Shown: piece by piece, positions 1 through 64,000 of the stretch | Layout of the letters: each line of letters begins with the position of its first letter | Numbering within the stretch: the first letter of the stretch is position 1 | Assembly (NCBI GenBank): GCA_965228615.1 | Contig: CBDDHT010000001.1 | Span: forward strand, 242,371-306,370 | Reading direction: 5' to 3' | Origin: Methyloligellaceae bacterium | GTDB taxonomy: Bacteria; Pseudomonadota; Alphaproteobacteria; Rhizobiales; Methyloligellaceae | DNA length: 64,000 bases | Notes under the pieces: model-generated | Told to the model about the DNA's origin: nothing | Databases searched by the model: none | The model's input: only the letters and a program-made list of their open reading frames with translations | Translations under genes and position numbers: made by a program

Positions 1-1115
1 TCTCGGTCATCGATACCGGGATCGGAATTCCAACCGACAAACATGAAGCGATCTTTGGCGCCTTTCAGCAGGTCGATGACTCCTCCACCCGTTGCCACGG
101 AGGGACGGGACTGGGCCTTGCCATTACCAAACGGATCGTCGAAACGCTGGGTGGCAGCATCGGTGTCGAAAGCGAAGTCGGGCGTGGCTCCACTTTTTGG
201 TTCAACGTCGCGCTGCCGATGGCTTCGGACGGTGCACTTTCAAAACAACCGCCGCCCGACGGGCTAACGGATCTTCCTGCTCTTATTGTCGATGACCGCC
301 CGATAAACCGCTTGATTCTCGAGGAGCAATTTGGCCATTGGGGTGCGCGGCCAACACCGGTCGATTCCGGACTGCGCGCTTTGGGTGCGTTGCAGGCTGC
401 TTTGAAAGACGATGCGCCATTTCGTGTTGCGGTGGTTAACGAGACATTGCCCGATATGGACGCGGCGACATTTGTGCAGCATGTCAGAGGTATCGACGGC
501 GCCTCCGATATGCCGATCATTGCCCTGACATCGATTGGTAAGGGCGAAGCCTGGAATCGGCTGCAAGAACTTCGTATTTCCGGACTTTTAGAAAAACCCG
601 TGAAAGGCGAACTCCTGCTGGAGACTATCGAAGAGGCAATTGCCGGCAAGGTGCTGACAGCGGACGCACATTCGGGTCAACAGTCGCCCCCTGCCGCAGG
701 GACTGCGCAATGGACCGTGCTAGTTGCAGAGGATCATGAGATGAACCGCCGATTGGTGGAGCATATGCTCTACGGCTCCGATTTTCGGCCTATATTTGCC
801 GAAAATGGCGAGGCGGCGGTTCGGCTCTATCGCGAAACCCAACCGGATCTCATCTTGATGGACGTGTCGATGCCAAAGATGGATGGGTATGAGGCCACGG
901 CCCGGATACGCGAAATTCAGCAGCATATGGGCAACGCCGTGCCGATTATCGGAGTCACCGCGCATGCATTTGAGGAGGATAAGCGACGGTGCCTTCAGAG
1001 TGGCATGGACGATCACCTGCCAAAACCCCTCGGACTGGAGGCGCTCAGGAATGCACTTGAGCATTGGATCCACGGTCGCCAGTCGAGCGCTGCGCCAATA
1101 GCAACGCTTCAGTAA
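1..1115 (+). CDS. hybrid sensor histidine kinase/response regulator, 5'-truncated by the window edge (end of HATPase_c domain plus two receiver domains)
   Basis: The frame is open from nt 3. It reads SVIDTGIGIP..HGGTGLGLAITKRIVE..GSTFWF (ATP-lid G boxes) and is continuous with the 219..1115 ORF. That ORF holds two REC domains (ALIVDDRPINR...; VLVAEDHEMNRR..DLILMDVSMPKMDGYE..KP). Confidence 0.85.
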   Translation, partial: SVIDTGIGIPTDKHEAIFGAFQQVDDSSTRCHGGTGLGLAITKRIVETLGGSIGVESEVGRGSTFWFNVALPMASDGALSKQPPPDGLTDLPALIVDDRPINRLILEEQFGHWGARPTPVDSGLRALGALQAALKDDAPFRVAVVNETLPDMDAATFVQHVRGIDGASDMPIIALTSIGKGEAWNRLQELRISGLLEKPVKGELLLETIEEAIAGKVLTADAHSGQQSPPAAGTAQWTVLVAEDHEMNRRLVEHMLYGSDFRPIFAENGEAAVRLYRETQPDLILMDVSMPKMDGYEATARIREIQQHMGNAVPIIGVTAHAFEEDKRRCLQSGMDDHLPKPLGLEALRNALEHWIHGRQSSAAPIATLQ

Positions 1116-1211
1116 CCTTTATACAACCCGCGAAACCCCCGGATTAACGCTAATTTCATGCCTGCCGTGTAGCGTCTGCACGGTGTGGTTGTATGAGTTC
1201 TGGGGGCTCAA

Positions 1212-2015
1212 ATGCGTATCGCGTCCTTGTTTAAGTCTTTGGCTTGTTCCGTTTTTGCGATCTCTTTGGCGGCAACGGCAAATGCAGGCGAGCTCAAAAT
1301 CGTCGGTACAGGCGATGGTCTGGAAATGCTACGCGCGCTCGCTGTGGCTTATGCCGCAGAGCATGACAGTGTCGAAATCTCGATCCCACCGAGTATCGGA
1401 TCGGGAGGCGGCGTTGTCGCTGTTGGCTCTGACCGTGAGCGTTTAGGACGTGTCGCGCGGCCTTTGAAGCCGTCTGAGATCAAGTACGGCCTGGTCTATG
1501 TGCCCATTGCCAAGATTCCATCGGCGATTTTCACCCATCCGTCGACCAACATTAGAGGGCTGACCAGCAGCGATCTCGTGCGCGTCTATTCGGGCAAGGC
1601 GACATCGTGGTCGGATCTTGGTGGTGCAAAGCTCAAGGTGAAAGTTGTCCGACGCGAAGAGGCCGACAGCACGCTTCAGGTTCTGCGTGCGAGCATGCCG
1701 GGCTGGTCTTCCCTTGAATTTACATCTCGCTCAAAAACGGCGGTAACGACGCAAGACGCGATCCAGACCGTTCGCCAAATACCGGGGACGATCGGCTTTG
1801 GCCCTTACTCCAAACCCCTTAGCTTCGATATGAACGTTCTTCGGATTGATGGAAAGTTCCCGACTGATCCCGATTATCCTAGTGCCGTCGAGTTGGCTCT
1901 GATCTACAAAGCGGACAGACTCGATAACGCTATGAAATCCTTTGTCGATTTCTCACTGTCAGAAGCAGGCGCCAAGATCATCACCAACTATGGCGGTGTT
2001 CCTGCGCGACCGTAG
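1212..2015 (+). CDS. periplasmic PstS/PBP-fold substrate-binding protein
   Basis: Sec signal MRIASLFKSLACSVFAISLAATANA. Composition and size are typical of type-2 periplasmic binding proteins (SIGSGGG loop). The stop lies 6 nt before the next gene. Confidence 0.65.
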   Translation: MRIASLFKSLACSVFAISLAATANAGELKIVGTGDGLEMLRALAVAYAAEHDSVEISIPPSIGSGGGVVAVGSDRERLGRVARPLKPSEIKYGLVYVPIAKIPSAIFTHPSTNIRGLTSSDLVRVYSGKATSWSDLGGAKLKVKVVRREEADSTLQVLRASMPGWSSLEFTSRSKTAVTTQDAIQTVRQIPGTIGFGPYSKPLSFDMNVLRIDGKFPTDPDYPSAVELALIYKADRLDNAMKSFVDFSLSEAGAKIITNYGGVPARP

Positions 2016-2021
2016 GGTTCA

Positions 2022-4913
2022 ATGAAAATCCGGCTGCGTTCGCTATCTACAAGATTCACTGTTGGTACAACTGCGACGGCAGCAGCGGCTTTTCTTTGCC
2101 TGATCGCACTTGTCGTCTATCAGCTCGAGCGAAGCATCGAGCGCCAGGCCCTGAAGCTGGAAGCGCTCTCGGATGCCAAGCTGGCGGACACGCTCGATGC
2201 CAATGTTCGACTGGCGGGAAAACGCCTTGAAGCCCTTTTCGAAGACACCAGTCGTCGCGTCAGTGCGATTGCGAGCCGTGCCGATACGATCACGGCCGCG
2301 TCCTCGCTCAATGTCGTTGCGATGTCCGAGATGCTCGGTCCTGCAGCGAAGAATGCTCAACTCGATGGAATTGTCGTAGTCAATCATGACGGAAAAGTCA
2401 TTGGCGCCTCCTCCGGACAGGCCGATCTGATTTCAATTGACCTACGCCTCTCTCGAGCCAAGTTTGCCGAACCGATTAAGCGGCTTCTGGCTAGAAACAA
2501 TCCTGCAGATCCGGAAATTTTCACCGATCTGATACCGGCCAATGAGTTCGGCGCACTGATTCCGAAGCCCGGAGAATTTGCAATCTCCCAAGTCGTCTTT
2601 GTACCGTTGTTCGATGACTTTGGAGAGGTATCAGGCGGTTTGATCGCACAGCGCCGGCTTCAGCGTCATGAAGCAACGCTTCTCGAATTTGCTGAAATTG
2701 GTTCGCTGAGTCTGGCGGTTCTCTTGAACGGGAAAGTGATTTCCGATGCGGCGTTTCTCGGCGATCTGTCCAATATCGGCAAGAGGCGTTCTAATTCAAA
2801 CATCACTGCCGATAGTCATCATGTGATCCGATGCAATACGATAATCGAGCCTCTTGAGATTTGTGCCCTAAAGCCCATCGAGGAACTCTATGCGACACAA
2901 TACGAGCTGACCAAGATCGGCAAGGAGGAAGAGCGTTCTCTTGTAAAGTCTCTCATAGTGTTTGGTCTCTTTTCGACGATCGTGTTCGTTCTCTTTTCAA
3001 TCGCCATCGCGCGTCAGATAACGCGACCGCTCACCCGTATCACTCGCGTCGTGTCTGGCGTCGCAGGCGGGGACTATGAGGCGGAAGTCGACAGCACCGA
3101 ACGTGCCGATGAGGTTGGAGACATTGCGCGTGCCGTTGTCTTGCTGCAGGACTCTGTGAAGGAGCGTGATAGTCTGCGCGAGAACATCCAGGTCAAGAAC
3201 GAAATTCTGAAGCGCAAAGAGGCGGAGCTTCGAACCCAGAACGGCCTGTTCGATGCTGCCCTGAACAACATGTCGCATGGATTGTGCATGTTCGGTCAGG
3301 ACCAGAAGTTGATCGTATCGAACAGGCGCTATCTGGAATTATTCGATCTGACATCCGAGCAAGTGTGCCCGGGTATGGAACTTTCGACGCTGATTGCCCT
3401 ACAGCATGTCGCCACTGCAGAAGACTCCGAAGACGATATCGCGCGACCCCCAGACGATGCCTGGCCGGTTAATAGGCGCAGTGCCGATACGCTTCGTCTG
3501 ACAAATGGCCGCATGATCTTGACGACCCGACAACCGCTTATCGGCGGCGGTTGGGTTGCGATATTCGAGGACGTGACCGAACGGCAACGTGCCCGGGACC
3601 GTCTCGCACATCTTGCGAAACATGATGGTCTGACGGACCTGCCAAACCGCATCCGGCTTCGCGAACATCTGACCGCAAGTCTGCTCCAGCGAGAGTCGGA
3701 AGGTGGAAACTTTGCGATCCTGTTTATGGATCTGGACGAATTCAAAACCGTGAATGACTCACTCGGCCACCACGTTGGCGATCAGCTCTTGTGCGAGGTG
3801 GCGGTCCGTCTCAAATCGATTACGACCGACAATCAGTTGGTCGTCCGATTGGGGGGCGACGAGTTTGCAATCGTCACAGAAATCCCGACTCGCGGAACCG
3901 ACGCTGCCCATCTCGCGCGCAAAAGCATCGATGCCGTGTCGCAGCCCTACATGATTGAAGATCATGAAGCTGTAATCAGTGCGAGTGTCGGCATCGCCAT
4001 GGTGCGGGAAGAAGGCCTGGACGGCGATGAACTCCTCCGTCAGGCCGATCTCGCCTTGTACCAAGCCAAGGCAGACGGCCGGAACACATACCGTTTCTTC
4101 GAAGAGGAAATGGGCACGCAGATCAACACCCGTCGTGAGCTGATTACCGATCTCCAGCGTGCAATGGAGAATGGTGAACTCGAGGCGTTCTTCCAGCCGC
4201 AGATAAACCTCGCCGATGATACGATTTCCGGTTTCGAAGCATTGATGCGCTGGCGCCACCCGGTTCGGGGTATGATCTCGCCGGCAGAGTTCATCCCGAT
4301 CGCCGAGGACACGGGGCTAATCGTTCAGATGGGTGAGTGGATCCTGCGCGAGTCGTGCAGGGTAGCGATGGACTGGCCTCTGCCGGTACGGGTCGCCGTC
4401 AACATTTCTGCGCGTCAGCTCAAGTCCAAAGGGTTTGCGTCGACTTTGATCAATACGCTTGCGACGACCGGGCTTCCCTCGAACCGTCTTGAGCTTGAAG
4501 TGACGGAAAGCGTGCTCCTCGGCGAGGACGACGAGACCTTATCGGCGCTGATGCGAACGAAGGCACTTGGTGTCAAGATCTCGATGGATGATTTTGGTAC
4601 CGGATATTCTTCGCTGAGCTGTCTGAGGAGTTTCCCCTTCGATAAGATCAAGATCGATCAGTCTTTCGTGCGATCTATGGCCGACAACGAGGAATCGGAA
4701 TCGATCGTACGTGCCATCGTGGAACTGGCGGATTCTCTCAAAATGACTACGACTGCAGAAGGCGTAGAAACGAAAGACCTGATTAAGCTTCTGAGAAGCT
4801 GTGGCTGCACGGAGGCGCAGGGCTACTACTTTGGCAGGCCGGCACCGGCAAGCGAGGCCAAACGACTTCTGCAATCAAATATGCAGCCACTGAGGATCGT
4901 TGCAAGTGGCTAG
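2022..4913 (+). CDS. membrane sensory diguanylate cyclase/phosphodiesterase (periplasmic region-TM-HAMP-PAS-GGDEF-EAL)
   Basis: N-terminal TM, a second TM (LIVFGLFSTIVFVLFSIAIA) followed by a HAMP-like segment. GGDEF motif RLGGDEFAIV. EAL motif FEALMRW plus DDFGTGYSSL and KIDQSF. Confidence 0.9.
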   Translation: MKIRLRSLSTRFTVGTTATAAAAFLCLIALVVYQLERSIERQALKLEALSDAKLADTLDANVRLAGKRLEALFEDTSRRVSAIASRADTITAASSLNVVAMSEMLGPAAKNAQLDGIVVVNHDGKVIGASSGQADLISIDLRLSRAKFAEPIKRLLARNNPADPEIFTDLIPANEFGALIPKPGEFAISQVVFVPLFDDFGEVSGGLIAQRRLQRHEATLLEFAEIGSLSLAVLLNGKVISDAAFLGDLSNIGKRRSNSNITADSHHVIRCNTIIEPLEICALKPIEELYATQYELTKIGKEEERSLVKSLIVFGLFSTIVFVLFSIAIARQITRPLTRITRVVSGVAGGDYEAEVDSTERADEVGDIARAVVLLQDSVKERDSLRENIQVKNEILKRKEAELRTQNGLFDAALNNMSHGLCMFGQDQKLIVSNRRYLELFDLTSEQVCPGMELSTLIALQHVATAEDSEDDIARPPDDAWPVNRRSADTLRLTNGRMILTTRQPLIGGGWVAIFEDVTERQRARDRLAHLAKHDGLTDLPNRIRLREHLTASLLQRESEGGNFAILFMDLDEFKTVNDSLGHHVGDQLLCEVAVRLKSITTDNQLVVRLGGDEFAIVTEIPTRGTDAAHLARKSIDAVSQPYMIEDHEAVISASVGIAMVREEGLDGDELLRQADLALYQAKADGRNTYRFFEEEMGTQINTRRELITDLQRAMENGELEAFFQPQINLADDTISGFEALMRWRHPVRGMISPAEFIPIAEDTGLIVQMGEWILRESCRVAMDWPLPVRVAVNISARQLKSKGFASTLINTLATTGLPSNRLELEVTESVLLGEDDETLSALMRTKALGVKISMDDFGTGYSSLSCLRSFPFDKIKIDQSFVRSMADNEESESIVRAIVELADSLKMTTTAEGVETKDLIKLLRSCGCTEAQGYYFGRPAPASEAKRLLQSNMQPLRIVASG

Positions 4914-4937
4914 AGAATCTATGCTGTTGCGGAGTAT

Positions 4938-5954
4938 TCAGGCTGCCGCCGGTGTTGGTTGCTGTGTGCGTCGGCCGCCAAATGCCAGCTCGGCCCATTC
5001 GCGAAAGGTGCGCTGAGTACTCGCCGCGAAGAATGGATCGGCATAGAAAGTTGCGTTGGCGGCTAGTGCGTGTTGCCGGACGGCGTCGACCTGGCTGGGC
5101 GAGCCGGCCGCATAGACCACATGATGCTCTTCAAGATACGGAAGAGAATCGGACGGGCGCCGACGAGAAATGTAGAAACCGTCCCCATCGCTGGCTGTCA
5201 ATGTAACGTTGGCGCCGCGCTCGCGTAGCCAATCGACAGCATTCTTCATATAGAGGCCGTCCGCCGTCCTTGCTCCCGCAATCACATGGACCGAGCGGTT
5301 CGGCTGCCCGATACTGGCGGCGACCGCAATCGACCAGATCGGCGCAAAGCCAGTCCCGGTGGAGACCAACACCAACGGGTCGGATTGTCGCCTCAGATAG
5401 CAGTTTCCATAGGGGCCTTTTACAACGACTCTGTGTCCGACTGCGATGTCGGTGCCGAGATGCGATGAGACTTTGCCGCCCGCATAGACCTTCATGTGGA
5501 ACACCAGGACGTCGTGCTCGGCATCGAGATCGAACGGGATCGTCGGACTATAATCGCGCGGTGGATAACCTTTGAAGGCAAGGCGGACATACTGCCCTGG
5601 CAACCAGGGCACCGGCTTCGTCATACGCAGCCGAACCTCAAGCAGATCCTTGGCGATCGGCTCGATGCTCTCCACGGTCCCACGCGTGTTCCGAACGATA
5701 GGAACGGGCTCGTATGAAATCTCGGCATCGCCTTCGAGCGTTGCAAGACAGCCGAGCACCGTGTTCTTTTCCCGCGTGCCGAAATCATCCACGTCGCCGC
5801 TGACGACGGTGATCCGGCATGTTTCGCACTGACCTGAACAGCAATCGTGAGGGACGACAATGCGTCCGCCGAGTGCCGCGTCTATCAACGTTTCGCCGAT
5901 ATTCGCGCGGATGACCTTTCCGTTGACGGTAAGGTTGCACTTTCCACCAGCCAT
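4938..5954 (-). CDS. 2Fe-2S ferredoxin fused to FNR-type FAD/NAD(P)H oxidoreductase
   Basis: N-terminal plant-type cluster motif CCSGQCETC..C. RDYSP flavin motif. GTGFAPI nucleotide-binding motif. Confidence 0.8.
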   Translation of the reverse strand: MAGGKCNLTVNGKVIRANIGETLIDAALGGRIVVPHDCCSGQCETCRITVVSGDVDDFGTREKNTVLGCLATLEGDAEISYEPVPIVRNTRGTVESIEPIAKDLLEVRLRMTKPVPWLPGQYVRLAFKGYPPRDYSPTIPFDLDAEHDVLVFHMKVYAGGKVSSHLGTDIAVGHRVVVKGPYGNCYLRRQSDPLVLVSTGTGFAPIWSIAVAASIGQPNRSVHVIAGARTADGLYMKNAVDWLRERGANVTLTASDGDGFYISRRRPSDSLPYLEEHHVVYAAGSPSQVDAVRQHALAANATFYADPFFAASTQRTFREWAELAFGGRRTQQPTPAAA

Positions 5955-6027
5955 CTAATCGTATCCCTCTTGCAATATGATCGCTTACTCCAGAGCTGGA
6001 GAATTGCTCTAGGAGGTCGGAATTGAA

Positions 6028-7809
6028 CTAGCGAAGATCCAGCCGCACCGGGCGGACGTGCCGTGTATGGCGCGTCTGGTTGTTGTCGAAGACAGCGACC
6101 CACACATACAGGTCACTGGTCATATCTAGATCGAGTGCATGGCCAGTACTGAGCTTGCGCGTGACCTCAAGGGTCCAATAGCCGTTTTCCCATTTTGCAC
6201 CGCCTGCCAAGTCGGCTCTGCTCCCTTCATATTCCCCTATTATGAGAACACCGGGAATAACCGTTCCAACCGGGATCGTCGCATCATGCTCCGCGCTATA
6301 TGGAACGGTGTCTTTTTCTAACATCCACCACTTCGAACCGGGGGCATCGCTCGCCTCCGGCGACAGGTTGAATGCTCCGAGGCCCGCTGTCGTTGCGGCG
6401 TGATCCACGGGCAAACGCTTGACTCCAACCGTTCCGCGGTACCCCCCCGGGGGTTCCCCCTTATAGTTGTAGACATAGAACGACTTGCCCTTGTCGGGTC
6501 CATAGCCGGCGCTATAACGCTTTAGGCCGGCGCGCTGCTTGTCGTTTGCTTCCTTGGGCGGGCCGAACCACATGTCATCGACCTTGCCGAGCATTCCGCC
6601 GCGCGACGCTTTCCACTGCCACACATCGATGATGCTGCCGTCGGTCGTATAGTGCAGACCGCGGCCATTCAGCGGGCCAGGTTTGTCGCTGAGAGGCTTC
6701 CGGCCCATATGGGTCGAGCCAGCCGATCCGAATGTGTCGGACTTGGAGAACATGACCGAAAACTTGTCCTCGTAGAATGCGGACTCGTCGGCGATATCCG
6801 CTTTGTTATGCAGCAGATGCCAGCCATCTGTTCGCTTAATGAGCGGCAGGCGCTTGAGTGATCGGGTCGGGTCCTGCCAGCGGAACGCGAAAGCGATGCT
6901 GTCGGCAGTCCTGACTGCACGCAGCTCGACAGTCGATTCCCCACTGCCTCCAAGATTGACGCCCTGTTGTGTCCGCACAAACACCGGCTCGGCGGTCTGC
7001 CAGGCTTTGTCATTGAGCAGGCCATCGAGCTTCGGTAGGTCTGCAACGCTCTGCGCAACCAATGTATCACGTGTCCCGAAGTCGGTGGTCACAACCACTG
7101 CGGCAACGACAAGCCCGACCGTGAGTGCCTTTGCGAATGGTTTCGCAGACATGCCGCGATACATTCTGAGCGGCTGCGGCCGGAAGAGGCGAAGCAGCTG
7201 CGCAAGCCCGCCATACATATAGTGGCTGAAAACATGCGCCACGATGTAACAGCCGACAATCAGTGCCGCGATATAGTGGATGTCGACGACCAGTCCGCCA
7301 TGACCGAGATAGAGCAGGACGCCCGTCACCGTTAACGCCGCGACGGCAGCAAAGAGTGCCCAGTAGAAGATCACGTTGACCGCCGCCCAGCGCAAGCGGG
7401 GGCTCGCGGGGAGTGTCAGGACAATGGTCTTTTTGAGTGACACGCGCCGCTTCAGCCGGCTCATGGAAAGATACAGCCCGTAAGCTACGATCCCCGCCAG
7501 CACGACTAGTGCCGAGACGAAATGCCATGTCCAGATCTCCCCCTGGGGGAGTATCACTTCCAGTGATTGAGCAAAAACCGAGTATTCAGCATCGGAGGAG
7601 AGCCGTAGTCCAGTCAAAAGACTGACGACAATCGCTATTGCCAGTGCCCAATGCAGAACGATTGTGCCAACGTCACTACGTGGCGCGACGGCGCCCGGTG
7701 GCTGATGCTTCGATGTATAGAGATTATGCTGAGATGTTGCCCGATCTGATGACTCCGCCGCAGGCAACACGCGAAGAAACCGACTCATACTTCCGCTGAA
7801 TGCAGACAC
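6028..7809 (-). CDS. membrane b-type cytochrome domain fused to a periplasmic ethylbenzene-dehydrogenase-gamma/DOMON-like haem-binding domain
   Basis: The N-terminal ~230 aa has 4 TM helices with conserved His (LHWALA.., HVFSHY), as in the Ni/Fe-hydrogenase b-type cytochrome family. The C-terminal ~350 aa is soluble and W/Y/G-rich. The domain name is recalled from memory, not searched. Start is ambiguous (GTG 7809 or ATG 7788). Confidence 0.55.
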   Translation of the reverse strand: MSAFSGSMSRFLRVLPAAESSDRATSQHNLYTSKHQPPGAVAPRSDVGTIVLHWALAIAIVVSLLTGLRLSSDAEYSVFAQSLEVILPQGEIWTWHFVSALVVLAGIVAYGLYLSMSRLKRRVSLKKTIVLTLPASPRLRWAAVNVIFYWALFAAVAALTVTGVLLYLGHGGLVVDIHYIAALIVGCYIVAHVFSHYMYGGLAQLLRLFRPQPLRMYRGMSAKPFAKALTVGLVVAAVVVTTDFGTRDTLVAQSVADLPKLDGLLNDKAWQTAEPVFVRTQQGVNLGGSGESTVELRAVRTADSIAFAFRWQDPTRSLKRLPLIKRTDGWHLLHNKADIADESAFYEDKFSVMFSKSDTFGSAGSTHMGRKPLSDKPGPLNGRGLHYTTDGSIIDVWQWKASRGGMLGKVDDMWFGPPKEANDKQRAGLKRYSAGYGPDKGKSFYVYNYKGEPPGGYRGTVGVKRLPVDHAATTAGLGAFNLSPEASDAPGSKWWMLEKDTVPYSAEHDATIPVGTVIPGVLIIGEYEGSRADLAGGAKWENGYWTLEVTRKLSTGHALDLDMTSDLYVWVAVFDNNQTRHTRHVRPVRLDLR

Positions 7810-8185
7810 CGACTGCCCCCTTTGTCGACGAACCTGACATTAATGAATATTATCAAGGTTTACGTCGTTCAGCTTGATAACTTGTCGTTAGGGTTAATAG
7901 TAGTCGCGAGGGTAAAGGCTGTCGAGATTTTTTTCAACCAAAACGAGTGGTTAGAGCTTTGTGCAACTTTTTAGGGAGAATGGTGCGAGCCGCGGACCCG
8001 TTCTCAGTTCCGACGCCGGCAGACCGACAAACGGGTGCGCTGGACCCACAAAAATGATGCAGACCTGCAACACTGCGAGTCTAATCGTATCCATCCCAGA
8101 GAAATGTTCCAAATCCCGCCGCATTTGAAGCGCGCCATGGCGGTTCCAGGAAATTCCGTATGGCAGACACGGGGAAGTACTGATT

Positions 8186-8578
8186 ATGGAACTAAGAACC
8201 GAAGCTCCCAACACATTCGTACCCAAGACGGACGGTCCGGTTGCCGGTCGTCCGGTGGATCTGGTTCATCTGGCCCGATACACATTGGGAGACGCATCCC
8301 ATGAGCGTCAGGTATTGGCATTATTTCGGACCCAATCGGGCGCCTGTCTCAACAAGCTGGCACATGCCGAGCATGAGCAGGCTTGGCGGGATGCAGCCCA
8401 CACGATAGCAGATTCGGCACGCGATATCGGCGCCTGGCAGGTGGTAAGAACGGCTGAAGATGCCGAAGCCTTGGCAGGGGCCGCCCTGGAAGGCGCGCGT
8501 GTCGAAGCGCTCGAGTCGCTCCAGCGTGATCTGAGCGAGGCGAATGGTTACATTCGCACCCTGCTTGCCGACGGCTAA
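8186..8578 (+). CDS. stand-alone Hpt (histidine phosphotransfer) domain protein
   Basis: Four-helix-sized 130-aa protein with an HxxxxSARDIGA motif (AAHTIADSARDIGA) resembling the Hpt HxxKGxxxxxGA site. Confidence 0.6.
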   Translation: MELRTEAPNTFVPKTDGPVAGRPVDLVHLARYTLGDASHERQVLALFRTQSGACLNKLAHAEHEQAWRDAAHTIADSARDIGAWQVVRTAEDAEALAGAALEGARVEALESLQRDLSEANGYIRTLLADG

Positions 8579-9621
8579 GCTGAGATCCCGGCAAGCGTCG
8601 TAAGGGATCCGTCCGCTTTCACGATGTAGGCCCGGGTGGATTTGCGCGCCGCGAGCAGCATCGCGATCTGTGCTTCCGTCATGACCGAGAAGGCTGTGGA
8701 CAACGCATCGGCGGTGGCGGCTGAACGGTCGGTCACCGACACAGAGCGGTACGCTTGGCTGCTCTTGCCTGTGTGAGGCGCGAAAATGTGATGGTGACGT
8801 CCATCCGATGTGAACCGATATCCCCGACCAGCCGAAGTCGCGAGGGCCATGTCCTTCAGGGAGAGTTGAAAGGCATGATCACTGCCGCCGGTCGGATCTT
8901 CGACTCCTGCCTGCCAGGGCGCGTCTCCGGGAGCTTGCCCTAGACCGAATGTTTCACCGAGATTGATCAATGCACTGCCAAAGCCGAGTCGTTTCAGAGA
9001 GTGCGCGGCGCGATCGGCGATGTAGCCCTGGGCGATTCCATTCAACGTTATGGCCATCCCGGTCTTGGCAAAACGGATCTCATTCGACGAGACGCTGATG
9101 TTTCTTGCGTCGACCAATTCAAGGACGCGGTCCAATTCGATCGAACTTGGACCGTTAGGATCTGCCGAGCCTGATTGAAAATGGTTGGCGTAAAGGTTCC
9201 AGAGCGGCTGCACGGAGATGTCGAATGCACCGTTCGTCTGACGGCCGATTGCAAGGGCCAGCGACGTGAGGGCAATCATGTCCTGATCGGGTTGTTCCAG
9301 ATGGCCGTCCCGGTTCAGGCGCGAAACGGCGCTTGATGGTCGGTAAATGCTGAACAGGTCTTCCAGGCGAGAAATCTCGGCGAGACAGTTTCGAAGCCCT
9401 TCAGCCGCCAGTTCGGAGTTTTCGTGAACAAGTGTGATTTTCGCCTCTGCGCCAAGGGCGACGCCGCGCCACGTGACCGCGTTTGGCGCTGCGGCGCTTT
9501 GCGCCATGCGCATGGCCGCCGTGCCGAGGAGTGCCGTTCCCGTTGCTGCTGCGGTAATGGCGATCACGCGCCTGCGACTCAGGCGCGGCGATGCCGTAGG
9601 AGAACGGATATCAATGGGCAT
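8575..9621 (-). CDS. nosX: NosX, ApbE-family FAD:protein FMN transferase (Tat-exported)
   Basis: Start is trimmed to MPIDIRSPTASPRLSRRRVIAITAAATG (twin-arginine signal). The length is ApbE-like and it is the last gene of the nos cluster. The longer ORF-track start would overlap nosL. Confidence 0.8.
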   Translation of the reverse strand: MPIDIRSPTASPRLSRRRVIAITAAATGTALLGTAAMRMAQSAAAPNAVTWRGVALGAEAKITLVHENSELAAEGLRNCLAEISRLEDLFSIYRPSSAVSRLNRDGHLEQPDQDMIALTSLALAIGRQTNGAFDISVQPLWNLYANHFQSGSADPNGPSSIELDRVLELVDARNISVSSNEIRFAKTGMAITLNGIAQGYIADRAAHSLKRLGFGSALINLGETFGLGQAPGDAPWQAGVEDPTGGSDHAFQLSLKDMALATSAGRGYRFTSDGRHHHIFAPHTGKSSQAYRSVSVTDRSAATADALSTAFSVMTEAQIAMLLAARKSTRAYIVKADGSLTTLAGISA

Positions 9622-10198
9622 GGTGATGATGCTCCGTTTTCTTCTCCCTCGGCTCGTGACCGGCATGCTTGTGATCGGCATGCTTGTGGTCTTTCGAGTC
9701 GCCGACAACATAGTCTTTTGGAATATCGCCAAAGGCGACGACTCGCCCGCCGAACTTCGTTTTGAATGACTCGGCCGCCGCCGCCGTGGCGAACGGTACG
9801 GTCTCCTGCGCGCCCATTCCGCCGCGGCGCGAGCTTTCAATGACGTAGTGGGCGTCCTCTGCCTTAATCCAGATACCGTCGTCCGGTGGCCGTTCCCAAT
9901 TGTCTGCCCGGCTCATGTCGTGGACATAGGTTGCCATCACATTTTGCGCTTCGCCCGGCAGAGCCTTGTAGGCGAAGGCGTCGCGGACCGAGGAAAACCA
10001 TAAAGGCTTTTGTTGTCCGCTCTCGAAGACCTGTGCTTTCGGCCCGGGATGATCGACGACGATCATATTGCAATAGTGACCGATGGCTGCTCGCGTCAGA
10101 GCTTGCGGGTCAGGGGCCGCCGTATCCTCTGTGCAACCGACTAGCACAAAGAGCGGCATCGAAACGATGAACAGGATTTTTCGCAGCGAATTGATCAT
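9611..10198 (-). CDS. nosL: NosL copper-chaperone lipoprotein, with a His-rich C-terminal tail
   Basis: Start is trimmed to MINSLRKILFIVSMPLFVLVGC (lipobox). ATGA overlap with the nosY stop. Position in the nos cluster fits. Tail is DSKDHKHADHKHAGHEPREKKTEHHHHAH. Confidence 0.8.
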   Translation of the reverse strand: MINSLRKILFIVSMPLFVLVGCTEDTAAPDPQALTRAAIGHYCNMIVVDHPGPKAQVFESGQQKPLWFSSVRDAFAYKALPGEAQNVMATYVHDMSRADNWERPPDDGIWIKAEDAHYVIESSRRGGMGAQETVPFATAAAAESFKTKFGGRVVAFGDIPKDYVVGDSKDHKHADHKHAGHEPREKKTEHHHHAH

Positions 10199-11028
10199 GG
10201 TTGTCGGCTCCGAAAGAGGAGGCAGCCCGCCGTGAGCGAGACAATGGTCCATGCGACCAGGACAGCGACAAGCAGTGTCGTTGGAATTGCATTGGCAGCG
10301 CCGATCCCGGCCATCCCCGAGAGTACGGCCACATCTCCGTCGCCTGCCAGATTGAGCATCCGGAACGTGTCTGCCGGATTGAACAGAAGAATAGCTGTCA
10401 CGAGTTGTGTGCTCATTGACTTGGCAGCATCGGATGCAAGTAGCGCCAGCAGAGCCATGTCATAAAGTAACGCGAACAGCAGCCAAGTGCCGATCGCCAA
10501 TCCCGCGGCGGCACCACGCTCCCCTATGCGAGCGTTGAGTGCCAGCCCTATGGCAATGAACACGGCGCCTAGCAGTATTGAAGATCCAATCAGGACCGCA
10601 AAGGCCTGCCACGCCTGCTCGCTCCAATCGCCGCCGGCGAAAAACGCAATTGCGACTCCGGCACAGCCATAACCGATAATAATCGCGACAGAGAGAAGGA
10701 TCAGGTGACCGCAGAACTTGCCGATCACGATCTGCGAGCGTTTTACGGGATATGCAAGCAGGAGCATCAAGGTTCCACGATCCGCCTCTCCAACAAGGCT
10801 GTCATAGGAGATAAGGAGGGCAATAAGAGGAACGAAGAAGATGCTGAGTGATGACAGGGAAACGATCGTCACGGCTAGCGCACTCACCTTCGCGGTGCCT
10901 GTTGGGACGCTTCCGAGCATGGCCAATATCAAAGCGAGTCCGGCCATCAGCAGGGTGACCATCACGACCCAGCGATTGCGCATTCCGTCCTTGATTTCTT
11001 TCGAAGCCAAGATGGCGATAGATCTCAT
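10195..11028 (-). CDS. nosY: NosY ABC-2-type permease
   Basis: Six-TM hydrophobic protein starting MRSIAILASKEIKDGMRNRW. ATGA overlap with the nosF stop. Confidence 0.85.
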   Translation of the reverse strand: MRSIAILASKEIKDGMRNRWVVMVTLLMAGLALILAMLGSVPTGTAKVSALAVTIVSLSSLSIFFVPLIALLISYDSLVGEADRGTLMLLLAYPVKRSQIVIGKFCGHLILLSVAIIIGYGCAGVAIAFFAGGDWSEQAWQAFAVLIGSSILLGAVFIAIGLALNARIGERGAAAGLAIGTWLLFALLYDMALLALLASDAAKSMSTQLVTAILLFNPADTFRMLNLAGDGDVAVLSGMAGIGAANAIPTTLLVAVLVAWTIVSLTAGCLLFRSRQP

Positions 11029-11951
11029 CGGGCCTTCTCCTGCGTCGTATAGGCGGTAAAGACCTGCTCGAGACTCGGTTCCTGGATATCGAGACCGTTG
11101 AATTTGAGATCGCCGGCCATCAACTCCTTCAGCAGGCCGAGTTTTTCGTCCGGCCGGCAATCGAGAACCGCCTTTCCATTAACGGCTTGCCCAGCATCTA
11201 GGCGGTTGGCGAATTTTTCTGCCAGGCGCTGCATCTGGGGTGGTTCGGCACGCACAACAATCCGAGAGGGAAGCGCCAAACGTCGGATGAGCGAATCGAG
11301 CGAATCATCGGCAATCAGTCGCCCTGAGTTGAGGATCGCAATACGGTCTGTGCGTGCTTCAAGTTCGGTCAGAATATGAGATGACAGAAGGATCGCCGCA
11401 CCTTTTTGCTTCTCCTGGTCGACAATATGAAACAGGTTCTGCCTTGCATCTGGGTCGAGGCCTGTCGTTGGCTCATCCAACAATAGGAGTTGCGGATCGC
11501 CGATCAATACCTGAGCAAGACCGAGGCGTTGGCGCATGCCTTTTGAGTAGGTCGAGACACGACGGTCGGCAGCGGCCGACAATCCGACGCGATCGAACAG
11601 CGCATCGATTGCTCCGAGGTCGGCTTGTTTGAGCCGCGTGTAGAATTGCAATGTCTCGCGGCCAGTCAGTGCTCCATGAAAGAGGACCTGTTCGGGCAGG
11701 AACCCAATCTGTTTTTTTGACTGATCGAAGTTTCGATCTGCCGACGCACGTCCCAGGACCTTGAGCGAACCCGATGTCGCAGTGATAAGGCCGAGAATCA
11801 GTTTGAAAAGTGTGCTCTTACCAGCACCGTTCGGTCCGACGAGCGCCACACATGCGCCGGGTTCGATCTCCAGCGACACGGTATCGAGTGCCGTCAGCTT
11901 GCCGTAGTTCTTTCCGATGTCGACTGTCGATACACAGTGAGGTGCGCTCAT
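11025..11951 (-). CDS. nosF: NosF ABC ATPase
   Basis: Walker A GPNGAGKST, signature YSKGMRQR, Walker B LLLLDEP. The start at MSAPHCVST gives an ATGA overlap with the nosD stop. Confidence 0.9.
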   Translation of the reverse strand: MSAPHCVSTVDIGKNYGKLTALDTVSLEIEPGACVALVGPNGAGKSTLFKLILGLITATSGSLKVLGRASADRNFDQSKKQIGFLPEQVLFHGALTGRETLQFYTRLKQADLGAIDALFDRVGLSAAADRRVSTYSKGMRQRLGLAQVLIGDPQLLLLDEPTTGLDPDARQNLFHIVDQEKQKGAAILLSSHILTELEARTDRIAILNSGRLIADDSLDSLIRRLALPSRIVVRAEPPQMQRLAEKFANRLDAGQAVNGKAVLDCRPDEKLGLLKELMAGDLKFNGLDIQEPSLEQVFTAYTTQEKAR

Positions 11952-13237
11952 CGGCTTGCTTCCTCGGCTGAGAGGGTTATGGGCTGCATCAGTGGTGCAC
12001 TGTCGATGACGCCACCGGGATGAAGAGCTGGAAAGGTGGCCTGGGCCCACTTCAGCAAGAGGACCGCCGGCGCATTCGTCAGCAGCTTGGCAATGGGAAA
12101 CCGCCAGAGAATCTGATCGGTCAGATCGTTCGGCCGGAATGCCGTATCGGCGATTCCGTTGCCGTCCAGATCGAAGGCGGCGTGATCGCTCCAATAGTTG
12201 CCGCGCCCCTCTTCCGACCATTCGATCCAGCGGGTTCCCACATATTTGACCTGGGTACGGTTCCCGATGAAGGCGTTGCCGGTGATTGAATTGCGTTCCG
12301 AACCGCCCGTGAAATGCACCCCGATATCGCAATTGGAGAAATGGTTGTTGTCGATCTTGTTCTTGTTGGAGTTATAGATGAAGACGCACTTTTCGGGGCC
12401 GCCAGTGACCCGATTGCCTTGAACGCGGACCTGGTTCGCATAGTTGAACAGGATGCCGCGGTCGCGGTCGTTTCGTGACTCGTTTCCAAGAACCTTGATC
12501 CGCTTCGAAAACATGATCGCGTAGCCAATGTGATTGCCTTGCGACACATTGCCGGAAATCTCGCTGGCATTGGTGTACATGTAGTGCACGCCGAATCTCA
12601 GATCGGTGAAATGGTTGTTGCGAAAGATGTTTTTCTTGCTTGTCGTCACGAAGATTCCGTCACGGCCGAACCGGATCCGATTGTCTTCGACAATTGCGCC
12701 GGGCGCGTTCCAGATCTGGATGCCGTTGCCGCGCTCGTTCACTCGGAGATCTCGGCGGCCGGTTATATCATTCCCACGGACAACTGCGTCTCGGGCGCCC
12801 CAGATATAGACTCCGATCAAATTATTCTCGACCCGGTTGTTCTCGACGCGTGCGCCCTTTGCTTCTTTGCCAAGAAATATGCCTGCATCCTGTGTCTCAA
12901 GCAGTAGGCCAGAGCCTGTGACACGAAGATTGCTGATAACAACGTTTGGAGCATGCACGGCAATAACGTGGCCGGTGCCATTGCCCTCGATTGTGGTGTT
13001 TTCCCCGGTGCCGACAATCTCCAACGACTTGTTGACAATGACCGAACCTCGGTAAATTCCGGAAGACAATCGAAGGGTGCTGCCTGGAGGCGCGACTGTG
13101 ATTGCGGTGGCCAGTTCCCCCGGCAGGACATTGATGACGGCTGTCGTCGCTGCTGCACCGCTGCACGCAATCGTCCCCGCGGCGAGAAGGCTCGCCGCGA
13201 GGATTGCTTGTCGGAACTGTGTGGTTACGCGAACCAT
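11948..13237 (-). CDS. nosD: NosD periplasmic parallel beta-helix protein
   Basis: Signal MVRVTTQFRQAILAASLLAAGTIACSGAAA. Repeated N-x-I/V-x-G/N beta-helix repeats. Lies between nosZ and nosF. Confidence 0.9.
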   Translation of the reverse strand: MVRVTTQFRQAILAASLLAAGTIACSGAAATTAVINVLPGELATAITVAPPGSTLRLSSGIYRGSVIVNKSLEIVGTGENTTIEGNGTGHVIAVHAPNVVISNLRVTGSGLLLETQDAGIFLGKEAKGARVENNRVENNLIGVYIWGARDAVVRGNDITGRRDLRVNERGNGIQIWNAPGAIVEDNRIRFGRDGIFVTTSKKNIFRNNHFTDLRFGVHYMYTNASEISGNVSQGNHIGYAIMFSKRIKVLGNESRNDRDRGILFNYANQVRVQGNRVTGGPEKCVFIYNSNKNKIDNNHFSNCDIGVHFTGGSERNSITGNAFIGNRTQVKYVGTRWIEWSEEGRGNYWSDHAAFDLDGNGIADTAFRPNDLTDQILWRFPIAKLLTNAPAVLLLKWAQATFPALHPGGVIDSAPLMQPITLSAEEASR

Positions 13238-13244
13238 CGACACC

Positions 13245-15137
13245 TCACGCGGCGCGCGGTTCCACGAACATCCGGCCACGCATCTCCATATGCAGTGCGT
13301 GACAGAACCATTGGCAGTAGTACCAGTGGACGCCCGGTGCATCGGCCTTGAAGGTCACCGAGGCGGTCTGCTGCGGACCGATCTCGATGGCAACGCCGTG
13401 ATTGGCCAGGGTGAAGCCGTGGGTCAGATCATCGACATCGTCGACATTCGTGATGATCATGGTGACTTCATCACCCTGTTTGACGGTGAACTTCTCAAGC
13501 GAGAATTCCGGCGCTGCCGAGATCATGTAGACCCGCACCTTGTTGCCGTCGCGTACCACCTTTGCGGCGTCCTCCAGATCGACACCATCCTTCTTCGCCC
13601 AATTCCGGGCATCCTCGAATGTCGGGTCGGCACGGTCATAGACCTGACGAGGATTGACCAGTGATCGTTTGACGATGATGCAATCGTGCGGTTCCGCGAA
13701 TGTCGGCCCGTCATGCACAATCTTCATCTCGTCGCCGGAGATGTCGATCAACTGCTCGTTTTCCGGCTTCAGAGGACCGACATTGATGAAACGGTCCTTT
13801 GAGAATTTATTCAGGGAAACGAGCCACTTGCCGTCAGCCTCCTTGGTCTCGCCCATGGAGGTGTGGTTGTGCCCGGGCTGATAGTGGACGTCGATCTTGC
13901 TGAGGATCGGATCAACCTTTTCGCCGGCAAATTGCTTGCGCGCCTTATCGACACTCCATTTGGCAACCTGACTGTCCAGGAACAGAGTCGTATAGGCATT
14001 CCCGCGATTATCGAATGCCGTGTGGAGCGGTCCAAGGCCCAGCTGTGGTTCGGCAACGACGCATTCCCGCGGCTTGATCTTGTCGGCGAAGGCATCGGGG
14101 AACTTGCGAACGTCGAGCACGGATACGGTCGGCGAGAGCTTGCCGTTGATGACGATATGGATTCCGTCCGGTGCCGAATTCACGCCATGCGGCGAGTTGG
14201 AGATTGGAATGTAGCGCGTGTATTTCGATCCTTTCCGGCCGTCGAGAACGGGGACTTTGCCTTCATAGGTTTTGAAGTCACCGGACTTCACACCGGCTTC
14301 GATAGCGGCGATATCGAAGACAACGCACCAGTCCTGTTCCGAAGATGTCATCTCGGCGAGCGTGACGCCTTCCTCGGAATTGTAACAGGTGGATACCGCG
14401 TATTTGCCCTGATAGTCCGCATCGACATTGTCCAGGTTCCCGTCGACGACCACCTGCCACGCAACCGTCATCGAGTCGCCGTCGATGGCGGAGAAGATGG
14501 CGTGATATTTCGATGGGTCGTCCAGCACCGATCCGTCATTGGGCAGCGGAATACGATGCTCGCCATTGGCGAAGATGTAACCGGTCCGCGGGTATTTCTG
14601 TGGACGCAGACCATGGATGTCGGAGGCGTTCGGGATCGATATGATCTTATCCGTCTTCATGATGTCGCAGCGAATGCGGGCAACGCGCGTATTCGCCTTG
14701 TCGTTGGCAAAGATGTAGCGTCCGTCATAGGTGCCGTCGGTGAAAGACATATGCGGGTGATGCAGGTCCCCGTTCGATGGGAATTCACCCTTGTCCTTCC
14801 AATATTCCTTTTCCCGATCCAGCATGTTCTCGGTCAGGATCTTCTTGCTCTCATTGGTCTGTCCCCAGCCCGTTGCGCTGCATCGGTTGAACACCGGAAC
14901 CCGCATGAGCTCGCGCATGGATGGCATACCGATTATGCGCAGCTCGCCTGACTGCCCGCTGCTCCAAAACCCGTAATAGTCGTCGAGATCGCCAGGAGCG
15001 ACTTCCGACTTGCCGGCCGCCTTGGCCGGGCTTGAGAGCGGCAGCGTGTTCGCCGCAAGAGCGCTTGTGCCGACCGTAACGGCGGTTCCACTCAACATCT
15101 GTCTGCGCGTTAGGCCTAATTTGTCCAATATACCCAT
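13245..15137 (-). CDS. nosZ: nitrous-oxide reductase NosZ (clade I, Tat-dependent)
   Basis: Tat signal [10 protein letters not shown]-terminal CuA motif [18 protein letters not shown] lies 6 nt upstream of the ATG at 15137; an alternative ATG at 15143 abuts the RBS. Confidence 0.95.
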
Positions 15138-15178
15138 TTCCATTCCTCCTTCTCGTAAAGCGGACTCACTGTGAGGCC

Positions 15179-17428
15179 CTAGGCCTCGATCGTTCTGGTG
15201 CGGCCAAGCCGTCTCGGCTTGCGGTAAAGGGATTTGGCGGATTCGAGCGCGTCCTTGTCGGTGGGCTCGCCATCCGGCTTCTTGGATTTCGACGCCTTCA
15301 GGATCATCACCGGGCAGACCTGCTCGTCGAAATACTTCACCTGGCAATTCATGCAGTGAAGGCATTCATTGGGGTTGATGTCGCCCATGGGCGTTATCGC
15401 CTGGACCATGCAATCCTGGGCGCACAGATGGCAGGGGTCGCCACAATTGCGGTACCGCTTCAGCCAATCGAACATCGCAAGTTTGCCGGGGATTGCGAGG
15501 GCAGCGCCAAGCGGACAAAGATAGCGACAGAAAAAGCGCTCGACGAAGAGCCCTATTGCGAGAAGGGCAACAGCGAACACGACAAAGGGCCAGGTCCGGT
15601 CGAAGCGCAACACAATCGCGGTCTTGAATGGCTCGATTTCGGCTAGTTGCTCCGCGAGCGCCAGCGAATAGACCGACAGACCGAGAAGGGCCAGAAAGAT
15701 CAGATACTTGAGAGGCCAAAGGCGTTCGTGCAACGCCCATGGAACGGCCAGTTGGGGGATCTTTACGGCTTTGGCCGCTTTGCTGACCAGTTCCTGGAAT
15801 GCACCGAACGGGCAAAGCCAGCCGCAAAACGCGCCACGCCCCCAGAAGAGAAGCGAGGCGGCGACGGAACACCAGAGAATGAAGATCAATGGCTCGAGCA
15901 GAAAATACTCCCAGCGGAAATCTCCGATCAGGGCGTTGGAGAATACGAGCACGTTGACGACGGAGAGCTGTGCCTGGGCGTAAAACCCAATCCAGAACAG
16001 CGTAAAGAGCATGAAGCCTAAGCGGACCCGGCTGGTGAGCTTGGGATAGCGCACCAGCGTGTTCTGAAAGAAGAAAAGTGCTGTCAGCAGTCCAATCGCG
16101 AACAGGAGAATTGCGATATCAATCCTCTTTTGACTCCAGATGCGTTTCCACAGATCGGATGGTGGAGCAGCTGTAGGAGTTGACGCTGGGGCATTGGTAT
16201 CGGCCGCTGGAGGCGCCTTGGGCGTTTCCTTGATGATATATTTGTCAGGAAGTTGATAGCTCAGCTCGAACGTCTTGAAGACTTTTTCAAGAGCGCCGAC
16301 TGCGCGTGGGACAAGCAGCTGTAGTCGCCAGGGGTCGGTTGGATTAAATGTTGCCGTTTTCGGCGCAATGAACAGGCCGACTTCGCGAAAGCGCGGTGCG
16401 CCCTCTGCAGCGGCGGCACCCAGGCGCTTGTGTCCGCGGTCGCGGAAGCGGAATGACGTTTCGCCCTGGATAACTTGGATGCGATCGAAGATGCCGCCCC
16501 GTACATAGCCGGAACCTTTGAATGAGAATGGCCCGCGCCCCATGATAAGGAAGGCGTGCTGGTCCGGTTTCAATTTCTTCTGGAAGGACTCATATTCGCG
16601 CTCACCGAGCAGACTCTGTGCGACGGAGGGGACAGCAAGTGACGCGATAAAGAGATCGATGAACAGATCGTCTGGAGCACCGGACTCGGGGCGTGCAATG
16701 GCACGGGCATCTCCCAACTTCTCGAAAGCGGTATTGATGTCTCCAATCGTCAGTTTGACGCGCCGGACGGAACCGTCTCCAACAAGCCCGAGCCAATCCT
16801 GCTTCGATCCTGCAGCCTTATCGATGCTCTTCTTGATGCGTGGCGCTGCGGTCTGGGCAGACAATCCACCGAGTCCCAGCGCCCGCGCCGCGGAAATCGT
16901 GGCCCGTTTGATCGAGTCGTCGATAACAAGAACAGTGACCGTGGCACCGGACACGATGTCGACATGGGATGTCGAGCGATTGGTTGCCTTGGCGCTTTCA
17001 ATCACGTCGAAGGATTTATAACCGTCGATAAAATCGACGATCTTCTTTTCGGGAATACCGGCGAGGACGATCGGCTCGCTGTGTTTGACGAGCTTGGCGC
17101 CGGTAATGCGCCCATCCGGACCCAGTCCGATCAGGATTTCCATCGGTTTACCGGAATAACCGATGGCGGAAGAGAAGTCGGTGTTCAGGATCACATGAGC
17201 GACGATATCATTGCCGCGAAGTGCGGGAACCGCGCGCCCGCTCAGGATAGGTTCGCCAAGGCGATCGGCATCCGGAACCAGATCCTGTATTGCGACATCC
17301 TTCAGGAATCGCTGCAAATTGTCGGCAAATGCTGGAGAAGCGAACGAATGACACAGGGCGAAAAAGACGACCGCCAACATCACCGACCAGGTCGGAATGC
17401 AAGGCACACGTTTACGGCCCTGAACCAT
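15179..17428 (-). CDS. nosR: NosR membrane flavo/FeS regulator and electron donor
   Basis: Start is trimmed to [10 protein letters not shown].. (750 aa). Periplasmic FMN-binding-type region, multiple TMs, two CxxxCP motifs ([16 protein letters not shown]), and a C-terminal ferredoxin-like CHLCAQDC...CLHCMNC. Confidence 0.9.
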
Positions 17429-17492
17429 GGTCAGCAACGAGACCTCCGAATAATCACCCTTGCAGCAATAAAGAGGCCGCTGAACAACGACC

Positions 17493-17506
17493 TTGATATT
17501 TATCAA
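17493..17506. promoter_or_regulatory. FNR/FixK/NnrR-type box TTGAT-N4-ATCAA upstream of nosR
   Basis: Perfect palindrome TTGATATTTATCAA lying 65-78 nt upstream of the proposed nosR start codon. Confidence 0.7.
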
Positions 17507-17786
17507 TTCTCGCGAAAAGCTGGAGGTATCAATCGTCTGGGAATTGAATTCGGACGGCCTGTTCTCTGGCCTGTCGTCTCTATGCGAGGCTCGGATGTTG
17601 AGCCCAGGGCAGCGCGCTATTGCTTCGGCCCTGGGGTAACTCTTGCCACGCCAACCAGCGCCCTTCAGACGGACGTGAGTCGACGAGATCAATCTGCGCT
17701 TAGTCGGAAACGACTAAGCGCAGAAAAGTTGATCGATTCTAAGCTGCTAGAGCAAATTATGTGCGTCTGACAAAACGCACGTTGCT

Positions 17787-19118
17787 CTAGTAGGACTGCT
17801 GTGTTTTGGATCGATACTGATCGCGGCGCATCGACTTCCGCGTGCGATTCCACTCGCCGGGCTTCGCCAGGTTCCCTGCGTCCTGGAGGGCCTTTTCCTT
17901 CATTTTCGAGAGGCTTGCGGCACCTAAGCGCTTTGCCTCGCGGTCGAGATAAGCGGCGTTGTTCTGCAGCACCTTTCGGGCTTCGTCGACACGCCCCTTG
18001 TCGCGAAGGCTGACGGCCTGCTCGTTGCGCTCGACTGCGGTTTGCGTTGCGACGGCTGCCATAACGTCCTTATCAAGACTGGCCTCCGCCTCCTGAACGG
18101 ACTTCGTGACATTGATTGTGGTCTGTTTGCTCACGCTCCCACGATTTTTCGACTCCATATCCCGATAATCGACATTCACGTTCGCGATTTTGGCAGAGCC
18201 CGTTTTGAGATTTTTCGGTGTCGCAAGTTCAACGATCACGTATTTGCGTTGCTCACCATAGAGTTGGTTCAACCGCAGGCTGATGCGATCGCCCTTGATC
18301 TCCGCCTTGCGACCAAGAGCACGCATGGGCCTTACGCCTGGCCCGCAGTCGATATGAATTTCGACATCCTGGGCGACAACGGACAAAGCGTCGCCGAACT
18401 CCTGATTGAAGATCGTCACGAGATCCGATGGGCGTTCGACAAACGCGTGATTGCCGTCGCTGGCAAATGCGAGCTTTGTCATCAGGTCCTCGTTATATCC
18501 GAGGCCGAGGCCGATTGTTGTGATCGAAATGCCGTCTTCGGCAGCGCGTTGCCCGAGTTCGCCAAGCGCATGGGGCGTACTCGGGCCGACATTGGCAAGA
18601 CCGTCGGAGAGCAGAATGATGCGGTTGACCGCATCGCGGCGTTTGCCCCGTGCGACTTCACGCAGTCCTTGCTCGACGCCGGCATAAAGGGCCGTCCGTC
18701 CACCGGCAGTGAGCCGTCCGATCTGCCGCCGAAGATGACCGTGATTGCTAGCCCTGGTCGACGGAACAAGTACGTTGACATTGTGATCATAGGCAATGAC
18801 TGCGACCCGGTCGTCGGGACCAAGGCGCCCGAGTGCCATGATTGCTGCCTCTTTGGCGTGCGCGAGTTTTGCTCCCCGCATGGATCCGGAACGATCGATG
18901 ACCAAGGCAATATTGACCGGCGTCCGATACTCTCGGCGTTCAAAAGGGAGGCCCTCGAGATCGACGCGCAGAAAAATACGGTTTTCAGAACCTGCAACGA
19001 CAGCAGTTTGTCCCAGATCCGCCCGAAGTTTGATCCGATTCGAACCGGCTTCAACCGGCAAGGAACCTAGAATTAGCGCGCCAGCAGCCGCTGCCGCGAT
19101 GGTCGTGAATAATCGCAT
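17787..19118 (-). CDS. secreted von Willebrand factor type A (VWA) domain protein
   Basis: Signal MRLFTTIAAAAAGALILGSLPVEA. MIDAS motif VIDRSGSM. Confidence 0.8.
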   Translation of the reverse strand: MRLFTTIAAAAAGALILGSLPVEAGSNRIKLRADLGQTAVVAGSENRIFLRVDLEGLPFERREYRTPVNIALVIDRSGSMRGAKLAHAKEAAIMALGRLGPDDRVAVIAYDHNVNVLVPSTRASNHGHLRRQIGRLTAGGRTALYAGVEQGLREVARGKRRDAVNRIILLSDGLANVGPSTPHALGELGQRAAEDGISITTIGLGLGYNEDLMTKLAFASDGNHAFVERPSDLVTIFNQEFGDALSVVAQDVEIHIDCGPGVRPMRALGRKAEIKGDRISLRLNQLYGEQRKYVIVELATPKNLKTGSAKIANVNVDYRDMESKNRGSVSKQTTINVTKSVQEAEASLDKDVMAAVATQTAVERNEQAVSLRDKGRVDEARKVLQNNAAYLDREAKRLGAASLSKMKEKALQDAGNLAKPGEWNRTRKSMRRDQYRSKTQQSY

Positions 19119-19256
19119 TGCCCAACTCCTCGTCGGGCCCCCGGTCTTTAGTACGTATACATTGGATATGACCAAATCCAGGTCGGCAACATGTCAATTT
19201 GGTAATGTTGATCCTCACTTGGTGACCTGCGGATGGAACGAATGTCCGTCGTCGAA

Positions 19257-20606
19257 TCACGATGTGCTTTCTGGAGATGGTTCTGCCCGGGCAATGGTCA
19301 CAGGTCCCCTCAGAGCAACGTCGCGATGCGGGAAGGGAATATCGACACCGGCTTCCTTGAAGGCATCCCACAGGGCCAGGAATGCAGCGCCCTTGATGTT
19401 CGTGACGCCGCCTTGAGGGTCCATAATCCAAAAGCGCAGGACGAAATCGAGAGAGGAATCGCCGAACGCAACCATATGGCAAACAGGTGATGGGGTTGCG
19501 ATGACGCGCGGCAATTCCGAGACGGATGCGACGGCAAGCTTACGGATCTCATGAGGATCGCTGTCATAGGAAACGCCGAATGGAATTTCGAGACGGATCG
19601 CACGGTTCGAGTGGGACCAGTTCACGACCTGCTCGGAAACGAAATTCTCGTTTGGAATGAGATACTCGACGCCGTCGCGCGTCATCATCGAGACATAACG
19701 GGCCTTGAGCGAGCTGATCCATCCAAATGTATCGTCGATCTCGATCACATCGCCCGGCTTGATCGATCCGTCGATCAGAATGATGATGCCGCTGATCAAG
19801 TTCGATGCCACCTTCTGCAGACCGAATCCGATGCCAAGCCCAACGGCTCCCGAAAATACAGTCAGAACAGTCAGATCCAATCCGATCGCGGACAATGACG
19901 CCAGCACGGCCGTCGCCAGTAGAATGAACTTGACGCTCTTGCCGATGAGAACATGGACCGTCGGCTCAAGCTCGAGGGCGTTGCGAATGCGCCGGTCGAT
20001 GAAATCGCCGACGACGGAGGCCAGCCACACCAGGGCGACCAGGAGAAACGCTCCTTTGAGGACCAGCAGAATGGACAGCCGAAAAGCGCCGATCGAGAAC
20101 GCGGCTTTGTCCAGCAGTCCCGCGACATCATCCAGCAGGCCGATAATCGAGAGCGCCGCCAATGACCATGCCACGACGGCAAAGAGATTCGCGACCGATC
20201 GATTGCGGATGAGCCGCGATGCGATGGAGATCACGACGCCTGCTGTCACAAGCTGGACCGCAATGCCGATGTGATAGCTGCGGCTGGCCCAGAGAAACTC
20301 CCGCATCACGAGGAACGCCGCCCACATAATGAGGGCGAAGAGGATCCATTTGAGTCTTCTGAGCGGGATGATCAGAAGCCGCATCAATTGCGGCTGCTTC
20401 TCGATCAAGCGCAGCCGTTTCTCGATAAGAGGCGTCAGTCCTCGCGCCAGACCGGCGGCAATCGCATAGCAGATGCCGATAATCGCAATCTGGATGAGAA
20501 ACCGCTGCGATGTAACGACGTTTGCAAGGTTGAGGACCGATGCTGTCGCATCTTCCAGCAACGCTTCGAATGAGATAGGGGCTGGTTCTTTGGGCGTCTT
20601 ATCCAT
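19257..20606 (-). CDS. mechanosensitive ion channel (MscS family)
   Basis: Multiple N-terminal TMs followed by the MscS beta-domain signature region PGDVIEIDDTFGWISSLKARYVSMMTRDGVEYLIPNENF. Confidence 0.85.
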   Translation of the reverse strand: MDKTPKEPAPISFEALLEDATASVLNLANVVTSQRFLIQIAIIGICYAIAAGLARGLTPLIEKRLRLIEKQPQLMRLLIIPLRRLKWILFALIMWAAFLVMREFLWASRSYHIGIAVQLVTAGVVISIASRLIRNRSVANLFAVVAWSLAALSIIGLLDDVAGLLDKAAFSIGAFRLSILLVLKGAFLLVALVWLASVVGDFIDRRIRNALELEPTVHVLIGKSVKFILLATAVLASLSAIGLDLTVLTVFSGAVGLGIGFGLQKVASNLISGIIILIDGSIKPGDVIEIDDTFGWISSLKARYVSMMTRDGVEYLIPNENFVSEQVVNWSHSNRAIRLEIPFGVSYDSDPHEIRKLAVASVSELPRVIATPSPVCHMVAFGDSSLDFVLRFWIMDPQGGVTNIKGAAFLALWDAFKEAGVDIPFPHRDVALRGPVTIARAEPSPESTS

Positions 20607-20710
20607 GCTGGCGGGAGATTAGCATGTCGGCTTGTGACCACATCGGTCTTTTTCTCTACGGCGATCTTCGCACCCGTTCATCGAGAAATCTCGCCAAATG
20701 ATTGGAAAAC

Positions 20711-21658
20711 TCATTCGTTACCGTTTGCAAAAATCGTTGCTGCAGGTGCGACGATCAACGGGTCGGGTGCAACGGCGATGGCATCGTCCTTCCCGTCATA
20801 GTCGATGCTATGCAGGACATGCCGCATCGCGTTGAGCCGCGCGCGCGGCTGGTCTTCGGATTTGATAATCGTCCAGGGTGCTTCGCTCGTATCGGTCAAC
20901 TGGAACGTCGCCTCTTTGGCTTCGGTATAATCACCCCAGCGCTGCTGCGCTTCCTTGTCGATAGGGCTCAGTTTCCATTGCTTCAGCGGATCGGTTTCGC
21001 GCTCATGGAAGCGACGGGCCTGTTCGTTCTTGGAAACCGACAGATAGAATTTGATGATCGTGATTCCGCTGCGCACAAGCATCTGTTCGAATTCCGGTGC
21101 CTGCCGCGTAAACTCCCAATATTCGCTCTCGGAACAGAAACCCATCACTTTTTCAACACCTGCCCGGTTGTACCAGGAGCGGTCAAAGAAGACGATCTCT
21201 CCGCCGGACGGCATGTGCTGCACATAGCGCTGGAAGTACCATTGGTTGCGTTCGGTGTCGGTCGGCTTTTCCAGGGCAACGACCCGGATCCCCCGTGGGT
21301 TCATATGCTCCGTGAAGCGTTTGATCGAGCTTCCCTTGCCGGCTGCATCGCGGCCTTCGAATACGATGACAAGCTTCCCGTTTTTGTCCTTGATCCAGTT
21401 CTGGAGTTTTACCAGCTCGATCTGGAGTAAACGTTTCTGCTTGTAGTAGGCCTTGGGACCCATACGCTTGTCATAGGGGTATTGTCCTTTAAGGAAATAC
21501 TTGCGGATCACATTTTCTGTGATCGGTTCCGAATAGTCCCACCGCAGCGCATTCTCGATAGGTCCGCCGGCATCCGGCAGTTCGTAGGACTGCATGAGAT
21601 AATCAGCCCATTCCTGATCCGGAACCGGTGCCTGGTCGGGTGCTGCATCTTGCGCCAT
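20711..21658 (-). CDS. ppk2: polyphosphate kinase 2
   Basis: P-loop FEGRDAAGKGSSIKR and the typical PPK2 layout (..VVALEKPT..; ..FFDRSWYNRAGVE..). Confidence 0.85.
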   Translation of the reverse strand: MAQDAAPDQAPVPDQEWADYLMQSYELPDAGGPIENALRWDYSEPITENVIRKYFLKGQYPYDKRMGPKAYYKQKRLLQIELVKLQNWIKDKNGKLVIVFEGRDAAGKGSSIKRFTEHMNPRGIRVVALEKPTDTERNQWYFQRYVQHMPSGGEIVFFDRSWYNRAGVEKVMGFCSESEYWEFTRQAPEFEQMLVRSGITIIKFYLSVSKNEQARRFHERETDPLKQWKLSPIDKEAQQRWGDYTEAKEATFQLTDTSEAPWTIIKSEDQPRARLNAMRHVLHSIDYDGKDDAIAVAPDPLIVAPAATIFANGNE

Positions 21659-21891
21659 TGAAGTCCTCTCATGTGTCGGTTCAGCGAATATTTAATACCA
21701 GCAATGGACGGCCTATGTGACAGATCCATGTCAATTTGGGATTGCCCAACGTGATAGCCAAATTGACCTGTCGAATTGGACGGGCAAGAGATGGCAAATG
21801 CGGTACTGGCACTCGGTTCGGCCATCCCCCAAAATGTAAACGCAACGCTCGTCCGCTGACCGACGTCCACCCGCAAACGGAGATAAGACCT

Positions 21892-23337
21892 GTGCTCGAA
21901 AAAACCGAGTTCTATATTGATGGTGCCTGGACGGCACCAGACACGACAAATCCATTGACCGTCATAAATCCCGCCGACGAAGAGCCATTTGCGACGATTT
22001 CGCTCGGCACTGAGGTCGATGTGGACAATGCTGTTGCGGTTGCCGCCCGTGCCTTCGAAACATGGGGATTTACCTCCCGTGAAGAGCGACTTGCAAAACT
22101 TGAGGCGTTGGCGGGGATTTACAAGCAGCGCTACCGCGAGATGGCACAGACGATCTCGACGGAAATGGGCGCGCCGATCACTCTGGCAACGCGAGCCCAG
22201 GCCGGCGCCGGACTCGGTCATATCAAAGCCTATATCGATGTCTTGCGCGACTTCACGTTCGAGCATCCGCTGCGAGACGATGCTCAAAGCGAGCACATCA
22301 TCTATGAGCCTGTCGGCGTTGCCGGTCTGATCACACCATGGAACTGGCCTATGAATCAGGTCACGCTGAAGGTCGCCGCAGCTTTGGCGGCAGGATGTAC
22401 GGTTGTCCTCAAACCATCGGAAGTCTCGCCTCTCTCGGCCATGCTTTTTGCCGAGATGATCGACGAGGCCGGATTTCCGCCCGGTGTATTTAATCTCGTC
22501 AACGGTGACGGGCCGAGTGTCGGGCAAGCGCTCTGCCGGCACCCGGATATCGACATGATGTCGTTTACCGGCTCCACACGTGCCGGAATTGCCGTCTCAA
22601 GAGCGAGTGCCGATACGATCAAACGCGTTGCTCTCGAACTTGGCGGCAAGGGCCCGAATATCGTGCTTGCCGATACGGATGTGGCCGCCGCGGTCAAGCG
22701 TGGCGCCGCGCACTGCTTCAACAATTCCGGCCAATCGTGCAATGCGCCGACCCGTATGCTGGTCGAGCATTCCATCTATGAGGAGGCCGTCCAGGTTGCG
22801 ACCGACACGGCGGAAGCCACGAGGGTCGGCGATCCGTCCGAAGAGGGACCGCATATTGGCCCGGTCGTCAGCGAGATCCAGTTCGACAAGATCCAGGGGT
22901 TGATTCAGATGGGCATCGATGAAGGCGCCCGTCTCACGGCGGGCGGTACCGGTCGTCCCGAAGGATTCAACCGTGGATACTATGTTCGCCCGACGGTCTT
23001 TGCCGATGTCACCAACGAGATGACGATCGCGCGCGAAGAGATATTTGGCCCGGTCCTGAGCCTCATTCCGTTCCAGAATGAAGCCGAAGCGATTCGCATG
23101 GCCAACGATACGCCCTATGGACTGACTGCTTATGTGCAGAGTGGCGATCAGGATCGTGCGCAATCCATGGCCCGAAGGTTGCGCTCCGGCATGGTCCAGC
23201 TCAACGGCGCTCAACGTCCGTCAGGTAGCCCGTTCGGCGGCATGAAGCAGTCGGGCAATGGCCGGGAAGGTGGCCGTTGGGGCCTGGAGGAATTCCTGGA
23301 AGTAAAAGCTGTCAGCGGCTGGGTCGGTGGCGACTGA
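21892..23337 (+). CDS. NAD(P)-dependent aldehyde dehydrogenase
   Basis: ALDH motifs LELGGKGP and the catalytic Cys in NSGQSCNAPTR. Start is trimmed to the GTG at 21892 (VLEKTEFYIDGAW), giving a typical ~480-aa length. Confidence 0.85.
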   Translation: MLEKTEFYIDGAWTAPDTTNPLTVINPADEEPFATISLGTEVDVDNAVAVAARAFETWGFTSREERLAKLEALAGIYKQRYREMAQTISTEMGAPITLATRAQAGAGLGHIKAYIDVLRDFTFEHPLRDDAQSEHIIYEPVGVAGLITPWNWPMNQVTLKVAAALAAGCTVVLKPSEVSPLSAMLFAEMIDEAGFPPGVFNLVNGDGPSVGQALCRHPDIDMMSFTGSTRAGIAVSRASADTIKRVALELGGKGPNIVLADTDVAAAVKRGAAHCFNNSGQSCNAPTRMLVEHSIYEEAVQVATDTAEATRVGDPSEEGPHIGPVVSEIQFDKIQGLIQMGIDEGARLTAGGTGRPEGFNRGYYVRPTVFADVTNEMTIAREEIFGPVLSLIPFQNEAEAIRMANDTPYGLTAYVQSGDQDRAQSMARRLRSGMVQLNGAQRPSGSPFGGMKQSGNGREGGRWGLEEFLEVKAVSGWVGGD

Positions 23338-23427
23338 ACACACTCAATCTCATAACGCGGGCGAGATTCGATTGGCTCTGGCCGGCTCTTAGCAGGAGCC
23401 CGGCCTTGGCTGTGCATAATGCTGGCA

Positions 23428-23449
23428 TATAATAATCCAGCTTATTATA
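23428..23449. promoter_or_regulatory. candidate MarR operator (8-bp perfect inverted repeat)
   Basis: TATAATAA-tccagc-TTATTATA ends 7 nt before the marR-family start codon. Confidence 0.5.
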
Positions 23450-23456
23450 ATCCGGC

Positions 23457-23978
23457 ATGGCAGATGATCCTTATCTCACCCGTTCTCTGGGCTTTCTCCT
23501 TGGTGACGTTTCGCGCCTGGTCCGTGCGCGTTTCGATTCACGTGCCGGAACACTAGGGCTGACGCGCGCGCAATGGCGCGTTCTGGCTCGCTTGCGCCGC
23601 CGCGAGGGTATCAACCAGACCGAGCTAGCCGAGATACTCGAGATTGAATCGATTACGCTCGGCCGTCATATCGACCGGCTTGAAGCGAAAGGGTGGGTCG
23701 AGCGTCGACCGGACCCTGCCGACCGCCGGGCTTGGAAGCTGTATCTTGACCCCAGCGTAAAGCCCGTTCTTGCCCAAATGCGGAAACTCTCGGAAGCGAC
23801 TCGCCGCGAAGCCCTAAAAGGCTTCAATGAGACCGAAAGCGAGCAGCTGATCGATCTCCTCCTGAGGGTCAAGGGCAATATGCTCGTATTGGAGCAGCAC
23901 GGGGAAGAGCAGGGTGAGCCGGCCACCAAGGCGGTATCGGGACGGGGTCGGAAAAAGCTCCCGGTCGCATCGCAATGA
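23457..23978 (+). CDS. MarR-family transcriptional regulator
   Basis: Winged-HTH region LTRAQWRVLARLRRREGINQTELAEILEIESITLGRHIDRLEAKGWVERRPDPADRR. Confidence 0.85.
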   Translation: MADDPYLTRSLGFLLGDVSRLVRARFDSRAGTLGLTRAQWRVLARLRRREGINQTELAEILEIESITLGRHIDRLEAKGWVERRPDPADRRAWKLYLDPSVKPVLAQMRKLSEATRREALKGFNETESEQLIDLLLRVKGNMLVLEQHGEEQGEPATKAVSGRGRKKLPVASQ

Positions 23979-25111
23979 CCGAAGAGTCCGACCTGATTAC
24001 GAACAAGGATGGATCGGCGAGCGAGCCGGTCAAACCAAAGGGGCGTCGCCGGTGGGGGCGCTTGTTCGGAATTGCGATTGTGTCCGCCATCGGACCCATC
24101 GCTGCGATCCTCATAGGGTCCTACCTGTACTTTTCGGGCGGCCGATTTGTCTCCACTGACAATGCCTATGTGAAATCTGAAAAGATCGCTGTCAGCGCCG
24201 ACGTATCAGGGCGCGTTGTTGCTGTCGGCGTCAAGGAGAACCAGTTGCTCGAGCCCGATGCGCTGCTCTTCAAGATCGATCCAGAGCCTTATCGAATCGC
24301 GCTGGAGAAAGCTAAGGCGAAGCTGATGTTCGCCCGTCAGGAAATCGAAGCACTTCGTGCTTTGCACAAGCAGAAGCTTGCGGAGCTAAAACTCTCGCAA
24401 GGCGACGTCGGTTTCTATCAGCGCCAATATGATCGGCAACAGAAGCTCAATACGAAGGGATTTACTTCGGAGACCAATCTCGACACGGCGCGCCGTTCCT
24501 TGCGCAATGCGCATGACCGGATCGGCTCTGTAATGCAGGACATTGCCCAGGTTCGCGCCAAGCTTGGCGGCGATCCGGATATTACAACGGACGACCATCC
24601 AGCGGTTCGGGAGGCCGCAGCCGAGCGGGATCAGGCAGCCCTGGATTTGAAGCGAACCGATGTTCGGGCAGTGGCCCCGGGTGTGGTGACCAACTTCGAC
24701 CTCCAGGCCGGAGAATACGTAAGGGCCGGAACGAACGTATTCAGTCTTGTAGGGACTGGCGACGTCTGGATTGAGGCCAATTTTAAGGAAACGGACCTCA
24801 CGCATGTTCGAGTCGGGCAGGTTGCCTCAATCCGGGTTGATGCATATCCGGGCGATAGACGGGAAGCTGTTGTCGCGAGCATCAGTCCGGCCACTGGTGC
24901 TGAGTTCGCGCTACTGCCCGCCCAGAATGCGAGTGGCAATTGGGTCAAGGTCGTTCAGCGTCTGACCGTACGTCTGTCGCTGAAGGGCCGATGGCAGGAG
25001 CCCCCGCTTCGCGCGGGGATGAGCGTGATCGCCGAAATCGACACCGGTCACAAACGCCGCCTGCCTGATTTTGCCAGGGCGGCCCTCAACTGGGCCGGAA
25101 GCTTGATATGA
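23975..25111 (+). CDS. HlyD/EmrA-like membrane fusion protein
   Basis: Single N-terminal TM, coiled-coil centre, barrel-sandwich ends. ATGA overlaps on both sides. Confidence 0.85.
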   Translation: MTEESDLITNKDGSASEPVKPKGRRRWGRLFGIAIVSAIGPIAAILIGSYLYFSGGRFVSTDNAYVKSEKIAVSADVSGRVVAVGVKENQLLEPDALLFKIDPEPYRIALEKAKAKLMFARQEIEALRALHKQKLAELKLSQGDVGFYQRQYDRQQKLNTKGFTSETNLDTARRSLRNAHDRIGSVMQDIAQVRAKLGGDPDITTDDHPAVREAAAERDQAALDLKRTDVRAVAPGVVTNFDLQAGEYVRAGTNVFSLVGTGDVWIEANFKETDLTHVRVGQVASIRVDAYPGDRREAVVASISPATGAEFALLPAQNASGNWVKVVQRLTVRLSLKGRWQEPPLRAGMSVIAEIDTGHKRRLPDFARAALNWAGSLI

Positions 25112-26643
25112 CGGCGCCGGCCATCGCGGCCGCTGCAGAACCAGAACAGCGGCCTGAAGGTGTCCGTCTCCGCCTGATCACGATCGCTCTCATTCTGGCG
25201 CCGCTCATCCAGGTTTTCGACACGTCTCTATTGAGCATTGCCCTTCGGCAGATGCAGGGATCGCTATCGGCGACGCAGGATCAGGTGGCATGGGTCCTGA
25301 CGTCCTATCTGATCGCCGTCACCGTCATGACGCCGGTATGGGGTGCTCTGAGCGGTGTATTCGGACGCAAGCCTCTCATGCTCGTGTCGATCACCTTTTT
25401 CATGATCTTTTCTGTCCTTTCGGGCACATCGGATTCCCTTACCGAAATCCTGATTTACCGTTTCTTCCAGGGTGTCTTTGGTGCGGCGCTCGTTCCGCTA
25501 TCGCAATCATCGCTATTGTCGGTCTACCGGCGCGAGGATTTCGGCATTGCAATGGGATGGTGGGGTGTCGGGCTGATGTTCGGTCCGGTCTTTGGCCCGA
25601 CGCTTGGGGGCTACATCACTGAATATTTCAGTTGGCGCTGGGTTTTCTATCTCAACCTGCCCATCGGGTTCTTGGCGTTCGTGATGATCGGACTGCTGCT
25701 GCCGCGGACGCGCAATGTGAGAAAGCGGAAATTCAACTACTACGGGTTCGTGATGCTCGCGCTGACGGTCGGTCCCGTCCAGTTCATTTTGGATCGCGGC
25801 GAGCGGCTCGACTGGTATTCCTCGCCGACGATCATCGTCCTGACACTGTTAGCAGGGGCGGCATTGTGGATGTTTATCATCAACTCCCTGACCTCGGAAA
25901 CACCGTTCGTCGATACTGCGATCTTTCGAGACAGAAACTATCTGTCCGGCATCGTCCTACGGGTTCTGTTCGGCGGCATGCTTTTCGGGAGTTTGGTGCT
26001 CATTCCCCCTTTCGTGCAGAATCTGGGCGGCTATCCGTTGATCGACAGCGGCCTTATTCTGGCGCCGCGCGGGGCAGGCGCGATGTTTGCTGCACTCTTC
26101 GTCGGCCGAATGCTCAAATACATCGACCCGCGAAAAATGATTGTTTTCGGAATGGCAACGGCAGCGCTGACCATGTGGCAGTTGTCGGCATTCACGCAAG
26201 ACATCGATATGACGACCATCGTCACGATCAATTTCATTCAAGGCATAGCGTTTAGTTGTTTCATAATACCGGTCAACACGGTTGCCTTTTCGACCATCGC
26301 TCCAGAGCACCGCGATGCAGGCACATCATTCTATTCCCTGCTCAACAATATTGGCCGGAGCATGGGGATTGCCCTGCTCGCCGGTTTCCTGGTGCGCAAC
26401 ACACAGGCCAACCACTCGGTTTTGGTCGAGCATGTGTCGCCCTTTAACAGCCATATCCAACATTTCGGTATGCCGGATATCTGGACTCTGACCGATCCCG
26501 CCGGCCTCGCCGCCGTCAACGAGATGATCACCCGGCAGGCAGAATTGATTTCCTATATTGCCGATTTCCGGCTCCTGGCCATTGTTCTTGTCGTCTGTAT
26601 TCCCGTTACTTTTCTGATGCGCAATCCGTTGCGGGCAGCATGA
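25108..26643 (+). CDS. MFS drug efflux transporter, DHA2/EmrB-like (14 TMS)
   Basis: Length and hydrophobicity pattern fit. MFS motif region GALSGVFGRKPLML. Confidence 0.85.
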   Translation: MTAPAIAAAAEPEQRPEGVRLRLITIALILAPLIQVFDTSLLSIALRQMQGSLSATQDQVAWVLTSYLIAVTVMTPVWGALSGVFGRKPLMLVSITFFMIFSVLSGTSDSLTEILIYRFFQGVFGAALVPLSQSSLLSVYRREDFGIAMGWWGVGLMFGPVFGPTLGGYITEYFSWRWVFYLNLPIGFLAFVMIGLLLPRTRNVRKRKFNYYGFVMLALTVGPVQFILDRGERLDWYSSPTIIVLTLLAGAALWMFIINSLTSETPFVDTAIFRDRNYLSGIVLRVLFGGMLFGSLVLIPPFVQNLGGYPLIDSGLILAPRGAGAMFAALFVGRMLKYIDPRKMIVFGMATAALTMWQLSAFTQDIDMTTIVTINFIQGIAFSCFIIPVNTVAFSTIAPEHRDAGTSFYSLLNNIGRSMGIALLAGFLVRNTQANHSVLVEHVSPFNSHIQHFGMPDIWTLTDPAGLAAVNEMITRQAELISYIADFRLLAIVLVVCIPVTFLMRNPLRAA

Positions 26644-27102
26644 ATGAAGCGACGGTTTGTCGAGTGTCGGCGTTTCTCGTTGCACTGATGATGGAACCGG
26701 AAGTGGCTGGATGAATTACATTTGGATTTCGCCGGTCTATGCAGATCATAAGACATCAAATCAAAGGCCAGTTTTGCGAGGTCGAACGCTGGGTGTCGTT
26801 GTCGCGAGTCGAATGCATTATGTCGGTTGGACACAATTATTGGACATGAGCGTCGTCTTTTCGCCGAATTAAAAAGCATTGTTAAGGGAGACAAACGCCT
26901 TCCTCTCGACGCACGGCTGGCCAGAGAACAAGGGTGTTCACCGGTAAATCTGCTCTTCAAGCGGTATCGCGAAAGAGCAATGATTTCGGGGCCAGGGTAT
27001 CCATAATGCCGACCGTGCTGTTGATGGCATCCGCCATCCTATCGATGTTTTCTGCTGTCTGCGTGCACACTGCGTTGTGCCATTCCTGCCGGGGGCGTTG
27101 AG

Positions 27103-27816
27103 ATGTTTCCGGATCTAGAGGCCCGCGATCGCCAACCAGAGATCATGGATCAGCTGGACCTCGACCCAGCCCGCTTCGTCGGATCGCTCGCCGGTCTTCG
27201 CCGCATCAATCGTGTCACGGGAAGCGCGCGCATTCTGTGGCCCGACCTGGTTGAAGCGGCACGATCGAAGCCGGACGGGAAACTGACGGTGCTGGATGTC
27301 GCCTGTGGGGGTGGAGATATCGTTGTATCCCTCTCCAGAAAGGCAAAAAAAGCCGGTTTGCCAATGACCTTTTCTGGTTTTGACGTCAATCCATTGGCCG
27401 TCGAGACGGCTCGACGGCATGCGAGGGCATCCAAGGTCGACGCCAAATTCTACACAATGAATGCGACCTCCGACGCGTTTCCTGACGACTCGGATGTCGT
27501 CATGTGCTCGTTCTTCCTCCATCATCTCCCCCAGTCGCAGGCGACCGGTTTTCTGCGCCGTGCAGCGGAGAGCGCACGGGATCGTCTCCTCGTGCACGAC
27601 CTTGTACGTGCACCGGCAGGTTATCTTCTGGCAAAGGTCGGCACGGTCGCTTTGCTGTGCAACGACGTCTGCCGCAAGGATGGCCCACGCTCGGTACAAG
27701 GGGCTTTCACCTGTCTGGAGGCCGAAGCTCTGTCGGATGCGGCGGGTCTCGATGGTGCTGTCATTGTCCCCCGGTTTCCCTTTCGATATCTGCTTCGCTG
27801 GGTGAGGGCTCGATGA
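27103..27816 (+). CDS. SAM-dependent methyltransferase
   Basis: Motif I VLDVACGGGD. The stop overlaps the next start (ATGA). Confidence 0.8.
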   Translation: MFPDLEARDRQPEIMDQLDLDPARFVGSLAGLRRINRVTGSARILWPDLVEAARSKPDGKLTVLDVACGGGDIVVSLSRKAKKAGLPMTFSGFDVNPLAVETARRHARASKVDAKFYTMNATSDAFPDDSDVVMCSFFLHHLPQSQATGFLRRAAESARDRLLVHDLVRAPAGYLLAKVGTVALLCNDVCRKDGPRSVQGAFTCLEAEALSDAAGLDGAVIVPRFPFRYLLRWVRAR

Positions 27817-28991
27817 CCGCTTGCCCCACACCGCCACCCGATCAAATGAGTTGGGACGTCGCGATTGTCGGCGCGGGCCCTGCGGGATCGTTAGCAGCCC
27901 ATGCTTTGGCTGGTTTCGGGCGGTCGGTTCTCCTCATTGACCGGGGACATTTCCCGCGGAGCAAAGTGTGCGGTGGGTGCCTGAACAGACGTGCCATCGG
28001 GGCATTGAACGAGGCGGGCCACCGGAAACTGCTAGAGGGTCTTCTTCCAGCAAAGATCGAGGCGATCGACATTGCGGCGGCTGGACGTCAGGTGCGTCTC
28101 ACACTGCCGTCCAGCCTGGCAGTGTCCCGACTTGCCCTGGACGATGCGTTGATCAATGCGGCTCGCGAAGCCGGCGCGATGGTCCTGGAAGGATGGAGCG
28201 CGACAGTCGAAAAAGGCAACGAATGTGGTTGGATGATTGCACTCCGGTCAACCGGCCAAAGACGCCGGATCTATGCGCGGGTGTGTATGACTGCTGCCGG
28301 GTTATCCGGCCGCGCGCCTCTTTGCAATGCTGCGGATGTGGACGTGATGCCGCGCTCTCGGATTGGTGCTGGCGTACTGCTCGAGCGTGATCCGATGCTC
28401 ATGAAAAGCGGCCTCGCCGCCGCGAACTCGATCTCGATGACGGTATCGAAAGATGGGTATGTGGGCGTTGCGCCCGCAGAAAATGGGCGCACGATTCTTG
28501 CTGCGGCATTAGATCCGGATGCCGTTCGTTATGCCGGTGGGCTCGGTCAGCTGGCTGGAACGATATTGTCCTCGGCCGGGCGCCCCGTTCCGGGCACATT
28601 GATCGCAGCGGATTGGCGCGGAACGCCCGCCCTGACCCGCCGCGTCCATCCGCTTGCGGGGCACCGTTCTTTGATTCTTGGCGATGCGGCTGGTTATGGC
28701 GAGCCCTTCACGGGCGAAGGTATGGCTTGGGCGATGACCGGGGCCTTGCACGCTGCCAAACTGGTTCATCTGGGCTTGGACGATTGGCGGACATCGACCG
28801 AACGCAACTGGATTTCCTGGCACAGGCAGCATATCGGCCGCTACCAGACGCGCTGTCGCCATTTTGCTCGAGGTCTGCGGCATCCGTGGATTGTCGGTCT
28901 TAGCCTTTCGGCATTGCAGCGCGCGCCTTCGATGGCGAAGCCGCTTGTTCGCTCTCTTCATACCGAAATCGATAATCGGGAGGTCGCTTGA
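27813..28991 (+). CDS. FAD-dependent oxidoreductase (geranylgeranyl-reductase/aromatic hydroxylase-like)
   Basis: Start is trimmed to MTACPTPPPDQMSWDVAIVGAGPAGS (GxGxxG). GD motif LILGDAAGY. Confidence 0.8.
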   Translation: MTACPTPPPDQMSWDVAIVGAGPAGSLAAHALAGFGRSVLLIDRGHFPRSKVCGGCLNRRAIGALNEAGHRKLLEGLLPAKIEAIDIAAAGRQVRLTLPSSLAVSRLALDDALINAAREAGAMVLEGWSATVEKGNECGWMIALRSTGQRRRIYARVCMTAAGLSGRAPLCNAADVDVMPRSRIGAGVLLERDPMLMKSGLAAANSISMTVSKDGYVGVAPAENGRTILAAALDPDAVRYAGGLGQLAGTILSSAGRPVPGTLIAADWRGTPALTRRVHPLAGHRSLILGDAAGYGEPFTGEGMAWAMTGALHAAKLVHLGLDDWRTSTERNWISWHRQHIGRYQTRCRHFARGLRHPWIVGLSLSALQRAPSMAKPLVRSLHTEIDNREVA

Positions 28992-30073
28992 TGGCCCTTA
29001 CGGTCTGTTCCATCGGCTCGGCAGTTCCCGAGCAGTCGCTGACGCGCGACGAGTCCCTTGAGGTTGCCAAACTGATGGCGCCCGAGACGAAACACAAAAC
29101 ACTCAGCAAGATCTTCTGCGGCACAGGCGTCAGAAAGCGTCACAGCGTGCTACTCAGAAAAGGCGATACAGACGATGCAGCCGTTGATTACGACCTTCTC
29201 TACACGCCTGATAATGTTGGCGACCCCGGCCCGACAACGATGGAGCGGATGCAGGTCTATCAGGACCGTGCCCATCCGTTGGCCGAAACCGCCGTTGGCC
29301 GCGCACTCCGGGGAAGCACCATTCGGATTGAGGACCTCACGCATCTCGTGATGGTGACATGCAGCGGATTCTTTGCCCCGGGCGTCGATATAGCACTCAT
29401 GAAATCTATGGGATTGCCGCGCGATCTTGAGCGGGTCCAGGTTGGCTTCATGGGGTGCCAGGGAGCTCTAAACGGTCTCCGCGTCGCCAACGGTCTGGCT
29501 GGAACACGTTCGGATGCTTGTGTCCTGTTGTGTGCGGTCGAGCTCTGCAGTGTGCACTTCCATTATGGCTGGCAGGTCGACCGCGCGGTTGCCAATGCCT
29601 TGTTTGCCGATGGCTCTGCTGCCCTGGTCGGACAATCCGATGGTAGCGGATGGAAAGTGCGCGCCAACGGTGCCTGCCTGGTCCCCCAGTCCGAAGGGGC
29701 CATGAGTTGGCGGATTGGAGATCATGGATTCGAGATGGGATTGTCGTCGGCCTTGCCGCGGATCATCGAAGCCAATTTGCGTCCGTGGCTGGCGGATTGG
29801 CTCAATCAGCACGACCTGACAATAGATGATGTAGCGACATGGGCGGTGCATCCGGGAGGCCCGAGTATTGTGCGCAGCGTACAACGAGGACTCGGTCTTG
29901 CAGACGATGCGCTCGACGTCTCATTGGGCGTCCTTCAGGAGTTGGGCAACATGTCGTCGCCGACAATTCTGTTCATCCTTGAGCGTTTGCTCGCTGCAGA
30001 TGCGGAGCTTCCTTGTGTCGGTTTGGCATTCGGTCCCGGACTGTCTGTCGAAGCCGTTTTGTTCGATGAATGA
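28991..30073 (+). CDS. type III polyketide synthase (chalcone/stilbene synthase family)
   Basis: Catalytic Cys in VTCSGFFAPG, His in WAVHPGGPSI, Asn in GNMSSPT. The ATG overlaps the upstream TGA (TGATG). Confidence 0.9.
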   Translation: MALTVCSIGSAVPEQSLTRDESLEVAKLMAPETKHKTLSKIFCGTGVRKRHSVLLRKGDTDDAAVDYDLLYTPDNVGDPGPTTMERMQVYQDRAHPLAETAVGRALRGSTIRIEDLTHLVMVTCSGFFAPGVDIALMKSMGLPRDLERVQVGFMGCQGALNGLRVANGLAGTRSDACVLLCAVELCSVHFHYGWQVDRAVANALFADGSAALVGQSDGSGWKVRANGACLVPQSEGAMSWRIGDHGFEMGLSSALPRIIEANLRPWLADWLNQHDLTIDDVATWAVHPGGPSIVRSVQRGLGLADDALDVSLGVLQELGNMSSPTILFILERLLAADAELPCVGLAFGPGLSVEAVLFDE

Positions 30074-30192
30074 CCTGTTATCAGCCTGTTCGAGACAAAA
30101 TATCGTCATGAATCTGGTTAACACTAAGACTGTGCAGACTAAGAATTGTGCAAGGTCGATCGTTCGAAGATGCCACCCAAAGGGAGGGGATC

Positions 30193-30345
30193 ATGGGCGT
30201 TATCGCACCGACTGCAATGACCCTAACGCCAGACATGTCACCCTCGGGTGCATTCTTCAGAGCGTCACGCCGCCGGACACTGTCTGACGCGGCGCCAAGC
30301 ACGGGGATCGAAGTCTTCCGAGCCTTCGCTACCGACAACCACTAA
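30193..30345 (+). CDS. hypothetical 50-aa protein downstream of the PKS operon
   Basis: The ATG is preceded by a strong GGGAGGGGA Shine-Dalgarno at -4. No recognisable motif. Confidence 0.3.
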   Translation: MGVIAPTAMTLTPDMSPSGAFFRASRRRTLSDAAPSTGIEVFRAFATDNH

Positions 30346-30555
30346 TCAAAGTTGTTCGCCGAACCCGGTTGGCTGAAGTCGACCGGTCGCTGGCAACGGA
30401 TGGATTGACGCGCCCGACGCAATGCGTCCTCGGCTGCAATCATTGCATCGGTCCCAGCCCGTTCGGCGAATGCTTGAGAGTAGGACGCTCATGCCTCCGC
30501 GCATCGTTCGCGGAGCATTGAAGGTCGTTTGATTTGCACATGGGGAGCAAAGACC

Positions 30556-32826
30556 GTGACGCGATTTGTAAGGCTATTGATGTGTGCGTGCCCATTGATC
30601 GGCGGCGCCTATCTTCTTCACCAAGGACAACTTCTACCATTGAGCAAGCCGGCGCTTGCCGATGAGCGGAAAACACCGCCGGCAACGGGAACGGCTCATA
30701 ATCAGGGCATGCCCGTTCTCGCAGCTCAGTTGAAATCCTATCTGGCGTCCTCAAGCGGGGAGCCACAGGCGCGGCGGGTGGCTGCAAATGAAGAGAATGC
30801 TTCGCAGTCGGACGATCTCCTGGCGCCTGCTAGAACAAGCAACGATACTGAAAGCACGGCTGTAAAACCCGAAACCGGTGATGACCTTCTGTCCGGTCCC
30901 GAGGTTGTCGGCGGCAAGCCGCAACCGACCAATGCTTCTGATGATGCCGCAAACGCGCGCCAGATCGACGAGCTCCTGCAACAATCGGATGAGTCGGAAA
31001 AGAAGGCCAAGGAGAAGGCGCCGAAAGCCGCCGCTGCAGGCGACGGGGAGAAAAATTCTCTGTCGGCCGACGAGGAGCATCTCCAGCTTTTTGCAGAAAA
31101 CCGATATCCATCGGCCGCGACATGCGGGATCTGCCATCCCAAACACTACAAGGAGTGGTCGGTCTCCCAGCATGCTTACGCGCAACTGAGCCCGATCTAT
31201 CTCTCCCTCAATAACAAGATCAATGCTCTGTCGAATGGGTCGAACGGGGACTTCTGCCTTCGTTGTCACAGCCCGATCGGAGCGAATCTCGGCGAGAGTT
31301 CATTCGCATCGAATCTGGATCGCCATCCGGCCTCGCGCGAAGGTATCACCTGTGTCGTCTGCCATCGTATCAACAAGCCTTACAACAAGGTCAGCGGTCG
31401 TCTCGCACTCGTCGAGGGCGGTCTGACCGACCCGGTCTTTGGGCCTGACGGAAACTCGGGTGTGAAGCAGGTTCTGGACGATCCGAAGAAATTCCGCGTG
31501 GTCACCGACCCAAAGGAACCAGGCCGAAAAATCCACGCCAAGGCGAAGCTGTTCGAACCCATCAAATCAGCGACGTTCTGCGGCAGCTGCCACGACGTAA
31601 CCTTGTTCAACGGTTTTCGGCTCGAAGAGGCGTTCAGCGAGTACCGCGTCTCGCCCGCTGCCGCCAAGGGGATTACCTGCCAGGACTGCCATATGGGCAA
31701 GATCCAGGGGAAGGTATCCGGTTACGCGCAAGGGCCTGCGGCTGTCGTCGGCGGCGTGCCGACAAAGAAGCGCAAGCTCACCAGCCATCTCTTCTCGGGA
31801 CCCGACTATCCGGTCATTCATCCCGGGATCTTTCCGCATAACCAGGAAGCAGCCGCCTTTAAGACGTTGCGCCAATGGTTGGAGTTCAAGCACAAGGAAG
31901 GATGGGGCACCGACAAGTTCGAAGACTCGGTTCCCAAAGGATACAAATTCCCGAAAGCGTGGCAGTCAGTCGATGATCGCTATGACGCGCGTGAAATTCT
32001 CAACAAGCAGTTCGAGCTTCTCGAATTTGCCAAGCGGAAGCGTCTCGAAGTCCTGAAGGTTGGCTTTGTCCTCGGCGACATTGAGGTCAAGAAGTCCGAT
32101 CCGAGCGGTATCAAGTTCCGCGTGCAGGTCAGAAACGGCACCGACGGACACAATGTGCCGACCGGGTTTACCGGTGAGCGGCTGATCTGGCTGGACGTGA
32201 CGGTCAAGGACCGCGACGGCAAAGTCGTCATGCGCTCTGGTGACCGCGATCCAAGCGGTGACGTGCGGGATAATCATTCCGCCCATGTTCACGCCGGGAA
32301 GGTGAAACTCGATAAACAGCTCTTCAGCTTGCAGTCGCTTTTCGTCACGCAGAATGGTCGCGGCGGAGAAATCGAGCACGTTATCCCGATCCCGTTCCCG
32401 AGCTTTGCCTTGCCGCGCGTGCTGCCATCGACAACGTCGCTTATTTTTACCGGCGAGCCGGCAACGGAACGAAACCACAAGAAGGGTATCGAGCCGAATG
32501 GCGAGCGTTGGGCGACGTACAAGGTCAGCAGGTCCGCAATGACCGGCAAAGGTCCATACACCGCGACGATCAAGCTCAAGGCCCAAGCCGTGCCGATCAA
32601 TCTCCTGCAGGCCATCCAGAGTGTCGGATTCGACTACGGGATGACACCGAAAGAAGTCGGCACGGAGCTGATCGCCGGAACGCAGGTTCTTTGGAAGAGG
32701 CAGATCAAGCTTGATGTGACGCCGTCACAGACAACTCGTCCGCTCGTGGCTCCGTCCGTTCAGCGATCCGGATCGAAGGAGAGGAGAGGAGAGGGTCTGT
32801 CGTGGGACGATGCCAACGGCGGATGA
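30556..32826 (+). CDS. secreted pentahaem c-type cytochrome
   Basis: Five CXXCH motifs (CGICH, CLRCH, CVVCH, CGSCH, CQDCH). The GTG at 30556 has GGGGAG 8 nt upstream and yields the signal peptide VTRFVRLLMCACPLIGGAYLL..ALA. Start is uncertain (TTG 30529 or ATG 30580 are possible). Confidence 0.8.
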   Translation: MTRFVRLLMCACPLIGGAYLLHQGQLLPLSKPALADERKTPPATGTAHNQGMPVLAAQLKSYLASSSGEPQARRVAANEENASQSDDLLAPARTSNDTESTAVKPETGDDLLSGPEVVGGKPQPTNASDDAANARQIDELLQQSDESEKKAKEKAPKAAAAGDGEKNSLSADEEHLQLFAENRYPSAATCGICHPKHYKEWSVSQHAYAQLSPIYLSLNNKINALSNGSNGDFCLRCHSPIGANLGESSFASNLDRHPASREGITCVVCHRINKPYNKVSGRLALVEGGLTDPVFGPDGNSGVKQVLDDPKKFRVVTDPKEPGRKIHAKAKLFEPIKSATFCGSCHDVTLFNGFRLEEAFSEYRVSPAAAKGITCQDCHMGKIQGKVSGYAQGPAAVVGGVPTKKRKLTSHLFSGPDYPVIHPGIFPHNQEAAAFKTLRQWLEFKHKEGWGTDKFEDSVPKGYKFPKAWQSVDDRYDAREILNKQFELLEFAKRKRLEVLKVGFVLGDIEVKKSDPSGIKFRVQVRNGTDGHNVPTGFTGERLIWLDVTVKDRDGKVVMRSGDRDPSGDVRDNHSAHVHAGKVKLDKQLFSLQSLFVTQNGRGGEIEHVIPIPFPSFALPRVLPSTTSLIFTGEPATERNHKKGIEPNGERWATYKVSRSAMTGKGPYTATIKLKAQAVPINLLQAIQSVGFDYGMTPKEVGTELIAGTQVLWKRQIKLDVTPSQTTRPLVAPSVQRSGSKERRGEGLSWDDANGG

Positions 32827-32895
32827 CGTTTAAGACTGCGCAACGGACAACGATCTGATTGCGAAAAACGCGTTTCGAAAACGAAACCGACAGGG

Positions 32896-34545
32896 ATGAA
32901 GTCAGGAATGAAGCAACTTGTTCGCACGAGGAGTGTTCCCTATGCCGCAACACTCCTCTTGGGATTGGCCCTCCTTGTGGCCGGTACGGATCCGGGGCTG
33001 ACCCAGTACAAGCAGAAGACCTATAAGCCACAGAAAACGGAGAAGTCGGGCAAGTCCGACAAGCTGGTAAAGCATGAGGAGAAGAGACCTTGGTATCGCT
33101 GGTTCTGGCCGCTGGGAGACCGCGTCGAGGTCGAGGAACTGAAGGACGAGTATGTTCCGTTCAAAACGGAGAAGGGCCTTCAGACGCCGGACCAGAAACA
33201 TGATACGGCGGACTTGAAGAACAAGGTATCCGATGCAGAACCAGGCCCGGGCGGAAAGGACACGGCCCGTCTTCCGTCCCGCCCCAAACTCCTTCTTGAG
33301 TTGGGGAACGGCTTTCTGGATACGGGTAATCTGTCACCGGGCTTTGAAGTGCCAATTATTGGTGCGGTCTGGCAGCCGCGGCTCTGGGCTTATCTGATCA
33401 ATCGAACGGCCTTCCAGTCCTTCGATAGCGGCCGGTCGGGCGCTGAGCGCGAGACGGAGATCGCCAACCGTCTGGACTTTTTCGCAAACCTTCAACTGAC
33501 TGGAACGGAAAAGATCCTGCTGGGTATCCGCGCAACGGATAACAACCGGCCTGATCGATTTACCCGCTACACGTTCGACGGGGCCAGTGAGGGCTTCAAC
33601 GACGAGTTCACGGCCAGCGTCGAGACTCTGTTTTTCGAGGGAGATATCGGCAGTCTCTTCCCGGTTATCGATAGGCAGGGTGTGAGGCCCTGGGATCTCG
33701 GCTTTACCGTCGGTCGCCAGCCGCTCGTCTTTCAGGAAGGGATCCTGATCAACGATACAATCGATGCGGTCGGTCTGATCCGCAACAACATCCCGTTTCC
33801 AGGCACATCGAACTTCAGGGTCTCGGCCATGTGGGGCTGGAACCGACTCGATCGCAACGACATCTCGCGCGATCCGGGCGATGAAGACATGTTCGGTCTC
33901 TTCATCGCCGCAGATACGCATCTCAGTACGTACAATCTCGATCTGATCTATGTAAACGACTCCGGTAATGGCGACGGGCTCTATATCGGTGCATCGGCGA
34001 TCCAGCGTCTTGCGGTGCTGGGCGGCCTGAGTACCGCATTCCGGATCAATACATCGATTGCTCTGGAAGACGAGATCCCCGGCAATGTCGTTGGAAACGG
34101 ATCGTTGTTGTCAGCCGAGTTCTCGAAGAACGTCAAAGAGTCGGACGACATCGTCTACTTCAACTCCTTCCTGGGGATCGGTAACTTTACCCAGGCCGGC
34201 CGCGAAGCGGTTGTCGGTGGCCCTTTGGCCAATACGGGCATTCTGTTCGCCTCGCCAAGCCTCAGCACCTATCTGTCGGAGCTTGATCCTTTCACCACGA
34301 ACAGCGTGATCGGTGGTGCCGTCGGCTATCAGGCATTCTGGGACAACAAGCGGCGGAATCTCATTCTCGAAGTGGCAGGCCGTCACGATCTGAGCGGAGA
34401 CGGCTTCGACAGCGTCGCCATCGGCGCGCAATTGCAGCAGGCGCTTGGGCGCCATGTGCAACTGCAGTTCGAGACCTACTACGCCCTCAATGAAGACCGC
34501 CCGGATGGTTACGGGGGCCGTGCCGAAATACAGGTTGTCTACTGA
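32896..34545 (+). CDS. putative outer-membrane beta-barrel protein (porin/alginate-export-like)
   Basis: Sec signal (AATLLLGLALLVAG). The rest is rich in alternating hydrophobic/polar beta-strand patterns, G/N/D turns and aromatic girdle residues. C-terminus is ..AEIQVVY. The family name was not verified. Confidence 0.5.
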   Translation: MKSGMKQLVRTRSVPYAATLLLGLALLVAGTDPGLTQYKQKTYKPQKTEKSGKSDKLVKHEEKRPWYRWFWPLGDRVEVEELKDEYVPFKTEKGLQTPDQKHDTADLKNKVSDAEPGPGGKDTARLPSRPKLLLELGNGFLDTGNLSPGFEVPIIGAVWQPRLWAYLINRTAFQSFDSGRSGAERETEIANRLDFFANLQLTGTEKILLGIRATDNNRPDRFTRYTFDGASEGFNDEFTASVETLFFEGDIGSLFPVIDRQGVRPWDLGFTVGRQPLVFQEGILINDTIDAVGLIRNNIPFPGTSNFRVSAMWGWNRLDRNDISRDPGDEDMFGLFIAADTHLSTYNLDLIYVNDSGNGDGLYIGASAIQRLAVLGGLSTAFRINTSIALEDEIPGNVVGNGSLLSAEFSKNVKESDDIVYFNSFLGIGNFTQAGREAVVGGPLANTGILFASPSLSTYLSELDPFTTNSVIGGAVGYQAFWDNKRRNLILEVAGRHDLSGDGFDSVAIGAQLQQALGRHVQLQFETYYALNEDRPDGYGGRAEIQVVY

Positions 34546-34605
34546 CATCTGCGCCGCTGCACGAAGTCTGAACGATGGCCGACAGCGAATGAAGGAAACG
34601 ATGAC

Positions 34606-35889
34606 ATGCAGACATCATTGATGATCGAGATCGGCGGACTGCTGATCATGAGTGCTGCGACACTCAAGGCCGCGGCGAGTGCGACAGCTCTGGCAGGACG
34701 ACGAATGAAGCTGTCTCGTCTCAACAAGGAATATATTCGGGAGTTCGATCGGCTGGCGGCCCGCAGTTTCCGAGCACAATCAGCCAAACGATTGACGCAT
34801 GAACAGGCGTGGCAGGGCACGCGCAAGTTTCGTGTCGAACGGAGAATTTACGAGGATCATGCGAAAAGCGTCTGCTCATTCTATCTTGTGCCTTACGATG
34901 GGCGGCCGCTTCCACCCTTCGAAGCGGGGCAGTTCCTCACCTTCAAGCTAACCGTGCCCGGACAAAAGCAGACGGTCGTTCGCTGCTATTCCCTGACCAG
35001 TAACCCGGCAGAGCAGCGTTACTATCGCGTGTCGATTAAGCGGATTGCGGGGGCGCCAGGCGATGCCGCAGTCCCGCCAGGGATCGCGTCGAACTACTTC
35101 CACGATCATCTGCGGGAGGGAGCCATTGTCGAGGCTTATGCGCCTTCAGGCGACTTCGTCCTCGATCGGAGTTCGGAAAAACCAATTGTCTTTATCGCCG
35201 GGGGGGTCGGGCTGACTCCGTTCATGAGCATGCTGCACCAGTTAAGTGCCGAAAATTCACCGAGGGAGGTGTGGCTCTTCTATGGTACGCGCAACAGCGG
35301 CGAGCATCTCATGCGGGGGCATCTCGAACATGCCCGCAAATATCATCCCAAATTCAGGACCGTGATTGCCTATAGCCGGCCAACCAAGGCCTGCCGGCGC
35401 GGCGTCGACTACGACGTCGCAGGTCATATAGGCGCTCCTCTCATGGAGCCTCTGCTGAAGGCGAGAGAGTGCGAGATCTATGTTTGCGGCCCTGGAGGGA
35501 TGATCGACACGGTCACACGGGATCTCGCCCGCCTCGGAATTCCGCAGGAGAATGTGAAGCTCGAAAGATTTGCCGAGGCGACGACAGGGCGTGAAGGCAC
35601 GCCTCCGCCCGATCCGAATGTGGAGAGTGGCGGTCGCTTCAAGGTTGCGTTCGTTCGGTCCGGCGTGACGGGAAACTGGTCCGCGGACGGCGGGTCTCTT
35701 CTTGAGTTCGCGGAAGCCGAGGGCATCAAGGCTCGTTGCGGATGCCGCCAGGGGATTTGCGGGATGTGCGCGACGCCGGTTCGGCAGGGCGAGGTCACTT
35801 ATCTCAGCCGTCCTGCAAAGGAACCGGCGCAGGGCACCTGCCTGCCGTGTATCACTCGGCCGAAGAGCGATTTGGTTTTGGAGCTGTAG
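34606..35889 (+). CDS. membrane-anchored FNR-type flavin reductase with C-terminal 2Fe-2S ferredoxin domain
   Basis: N-terminal TM. FAD/NAD modules (RCYSLTS, FIAGGVGLTPF). C-terminal cluster motif CRQGICGMC...C. Confidence 0.8.
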   Translation: MQTSLMIEIGGLLIMSAATLKAAASATALAGRRMKLSRLNKEYIREFDRLAARSFRAQSAKRLTHEQAWQGTRKFRVERRIYEDHAKSVCSFYLVPYDGRPLPPFEAGQFLTFKLTVPGQKQTVVRCYSLTSNPAEQRYYRVSIKRIAGAPGDAAVPPGIASNYFHDHLREGAIVEAYAPSGDFVLDRSSEKPIVFIAGGVGLTPFMSMLHQLSAENSPREVWLFYGTRNSGEHLMRGHLEHARKYHPKFRTVIAYSRPTKACRRGVDYDVAGHIGAPLMEPLLKARECEIYVCGPGGMIDTVTRDLARLGIPQENVKLERFAEATTGREGTPPPDPNVESGGRFKVAFVRSGVTGNWSADGGSLLEFAEAEGIKARCGCRQGICGMCATPVRQGEVTYLSRPAKEPAQGTCLPCITRPKSDLVLEL

Positions 35890-36004
35890 CGCCAACTGGG
35901 GAGGCTCGAAAGAGTCTCCCACTTTTTTGGCGGTTTATGGTTGCGTTGGGATCTCTGGTGGCAATCGCTGGATCGTGCCGTTTGGCTGGTGCGATATGGT
36001 TTGA

Positions 36005-36100
36005 TGGTGCCGTGGTTTTAGATTTGAGTTTATTTCGCTCACGGCTAATCCGCGCTTTGCGCGGGCCTCCGCGGGGGCGCCCTGACCGGGCGGCGGCCAC
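36005..36100. repeat. inverted partial copy of the 181-bp repeat unit
   Basis: gatttgagtttatttcgctcacggct..ggcctccgcggggg..cctgacc is the reverse complement of the unit core at 36240-36320. Confidence 0.85.
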
Positions 36101-36200
36101 TTGGCCTTGCCTCGCTGGTCGCTCGGTTATTCATGGTTCCATGAGAGATGGTGCCGTATGGCTGGTGCTATGCGGCACGATTTTCAGTGTGTCTGAGACA

Positions 36201-36720
36201 ACCGCGCCATAGTGGCGCGGCAAGCGCGACCGCGCGCCGGCCGGTCAGGCCGCCCCCGCGGAGGCCCGTGCCGTAGGCACGGAACAGCCGTGAGCGAAAT
36301 AAACTCAGATCTCCAACCCACGACACTATCCCACCGGACAGCACCGGCGTATTTCTCCAATGCCACACGTGAACAAGGATCACCGCGCCATAGTGGCGCG
36401 GCAAGCGCGACTGCGCGCCGGCCGGTCAGGCCGCCCCCGCGGAGGCCCGTGCCGTAGGCACGGAACAGCCGTGAGCGAAATAAACCCAGATCTCCAACCC
36501 ACGACACTATCCCACCGGACAGCACCGGCGTATTTCCCCAATGCCACACGTGAACAAGGATCACCGCGCCATAATGGCACGGCAAGCGCGACTGCGCGCC
36601 GGCCGGTCAGGCCGCCCCCGCGGAGGCCCACGCCAATGGCACGGAATAGCCGCGAGCGAAAAAACTCAATTCTCAAACCACGGCACCATCCCACCGTGTC
36701 GCACTGGCCAAAACAACCTC
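36201..36720. repeat. tandem array, about 2.9 copies of a 181-bp GC-rich hairpin-containing unit
   Basis: The anchor accgcgccata recurs at 36201, 36382 and 36563. Copies 1 and 2 differ at only a few positions; copy 3 is diverged and runs up to the stop of the decahaem gene. Confidence 0.9.
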
Positions 36721-36724
36721 CGCC

Positions 36725-39157
36725 TCACTTCTTCACGCCGGGAATCTTCGTCATCGTAATCGGCGTCGTGACGCCATCCACATGATAGGTGTGGCACAGA
36801 AGACAATCTTCGCGCGCGACATTGTTCCCATGGCATTCGCTACAGGTCTGTTTTTTTACGGGCTTGAAGTTGGAGCGAAAGTTCTTCGGATCATGCGCCT
36901 TGTAGCTGTCCATGAACCCCGCCTTGTCGTCCAGCGCGTGACAGGTCAGGCACCCGCTCTTGCCGGCAACCAGCCCGAAATGCGGTTCATGATTGAACGC
37001 CGTGAACTTGCTCGCCCGAGTGTTGAGCGATGACGGGCTCCAGTTGACGCGGCGACTCTCGCCTTTGCCCTGATCCACACTGTGGCATTTGGTACATTGA
37101 CCCTGAGCGTCCTTGCTGCTGAGGAGTGCGAATACGGGAGCGACAAGATCGAGCTCCTTAGGACCTGAAAGCCGCCCGGAGAAATCCAGCCAGGAGCGCA
37201 AGAATCCATCGGCATGTCCTGTGGGCTTATAAAGAATCGCGTAGTCCATCCGATACCAGCCACCGAACTCGGCCCAGCTCTCAGGATCGACGGTTGTCGT
37301 ATCACTGGCGCGATCGATCTCCGAGGGCTCTTCTCTTGCCTCGGTTTCTTGAGCGGCCGTTTCGGGCTTCGATTGTTGATCCGGTTCCGCCGCTTCAACC
37401 GGCTCGTCTTCGGGTTTATCGCGTTGTTCTGTGTCTTCGGCACTGTCCGTGTTCTCGGCAGGTCTGTCACCCTTGACGAGATTACCGAACGCATCGATCC
37501 GCCAACGTTCCGACGCCACTCTTGTGCGGTGGCGCGAGGGCTTGGTCTCTATCCGCGATTCTCTCTTAGGTGCTTCTTTGCCTGGCGTAGCAGCGGGCGG
37601 TGCGGTTGTGTCTTTGTCTGGCTCAGGCGTATCGGCGGCACCTGCCAGTCGGTCTCGCATTTCCTGGCCAAGATTGGGGAGCCATTCGCGCTGAGCGTTC
37701 ACGAAAACGTCGTGCGGCATATTAGCCGTCAGTTTCGCGATCAGGTCGGCGTCGATCTCGGCTTCGGACGCTGCTCCAATCTTGTTCAGCACTTGCGACA
37801 TCTTTGATGTCACGAGTGAATAAACAAGGGATTTGATTTCCCAAACCAGGCGTGTGACGGCTTTCAGTTCCAGATCCGATGCTTCGGTCAAATCGAGCAG
37901 GTCGAGATCAGCGATTGTCTGGAGCATCGCGCGTCGCTCTTCATCACGCCCTATGAGCAGCTTCATCAAAGGCGTTATTTCCGCCTCCGATTCAACTGGC
38001 CAAGTACCGATCTGCGCATTCTTCTCCTTCAATGTCTCGACATCGAGACCGGGAAGCGTAAGGAGCGCGATCCCTTTTGGCCCTGTGGCGCGGTCGTCAC
38101 CGACGATCTGGCCGAGATGGCATGAGGAACAAGCCTCGGCAAAGGGTTTGACGGCCATATGCCGGCCTTCCGTGCCGCTCGTGTGGCAATCGGCACAATC
38201 ACCGGGAACGGACTCTTTTTCTTTACCGCCTTTGGCTGTCAGTTCGGGGAAGTGCTTTCCGAAATGACCGCTATGATCGAACGCAATCCGCGTGCGCCGG
38301 CGGAACGGGAAATTGTCGAATTCGGGGTGGTCTTTGCTGAAACTGCTGAATTGCATCTTGTGGCAGGTATGACATCGCGCATCGGACATGGTCGTGAGAT
38401 CGACCATTTTTCCCTGATGCTCCTGATGGCACGAGGCGCAGAAGATGTCGCTTTTTCCAGAGGCGTCGATGGGGAACAAGGTGCTGGACAATCGTGCAAA
38501 GGCAGATGCGGACTTCGATGTAACCTCCGGCTCGAACGACCTACTGATCTGCACCAGCTGCGCTTCGCTCAATCCATGCGGTTTCAGCTCCGAGCCCGGC
38601 ATTTTGTGGCATGTCAGGCACGCCCGACTGTCTGCTGTTGAATCCGCTGTGGCCACAATTGAATGGATCCAGCCAAGCTGGCCGTCTCCGACATTCGTGT
38701 GGCAACTCTTACAGTCACCAACCGGGCCGTGTGCTGTCGTGAGCGGTCCTGGGCCCAGAATCTTCGGGTCTTGTGCATATGTTAAGAGCAGTGCGACGGC
38801 GCCCGCCGATACGGCTGCCACCCATTTCGCCACGAGTTCCCGCCTCGCACGGAGTGTGCGGACCGGCTTGCATGGCGGCTCGGCAATCCGGCAGCTTCCG
38901 TCCTCGTTGGGACCATCGGCACAGGGGCCGCCATCGGCGTCGCGGCGCTGGCAATGCCATTCCGAACCGCTCTTCTCGGGCTCACAGGCAAAGCGCGAAC
39001 CGCAGCGCCCACGAGCACTCGGTCCCGCTCGGCAGGCCTCGTTCGGACCGAGGCGCCCACACATCCAGGCGTGGACAGCGCGGTCCTGGCTCCTGGGGCC
39101 GGCCTTCGGTTTGCGGTTACGGAACAGCTGAGGAATACGCATAGACAGCTGCCACAT
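36725..39157 (-). CDS. membrane-anchored decahaem c-type cytochrome
   Basis: Ten CXXCH motifs (CKSCH, CLTCH, CASCH, CHTCH, CADCH, CSSCH, CTKCH, CLTCH, CSECH, CLLCH). One TM (VAAVSAGAVALLLTY) follows a Cys-rich N-terminal segment. Start is uncertain (39157, 39142 or 39064). Confidence 0.8.
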   Translation of the reverse strand: MWQLSMRIPQLFRNRKPKAGPRSQDRAVHAWMCGRLGPNEACRAGPSARGRCGSRFACEPEKSGSEWHCQRRDADGGPCADGPNEDGSCRIAEPPCKPVRTLRARRELVAKWVAAVSAGAVALLLTYAQDPKILGPGPLTTAHGPVGDCKSCHTNVGDGQLGWIHSIVATADSTADSRACLTCHKMPGSELKPHGLSEAQLVQISRSFEPEVTSKSASAFARLSSTLFPIDASGKSDIFCASCHQEHQGKMVDLTTMSDARCHTCHKMQFSSFSKDHPEFDNFPFRRRTRIAFDHSGHFGKHFPELTAKGGKEKESVPGDCADCHTSGTEGRHMAVKPFAEACSSCHLGQIVGDDRATGPKGIALLTLPGLDVETLKEKNAQIGTWPVESEAEITPLMKLLIGRDEERRAMLQTIADLDLLDLTEASDLELKAVTRLVWEIKSLVYSLVTSKMSQVLNKIGAASEAEIDADLIAKLTANMPHDVFVNAQREWLPNLGQEMRDRLAGAADTPEPDKDTTAPPAATPGKEAPKRESRIETKPSRHRTRVASERWRIDAFGNLVKGDRPAENTDSAEDTEQRDKPEDEPVEAAEPDQQSKPETAAQETEAREEPSEIDRASDTTTVDPESWAEFGGWYRMDYAILYKPTGHADGFLRSWLDFSGRLSGPKELDLVAPVFALLSSKDAQGQCTKCHSVDQGKGESRRVNWSPSSLNTRASKFTAFNHEPHFGLVAGKSGCLTCHALDDKAGFMDSYKAHDPKNFRSNFKPVKKQTCSECHGNNVAREDCLLCHTYHVDGVTTPITMTKIPGVKK

Positions 39158-39929
39158 GAAGGAGAATGAAGACGATCATGCAATAGGTTGCGGGGATGTG
39201 GATGAAGAGCCAGATCTGAAGCGCGCCCTGGTGTGCGTAATGCGAGTCGAGCGCATCCTTCTCAATGACGAATTCTCTGATCTCGTTGAGGAGCTTTCGT
39301 CCGGACTCGTCGACATATTGATCGACCGAATCGATCTCGTCACAGAGTCTTCTGAGCGGTCGTTTCGAGCCTCTGAGATGCGAGAGGAGATTGCGCGGCT
39401 GATGGAAAAAGGCGTGGAGCTGACCGGAATAGAGTTCCGAGATGGCCATCGATCCGGCATGGTTGACCGAGTCAATCGCAAGAGCGCCGGCCTGCTTGGC
39501 GAGCATGGATTGGAATGCCGGAATGCGTTCGAACGCGATCGGCTCGGTTTGGCGCTCCAGCTTGGTCGGAATAGCCCAGGTCAGATAGGCGCCAACCACA
39601 CCACTGGTTGCGACAAGCAAGAAGAGCAGCCAAAGGACCCATTCGAGGAAATAGTCGGGCATGGAAAAGCTGGTGTGAGAGAGAAAGGCCGCAATCACGA
39701 AATAGCCGACAAAGATGTGCGCATTGAGCCACGATGCCGCCGGGCCGACAGACAGTGCGGCCGACTTCTTGCGCAGATGGAAGAAGAACTGCCCCGCAAT
39801 GCCGGCGGTCAAGAACCAACCATCCAGGTATCTCGGGTCGCGAAGCGCCGCGTCATAGAGCCCGACGAGCCAATAGAGCAGCACGATCGCGGCCAGGGTG
39901 ATTGCGATATTTTGCAATCCGTATCTCAT
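39117..39929 (-). CDS. integral membrane protein, unknown family (possible b-haem carrier)
   Basis: About 5 TM helices then a ~110-aa soluble tail. Lies 3 nt after the upstream stop and overlaps the downstream cytochrome start. Confidence 0.6.
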   Translation of the reverse strand: MRYGLQNIAITLAAIVLLYWLVGLYDAALRDPRYLDGWFLTAGIAGQFFFHLRKKSAALSVGPAASWLNAHIFVGYFVIAAFLSHTSFSMPDYFLEWVLWLLFLLVATSGVVGAYLTWAIPTKLERQTEPIAFERIPAFQSMLAKQAGALAIDSVNHAGSMAISELYSGQLHAFFHQPRNLLSHLRGSKRPLRRLCDEIDSVDQYVDESGRKLLNEIREFVIEKDALDSHYAHQGALQIWLFIHIPATYCMIVFILLHVAAVYAYSSAVP

Positions 39930-39932
39930 GAC

Positions 39933-41555
39933 CTACGCCCGTGCGATCCAGTCGTTGAGCGTCCCGGTATCGCTCATGTCGATCCGTATGAGTGCGCCAT
40001 GCGGGCAGGCTCGCTGACATGCCGGTCCGTTGGTCTGCCCGGCGCAAAAATCGCACTTGGTAGCGCGGAGAATTTGCGAACCGTCCGTATCAATATGCCG
40101 TGTCCCGTTGGCGTCGCGGACGGCTTCCATCCGGATATTGCCGTAGGGGCAATTGCTTGCGCAGGTTGCACAGCCGACGCACGATGCGTCATCGATTACG
40201 ACACCGCCGCCGTCGGTTGCCCGCTGGATCGCGCCGGTCGGGCATCCAATCAGGCAGACCGGGTCGACACAGTGCATGCAGGCATTCGCAATCATGAGGT
40301 TTCCATGCGTTGGGCCGTGCCGGACAAAGCGCGGAAAACCGGCATGGGTCGCGGCGCAGGCCCGCACGCAATCGTCGCAGTCCACGCATCGGGTGGTATC
40401 GATCGCCATTGCCCGCGTTCCATTGACGAAGCGGTTGTCGACGAAGAAGTCCATCATGGGCTGGGGAAGGTTTGACCTCTCGCTCGCTGACTGCCGCGAT
40501 CTTTGACGGTCATTGGATCTCGACGTGCCGGTTGTCTCAAGAATTGGCTCGGCGACCGGGCCCGGTATGCGAATGACGTTGGCAAAACCCATCGCCCTGA
40601 GACTGTGCGGTGCGCGCGGCGCGTCGATCGACAGTCGGCTTGTAGCGATTTCGTCGTGTCCGAATATCTCGCCCGCTTTCAGATAACCCGTCGTTCTCTC
40701 GCCATTTCCGAAGGGCTGACTGAGCCGCGCAAACCCGGCTTGGAGAAGGAGAATATCATCGAGATAGTGTCCCTGCTCGACGATCATGGGTTCGCTGTTC
40801 AAGATTGCAGACCGGGCATCATTGTCTTGCCGCGCGCGCTGGAATATGTGCGACCAGCTGAAGTCACCGTAGGTCTCGACACGGCAGAAACCGGCAATAG
40901 TTTCCAGGGTATCGTCGTTGACGTCTGCCAATTGCAACCATGACCGCAGACCGCTTCTGAGGCTGCGCTCGCGGTAGTGTCGATCAATGACGGTCCGGAA
41001 AGATGCGGACCAGTCGCGAAGGTCGCGAAGTGCAGCCCAGCGCAGCTCCAGCAGTTCGGTCCGGTCCTCCGCGACGACCATCGTATGGCTCCGAGGACTT
41101 CTCGTCATCGCCTCGGTGACACCGAAAACCTCGCTCGCGGCCACGATGTCCTGGGACTGTTGTCCGGTGGGTCTCGACGCTGGCCCAGTGGGCTTCGGCT
41201 GCTTCCAGACTTGTTTGATCTGCAGCCAGGTCTTTTTCTCGCTCGCAGTTTCCTGGGGAACGTCATTCGTTTTGAGAAAGGGAGACAAGCGCTCAACCGA
41301 TCCGCGCAGAACAAGAAATACCGAATTGCCATAGTTGCCCTGTCGAAAGACAACGTCTCCCTTTGATGCGCGCAAGACACGCGTATCGTTGGCCAGGATA
41401 TGATCGAGCGGAAGATCGGCCGGAAAATCATCGCCATCGACCTCACTGAACAGAGGCAATCTTCTGAGTTGAGCGACATCTCTCGCCGACAACGGCGCAT
41501 GACCGTACGGTTGATCCCAGCGGCGCGGCCGTCTGACGATGCGGGCTTGAGCCAT
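39933..41555 (-). CDS. two cyclic-nucleotide-binding domains fused to a 4x[4Fe-4S] ferredoxin (NrfC/DmsB-like) domain
   Basis: cNMP-binding-like segments (VVFRQGNYGNSVFLVLRGSV.. ; ..GYLKAGEIFGHDEI). C-terminal CVDCDDCVRAC, CMHCVDPVCLIGCP, CVGCATCASNCP and CDFC..CQRACP. No Tat signal. Confidence 0.75.
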   Translation of the reverse strand: MAQARIVRRPRRWDQPYGHAPLSARDVAQLRRLPLFSEVDGDDFPADLPLDHILANDTRVLRASKGDVVFRQGNYGNSVFLVLRGSVERLSPFLKTNDVPQETASEKKTWLQIKQVWKQPKPTGPASRPTGQQSQDIVAASEVFGVTEAMTRSPRSHTMVVAEDRTELLELRWAALRDLRDWSASFRTVIDRHYRERSLRSGLRSWLQLADVNDDTLETIAGFCRVETYGDFSWSHIFQRARQDNDARSAILNSEPMIVEQGHYLDDILLLQAGFARLSQPFGNGERTTGYLKAGEIFGHDEIATSRLSIDAPRAPHSLRAMGFANVIRIPGPVAEPILETTGTSRSNDRQRSRQSASERSNLPQPMMDFFVDNRFVNGTRAMAIDTTRCVDCDDCVRACAATHAGFPRFVRHGPTHGNLMIANACMHCVDPVCLIGCPTGAIQRATDGGGVVIDDASCVGCATCASNCPYGNIRMEAVRDANGTRHIDTDGSQILRATKCDFCAGQTNGPACQRACPHGALIRIDMSDTGTLNDWIARA

Positions 41556-41780
41556 TTTCCCTCCTAGATGCTTTGTTCCCGACGGGTCGGCCGCTGCCGT
41601 TCAAACGTTGGGAAAATTAGGGAGATGAGACTCGCGTGATGCACCCTTCGTGCACCCCGCTATTCTCTCACTCTAGCAATATCTATAGGTCCTTCTTTGG
41701 CCGCTTTGCGTGATTGCAGAGACCATAGTGGGGCAACAAATGGATCGACCCATGCCTGTCATGCATTGTGCCTGTCACGT

Positions 41781-42830
41781 CTATTTCACAGGCTTGCCTT
41801 TGTATTTCTTCGGAAGCGGAACGAGAGCGTCGATGCCCGCAAACCTCTTGCCGTCATATTTCGCGACGATCGTCAAAGCCTGCTCTGCAATCTTGTCGGC
41901 CGCCGCGGACAAAGCTTTGTTGTTGTTGAGTTTTAGTCCGGCCGATTTCGAAATGCCGACGATCGTGGCCAGCTCCGGGACATTGGGGAGCGCCTGGGAT
42001 ACGGCGGCCATCTTCTTGCGAGCGGCGGCCGCCCGGCGCGCCATCTTCACCGCGTAGGATTTGCGCTCGGTCGCCACGCCGACCGCGCGCAGGGCCGTCT
42101 CGAGTTCGACGGCAACGCCTATGATATAGAGCATGCGTTTTCGGCCGGGACTGGCTTTCGTATTCGACTTGCCTTTGGAGTACCAAAGGTTGTGTCTCAC
42201 TTCACCTTGAGACCAGGAGACGAGTTCGAATTCGCTTCCAGCCGGATGGCCGCCGACATTGACCAGCTTTTCCTGCGGGACCACATGGCAGCCATAGCAG
42301 TTCTTCGCGAGCGCATAGGTGGCGCTCGGCCGGATCATGCCGAGTTTTTCCGATTTCTTCCAACGTGATTTCGCTTCGGCCTTGCTCTCGGTTTCTTTCT
42401 TCTTACCGCTAAACTCGCTGTGAAGCTTCTCCCAATCCTTGCCGCCGCCGTGACAGGATTCGCAGGAGATGCCGGCAATTGTCTTTTTTCTTTTGCCGGT
42501 TTTCTGCGTCGTGAAATGACAGTTCAGGCAGAGACTTTTCGCTTTGATGCGCTTGATGCCCATTTTCTTGGCAATGCGCGAAGCTTCCTTGTTTCGCGGC
42601 ATCTCGCGGAAAGTCTTGAAGTGGTGTGTGCCGCGCCAAACGGTCGTCTCCTCCTTGTGACACTCGCCACAGGCATTAGGGCCGGTGACCTTGGTCGGAT
42701 CGGTATCCGATCGCGCAAGGGCGAGTGGTGCAAACTCGAAATTTGCCCCCCAAAGCATGAGATGTAGAAGCAGTATCGTGATCGTCGATAGACTTGATTT
42801 CGTAAGACCCAATGCCATGTCTCTCTTCAT
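41781..42830 (-). CDS. secreted tetrahaem c-type cytochrome
   Basis: Signal peptide (SLSTITILLLHLMLWG..ALA). Four CXXCH motifs (CGECH, CLNCH, CESCH, CYGCH). Confidence 0.8.
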   Translation of the reverse strand: MKRDMALGLTKSSLSTITILLLHLMLWGANFEFAPLALARSDTDPTKVTGPNACGECHKEETTVWRGTHHFKTFREMPRNKEASRIAKKMGIKRIKAKSLCLNCHFTTQKTGKRKKTIAGISCESCHGGGKDWEKLHSEFSGKKKETESKAEAKSRWKKSEKLGMIRPSATYALAKNCYGCHVVPQEKLVNVGGHPAGSEFELVSWSQGEVRHNLWYSKGKSNTKASPGRKRMLYIIGVAVELETALRAVGVATERKSYAVKMARRAAAARKKMAAVSQALPNVPELATIVGISKSAGLKLNNNKALSAAADKIAEQALTIVAKYDGKRFAGIDALVPLPKKYKGKPVK

Positions 42831-43428
42831 GTTGCCGTCGCAGAATGTGTTACTGACCGGGGGCTATCACGCCACTCGGCTGCGAAATATCGTTCTGTTT
42901 CAAGGCACTGAGACGAGACGGTTTTCGGTTGTGGGCTTGACGGTGAACGCTGATCAGGCCTTTCCGCCAAGCGACCACAACCAGGCACGGGGCACATGGT
43001 TTGTGCAGGTGCAAGGACAGTTGCCCCGAGCCGAACCGAGTCGTGCCGAACCGAAGCTCGAAACGAGAATCCCCTGCGCCCGATAAAGGCACCGGTGCAT
43101 CTCGTCAGCACGCTATGTCGAACGATAGATTTGTGGCGCCTGGCTGAACTCTTGTGGTTGCAGCAGGTTCATGCCGGCGCTGTGACTTCCACCAAATGCG
43201 TTGCGCAAATCCCTCCAGAGCTTTGGAGCCGTGCCGTCTCTCAATTCATTTCGGGAGTTTTTGCTCCCCGGTTTTCGTTGCCGCGGCACGGCGTTGCGCA
43301 CGCGCTTGCCTCGTCGTCTGCGGCAGTTGAAGCCTATCGCGAGAATGTGGCGTCAAACCGGCTTGTCATAGATGATTTCTATACAACGAAAGGCGACTTT
43401 CAGACGCGGAGTTGGAGGGCAGCAATAT

Positions 43429-44382
43429 CTATGAATTCTGCTGTCTCTGATGCTGGGTAAAGGCGAGCGTGGCCAATGCAAAATCTGCCGGCGCGTAACC
43501 GCGATATATGAATGCCGTGCGATCGTTCTTACAGTTTCGCCCGGCAATCTCATTCTGTATGAGTCCTTCGACATCGCCATGGACGAGATCGGCAGGCGCA
43601 AGCTTGTCCTTCATGACGGCTTCCTGGGCCATGTCGTCGATGACGATCCGGTCGAAGGTCGAAAGGCTGTCGGTTACCCAGGGGTCGCCAAGGTCGGTCA
43701 GGGCGGCAAAGGCGCCGGATTTGATCGACGATGCATCGACAAAGGGCGTGCGACCGGGAACACGCGTGATCGCGCTAACGACCAAGTCTGCCTCTCGGAG
43801 AGTGTCACCGGGTGTTTCGGCAGTCGTGTAGTCGAGGCCGAGCGCGTTAGCTGTATCTCTCAACGCGGCGATATTCGTTTGCCCGCGACCGAAAGCGACC
43901 ACGGATTCGATCGGCAGGAATTCGCAAAACGCTGCGAGATGGTTTCTTGCCTGGACGCCGCAACCAATGAAGGCGATGACACGGGCGTCCGGTGATGCCA
44001 TGCGCCTGGCGGCAACAGTACTCAGGGCTGCCGTTCGCTTCGCGGTGATCCAGTTGCCTTCGAGAAGAGCGAGCGGAATGCCGGTCTCACTATCCTGCAG
44101 TGTCACGATCGAATTCATCAGCGGGTGACCCTGCTCGGGATTCCTTGGATTGAGCAGAAGCGATTTGGTCGCCAGATAGGGAGGATCGTCGGCGACCGCC
44201 ATTGTCGACATCACGTAGCGACCGTCGGGGGTCGTAAAGGATGCTTTCGGCGCGCTCCAGGCCTGAGAGCTCGCACGGGCATGGATCGTTTTTTCGATTT
44301 CATCGGCGATTTCGCTGAACGACAGATTGAGCGCCGAAAGAACCTCTTCCGAGAGATAGGGGACGCTTTCGGGCTCGGCCAT
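43429..44382 (-). CDS. ornithine cyclodeaminase/mu-crystallin family protein
   Basis: Rossmann segment VIAFIGCGVQARNH and the overall length/layout of the OCD family. Confidence 0.75.
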   Translation of the reverse strand: MAEPESVPYLSEEVLSALNLSFSEIADEIEKTIHARASSQAWSAPKASFTTPDGRYVMSTMAVADDPPYLATKSLLLNPRNPEQGHPLMNSIVTLQDSETGIPLALLEGNWITAKRTAALSTVAARRMASPDARVIAFIGCGVQARNHLAAFCEFLPIESVVAFGRGQTNIAALRDTANALGLDYTTAETPGDTLREADLVVSAITRVPGRTPFVDASSIKSGAFAALTDLGDPWVTDSLSTFDRIVIDDMAQEAVMKDKLAPADLVHGDVEGLIQNEIAGRNCKNDRTAFIYRGYAPADFALATLAFTQHQRQQNS

Positions 44383-44483
44383 GTGTCGTTTCCGCAGATT
44401 GGGTCAGGAACGCAATAATGCCATAAGAGCACAGCTCGCAAGTGCAATGAGATAAATGCACAGTGGTTGGGGATGGGAACGCT

Positions 44484-46160
44484 ATGGAACCGATGCGCAA
44501 TGCCGAACTCATACTGACAAACGCGAAAATCGCGACACTCGATTCCGACGATCGCATTGCTTCTGCCCTCGCTATCGCGGACGGCCGGTTTCTCGCAGTC
44601 GGCAGCGATACCGAAATCGAAAACCTGGCGACATCCGCTACGCGCAGAATCGATGTTTCGGGCAAGCTCGTCGTTCCGGGGCTCATTGACGGCCATGCTC
44701 ATATGGACCGGGAAGGCCTCAAGGATGTGCTGCCGTCATTGTCGGGCTGCGTATCTATCGCCGATATTCTGGCTCGGATCGCAGAGCTGGCATTGCGGAC
44801 ACCGCCTGGCGAGTGGATCGTCACCATGCCGATCGGTGAGCCGCCCTTTTATGAAGGCGTGCCGGATAATCTGGCGGAGAAACGCGTTCCGACCCGCCAG
44901 GAACTGGACAGTGTCGCACCCGACCATCCGGTCTATATCCGTCCGATCTGGGGCCATTGGCGCAACACGCTTCCGCTCGTGTCCATTGCCAACTCGCTTG
45001 CCCTGGAACGTGCCGGGATCACACGCGATACGCAGGTGCCGGTGCCGTCGATCCAGATCGACAAGGATCTGGCAACCGGCGAGCCGAACGGGATCTTCTA
45101 CGAGTTCACCTACAAGCCGATTGTCGAAAAGACGCTGATGAACTGCATCCCGCGTTTTACGCTGGATGATCGGATTGCAGGCCTCAGACGCTCCATGGCT
45201 GTCTATAACGGATATGGCACCACGAGCGTGTTCGAAGGCCATGGCATCGCCGGCGAGGTCTTTGCGGCCTACCAGCATCTGCGCGAGGAGGGCCCGCTCC
45301 CCGTCCGCGCCTCGCTGATGTTCAGCCCGGCATGGTCGTCGACGGACAAGGAGACGGTTCTCGATTTCCTGGTCGACTGGACACGCTGGCTGGCACGCCG
45401 CGGTCTCGGTGACGACTATCTGCGGATGGCGGGCATGTACACCGAGTCCGATTACTCCGAGGAGAACCGCCTTCGCGCGCTTTGCGGTCCCTACACCGGA
45501 TGGGCCGGTTTCAACTTCGACAGTTGCCTGCCGGAAGACGTCATGCTCGAAATGATGGTCGAGGCCGCGCGCAATGGCATCCGCATCGGCTCGTTCTCGC
45601 CGCGCATTCTCGATTTGTACGAGAGCGTCAACAAACGTGCCCCGATCGACGACCAGCGCTGGCTGATCGAACATGTCGGCATCTTCTCAGAGGATGAAAT
45701 CAAGCGCGTGCGCGACCTCGGCCTAGTCTTGCAGGCCTATTCCAGCAAATGGATTGTGCAGGATGGGGAGGGGCTGAGGGCGGACCTTGGCGATAACGGC
45801 GTGGAGCGTGTCCTGCCGCTTCGCGATCTGATCGAGGCCGGAATCCATGTGTCGCTCGCAACCGACAATGTGCCGCCGACAATGTTCGAGCCGATCTCAC
45901 ACGCCGTGTCGCGCAAGACCGATGCCGGCAAGATGCTTGGGCCGGGCCAGCGCGTCAGCCGGATGGAAGCGCTCGCCTGTGCAAGCAAAGAGGGAGCCTG
46001 GCTCAGTTTCGAGGAAGATCAAAAAGGCACCATCGAAACCGGGAAGCTTGCCGATCTCGCAATCCTGTCCGACGATCTGCTGGAGACGGAAGAGGAGAAT
46101 ATCCCGGACATTTGCGCTGATCTGACGGTAACGGGCGGTGCTGTCACCTTTGAGCGGTGA
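44484..46160 (+). CDS. metal-dependent amidohydrolase (amidohydrolase-3-like)
   Basis: N-terminal HxH motif PGLIDGHAHMD and C-terminal ..SLATDNVP. The ATG at 44484 (MEPMRNAELIL) is preferred over the GTG at 44463. Confidence 0.8.
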   Translation: MEPMRNAELILTNAKIATLDSDDRIASALAIADGRFLAVGSDTEIENLATSATRRIDVSGKLVVPGLIDGHAHMDREGLKDVLPSLSGCVSIADILARIAELALRTPPGEWIVTMPIGEPPFYEGVPDNLAEKRVPTRQELDSVAPDHPVYIRPIWGHWRNTLPLVSIANSLALERAGITRDTQVPVPSIQIDKDLATGEPNGIFYEFTYKPIVEKTLMNCIPRFTLDDRIAGLRRSMAVYNGYGTTSVFEGHGIAGEVFAAYQHLREEGPLPVRASLMFSPAWSSTDKETVLDFLVDWTRWLARRGLGDDYLRMAGMYTESDYSEENRLRALCGPYTGWAGFNFDSCLPEDVMLEMMVEAARNGIRIGSFSPRILDLYESVNKRAPIDDQRWLIEHVGIFSEDEIKRVRDLGLVLQAYSSKWIVQDGEGLRADLGDNGVERVLPLRDLIEAGIHVSLATDNVPPTMFEPISHAVSRKTDAGKMLGPGQRVSRMEALACASKEGAWLSFEEDQKGTIETGKLADLAILSDDLLETEEENIPDICADLTVTGGAVTFER

Positions 46161-46559
46161 GCACGACGTTCGTGGAAGTGATTGTCTTGGCCCGTGACGG
46201 TTGCGATCTGCCGGTATCGCTTTGGTACCGTCACACTTGGCGCCGCTACTCGTTCGGTAGCTTAATGCTCCAAGCACTCATTTAGACGCAGTGCGGGAGG
46301 GGCTGGAAGGGGGGTTGGGTTATCCCGCGGTCAAGCGCCTACAAGGGGAAGGTAGGCGGGGTTTCCTAACACTTCGTTAGGATCGTCCCGATGCCGGCGG
46401 CGAAGAAGGACAAGTCCAGAATCCCTTGCCAATCGCCCATAGCAAGGTCCCGGACTTGATCCGGGACCCAGTGCCAAATCCCGGATTGTGCGCGCTCGCC
46501 CCGGGGGCCCGCATCAAGTGCGGGACGTCTCTCTCAGATGTGCTCGAAAGCAGGAAGCT

Positions 46560-47087
46560 CTAGCCGGCCTGACGAATGGCCGAGAGGATATCTTGCATCG
46601 CATCGCGAGCCAGTGCCTCGAGCTCATCGCCCGTCCGGTTCTGGATCGGGTGTTCCAGCCATACAATGGCGGGCTGAAAGCCGAGCGTCTTGCTTTGCGC
46701 ATCGACCGCGCTTTCGAACTCGGTCGTCACCACGAAGCAGCCGGGCAGACCGCGCGCGTCCATTTCTTGTATGTCATGCAGACCGCACGACGTGCAGGAG
46801 CCTCAATCGGCGAGGGCTTGGACGACGACGTCCGTCTCTTTCGCGATTTGCGCGAGGAGCGCCGGATCGGCGACCTTGGCATTGGTCGGCTTGGCGTAGC
46901 GCCGCGTGTCGATGCCGCGCTCGCCCAGGAGACGCTCGACATGATCGAGGAAGTCGTCGCTGCGGGTCTTGCCGATATCCATGAGAGCGACAGTCTTGCC
47001 CTCAAGCGTCTCGGGCGGTTGACGGCGGGGCCTTTCGAGAGGCGCGTCTTCCGCCGTCGGGTCGTAGAGTTTTGTCGTGCTGCTCAC
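46560..47087 (-). CDS. UGSC-type selenoprotein (in-frame TGA at 46803..46805 read as selenocysteine)
   Basis: The two ORF-track pieces (46803..47087 and 46560..46763) are in the same frame and are separated only by TGA plus 13 sense codons. The junction reads ..VVQALAD-U-GSCTSCGLHD. A SECIS-like hairpin follows. GTG start with GGGAG 8 nt upstream, overlapping the upstream stop (GTGA). Confidence 0.7.
46773..46791 (-). other. SECIS-like hairpin GUCGUGC-GGUCU-GCAUGAC
   Basis: A 7-bp stem (one G-U pair) with a 5-nt loop, starting 11 nt after the UGA. The loop GGUCU occupies positions 22-26 counted from the U of UGA, the same as in the E. coli fdhF SECIS as I recall it. Confidence 0.65.
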
Positions 47088-48523
47088 AATATAATCTCCC
47101 GCGTAACAGGTTGGAGTTCATCTTTATTGCGCCCGCCGATCCAGCCGGCCATGATGCCGGAAAAGAGCCCGGCGGGTCCTCCGGCACGGACGATGAGAAG
47201 CCCGTCCCGGTGGAACTTGGGCAGCATCTCGTCCGCGCAGCTTTCCGGCATGCCTTCGCCAACACCGTTCGCGCCCTGAACCAGATCCCGCCCCGGGCGC
47301 AGGAGCGCATCATACAATTCTTTGCTGATCTGCGCCCTGTCCCAGCCTGCATTTCGATAGATCGCATAATGCTCAGGCGACAAGACCAGGACAGCGTTGC
47401 ACCACTCGCAAAGTTTTGGATGCACGACCGCGGCGAGCGACATGGCAAGCGAGCGGGTCAACTCTTCCGGCGTTCGCGAACGCTGATCCACAAAGCCCTG
47501 CACCCCGTCGCCCTGAAAGAGTGTAATGGCGCTCTTTCCCGGCGCGATCCCGCGCGACACCGAGAGCGGCTCCCATTCCGGATCGCTCTCATCCTCGGCG
47601 AAGCAGAAGGTATATTTGCCGGGTGTTCCTAGCCCCGCCCGGTCGATTTCTCCAGGCCGCCCGCCGCCAATATTGCGAACGATCAGGTTCAGGGCGCGTC
47701 CGATCGTAGCGTTGGCGCGATTGCCCTGCCCAAGCGCGTTGAAGCCGCCATTCATCCCGATCGAACGGGCGATGGGTCCGTTGACGATGATAATGGGACT
47801 ACAAGGTGCTGTTGAGCAGGTCAGCCCATGAAGCGTGAACATCGGGTCGAGCGCCGTTTCGACCGCGGCGATCACAACGGGAAAATACTCAGGCTTGCAT
47901 CCGGCCATGACAGCATTGATGGCGGCCTTCTCGACCGTTAGCGGTGCCAGGTTGGGCGGGATCATACCGATCACATCGTCCGGCGCACGGTTGGTCCCTG
48001 CAAGCATGCGCAAGAGTCGCGGCCCGGTCGGCGGCACCACCGGCAATCCATCGGTCCATCCGCGCTCGAAGGCCTGTTCGATCTCATCGTCATACTCGCC
48101 AATGTCGACCGAACGCGAGCGAAGCGGCAAGTTTCCGAACCGCGCCTGCAAGACCTCCTGCACGCCCGGATCGATATTCTTGGCGCCGCATCCCGGCTGG
48201 TTCTCCGGGAGATCGGCGCCGAGCTCGTCCTTGCCAAGGAAGTCGCGCCACTCGTTGCGGTTCCATCCGAACACACGGGCTGTTTCGTCCCCAGACGCAT
48301 CGAAACGGATCAATGTCGGAACGACTTCGACGCCGAGTTTGAATGAGGTTTCCAGCGTTCTGTCGTCAATAATGGAAGGTACGCCCTCAGGAAACGCCGG
48401 ATCGTCCTGGGAAATGATCTCAATGCCAGAGCCGTTTGCCGCGAGGTCGCGCAGAACCGGCACTACTAGTTGGCAGGTTGGGCAATCTTGTTTGACAACC
48501 GCGATCAGGCGTTCATTGGGCAT
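47084..48523 (-). CDS. thioredoxin-fold (CPTC) N-terminal domain fused to an uncharacterised ~350-aa conserved domain
   Basis: N-terminus MPNERLIAVVKQDCPTCQLVVPVLRDL (CxxC in a thioredoxin-like context). Translationally coupled to the selenoprotein gene. Confidence 0.7.
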   Translation of the reverse strand: MPNERLIAVVKQDCPTCQLVVPVLRDLAANGSGIEIISQDDPAFPEGVPSIIDDRTLETSFKLGVEVVPTLIRFDASGDETARVFGWNRNEWRDFLGKDELGADLPENQPGCGAKNIDPGVQEVLQARFGNLPLRSRSVDIGEYDDEIEQAFERGWTDGLPVVPPTGPRLLRMLAGTNRAPDDVIGMIPPNLAPLTVEKAAINAVMAGCKPEYFPVVIAAVETALDPMFTLHGLTCSTAPCSPIIIVNGPIARSIGMNGGFNALGQGNRANATIGRALNLIVRNIGGGRPGEIDRAGLGTPGKYTFCFAEDESDPEWEPLSVSRGIAPGKSAITLFQGDGVQGFVDQRSRTPEELTRSLAMSLAAVVHPKLCEWCNAVLVLSPEHYAIYRNAGWDRAQISKELYDALLRPGRDLVQGANGVGEGMPESCADEMLPKFHRDGLLIVRAGGPAGLFSGIMAGWIGGRNKDELQPVTREIIL

Positions 48524-48669
48524 GCGGCAACTATTGTAAGGTGAAGTTTATGGTGATCAGCACTGGTTGAAATGATTGTAGCCAAACAGGTCATTGGTTC
48601 AATGCAAACAAGTCATCCACTATGGGATATGAGCTTTCCGCCCTCTTTTCGAGGGGGAGGCGACGATTC

Positions 48670-48990
48670 AGCTATAATATCTCTCAATTCATAGTTTTGG
48701 TATGGCGAATTGGATTCAAGATGATTGGTCAAACTGGTCTTTCGGGTTGTGCTTGCGATCAATTTCACGTTGAAAATTGGTCATCTACTAGCTCGCACTA
48801 CATCACAAGGTGGGCTGCCGTTCTTGGACCGATCAGATCGCTTCAATGCCTTGCTCGACGGCTTGCGGAAGATCTCGAAATCCAATGAGGCCAGTAACCT
48901 CTCAAGTGGTTGGTCACCACAGCTCAATTGCTGCAAACGCTCATCAAGACGAAAAAGAATTTTAGGCTACCCCGCTATGGCCACGCCCAC
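48670..48990 (-). pseudogene. IS5-family transposase relic (N-terminal part only, with stops)
   Basis: The minus-strand translation ILFRLDERLQQLSCGDQPLERLLASLDFEIFRK..SDRSKNGSPPCDVV..* resembles the N-terminal domain of rhizobial IS5-family transposases (..GDPLERL..DFE.FR..GRPPYD..). This is recalled from memory. Confidence 0.55.
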
Positions 48991-49291
48991 GAATGCCAGG
49001 GATACAGTGAGCCAGATAGCGGGCAATTCGCGGTAGATGTTTAGAGGTGTCCGGCTGATGGCTCACGGTTGAGGACGGCCGCTTCCCAACCGTACCGGCG
49101 GATATTTCAACCAAGGGCGAGTGCCGGGTAGAAGTGGCTATGATATATGATGCTTAAGCGTATCGGCCGAGGGTTGCGTCGCTGGAGGGGACATCGATGC
49201 TTTTGAGTGAATCGCTAAGCATACTGCAGGGTCGCGTCCGGGCGCCCGATGTCATAGCTGTGAGAGCAAATGCCAAACCATATCGACGGAA

Positions 49292-50752
49292 CTACCGAAC
49301 TTCACAAATCCGGTCACACGCACTCCGACCGAGCCTAGCCAGCCTGCACTGGTTCACGATGCAGCGGCAGCGATCCTTACATGCCGGCGTCGCCGACCCG
49401 GTTCCGTTACACAAGTTGCTATGACACGCCGCCTCGCTCGCAAAGGTGTAGGCCTGGGTCGACACCGAGGAAGACATCCGACCCGCCAAGCTTCTCGGCA
49501 ATGCCCTGTTGCGATCAGCACCAAGCGCGCGTCCGCTGATGCTGCGGGTCAAGGCCTGCGCCTGTTGGGCTTCTGCGAGTTCCTTGGCCAACCGGCCGCG
49601 TTCATTCACAAGCCCGATTAATTCGGTTTGCGTTTCGATCAGCTCCGCCCGATTTTTTGTGTTGTCGATCCTTACCTTGAAGATTGCCGTGGGTAGCTTG
49701 ATGATCGCATCCGCCACCGTCAGCGGTATCTTGACAAATCCGGCTAGCTCACTGCCCTTTTCGATGTCGACGTCGACAAGCGCTCCGGCGTTGAACTTCA
49801 GGACGGTCTTACGCGTAGCGAAGAATGTCCGGTCAACGCCAATCGCGAGAATCGGTGACTTGTTCTCAAGTGGGACGGCTTTTTGTTTGCGTAGGTTCCA
49901 TCTCACCTCACCTTCGTGCATCGGACTGACATACTTTGCGTTGATGTTGCTCTTGACATAGACCATCAGCGTATAGTTGAGCCGCGGGCGATAGAGAATA
50001 CCCAGTGAGGAGTCAACCGGGGAAATCGTTGGCGCGCGTCGATAATATTGTGACGCCAGAATCGCGTTTTCACGCGATCTGCTGGAGGTCCTTTTCGCGC
50101 CGCGATACTTGGCAAGGAAACCCAAGGGATTCTCGCAATATTCGCCGACTTTGAAATAGCCCATGTCGATGACCCAATCGGCTTCTTGCAGGAGCAGGCA
50201 AAAGCCGAGGTCGTTCAGTGAATCATTGAGAACTGCCGTCTCCATTTCGTCGAACGGGTCGAAATCCGCCTTAAAGGGTTGGACGAAGATACCCCCCACT
50301 GCTCTGGTCCGGAAACTCCTGTCTCCGGATAACCCGGCGAAAACGGTTTCCACCAATGTGTTGGCAATCTCCGGCGTCTTGTCCTCGGCGAAGGACGAAA
50401 TCTCCTGGAGGATCCCCTTCGTTTTTCTGACCGTCAATCGCTCATTGTGCACGGGCGACGTTCTGAAATTCAGGCAATAGCCATGGCGCCGGTCCGGTAC
50501 GGCATGGACCTCCACGGCGTTGAGGACCAGGTTTCCTGATGGCTGCTCCCTCGACTCTCCTTCAGGCGGGGTAACTCTAACGCGAATGACACCTTTAGAT
50601 AGAAAATAGGCGCCTGCGTCTTCTCGGCATGAGACTTCTGATCTGAATTCGCTGATCTGTGTGCTGCCGACCATTGCGCACCCTGCCAGCGAAACAACAA
50701 AGCCGGCAGCTACAATCGAGCCCAGACGGGCATGAGTTCCAAGATTCATCAT
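49292..50752 (-). CDS. lipoprotein A1 of unknown family, with 8-Cys C-terminal tail
   Basis: The start MMNLGTHARLGSIVAAGFVVSLAGC (lipobox) gives an ATGA overlap with the B1 stop. Close paralogue of A2. Confidence 0.75.
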   Translation of the reverse strand: MMNLGTHARLGSIVAAGFVVSLAGCAMVGSTQISEFRSEVSCREDAGAYFLSKGVIRVRVTPPEGESREQPSGNLVLNAVEVHAVPDRRHGYCLNFRTSPVHNERLTVRKTKGILQEISSFAEDKTPEIANTLVETVFAGLSGDRSFRTRAVGGIFVQPFKADFDPFDEMETAVLNDSLNDLGFCLLLQEADWVIDMGYFKVGEYCENPLGFLAKYRGAKRTSSRSRENAILASQYYRRAPTISPVDSSLGILYRPRLNYTLMVYVKSNINAKYVSPMHEGEVRWNLRKQKAVPLENKSPILAIGVDRTFFATRKTVLKFNAGALVDVDIEKGSELAGFVKIPLTVADAIIKLPTAIFKVRIDNTKNRAELIETQTELIGLVNERGRLAKELAEAQQAQALTRSISGRALGADRNRALPRSLAGRMSSSVSTQAYTFASEAACHSNLCNGTGSATPACKDRCRCIVNQCRLARLGRSACDRICEVR

Positions 50753-52209
50753 TGGGATGCTCTCTTCGCGAGTTCTGCGACATTGACGCCCGGACAAAGG
50801 AAGTCCGGCTCCGTCTCAACTCTGATCTTGCCGTCCTTGCCAAGACCGGTCGTCCTGATGTTTGCCAGCGGCTGGCTGCTGAACTCAGCTGGCGCAACAT
50901 CAGCCGGCGGGCTTGGAGCCCTGAGAGCTTTCAGGTGGTTGATTTGCGCGGTAATCAGCCTTTGCTGTGTCTCAACGAGTTGGGCCCTGTTCGACGCGCT
51001 GCTGATCCTGAGCTGTAGAATGCGGGTCGGAAGGGCGACGATGCTCTTCACGACGACAAGCGGTATCTTGACTGCCTCCACAACGGGCGCTGTTTTGCGA
51101 ATGCAGACATTCTGCAGAATCCCGCCGATGAAGACGAGATCTGTGCGGCGCTCCGCGAAGTAGGTGCGCGTCAGGCGGACGGCGACGAGTGGCGAAATGT
51201 TCTCAAGCTGGACTTCTTTTTTGATCTTGAGCCGCCACTCATGTCCTGATTTTTTTTTATCCTTCCTTCGGCCGAACACATAGAGCGTGTAGGACATTTC
51301 CGGTCGGTAGAGAATCCCCTTCGGCAACTCCTCCAAAGGCGTCCGATACTCGTCAAGCAACTCGTGGAAAAAGCGACCACCCACGACTGGGGGTGCCTTC
51401 TTAATCGTCATGATGGGCTTGTCACAGTAATCGTCGATGCGCGCACTTTGGAGATCGAAATTGTAGCCACCCAAGACGGCGCAGAACCCGAAATCTCTCA
51501 AGGCCTGGTTTGCTGCGGCGGTTTGATAAGGCTCGAACGGGTCGAACTCGATGTCCAACACCGTTTCATTGTCACCGAACGTCTGCAGGCGGGCGCTGCC
51601 GCTTAAACCGGCGCCAATATCGAACAGGGACTTGACCAGATCCTGGGCAATCTGCGCGCTACGGTCGATCGCTTTGGAGGACACAATGAACAAAAGGTTG
51701 GTCGTCTTGAGCAGACTTGCGTCCGACTTCCCCGGTATGTCGCTCGCGTCCGCCTCCGGAGTTGTAGCTTTGGCGTCCTTACCCGAAAACAATCCCGGCA
51801 ACGTCTCGCGCAATTCGTCCGGAATAGCGAGCGCCTTACGAACGTAGATTGTATCATCCGCCGTGATCGACCCGCGATATCTTAGGCAATAATTGTGAAG
51901 GCGATCCTCTCTGCGAACTTGCTTTATTTCCTGCAGAACGTATTTTTCCTCTCCCTGCTTTTTTATTTTGAATTTCAGCAGTGATTTCGGCAGTGAGTAA
52001 GAGCCTGCATTGGACTTGCAGGCAATCGGAACCGCTTCGGACCCGACAATCCGCTGGTCTGTCCGCATCATGTCGCATCCAAACGAACCGGTTAAGAGAG
52101 CGGCGAACAGGGCTGCCTTGCTGATGGTCTTATTGGTCTGTTTACGCATGACATCTTTGGATCGCGGCGAACACGCTCCTTCAGCCTGCCGTTTGGTGCC
52201 GAGGATCAT
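50749..52209 (-). CDS. lipoprotein B1 of unknown family (distant homologue of A1/A2)
   Basis: ATGA overlap with the P1 stop. Signal ..KAALFAALLTGSFGC. Close paralogue of B2. An internal start at 52149 (MRKQTNK) is possible. Confidence 0.75.
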   Translation of the reverse strand: MILGTKRQAEGACSPRSKDVMRKQTNKTISKAALFAALLTGSFGCDMMRTDQRIVGSEAVPIACKSNAGSYSLPKSLLKFKIKKQGEEKYVLQEIKQVRREDRLHNYCLRYRGSITADDTIYVRKALAIPDELRETLPGLFSGKDAKATTPEADASDIPGKSDASLLKTTNLLFIVSSKAIDRSAQIAQDLVKSLFDIGAGLSGSARLQTFGDNETVLDIEFDPFEPYQTAAANQALRDFGFCAVLGGYNFDLQSARIDDYCDKPIMTIKKAPPVVGGRFFHELLDEYRTPLEELPKGILYRPEMSYTLYVFGRRKDKKKSGHEWRLKIKKEVQLENISPLVAVRLTRTYFAERRTDLVFIGGILQNVCIRKTAPVVEAVKIPLVVVKSIVALPTRILQLRISSASNRAQLVETQQRLITAQINHLKALRAPSPPADVAPAEFSSQPLANIRTTGLGKDGKIRVETEPDFLCPGVNVAELAKRASQ

Positions 52210-53477
52210 TGTTGGGACCCTTGTGTTGGTGTTATCTCTCCGTCGCAGACGCAGTCTGGCTGCTGGCCGTCAACGACGGGGTCTGGCAACGGCGCTACCT
52301 TGTCGAGCCACGCGCGGACCTGCGGCGTGATAACGCTGTAGATGCCACCGGGACCGCACCTTGCGCCGGAGAAGGCACGGGACGTGATTGCGGCGACGTA
52401 ATAGTTGCTGCCGTCATACAGATAAGCCGGACCGCCGCTATCGCCGCGGCACGTGTCGCGCTGGTAGTACCAGTCGTTGAGGATCATTTCTCGTCCCGGG
52501 ACACAATCCACATAGAGCAGTCCGCCATCGTGGCCGTCGCAGAGCTTCGATCCGATCGCAATGGCAGCGTGGAATTTCGGGCGATCGCCGAAACCGCGAT
52601 CGGTACGGGAATTAATCCCATAACCGACAACAGTCAGGGCGTTCGTCGTCCGCGACAGATAAAGTTCAGGTGGAGCCAGAACAGCCGGTTTCACATTCTC
52701 GGGAGCCGGCCGCCGTAAGAACACCACGGCGATGTCGAAGCCGTACCAGAGACGAGACGTCCGGCTGTACTTCTTGCAGAACCTCTGATCGAACAGCTTG
52801 GTCTTCGTCAGGTCGACATCTCGTCCGACTTGGAGGGCCGCGCTCAGTCTTGAAGGAGCGTTTGCGCCGAATATCGCCAGCAAACGGACCCCGGACAGGT
52901 TTTGCCCCCCAAGCAAGTCACACACACAGTGCCCTGCCGTCAGCACGGCTTCTTCATTAACCAGAACGCCTGTGCACGTGCCCATGGCTGTGCCACCCAT
53001 ATAGGGGCGCAGCGCCACGGCGTGCAGAAAGAAGTCATTCTCCGGAGTGATCCGCTCACCTCCGATGACGCGAAGCCCCAGCTCCGCATCCCGAAGGAAG
53101 CTGTCCACATTGCGACGTGCGACCGGATCCCGATCGAAGGGCGATCGCCGCTCCCGCGCGGCGCGGAGCGCGCCTTTGGTCGGCATTCTGGTCTCATCCG
53201 GCCCACGCTTCACATCACCGAAGACGGCGCGGAGGCCGAACCGCAGCCGCGCCATGTAGGCTGCAGGGTCCCGCTCGTCGAAGGAGCCGACATTCTCCCT
53301 GAGCTTCCTGATGGCGTTGGCTTGGCGAGGTTGGTAGCCCGGCACTCTGAACTTGGCCGTCGCCAGTCTTTCTCTGCGCAAAACGATCGACCGGTCCTGA
53401 GCATATGCGACAATCGTATCGGCAAGAGAGACCGTCACGAGCGTGGCCAGGAGCATAATGGAAAGGTGTGTTTTCAT
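52206..53477 (-). CDS. secreted trypsin-like (S1/chymotrypsin-fold) serine protease zymogen P1
   Basis: Start is trimmed to MKTHLSIMLLATLVTVSLA (signal), 1 nt after the A2 stop. Triad LTAGHCV / DIAVVF / GDSGGP. S1-pocket Asp (RDTCRGDSGGP). Activation-type junction LGLR-VIGGE. Confidence 0.85.
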   Translation of the reverse strand: MKTHLSIMLLATLVTVSLADTIVAYAQDRSIVLRRERLATAKFRVPGYQPRQANAIRKLRENVGSFDERDPAAYMARLRFGLRAVFGDVKRGPDETRMPTKGALRAARERRSPFDRDPVARRNVDSFLRDAELGLRVIGGERITPENDFFLHAVALRPYMGGTAMGTCTGVLVNEEAVLTAGHCVCDLLGGQNLSGVRLLAIFGANAPSRLSAALQVGRDVDLTKTKLFDQRFCKKYSRTSRLWYGFDIAVVFLRRPAPENVKPAVLAPPELYLSRTTNALTVVGYGINSRTDRGFGDRPKFHAAIAIGSKLCDGHDGGLLYVDCVPGREMILNDWYYQRDTCRGDSGGPAYLYDGSNYYVAAITSRAFSGARCGPGGIYSVITPQVRAWLDKVAPLPDPVVDGQQPDCVCDGEITPTQGSQQ

Positions 53478-53478
53478 G

Positions 53479-54948
53479 TCACTCTCCGGCCACACAGAAA
53501 CTGTCACAAGCGCCCTGACCGATGCCGTTCGGAATACACTGGGTGAAAATGCATTGGCAGCGACTCTTGCAGGCCGCTGAAGGCGCGCCATTGGCACCAC
53601 ATTCGCTCCTCTGGCACTGCGCCTCAGACGCATAAGTGTACGGATCTGAGGGGGGCGAAAGTGACAAGGACCGGGCCAGGGAGCGCCCGAAGACAAGCGA
53701 GCCGCCAGTGGCGACCAAGCCGCTTGCCGCCGCGGCGGTCACTGCCCGTGCCTGCTGTTCTTTGGCAAGGTCGCTAGCCAGCTTCTGGCGTCCGTGCTCC
53801 AGCTTGATCAGTTCGGTCTGGGCCTTGATCAGTTCGGCGCGATTCTTCGTGTTGTTTACTCTCAGCTGCAGGATCTTCGTCGGCACCTTGATGATGGCGT
53901 CCGCGATCGTCAGCGGAATCTTGATGAAACCAACGAGTTCGCTGTTCTTTTCGATGTCCACATCGACAAGTGCGCCGGCATTGAACCTCAGGACGGTCTT
54001 GCGCTTGGCGAAGAACGTCCGGTCGACTCCGATTGCAAGGATCGGTGACTTGTTTTCCAGCGGAATGGTTTTCTGCTTGCGCAGGTTCCATCGCACCCCG
54101 CCAGGATGCATGGGACTGATATACTGGGCGTCGATGTTGCTCTTGACATAAACCTTCAGGGTATAGGTCAGGCGCGGGCGATAGAGGATGCCTCGACTGG
54201 AGTCGACAACGCCCGCGCCCGGCGTTTCTCTGAAGGTCTGTGATGCCAGAATTGCACGCTCGCGGATCGCCATAGGTGTCAACTTGGCGCCGCCACGCTT
54301 GGCAAGGAACGTCAGGGGATTATCGCAATACGCACCAGGATCGAATCTGCCCAGGTCAATGACCCAATCGGCTTCCCGCAGCATCATGCAAAAGCCGAGG
54401 TCATTCAGTTCGTCATTGAGAAGGGCTGTCTCCGTTGCGTCGAACGGGTCGAAATCCGCCTTGAAGGGTTGCTGGAATTCGCCGGCGGCGACGCGTGATT
54501 TCGCAAGAGCTTCTCCAGGCAAGTCCTTAAAGACCTGGTCCACCAGGGTGCTGAGCGCGTTTGGCGTTTGGTCCTCGGCAAACGACGAAATCTCCTGCAA
54601 CAGGCCCTTCGTCTTCCGGACCGTCAAGCGCTCATCGTGCAGCGGCGATGATCGAAAGTTCAGGCAGTAGCCATGCCGACGGTCCGGAACCGCATGAACA
54701 CTTACCTCCTGGAGGACAGTGTCGCCATTCTCCACGCTGACATCGACGCTAACGACTCCCTTGGACAGGAAATAGGCACCGGCGTCGTCCCGGCACGTCA
54801 CGTCCAACGTAAGATCACCCAACTGGGTGCTGTCCACCATGGAGCAACTCGCCAAGACCGCGGCCAACGGCAGGGCCGTGAGTGCCACCCCGAGATTGAC
54901 GCGAGAACGCGGCCACCACCAACACCGACTAGTCACGGCCCAGCTCAT
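53479..54948 (-). CDS. lipoprotein A2 of unknown family, with 8-Cys C-terminal tail
   Basis: Signal ..LPLAAVLASC. ATGA overlap with the B2 stop. Collinear with A1. Confidence 0.75.
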   Translation of the reverse strand: MSWAVTSRCWWWPRSRVNLGVALTALPLAAVLASCSMVDSTQLGDLTLDVTCRDDAGAYFLSKGVVSVDVSVENGDTVLQEVSVHAVPDRRHGYCLNFRSSPLHDERLTVRKTKGLLQEISSFAEDQTPNALSTLVDQVFKDLPGEALAKSRVAAGEFQQPFKADFDPFDATETALLNDELNDLGFCMMLREADWVIDLGRFDPGAYCDNPLTFLAKRGGAKLTPMAIRERAILASQTFRETPGAGVVDSSRGILYRPRLTYTLKVYVKSNIDAQYISPMHPGGVRWNLRKQKTIPLENKSPILAIGVDRTFFAKRKTVLRFNAGALVDVDIEKNSELVGFIKIPLTIADAIIKVPTKILQLRVNNTKNRAELIKAQTELIKLEHGRQKLASDLAKEQQARAVTAAAASGLVATGGSLVFGRSLARSLSLSPPSDPYTYASEAQCQRSECGANGAPSAACKSRCQCIFTQCIPNGIGQGACDSFCVAGE

Positions 54949-56384
54949 TGCGCCGACTCCTGCTTTTCGGAATCATCCAGCGCCTGTTGAGCCTGCGACA
55001 CGCGCGAGAAATTGGGACAGACAAAGTCTTCCCCGGTCGTGGGTTCCGCCTTAGAGATGGGACTTGCCTGCGGATCGGTGAACGCCACAGGCACAAATTT
55101 GAACTCCGCTGTCTTCTCTGAAACCTCCCGTTTAGTCATGGCATCGAGCTGGGCTTTTTGTTGCCTCAGAACTTCTTGCTGCGCCTTGACGACCTCGGCC
55201 CTGTTTGACGCGCTGTCGATCTTCAGCTGCAGGATGCGGGTGGGCAGAGCGATGATGCTCTTGACCACGACGAGCGGAAGCTTGACTGCTTCGACCAATG
55301 GAGCTGTCTTTTGAATACAGACGTTCTGCAGGACCCCGCCTATGAAGACCAGATCCGTACGACGCTGGGCGAAATAGGTGCGCGTCAAACGCACAGCGAC
55401 AAGCGGCGAGATGTTCTCAAGTTGGACCTCTTCCTTGAGCTTGAGGAGCCACTCATGCTTGGGATCGGTTTTGTCCTCGTCTCGGCCGAAAACATAGAGC
55501 GTGTAGGTCATTTCCGGGCGGTAGAGAATGCCATTCGGCAGCTCCTCCAATGGTGCCCGGTACTCCGCCAGCAATTCCTCATAATGGTGGCCGTCGACGA
55601 TGGGCGGGGCGGTCTTCAACGTCCCCATCGGGTTATTGCAATACTGATCAATGCGCGCCTGGTGCAGATCGAAATTGTAGCCGCCCAGAACCGCACAAAA
55701 TCCAAGATCCGCCAAGGCCTGATTCGCCTCCGCGGTCTGATAGGGTTCAAACGGGTCGAACTCAATCTCCAGAACCGTTTTCCCTGTGTTGACAAAGAGA
55801 GCCCGGGTGCTCCTGCTGAGCCCTGTACCGATATCGAACACCGATTTGACTAGGTTCTGCACGATCTCCGCGCTGCGATCGATGGCCTTCGACGAGACCA
55901 CATGCAAGAGGTTCGTTAGCTGGAGCAGCTCCGCGTCCGGTCTCGTCACCAGCAGCTCGGCGTCGCCCGTCGCGCGTTCCCTCGCTGTCGTCTGTACGGT
56001 CAACGCTGCTTCAACCAGCTCAGATTTGACGGCTTTTGCCTTGCGGACATAGACCGTGTCGTCCGATGTAATGGCGCCACGGTATTGCAGGCAATAGGTA
56101 TGGAGACGGTCCTCCTTCCTGACTTGCTCGATCGCTTGGAGGACGTGCTCCTTCCTTTTGCCCTGACCGGTCATTTCCTTAACCGTGAAGCGGAGGAATG
56201 ATTTCGGTAGCGCATAGGAGCCCGCATTCGACGTGCACGCGATCGGATCAGCTTCTGACCCGATGATCCGCTGCTCGGTCCGCACCATGTCGCAACCGAG
56301 AAGAAAAGTGACGGATACGCCAACTGCAAAGCCGCCGATTTGCATTATGTTGTTGCGCTTGTGCAATTGACTTTCCCTTCCCAC
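54945..56384 (-). CDS. lipoprotein B2 of unknown family
   Basis: Signal MGRESQLHKRNNIMQIGGFAVGVSVTFLLGC (canonical lipobox). Collinear with B1. Confidence 0.75.
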   Translation of the reverse strand: MGRESQLHKRNNIMQIGGFAVGVSVTFLLGCDMVRTEQRIIGSEADPIACTSNAGSYALPKSFLRFTVKEMTGQGKRKEHVLQAIEQVRKEDRLHTYCLQYRGAITSDDTVYVRKAKAVKSELVEAALTVQTTARERATGDAELLVTRPDAELLQLTNLLHVVSSKAIDRSAEIVQNLVKSVFDIGTGLSRSTRALFVNTGKTVLEIEFDPFEPYQTAEANQALADLGFCAVLGGYNFDLHQARIDQYCNNPMGTLKTAPPIVDGHHYEELLAEYRAPLEELPNGILYRPEMTYTLYVFGRDEDKTDPKHEWLLKLKEEVQLENISPLVAVRLTRTYFAQRRTDLVFIGGVLQNVCIQKTAPLVEAVKLPLVVVKSIIALPTRILQLKIDSASNRAEVVKAQQEVLRQQKAQLDAMTKREVSEKTAEFKFVPVAFTDPQASPISKAEPTTGEDFVCPNFSRVSQAQQALDDSEKQESAQ

Positions 56385-56411
56385 TGTTGCGAAACGCCCG
56401 CGCGTGGATCG

Positions 56412-57617
56412 CTATTTCTTGGTGTATTGAGACAATTCCCTGCAGTTCAAATCCATATTTTGTTTCGATTTGAGCACTAACGACATTTTCCGACCATCTG
56501 TTCCGTCTGCTTGACGGCAAGAAAATTCTATACGCAAATACATCAAATGATCCGGGGTGTGTTTTGATGGGTCACCGCCCGCACAGAATTTGTCTCTAAT
56601 TTTCGACAATTTCTCTACTGACGCGCATGAATAGTGATTAACTCTAAAATCCGTATTTTCTTCTTGATCTTGTGGATCACAAATATTTTGAATGATTTTT
56701 GTTGAGTCACAATATAGTTTTTTATTTTTATCTACGTGTGAATTGGTAAAATCACCAAACGACGCTGCGTTGATGGTTAACCATTTTGTGTCAAAGTAAG
56801 CAGAAATATTCTGATCGACCGATTTAAGTTCGTTGAAGAGCGTGCGAACGGCACTTTCACTGGCATAGTCCAAGACGCGACTATAAGTGTCAGAAATCAC
56901 CTTGATGATCTCCGAAGCAGCCGCCAGCGCGATGTAATCCGGGCATTGGTCTATAAAATTCTCATCGATTGCTTTTCGATACTGTCCGTCATTGATGTAT
57001 TTCACCAATATTCCCAGTTTTTCTTCAGCCGCACCAACAAGAGTTCTGAATTGCAGACCCATGTTGACATTCACAAAATCCTTAAATTGGCTCAAGTCAC
57101 CAACGCGGGCGCCACGATTTTTCATATCTTGAGTGGCTTGATCTAGCGCGACAACTTGTCTGCGTCGCGACACAAAATCTGCAACATCTGCGATTGCTTG
57201 TTCCGCTGCTGAAATTTTCTCCATGAGAATCGTTTTGTTTATTACTTCCACAAGAATGCCCGACGGATTCTGGCTGTTGCTGACGGTGCACTTGCCGGCC
57301 AACGCGTTATGACGTTTCATCAGTTGGCCGTTGGCATAGCTTGTTGAAGAGCACGCTGCGAGCGCCGCCAGCAGCAGCATTACCTGAGCCGCCAAGCTGC
57401 GGCAGACGCATGCGGATCTACAGAGAGGGTCGAGTTTCAGTGCAACTAACTTCCAAAACGGCGTCAATCGTGCTGTGAGGCGCCGTCCCGCAGACTGTAT
57501 TGTCGAAACAAGGGTGGGCGGCGAAAGATAAAAATCCTGTTTGCCAACATAGAAATGGCAAGAATAGTTAGTAATAATATGAGCAATACTGCCACGCGTA
57601 CACATAACAAACTCCAA
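56412..57617 (-). CDS. hypothetical secreted/lipoprotein C (AT-rich gene), first gene of the island operon
   Basis: Long ORF in a visibly AT-rich stretch. Internal signal-like segment ..AAQVMLLLAALAACSS (lipobox). The true start could be as far downstream as 57380. The stop lies 27 nt before B2. Confidence 0.5.
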   Translation of the reverse strand: MEFVMCTRGSIAHIITNYSCHFYVGKQDFYLSPPTLVSTIQSAGRRLTARLTPFWKLVALKLDPLCRSACVCRSLAAQVMLLLAALAACSSTSYANGQLMKRHNALAGKCTVSNSQNPSGILVEVINKTILMEKISAAEQAIADVADFVSRRRQVVALDQATQDMKNRGARVGDLSQFKDFVNVNMGLQFRTLVGAAEEKLGILVKYINDGQYRKAIDENFIDQCPDYIALAAASEIIKVISDTYSRVLDYASESAVRTLFNELKSVDQNISAYFDTKWLTINAASFGDFTNSHVDKNKKLYCDSTKIIQNICDPQDQEENTDFRVNHYSCASVEKLSKIRDKFCAGGDPSKHTPDHLMYLRIEFSCRQADGTDGRKMSLVLKSKQNMDLNCRELSQYTKK

Positions 57618-57631
57618 CGCTTGCAGTTTTA

Positions 57632-57656
57632 ATATTTCATTCTATCTATGAAATAT
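57632..57656. promoter_or_regulatory. 9-bp perfect inverted repeat ATATTTCAT-N7-ATGAAATAT
   Basis: Lies 15 nt upstream of the longest possible start of gene C, at the edge of a ~700-bp AT-rich divergent intergenic region. Confidence 0.4.
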
Positions 57657-58330
57657 CACATACTCGAAAGGTGTTTTTATTTGGGCGTAGAAAGCAGTTT
57701 GTGACATGCGTGTTATTATTGCAACTTGTAACCTATAACTAAATGGTATTTCACGTAATTTTCAGACCTTGGATGTTCCGTGAATTAGCTAAAATCATAG
57801 GAATTTCAGTACTTAAAAGGACAGGTTCGTGCTAGTTGTCTCTTGTGCCACAATATTGACATCAGATTTCAAAAATTCCGCACAAATCGCCACTCGTTGT
57901 TGCAAAACAATCTCGAATGACACGTAAAGCAGACATAACGCACTGATTTAGTGCGAATTAATGGAATTTTTGATTGACGGAGAATCCTTGTAAATCTAAG
58001 GAGTGTCAAGCGAAAGCATTCAACCATACATTTCTACAGTCTCGATAACGATAAGACCCCTATGACTCTCAGTAAATTTGTGTGAAACTGCAAATCCAAT
58101 CTGAGGCTCAGCAGATATTTTTCAGGAGATAGGACAGTGCTCTTTCTAATGATGAGGGTGGTAGCGACTGCTGTTCGCCCGATCTTCCGCTGTCAACGTC
58201 TGCCGATAGTCTCGCTGCGAGTTCGAGGAAGCTCTTAATTAAGGCAAGTCTTCAAAGACTTGCGTTTGTAGGCGAGAAAACACGCAGCACGCACTCCGAC
58301 CCATGGCACCGTGAAAACGAGATCAAGCCA

Positions 58331-60511
58331 ATGAGCCCGAAAAGCCTCACGTCGAGAACGAGAACACTGGCGAAACACTGCCGATGGCGCACGGCGGCCA
58401 TGCTGATTGTCGGTGGTTTTCTGGCAGCCGCACCACTGGGAGCTGAGGAGCTGCGCCCGCTGAAGGACATCGAAGCGGCAGAATTTGGAGCGCAGCTGAG
58501 CGCGGAGTTTAAGGCTCTGCTCGCTAAGTCTGCGAGAATCAAGCAGATCCTCAACGCAGCCCAAGGGGCTGGGAATTGTCCGATCGAACGTCCGCCCGTG
58601 GTAGGCGTAACAGTAACAATCGTAGAGGGGGTCTTGGCCCATGACCAAACGGTCGTCGGCGCACTCCTGAAGCGTCACAAGCCGACGAACCCATTCCGGC
58701 TCCATTGCAGTGGCACCCTCGCTGATCTGAATTCCAAATGGCGCTCAGTAGACCGGGCCCGACAGGGCATCTTCGTGACAGCAGCGCACTGCATCGCGAC
58801 GGACCCCGACCACAAGGCTGATATCAGCCCCGCGGCCTACAAGGTGTTCCTTCAGCACGCCGGGCTCTTCAATGTGCGGAAGATCCACCTGCAGCGCCTT
58901 GATCTGCCAGATGTCAGTAAAGATATCGCAATATTGGAGTTGGATCGTCCTGTCTCCGGCATCGTGCCAATAAGGCCGCGCGTGGACGACAAGCCTGCAA
59001 ACATTATTCGCGCAATGATTGCCGGTTTCGGACGAACGGGCGGTCTTGCAACGGACTATGGGATGAAACGTAGGGGCAATGTCTGCCTCAAACAATGCCC
59101 GGGAAACGATCGGGATAATTTGTGCTGGGAGTTTCAAAGCTCTTCGGGTCCTCCCGGTGTTGCGTCGAATACATGCAATGGGGACTCAGGCGGCCCTGTC
59201 CTTGTGACTGACACCCGTAAGGTAACACAACTGGCCGGCGTAATCTCAGGCGGCTCAATTGAGAGCTGCCTCAGCGGCGATATTGCCACTAACAGCAGCT
59301 TAAACGCGAACAGTGTGTGGATTGAATCGGTATTGGCGTCAGCCAGCACTGAACAGTCATGCAAGAGGAAGTACTCCAATATCGACCCAGATGACATCTT
59401 GGCCGCGACGGGCGAAATCAAGCTGAATGAGAAAGCAAAACGCTACATATTCAATGTCATTGATGGCCTAGAACATATTCCATTGAATAATGCATTTCAC
59501 CCGTTCGTTCAAAGAAACGAGGCTCGAGGCGCGATATGTCGAACAAGAATCAAAGAAATGAAAACAAAAATGGACAACAAGGAATTTGTTGATCTCAGCT
59601 CCCTCAACACAACATTAGCTGTTTGCTGGCCTCACATTAGAGGTAATATTGGGAATGTATTCTCGCGAGCAAAATTTATTCGCACTAAGTCACCTCAATT
59701 GAAAACGGCTCGCCGAAGCATGCCTCGAGGGATTTGCCGTGACATTGACGACCCGTATAGGCAGCCGAAGAAATGGACCCGCTACCTTGAATGCAGAGCG
59801 CTCCATATCAAAAGAGATTTAAATACCGTCAAAGACCAATTTAAAACAATATATGATTATCTGACGAGATCGGAGAGCGCTGGATACTACAACGATGCAC
59901 CTGATGTTCGGCAATTTGAATTAAAGACAGTGCGTGGCGCAATAATAGAAGCTATGACCTCGATAGATGGAATGATAAACAAAACAAATGATATCATAGA
60001 AATCACGAGAAATTTTTTGAGGAATGAGCCTCTTTTGTCTCGCATCGAGCAATCTGAGATGCATGTGGATGAACTATCGATGGATCCATCTGGTCTCATA
60101 ACCGACGATACTTTGCATCTCAGATCTCTCAGTTCTCCTGACAGATATCTTGTATCTCTCGCCAAGGCGTATGCTCGCCAAATCAACTGGCGGCCGGACC
60201 AAGTGCGTATCGCCATGAATGCGATTGACGATCCACTAAAGCCGGCCAACTTTGACCTGAGAATTGTGCCTCCGGACGGTTCCAAACACGAAAGAGCCTG
60301 CCCAACGATAGCCAATCCCAGCCAGTTTGAGTATTGCCAGATCGATGGTCCTGCCCCTGGAGACTGGACCGTTGCGTTTGCCGAATCTACGAGTGGTACG
60401 GGTCAATTCCAGTTAACGGTTGGGTCGGCGTTCCACAGAAAGGACAAGGACGCTGCAACGCATGGCTCATTCTGCTCCACAACAAACACGGTGCACGCAT
60501 CTCGACAATGA
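58331..60511 (+). CDS. secreted S1 (chymotrypsin-fold) serine protease P2 with long C-terminal extension ending in a PPC-like domain
   Basis: Signal (AAMLIVGGFLAAAPLGA). Triad VTAAHCI / DIAILEL / NGDSGGPV. The ~400-aa C-terminal extension ends with ..GPAPGDWTVAFAESTSGTGQFQLTV, reminiscent of pre-peptidase C-terminal domains. Confidence 0.8.
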   Translation: MSPKSLTSRTRTLAKHCRWRTAAMLIVGGFLAAAPLGAEELRPLKDIEAAEFGAQLSAEFKALLAKSARIKQILNAAQGAGNCPIERPPVVGVTVTIVEGVLAHDQTVVGALLKRHKPTNPFRLHCSGTLADLNSKWRSVDRARQGIFVTAAHCIATDPDHKADISPAAYKVFLQHAGLFNVRKIHLQRLDLPDVSKDIAILELDRPVSGIVPIRPRVDDKPANIIRAMIAGFGRTGGLATDYGMKRRGNVCLKQCPGNDRDNLCWEFQSSSGPPGVASNTCNGDSGGPVLVTDTRKVTQLAGVISGGSIESCLSGDIATNSSLNANSVWIESVLASASTEQSCKRKYSNIDPDDILAATGEIKLNEKAKRYIFNVIDGLEHIPLNNAFHPFVQRNEARGAICRTRIKEMKTKMDNKEFVDLSSLNTTLAVCWPHIRGNIGNVFSRAKFIRTKSPQLKTARRSMPRGICRDIDDPYRQPKKWTRYLECRALHIKRDLNTVKDQFKTIYDYLTRSESAGYYNDAPDVRQFELKTVRGAIIEAMTSIDGMINKTNDIIEITRNFLRNEPLLSRIEQSEMHVDELSMDPSGLITDDTLHLRSLSSPDRYLVSLAKAYARQINWRPDQVRIAMNAIDDPLKPANFDLRIVPPDGSKHERACPTIANPSQFEYCQIDGPAPGDWTVAFAESTSGTGQFQLTVGSAFHRKDKDAATHGSFCSTTNTVHASRQ

Positions 60512-60566
60512 CGGGACGGCTGTTTTGTCCCTCACCTGATCGACGGACCTCAGCGGCAATCGCGTC

Positions 60567-61514
60567 CTACAAACGAGCCACCAGCTTTCTGAGCCCCTCC
60601 AGTTCGTGCTCGACATTCTCGATTCGTCGGAGAAACGTCTCCCGCAGCACATCATTGACGCTGACTTCCGCCGCTGCCCTGGCAAATAGCTGATCACGCC
60701 TCCGTCTCGGCGGGTACAGGAATTGAACGCCGTCAATGTCGTCCTGGCTCAACTCCCTATTGGGGATGCCTCTATGGACCTCTGGTCTCATGACGGAGCC
60801 CATTAACTTCACATGATCCATACCCAAAATATGACCGATTTCGTGGAGTGCGACGGTCTCAACGTCAAACTCCTCATCATCGGTATCCACATCGACAGAC
60901 CAATTTCGATCACTGTCATCGAAGCGGATTGGCTTCGGGATTTTATCTTGCGGTGTGTTCCTGGAGCATCCTGGCGGAAAGTCGGCATAAGCGACAACGT
61001 CGCCCTGGCTGTCGAATTTCGAATCATTGCCTGAGACCCAGGCGATATCAACGTGCGGGTTGTCGCTCAAATCAACCTCACGAAAGGTCACAGATTCGGC
61101 CACATCCTGCCACTGGTCGAAGGCCCGTCTTACGGCGTCAAACGCGGCAACATCGCTCAAGGACGAGGGGCCTGCTCCGAAGGCATAGCGAATCTCGCTT
61201 TCTTTCCAAGAGCACTTCGTGCTGAACTCGGTGCCGTTGAGCATGTCTGCAATGCCACATCGTGGCAGGCACATATGATCACGCGTTGCTTTGTCGAATG
61301 TTTCGGTAATGGGACAGCCATTAAATTCCTGGTATTTGCGGAGTGCCAATTGAGTCACCGAATCCAGTTGACAAGGCGTGCAAATGTCCGAAGTTAGATA
61401 ACCCAGCTGGACCAATAAATCCTGGGCTGAGTCAAAACCTTTACGACTCCTTCCCCTTGCTGGCGACCTTACATCCTCGATATTTCTGAATTGAGAATGG
61501 TATCGTCTTGACAT
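60567..61514 (-). CDS. matrixin-like (M10) zinc metalloprotease with PG-binding-like prodomain and cysteine switch
   Basis: HEIGHILGMDH zinc site followed by a Met-turn candidate (GSVMRP). The prodomain has LALRKYQEFNG.. (PGBD-like) and PRCGIAD (compare the MMP cysteine switch PRCGVPD). No obvious signal peptide. Confidence 0.8.
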   Translation of the reverse strand: MSRRYHSQFRNIEDVRSPARGRSRKGFDSAQDLLVQLGYLTSDICTPCQLDSVTQLALRKYQEFNGCPITETFDKATRDHMCLPRCGIADMLNGTEFSTKCSWKESEIRYAFGAGPSSLSDVAAFDAVRRAFDQWQDVAESVTFREVDLSDNPHVDIAWVSGNDSKFDSQGDVVAYADFPPGCSRNTPQDKIPKPIRFDDSDRNWSVDVDTDDEEFDVETVALHEIGHILGMDHVKLMGSVMRPEVHRGIPNRELSQDDIDGVQFLYPPRRRRDQLFARAAAEVSVNDVLRETFLRRIENVEHELEGLRKLVARL

Positions 61515-61744
61515 ATCCTTGGCTCCCGTAACAGAAACTCTGTATTAATACAATAATAGACACTGCAATAGATTTTTATTCAAGCGCAATCCCTGTCAAT
61601 AAGGCCTTTGTGCTGGGTCCCAACAACTGAATCAGCGCGCTTGGCGACTTGCTGGCCTGTGGTTTCAGTGTATTTGCTAGCGGCTGGATCACGTCACCTG
61701 CTGGCGTCGAAGTGGAACTCGTCACCACCAACTAACACCTCGAA

Positions 61745-62680
61745 TTACCGATAATTTCTGTTTGATAAATCCGCCGTTGCGACAACGGTGTTCTGGGAGC
61801 TCGGTTCGAGGCCGGTTTGAGGAATTCGCCAGTCATTGCCGCGTGGTCTTGCGGCTTTGCCGCCAAGCGATCGCCGCTCGGATTTCGAGCCGGAGACAAC
61901 GCTGTGCGCTATAGACGAGATGGCCATGGCGATCGAAGTATTCGCACGTGCATTCCCGATACTCCGGATACAGAGATCCATTGGTCCCTTCTGGTGGGCA
62001 AAGAAATGGTCGACAATGGTGCGGATCTTGGAGCGTTTGGCATGGACGTTTGAGACAAAACCGTTCTTTGCGATCCAGGCGTCATTTTGTGGACGATACG
62101 CGGAATCCGCCCAAACGCCGGATGCATTATTGTCCTTGTCCAACAGCCCCGGCAACTGCGCCCCGTCATAGTGCGATGCGTCTCTGGTCTTCCATCGTCG
62201 GATCAGCCCCTGTCAGCACTCAATTCCGACACGGTTATTATGGTAAAGGCAGGAACTGTGATGTTGTTGGCATGCTTCGTGCCGTCCGGCTTTTGTTTGG
62301 CGGGCTTGTCCTTCCAAGCATGCGGATTCTTGCCAGCCTTGATGTCGGCCTTTTCGCCGTCCGAATTACACCGCTTGGGCGCCGCGATAATCGTCGCGTC
62401 AACGATTTGCCGCCCATCGCCAGATAGCCGGATCTGTTGCGGTGTCTATCAAAGCGGGTAAACAGATCGTCCATGGCACAGGCGTCGGTGAGAACCTAAG
62501 CCGATCTTGGATCTAATTTTCACATCTGTCATCGGAGAGATTGTACAGTACCTGCAGAATCAGAACTGGGATGTATCGATTTCGAACAGAGAACCTTGCA
62601 ACCGCTCGTCAACCCATTCGGCTTGAGGTTGTTACCCATGTCTTAGTTACAAACTGTTACCTGTGTCTCCAGGCTGGACA
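61745..62680 (-). pseudogene. decayed IS5-family insertion sequence (transposase with multiple frameshifts, stops and deletions)
   Basis: Minus-strand fragments in shifting frames: EWVDERLQGSLFEID, IPVLILQVLYNLSDD, LTDACAMDDLFTRFDRH, GGQIVDATIIAAPKR, EKADIKAGKNPHAWKDKPAK, LPGLLDKDNNASGVWADSAYR, NGFVSNVHAK, VDHFFAHQK. These are collinear with an IS5-family DDE transposase as recalled. Confidence 0.7.
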
Positions 62681-62690
62681 AAAAAGCAGG

Positions 62691-62767
62691 TGGTGACCCC
62701 GGGAGGACTCGAACCTCCGACCCTCAGATTAGGAATCTGATGCTCTATCCTGCTGAGCTACGGGGCC
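62691..62767 (-). tRNA. tRNA-Arg (anticodon CCU), CCA encoded
   Basis: The reverse complement GGCCCCGTAGCTCAGCAGGATAGAGCATCAGATTCCTAATCTGAGGGTCGGAGGTTCGAGTCCTCCCGGGGTCACCA folds by hand into a cloverleaf. It has a 7-bp acceptor stem, GCTC/GAGC D stem, TCAGA/TCTGA anticodon stem with loop TTCCTAA, and GGAGG/CCTCC T stem with TTCGAGT. Confidence 0.9.
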
Positions 62768-63522
62768 ATTCATGTTGAAAATCAATGGTGTAGGTTTCTT
62801 CTCTTCTCGTTTTCTCTTCAGACTCGACCCATGATTTAGCAGTTTGCTAGCGGCTCGAACACAAACGATGGAGCTTCTGCCAGATAATTTTCCCAGATGA
62901 TCCGTTGGCTTTGGCACATACGCCGTCAATTTGGACGGCGCATTGCGGGCAAGCGCTGTCACGACCACCCGCCACCACAAAATGCCTGGCTAAACCTAAG
63001 CCCAAAAGACAAACCCTTCAACACGATGATCCTGATCGACTGATCAACATCTTTCCTGTCACAAAAGCCGCAACGCGTCGTTACGTTCGAACTGCGCAGC
63101 GGTTGTTATTGCGATACTGGATCGAGATTGAATTGCTCCGACTTCCGACATTGTTGGAAGAAGAACACTGGCAAGCCGACCCCCTTCTTCACTCCAAAAG
63201 TCGTTTGCGAAGAGCGAATAGACCTTCAAAGACAACAGATTTGGAGGCGAGCACTGGTAACACCAGGGAGCAGCTGAAGAATATTTCATTCCGAACCACT
63301 TGAAGCCGGGCGGGGTGACGCTGGCGCAAAGTGTACCCTTCGGCCAATCCTGTGCTTGTGTTTTCCACAAGCAATGTTTCCATAATTCTTGCTTTTCTCC
63401 CGGTGTGGAATGTACTCTTAAATGCTAATTTCTAATCGCCTTATTTTTTCAACCGGGCGCAATTCGTTTCATAGTATCGAGTGGCCAGCGAATGCGCGCA
63501 TACCAATGGCGCGGAAACTACA

Positions 63523-63702
63523 ATGGCCATTTCAGAGAAAACGCATACTAGGAGTATTGCTGCGATCGCGTTGAGCAGCAGCGTGTTAAGCGCCGGTATT
63601 GCTTATTATGGTGGCGGATTGCCTGCGATGGGCTGGATGGCTTTTGGCTATCTGAGTTCTTTCATACTCGTTTGGGCACTGCTGACACTTGGCGAACATT
63701 AG
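63523..63702 (+). CDS. hypothetical small two-TM membrane protein
   Basis: ORF with two hydrophobic helices (IAAIALSSSVLSAGIAYYGG; MGWMAFGYLSSFILVWALLTL). No motif support. Start is uncertain (GTG 63481 or ATG 63523). Confidence 0.3.
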   Translation: MAISEKTHTRSIAAIALSSSVLSAGIAYYGGGLPAMGWMAFGYLSSFILVWALLTLGEH

Positions 63703-64000
63703 AATCGTCACTGGCTTGAATTCTCTCAGATTTCACGCCGCATGGTCGGCGACCCAGCTCTCGTGGAAAATGGAATTGGTCCTGTTCGGCGCAGGTCACC
63801 CAAGGTTGAGCCGACCAGCAAAGAATCTTGCTGCCGAATGACTGATCTCCAGATCATCGGGCGCTGAAGTCTGAAACGATTAAGTGGAATACCGTTGACG
63901 GTCGTTGGCCTGACGATGTTTGGCCTCAGAGATTAGCTCAGGCAGGATCGCGTACATCTGCTCAATCAGATTCAATGGCAAATGTAGTTCAGGGATTAGC

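Follow-up and report, generated by a model that had tools for sequence, protein, structure and literature searches.

Within the window, that is, the whole 64,000-nucleotide stretch of the Methyloligellaceae bacterium contig that was analysed, six genes follow one another on the minus strand in the order X, B2, A2, P1, B1, A1 (Table 1). X encodes an exported protein, the A and B genes encode paralogous lipoproteins, and P1 encodes a secreted serine protease. Neighbours in the cluster show 4-nt overlaps or 1-nt spacing, an arrangement that makes it look like one operon. Because identity is 60% between A1 and A2 and 59% between B1 and B2, compared with about 30% between A and B proteins, the B-A pair was evidently duplicated as a unit. 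The second B-A pair of the window (B1-A1) stands after the protease gene P1, and A1, the final gene of the cluster, has no protease gene directly adjoining it. Both A1 and A2 carry a bacterial lipoprotein signal of the Sec type with a lipobox (SLAGC and VLASC, respectively), the Cys of which is invariant in an eight-sequence alignment of the family, and no twin-arginine motif was seen in the signals of A1 and A2. Four further near-invariant Cys are located in the body. Membrane sorting by the residue that follows the lipobox Cys was considered and rejected: this residue is Asp in both B1 and B2, yet in only 3 of the 72 B-type relatives.

Table 1. Genes and sequence features of the lipoprotein-protease cluster, in minus-strand order.
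Feature	Position in the window	Strand	Remarks
X, exported protein, first cassette gene	56412-57617	-	
B2 lipoprotein paralogue	54945-56345	-	
B2 tail, sole Cys in DFVCPN	55011-55028	-	
A2 lipoprotein gene	53479-54948	-	489-aa ORF
A2 lipobox VLASC	54844-54858	-	
A2 linker GRSLARSL	53665-53688	-	Two Arg-Ser, at 53680-53685 and 53668-53673
A2 C-terminal mini-domain YTYASE...FCVAGE	53482-53640	-	Eight-Cys core at 53494-53616
P1, secreted trypsin-like serine protease	52206-53477	-	From PF00089, motifs and PDB alignment
P1 zymogen-like site LR/VIGG	53058-53075	-	
P1 Ser motif DTCRGDSGGP	52428-52457	-	Contains the Asp189 equivalent
B1 lipoprotein paralogue	50749-52149	-	30% identity to A1
B1 tail, sole Cys in DFLCPG	50788-50805	-	No eight-Cys module
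A1 lipoprotein gene	49292-50752	-	486 aa from MMNLG; longest ORF reaches 50797
A1 lipobox SLAGC	50678-50692	-	
A1 linker LTRSISGRALGADRNRALPRSLAGRMSSSVSTQA	49451-49552	-	Predicted disordered
A1 Arg403-Ser404	49541-49546	-	Candidate trypsin-type cleavage site
A1 Arg420-Ser421	49490-49495	-	Candidate trypsin-type cleavage site
A1 C-terminal mini-domain YTFASE...ICEVR	49295-49450	-	52 aa, residues 435-486
A1 eight-Cys core, C443 to C483	49304-49426	-	C-x4-C-x9-C-x3-C-x-C-x4-C-x9-C-x3-C

The A1 tail (49295-49441, reverse strand) is ASEAACHSNLCNGTGSATPACKDRCRCIVNQCRLARLGRSACDRICEVR, with the stop codon directly after it, and that of A2 (53482-53631, minus strand) reads ASEAQCQRSECGANGAPSAACKSRCQCIFTQCIPNGIGQGACDSFCVAGE. 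Both contain eight Cys with the spacing 4-9-3-1-4-9-3, a pattern that is an internal duplication, 2 x (C-x4-C-x9-C-x3-C), with a single residue between the two units. The initial annotation had assigned this tail to the A paralogues alone, and this is borne out by the presence of the pattern in A1 and A2 and of a single Cys in the B tails; when all six reading frames of the window were searched with a generalised eight-Cys pattern, no third place was found. The residues between the Cys had been described as diverged over a fixed spacing, and the comparison of the two copies agrees with this description. Identity between A1 and A2 is 69% in the body, 44% in the tail and 21% in the linker, and for the non-Cys residues of the tail it is 34%, with all eight tail Cys kept. 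The dN/dS values for the same pair, which are approximate since dS is near saturation, are 0.18 for the body, 0.28 for the tail, 0.44 for the tail without its Cys and 0.88 for the linker.

The A and B proteins belong to a large, unnamed family, of which an exhaustive profile search retrieved 2776 representatives at E <= 1e-3, with 433 of them reaching E <= 1e-30; the members that bear any name are called "hypothetical protein", and Pfam, NCBIfam and PADLOC contain no model for A, B or X. A word-index homologue search found four outside relatives only, and with the tail alone as query it found none. A scan of genome contigs returned one weak Sphingomonas locus, the plasmid collection gave no match, and a look-up of the exact A1 sequence gave no record. 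One relative comes from a Xanthobacteraceae bin.

Tail classes were counted in the last 80 residues of 154 readable family sequences. Tails with one Cys are the most frequent (80 sequences), followed by those with eight (22), two (19), four (13), no (9), six (8) and three Cys (3). The 22 eight-Cys tails share the pattern C-x3/4-C-x5-13-C-x3-C-x-C-x3/4-C-x7-15-C-x3-C, and in their alignment, in which identity to A1 is 19-29%, the eight Cys are the sole invariant columns. This invariance argues for the tail as a discrete mini-domain that is under selection and defined by its Cys, as had been proposed. The expectation that homologues would keep the eight-Cys spacing was correct for the Cys themselves and too strict for what lies between them, since loop lengths vary and most relatives have C-x3-C. 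The strict form C-X3-C-Xn-C-X3-C is absent from the whole window, both units of A1 and A2 reading C-x4-C-x9-C-x3-C, while in the other 20 eight-Cys relatives it is found in unit 1 throughout (20/20); their unit 2 has x3 in 11 cases and x4 in 9. Single four-Cys units of the type C-x3-C-x10-C-x3-C occur in the relatives P0033 and P0103, and a separate clade of the family has a tail with C-x9-C alone. When nearest neighbours were determined from bodies with the tails removed, B bodies were closest to B bodies (81/81), bodies of two-Cys proteins to those of other two-Cys proteins (19/19), and bodies of eight-Cys proteins to those of eight-, six- or four-Cys proteins (22/22). The bodies closest to that of A1 (P0129, P0014 and P0011, 40-47% identity) all carry eight Cys. 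The agreement of body neighbours in their tail class, together with the eight Cys of the nearest bodies to A1, indicates that the tail is an inherited module of the A lineage.

In a full-length AlphaFold model of A1, built with an 88-sequence alignment, a beta-rich body is followed by a very long helix (335-407, about 70 residues), a low-confidence stretch (408-429, pLDDT below 50) and three confident helices that make up the tail. These span residues 440-448 (C1 and C2), 456-472 (C3 to C6) and 476-484 (C7 and C8), with block-mean pLDDT values of 81-95. A tail-only model with the 22 tails as alignment contains the same three helices (mean pLDDT 80.8). The tail is thus predicted to be ordered, whereas predicted disorder would have spoken against the initial view. 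Each unit is predicted as two antiparallel helices with a loop between them, and the two hairpins share the middle helix. With C-x4-C in the window copies as against C-x3-C in most relatives, helix geometry in A1 and A2 may be slightly irregular.

How the Cys pair is suggested by natural variants of the tail. Among the six-Cys variants, C2 and C3 are jointly missing from P0012 and P0030, and P0031 has lost both C6 and C7; P0098 retains one shortened outer loop. The joint loss of inner Cys pairs supports a nested C1-C4/C2-C3 pairing, a connectivity that is documented in alpha-hairpinins and kappa-hefutoxins (PMC7191063). The most likely disulfides of A1 would accordingly be those predicted between C443 and C462, C448 and C458, C464 and C483, and C469 and C479. 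The Sec lipoprotein signal without a twin-arginine motif and the four near-invariant Cys of the body fit with oxidative folding in the envelope. We consider it probable that the tail is, as predicted, a disulfide-stapled helical knob of the tandem twin-CX3C type. Searches of the PDB by sequence and by profile returned nothing for the tail sequences or for the family body, the best sequence matches of the tail profile being the sub-significant ones to kappa-KTx1.2 (6ats_A, E=0.04) and kappa-hefutoxin 1 (1hp9_A, E=0.2). In both matches, which are Cys-driven, the four Cys of unit 1 are in register, and at the sequence level they represent resemblance, not homology. A Foldseek search against the PDB gave no neighbour for the tail and no convincing hit with the whole protein as query (best E=0.09).

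CX3C...CX3C motifs on two antiparallel helices characterise the cystine-stabilised helix-loop-helix peptides, among them the alpha-hairpinins of plants, the kappa-hefutoxins of scorpions and certain toxins of cone snails, which all have the disulfides C1-C4 and C2-C3 (PMC7191063). The plant alpha-hairpinins (e.g., EcAMP1, VhTI, BWI-2c, MiAMP2 and Luffin P1) have in common with the A tail CX3C-Xn-CX3C with little else conserved, and form a helix-loop-helix stapled C1-C4/C2-C3, as is predicted for the A tail. Their modules, which include the vicilin-buried peptides, often reside inside larger precursors, sometimes in tandem, and are excised by proteases (PMC7191063). Alpha-hairpinins are, however, eukaryotic and finally free-standing peptides of about 30-50 aa, whereas the A tail forms the end of a bacterial lipoprotein (486 aa in A1), unlike the peptides of this fold, which eukaryotes secrete in free form at about 22-50 aa. 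Unlike alpha-hairpinins, the A tail consists of two units that are fused via a shared helix with one residue between C4 and C5, and the window tails have C-x4-C and show neither a conserved charge nor a reactive-site Arg. Homology of the A tail to the plant peptides is not demonstrable. The kappa-hefutoxin and kappa-KTx toxins, which have the CS-alpha/alpha fold, resemble unit 1 in their C-x3-C-x10-C-x3-C in register and in their nested disulfide pattern, but they are single hairpins of 22-25 residues that block K+ channels, a function of which there is no hint in the A tail. Small Tim proteins also have twin CX3C motifs on two antiparallel helices and acquire their disulfides in an oxidising compartment homologous to the periplasm. 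These proteins are stand-alone chaperone subunits with longer helices, in contrast to the C-terminal appendage formed by the A tail, and Pfam gave no match to the small Tim family or to any other, either with the full proteins or with the tails.

The protease of the cluster, P1, belongs to the S1A proteases (PF00089, E=2.1e-18). Its likely start, MKTHLS, lies 1 nt past the A2 stop codon, and the protein has a signal peptide and a pro-region of about 110 residues that ends at LR/VIGG. The His motif is TAGHC and the Ser motif DTCRGDSGGP, and among the best PDB matches, which are factor Xa, granzyme K, plasmin and trypsin, factor Xa has its Asp189 in line with the P1 Asp. The motif D-x-C-x-G-D-S-G-G, with the same Asp, is shared by P1 and the proteases of the cassette in loci L002, L003 and L010. 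The presence of this Asp189 equivalent of S1A proteases is in line with the earlier description of P1 as an Arg/Lys-type enzyme, and it is fair to predict such a specificity. In seven of eight loci (the window, L002, L003, L008, L009, L010 and the P0022 locus), the gene immediately after A encodes a trypsin domain, and the order [X]-B-A-trypsin is found in L002, L003-L005, L008 and L009 (both partial), L010 and the P0022 locus. The B proteins of these other loci have one tail Cys, often within [WF]xx[IV]CP, and in the A proteins the tail Cys are even in number; the Cys-rich C-terminal region of X is a distant relative of the gene that opens this cassette in L002. Judged from gene order and sequence, A is part of a conserved cassette composed of X, a B lipoprotein, an A lipoprotein and a trypsin-like protease.

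The linker that precedes the tail had been characterised as rich in Arg and Ser and of low complexity, which agrees with its predicted disorder and with an enrichment of Arg-Ser in A-type linkers across the family. The 50 A-type linkers contain 55 Arg-Ser dipeptides, compared with 18.9 +/- 4.0 in shuffled linkers (maximum 35 in 2000 shuffles), which is an approximately three-fold excess, whereas the 58 B-type linkers contain 7 (8.9 expected) and thus show no enrichment. The residue after Arg-Ser is mostly Ala, Gly, Leu or Ser. The dN/dS value of 0.88 means that the linker evolves almost neutrally. Arg-Ser is the sole recurrent feature of this otherwise nearly free-drifting segment. As a motif statistic, the Arg-Ser enrichment is the best evidence for the linker as a substrate, and the linker may well be cut by its cognate protease, with a probability that we would place slightly below even. 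If cleavage occurred at the Arg-Ser sites, the fragment would have a mass of about 7-9 kDa, rather than the approximately 5 kDa that had been anticipated.

The explanation that accounts best for these observations, which we give about an even chance of being right, is that A ends in a stapled helical knob and that the linker before it is cut by the cassette protease. A would be exported by the Sec pathway and lipidated, and the periplasmic oxidation machinery would then staple the knob with four nested disulfides. The knob itself, predicted as an all-helical structure in which two twin-CX3C units (cystine-stabilised helix-loop-helix) are fused through a common long helix at the centre, would be located at the far end of A, after the beta-rich body, the helix of about 70 residues and the disordered linker, and would constitute a protease-resistant terminal module. 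The Arg-specific protease encoded in the cassette would cut the linker at Arg-Ser, the knob would leave with about 20-40 linker residues, and its detachment might serve as a proteolytic switch on an A/B complex. The A-then-protease gene order, the Asp189 equivalent and the Arg-Ser enrichment of the linker together keep cleavage and release a reasonable inference.

Alternatively, the knob could be a permanent cap with a structural or interaction function that is never cut, in which case the protease would act on X, on B or on an external substrate. Disulfides commonly make proteins resistant to proteolysis, which counts for such a cap: here they would simply protect a small exposed domain from the co-resident protease. 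Approximately 38% of the A-type linkers contain no Arg-Ser, locus L011, the exception among the eight, has a knob and a non-trypsin gene after A, and the distance of A1 from the protease gene of its own cluster points in the same direction. A permanent cap does not explain the three-fold Arg-Ser excess in the nearly neutral A-type linkers, which B-type linkers lack, nor the recurrent position of the protease gene directly after A, and we regard it as rather unlikely. Also unlikely, and somewhat more so, is that A functions as a precursor from which the protease, by cutting at the Arg-Ser sites, frees a stapled helical peptide of 7-9 kDa, whose role at a distance from the anchor would be that of a signal, a toxin or a decoy.

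That the eight Cys serve as metal ligands on the helices, for Cu(I), Zn or a similar metal, instead of forming disulfides is improbable. The Cu(I) cores of the Csp1-type copper storage proteins are likewise formed by helix-borne CX3C motifs, and these proteins, like the A tail, have many Cys on helices and are periplasmic (PMC7558416), and the paired loss of Cys would fit the loss of one metal site too. Csp1 proteins are, however, four-helix bundles exported through Tat signals (PMC7558416) and bind 13 or more Cu(I) with reduced thiols, whereas A1 and A2 have a Sec-type lipoprotein signal and a three-helix unit of 45 residues. The variants that lack C2 and C3 retain C1 and C4, which is sensible for a remaining disulfide, and the cassette contains no metal-handling genes. 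It is still more doubtful that the cassette protease is inhibited by the tail, acting in tethered form as a canonical inhibitor or as a pseudo-substrate in the way of the alpha-hairpinin trypsin inhibitors VhTI and BWI-2c. Some alpha-hairpinins are tight trypsin inhibitors with a reactive Arg between the CXXXC motifs (PMC7191063), and a trypsin-like enzyme is encoded together with the tail, but a basic residue is absent from loop 1 in 9 of the 22 tails and from loop 2 in 13 of them, A2 has none at all in its loops, and none is conserved in either loop, which led us to reject a canonical trypsin inhibitor of the VhTI/BWI type as unlikely. A cationic antimicrobial peptide was rejected as unlikely as well, the eight-Cys cores having a mean net charge of 0 (range -4 to +5). 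The initial comparison with knottin- or defensin-like, cystine-knotted peptides, of which a stretch of about 45 residues with eight Cys and variable positions between them is reminiscent, is very improbable, because knottin and defensin folds are beta-rich whereas two independent predictions make the tail all-helical without strands, because the tandem CX3C...CX3C arrangement and the co-loss of inner Cys pairs point to nested and not knotted disulfides, and because Pfam gave no knottin or defensin match at E up to 10.

In all, the fold class of the A tail is known from eukaryotic peptides, and its fused tandem form on bacterial lipoproteins is not present in Pfam, NCBIfam or PADLOC, nor in the papers searched. 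Known sources of cystine-stabilised helical hairpins are plants, scorpions, cone snails and mitochondria, and a limited literature search yielded no description of one in the role of a bacterial envelope domain. In the present four-gene cassette, which is widespread (2776 representative sequences), one subunit is distinguished by a tandem, fused hairpin. Should A be a precursor, its tail would be a bacterial counterpart of the precursor-embedded alpha-hairpinins of plants and would establish the tandem CS-alpha/alpha fold for the first time in a bacterial peptide class. The knob is compact and probably protease-resistant, and represents a possible scaffold. The combination of this module with an Arg-Ser linker and a protease predicted to be Arg-specific could open up the function of the whole cassette.

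The body of the A1 lipoprotein, whose C-terminal tail has eight cysteines, carries four more Cys residues, C42, C93, C185 and C206 (P0001 numbering). These four positions are invariant or near-invariant among 88 family members, which suggests, from sequence conservation, that the lipoprotein body is also held by two structural disulfides. In the B-type paralogues, which lack the eight-cysteine tail, only one Cys is found close to the C-terminus, as observed for B1 and B2 of the window and for relatives at loci L003, L009, L010 and L011. Exactly one Cys occurs in the tail (last 80 residues) of 80 of the 154 family members, and its context in the B-type proteins is frequently [WF]xx[IV]CP (e.g., DFLCPG, DFVCPN, WATICP, WTSICP and WNGVCP). 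Because this residue is unpaired in an exported protein, it may form an intermolecular disulfide or function as a reactive thiol.

The two lipoprotein types of the window also differ in the residue that follows the lipobox Cys, which is Ala or Ser in A1 and A2 versus Asp in B1 and B2. In E. coli, Asp at this position is a signal for retention in the inner membrane. As a family-wide trait of B-type proteins this residue was rejected, since it occurs in only 3 of 72 members.

Positions of the features discussed here
Feature	Positions	Strand	Note
B1 tail Cys	50788-50805	minus	DFLCPG; window
B2 tail Cys	55011-55028	minus	DFVCPN; window
Asp directly after lipobox Cys, B1	52072-52086	minus	GCD
Asp directly after lipobox Cys, B2	56289-56303	minus	GCD
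P1 classical zymogen activation junction	53058-53075	minus	LR|VIGG
X, first cassette gene	56412-57617	minus	
479-aa protein	47084-48523	minus	directly downstream of cluster
Second trypsin-domain protein, 726 aa	58331-60511	plus	adjoins cluster
Matrixin (M10) metalloprotease with peptidoglycan-binding domain	60567-61514	minus	adjoins 726-aa protein
Peptidase_C14 neighbourhood	10656-13144		locus L003

Gene X lies in a stretch with a GC content of 42.7%, versus 55-60% for its neighbours, and its product has no match in Pfam. In its Cys-rich C-terminal region (..FCAGGDP..LRIEFSC), X shows a distant relationship to its L002 counterpart (E=2e-5), and on visual inspection this region looks similar to the end of a SUEL-type lectin domain. 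The 479-aa protein contains a thioredoxin-like CPTC motif at its start (VVKQDCPTCQLV) and a weak TraF-like Pfam match (E=0.0011) that is below the family cutoff. In two unrelated metagenomic loci, L003 and that of P0022, a caspase-like Peptidase_C14 gene adjoins or lies near the cassette, and in L003 DUF900 and Peptidase_M15_4 genes are close by as well.

In the 726-aa trypsin-domain protein the 189-equivalent position is occupied by Asn instead of Asp (SNTCNGDSGGP), and its specificity is thus probably different. In P1, the secreted trypsin-like protease of the cassette, a pro-region of ~110 residues precedes the activation junction, the presence of which implies that P1 would be activated through cleavage after Arg, possibly by P1 itself.
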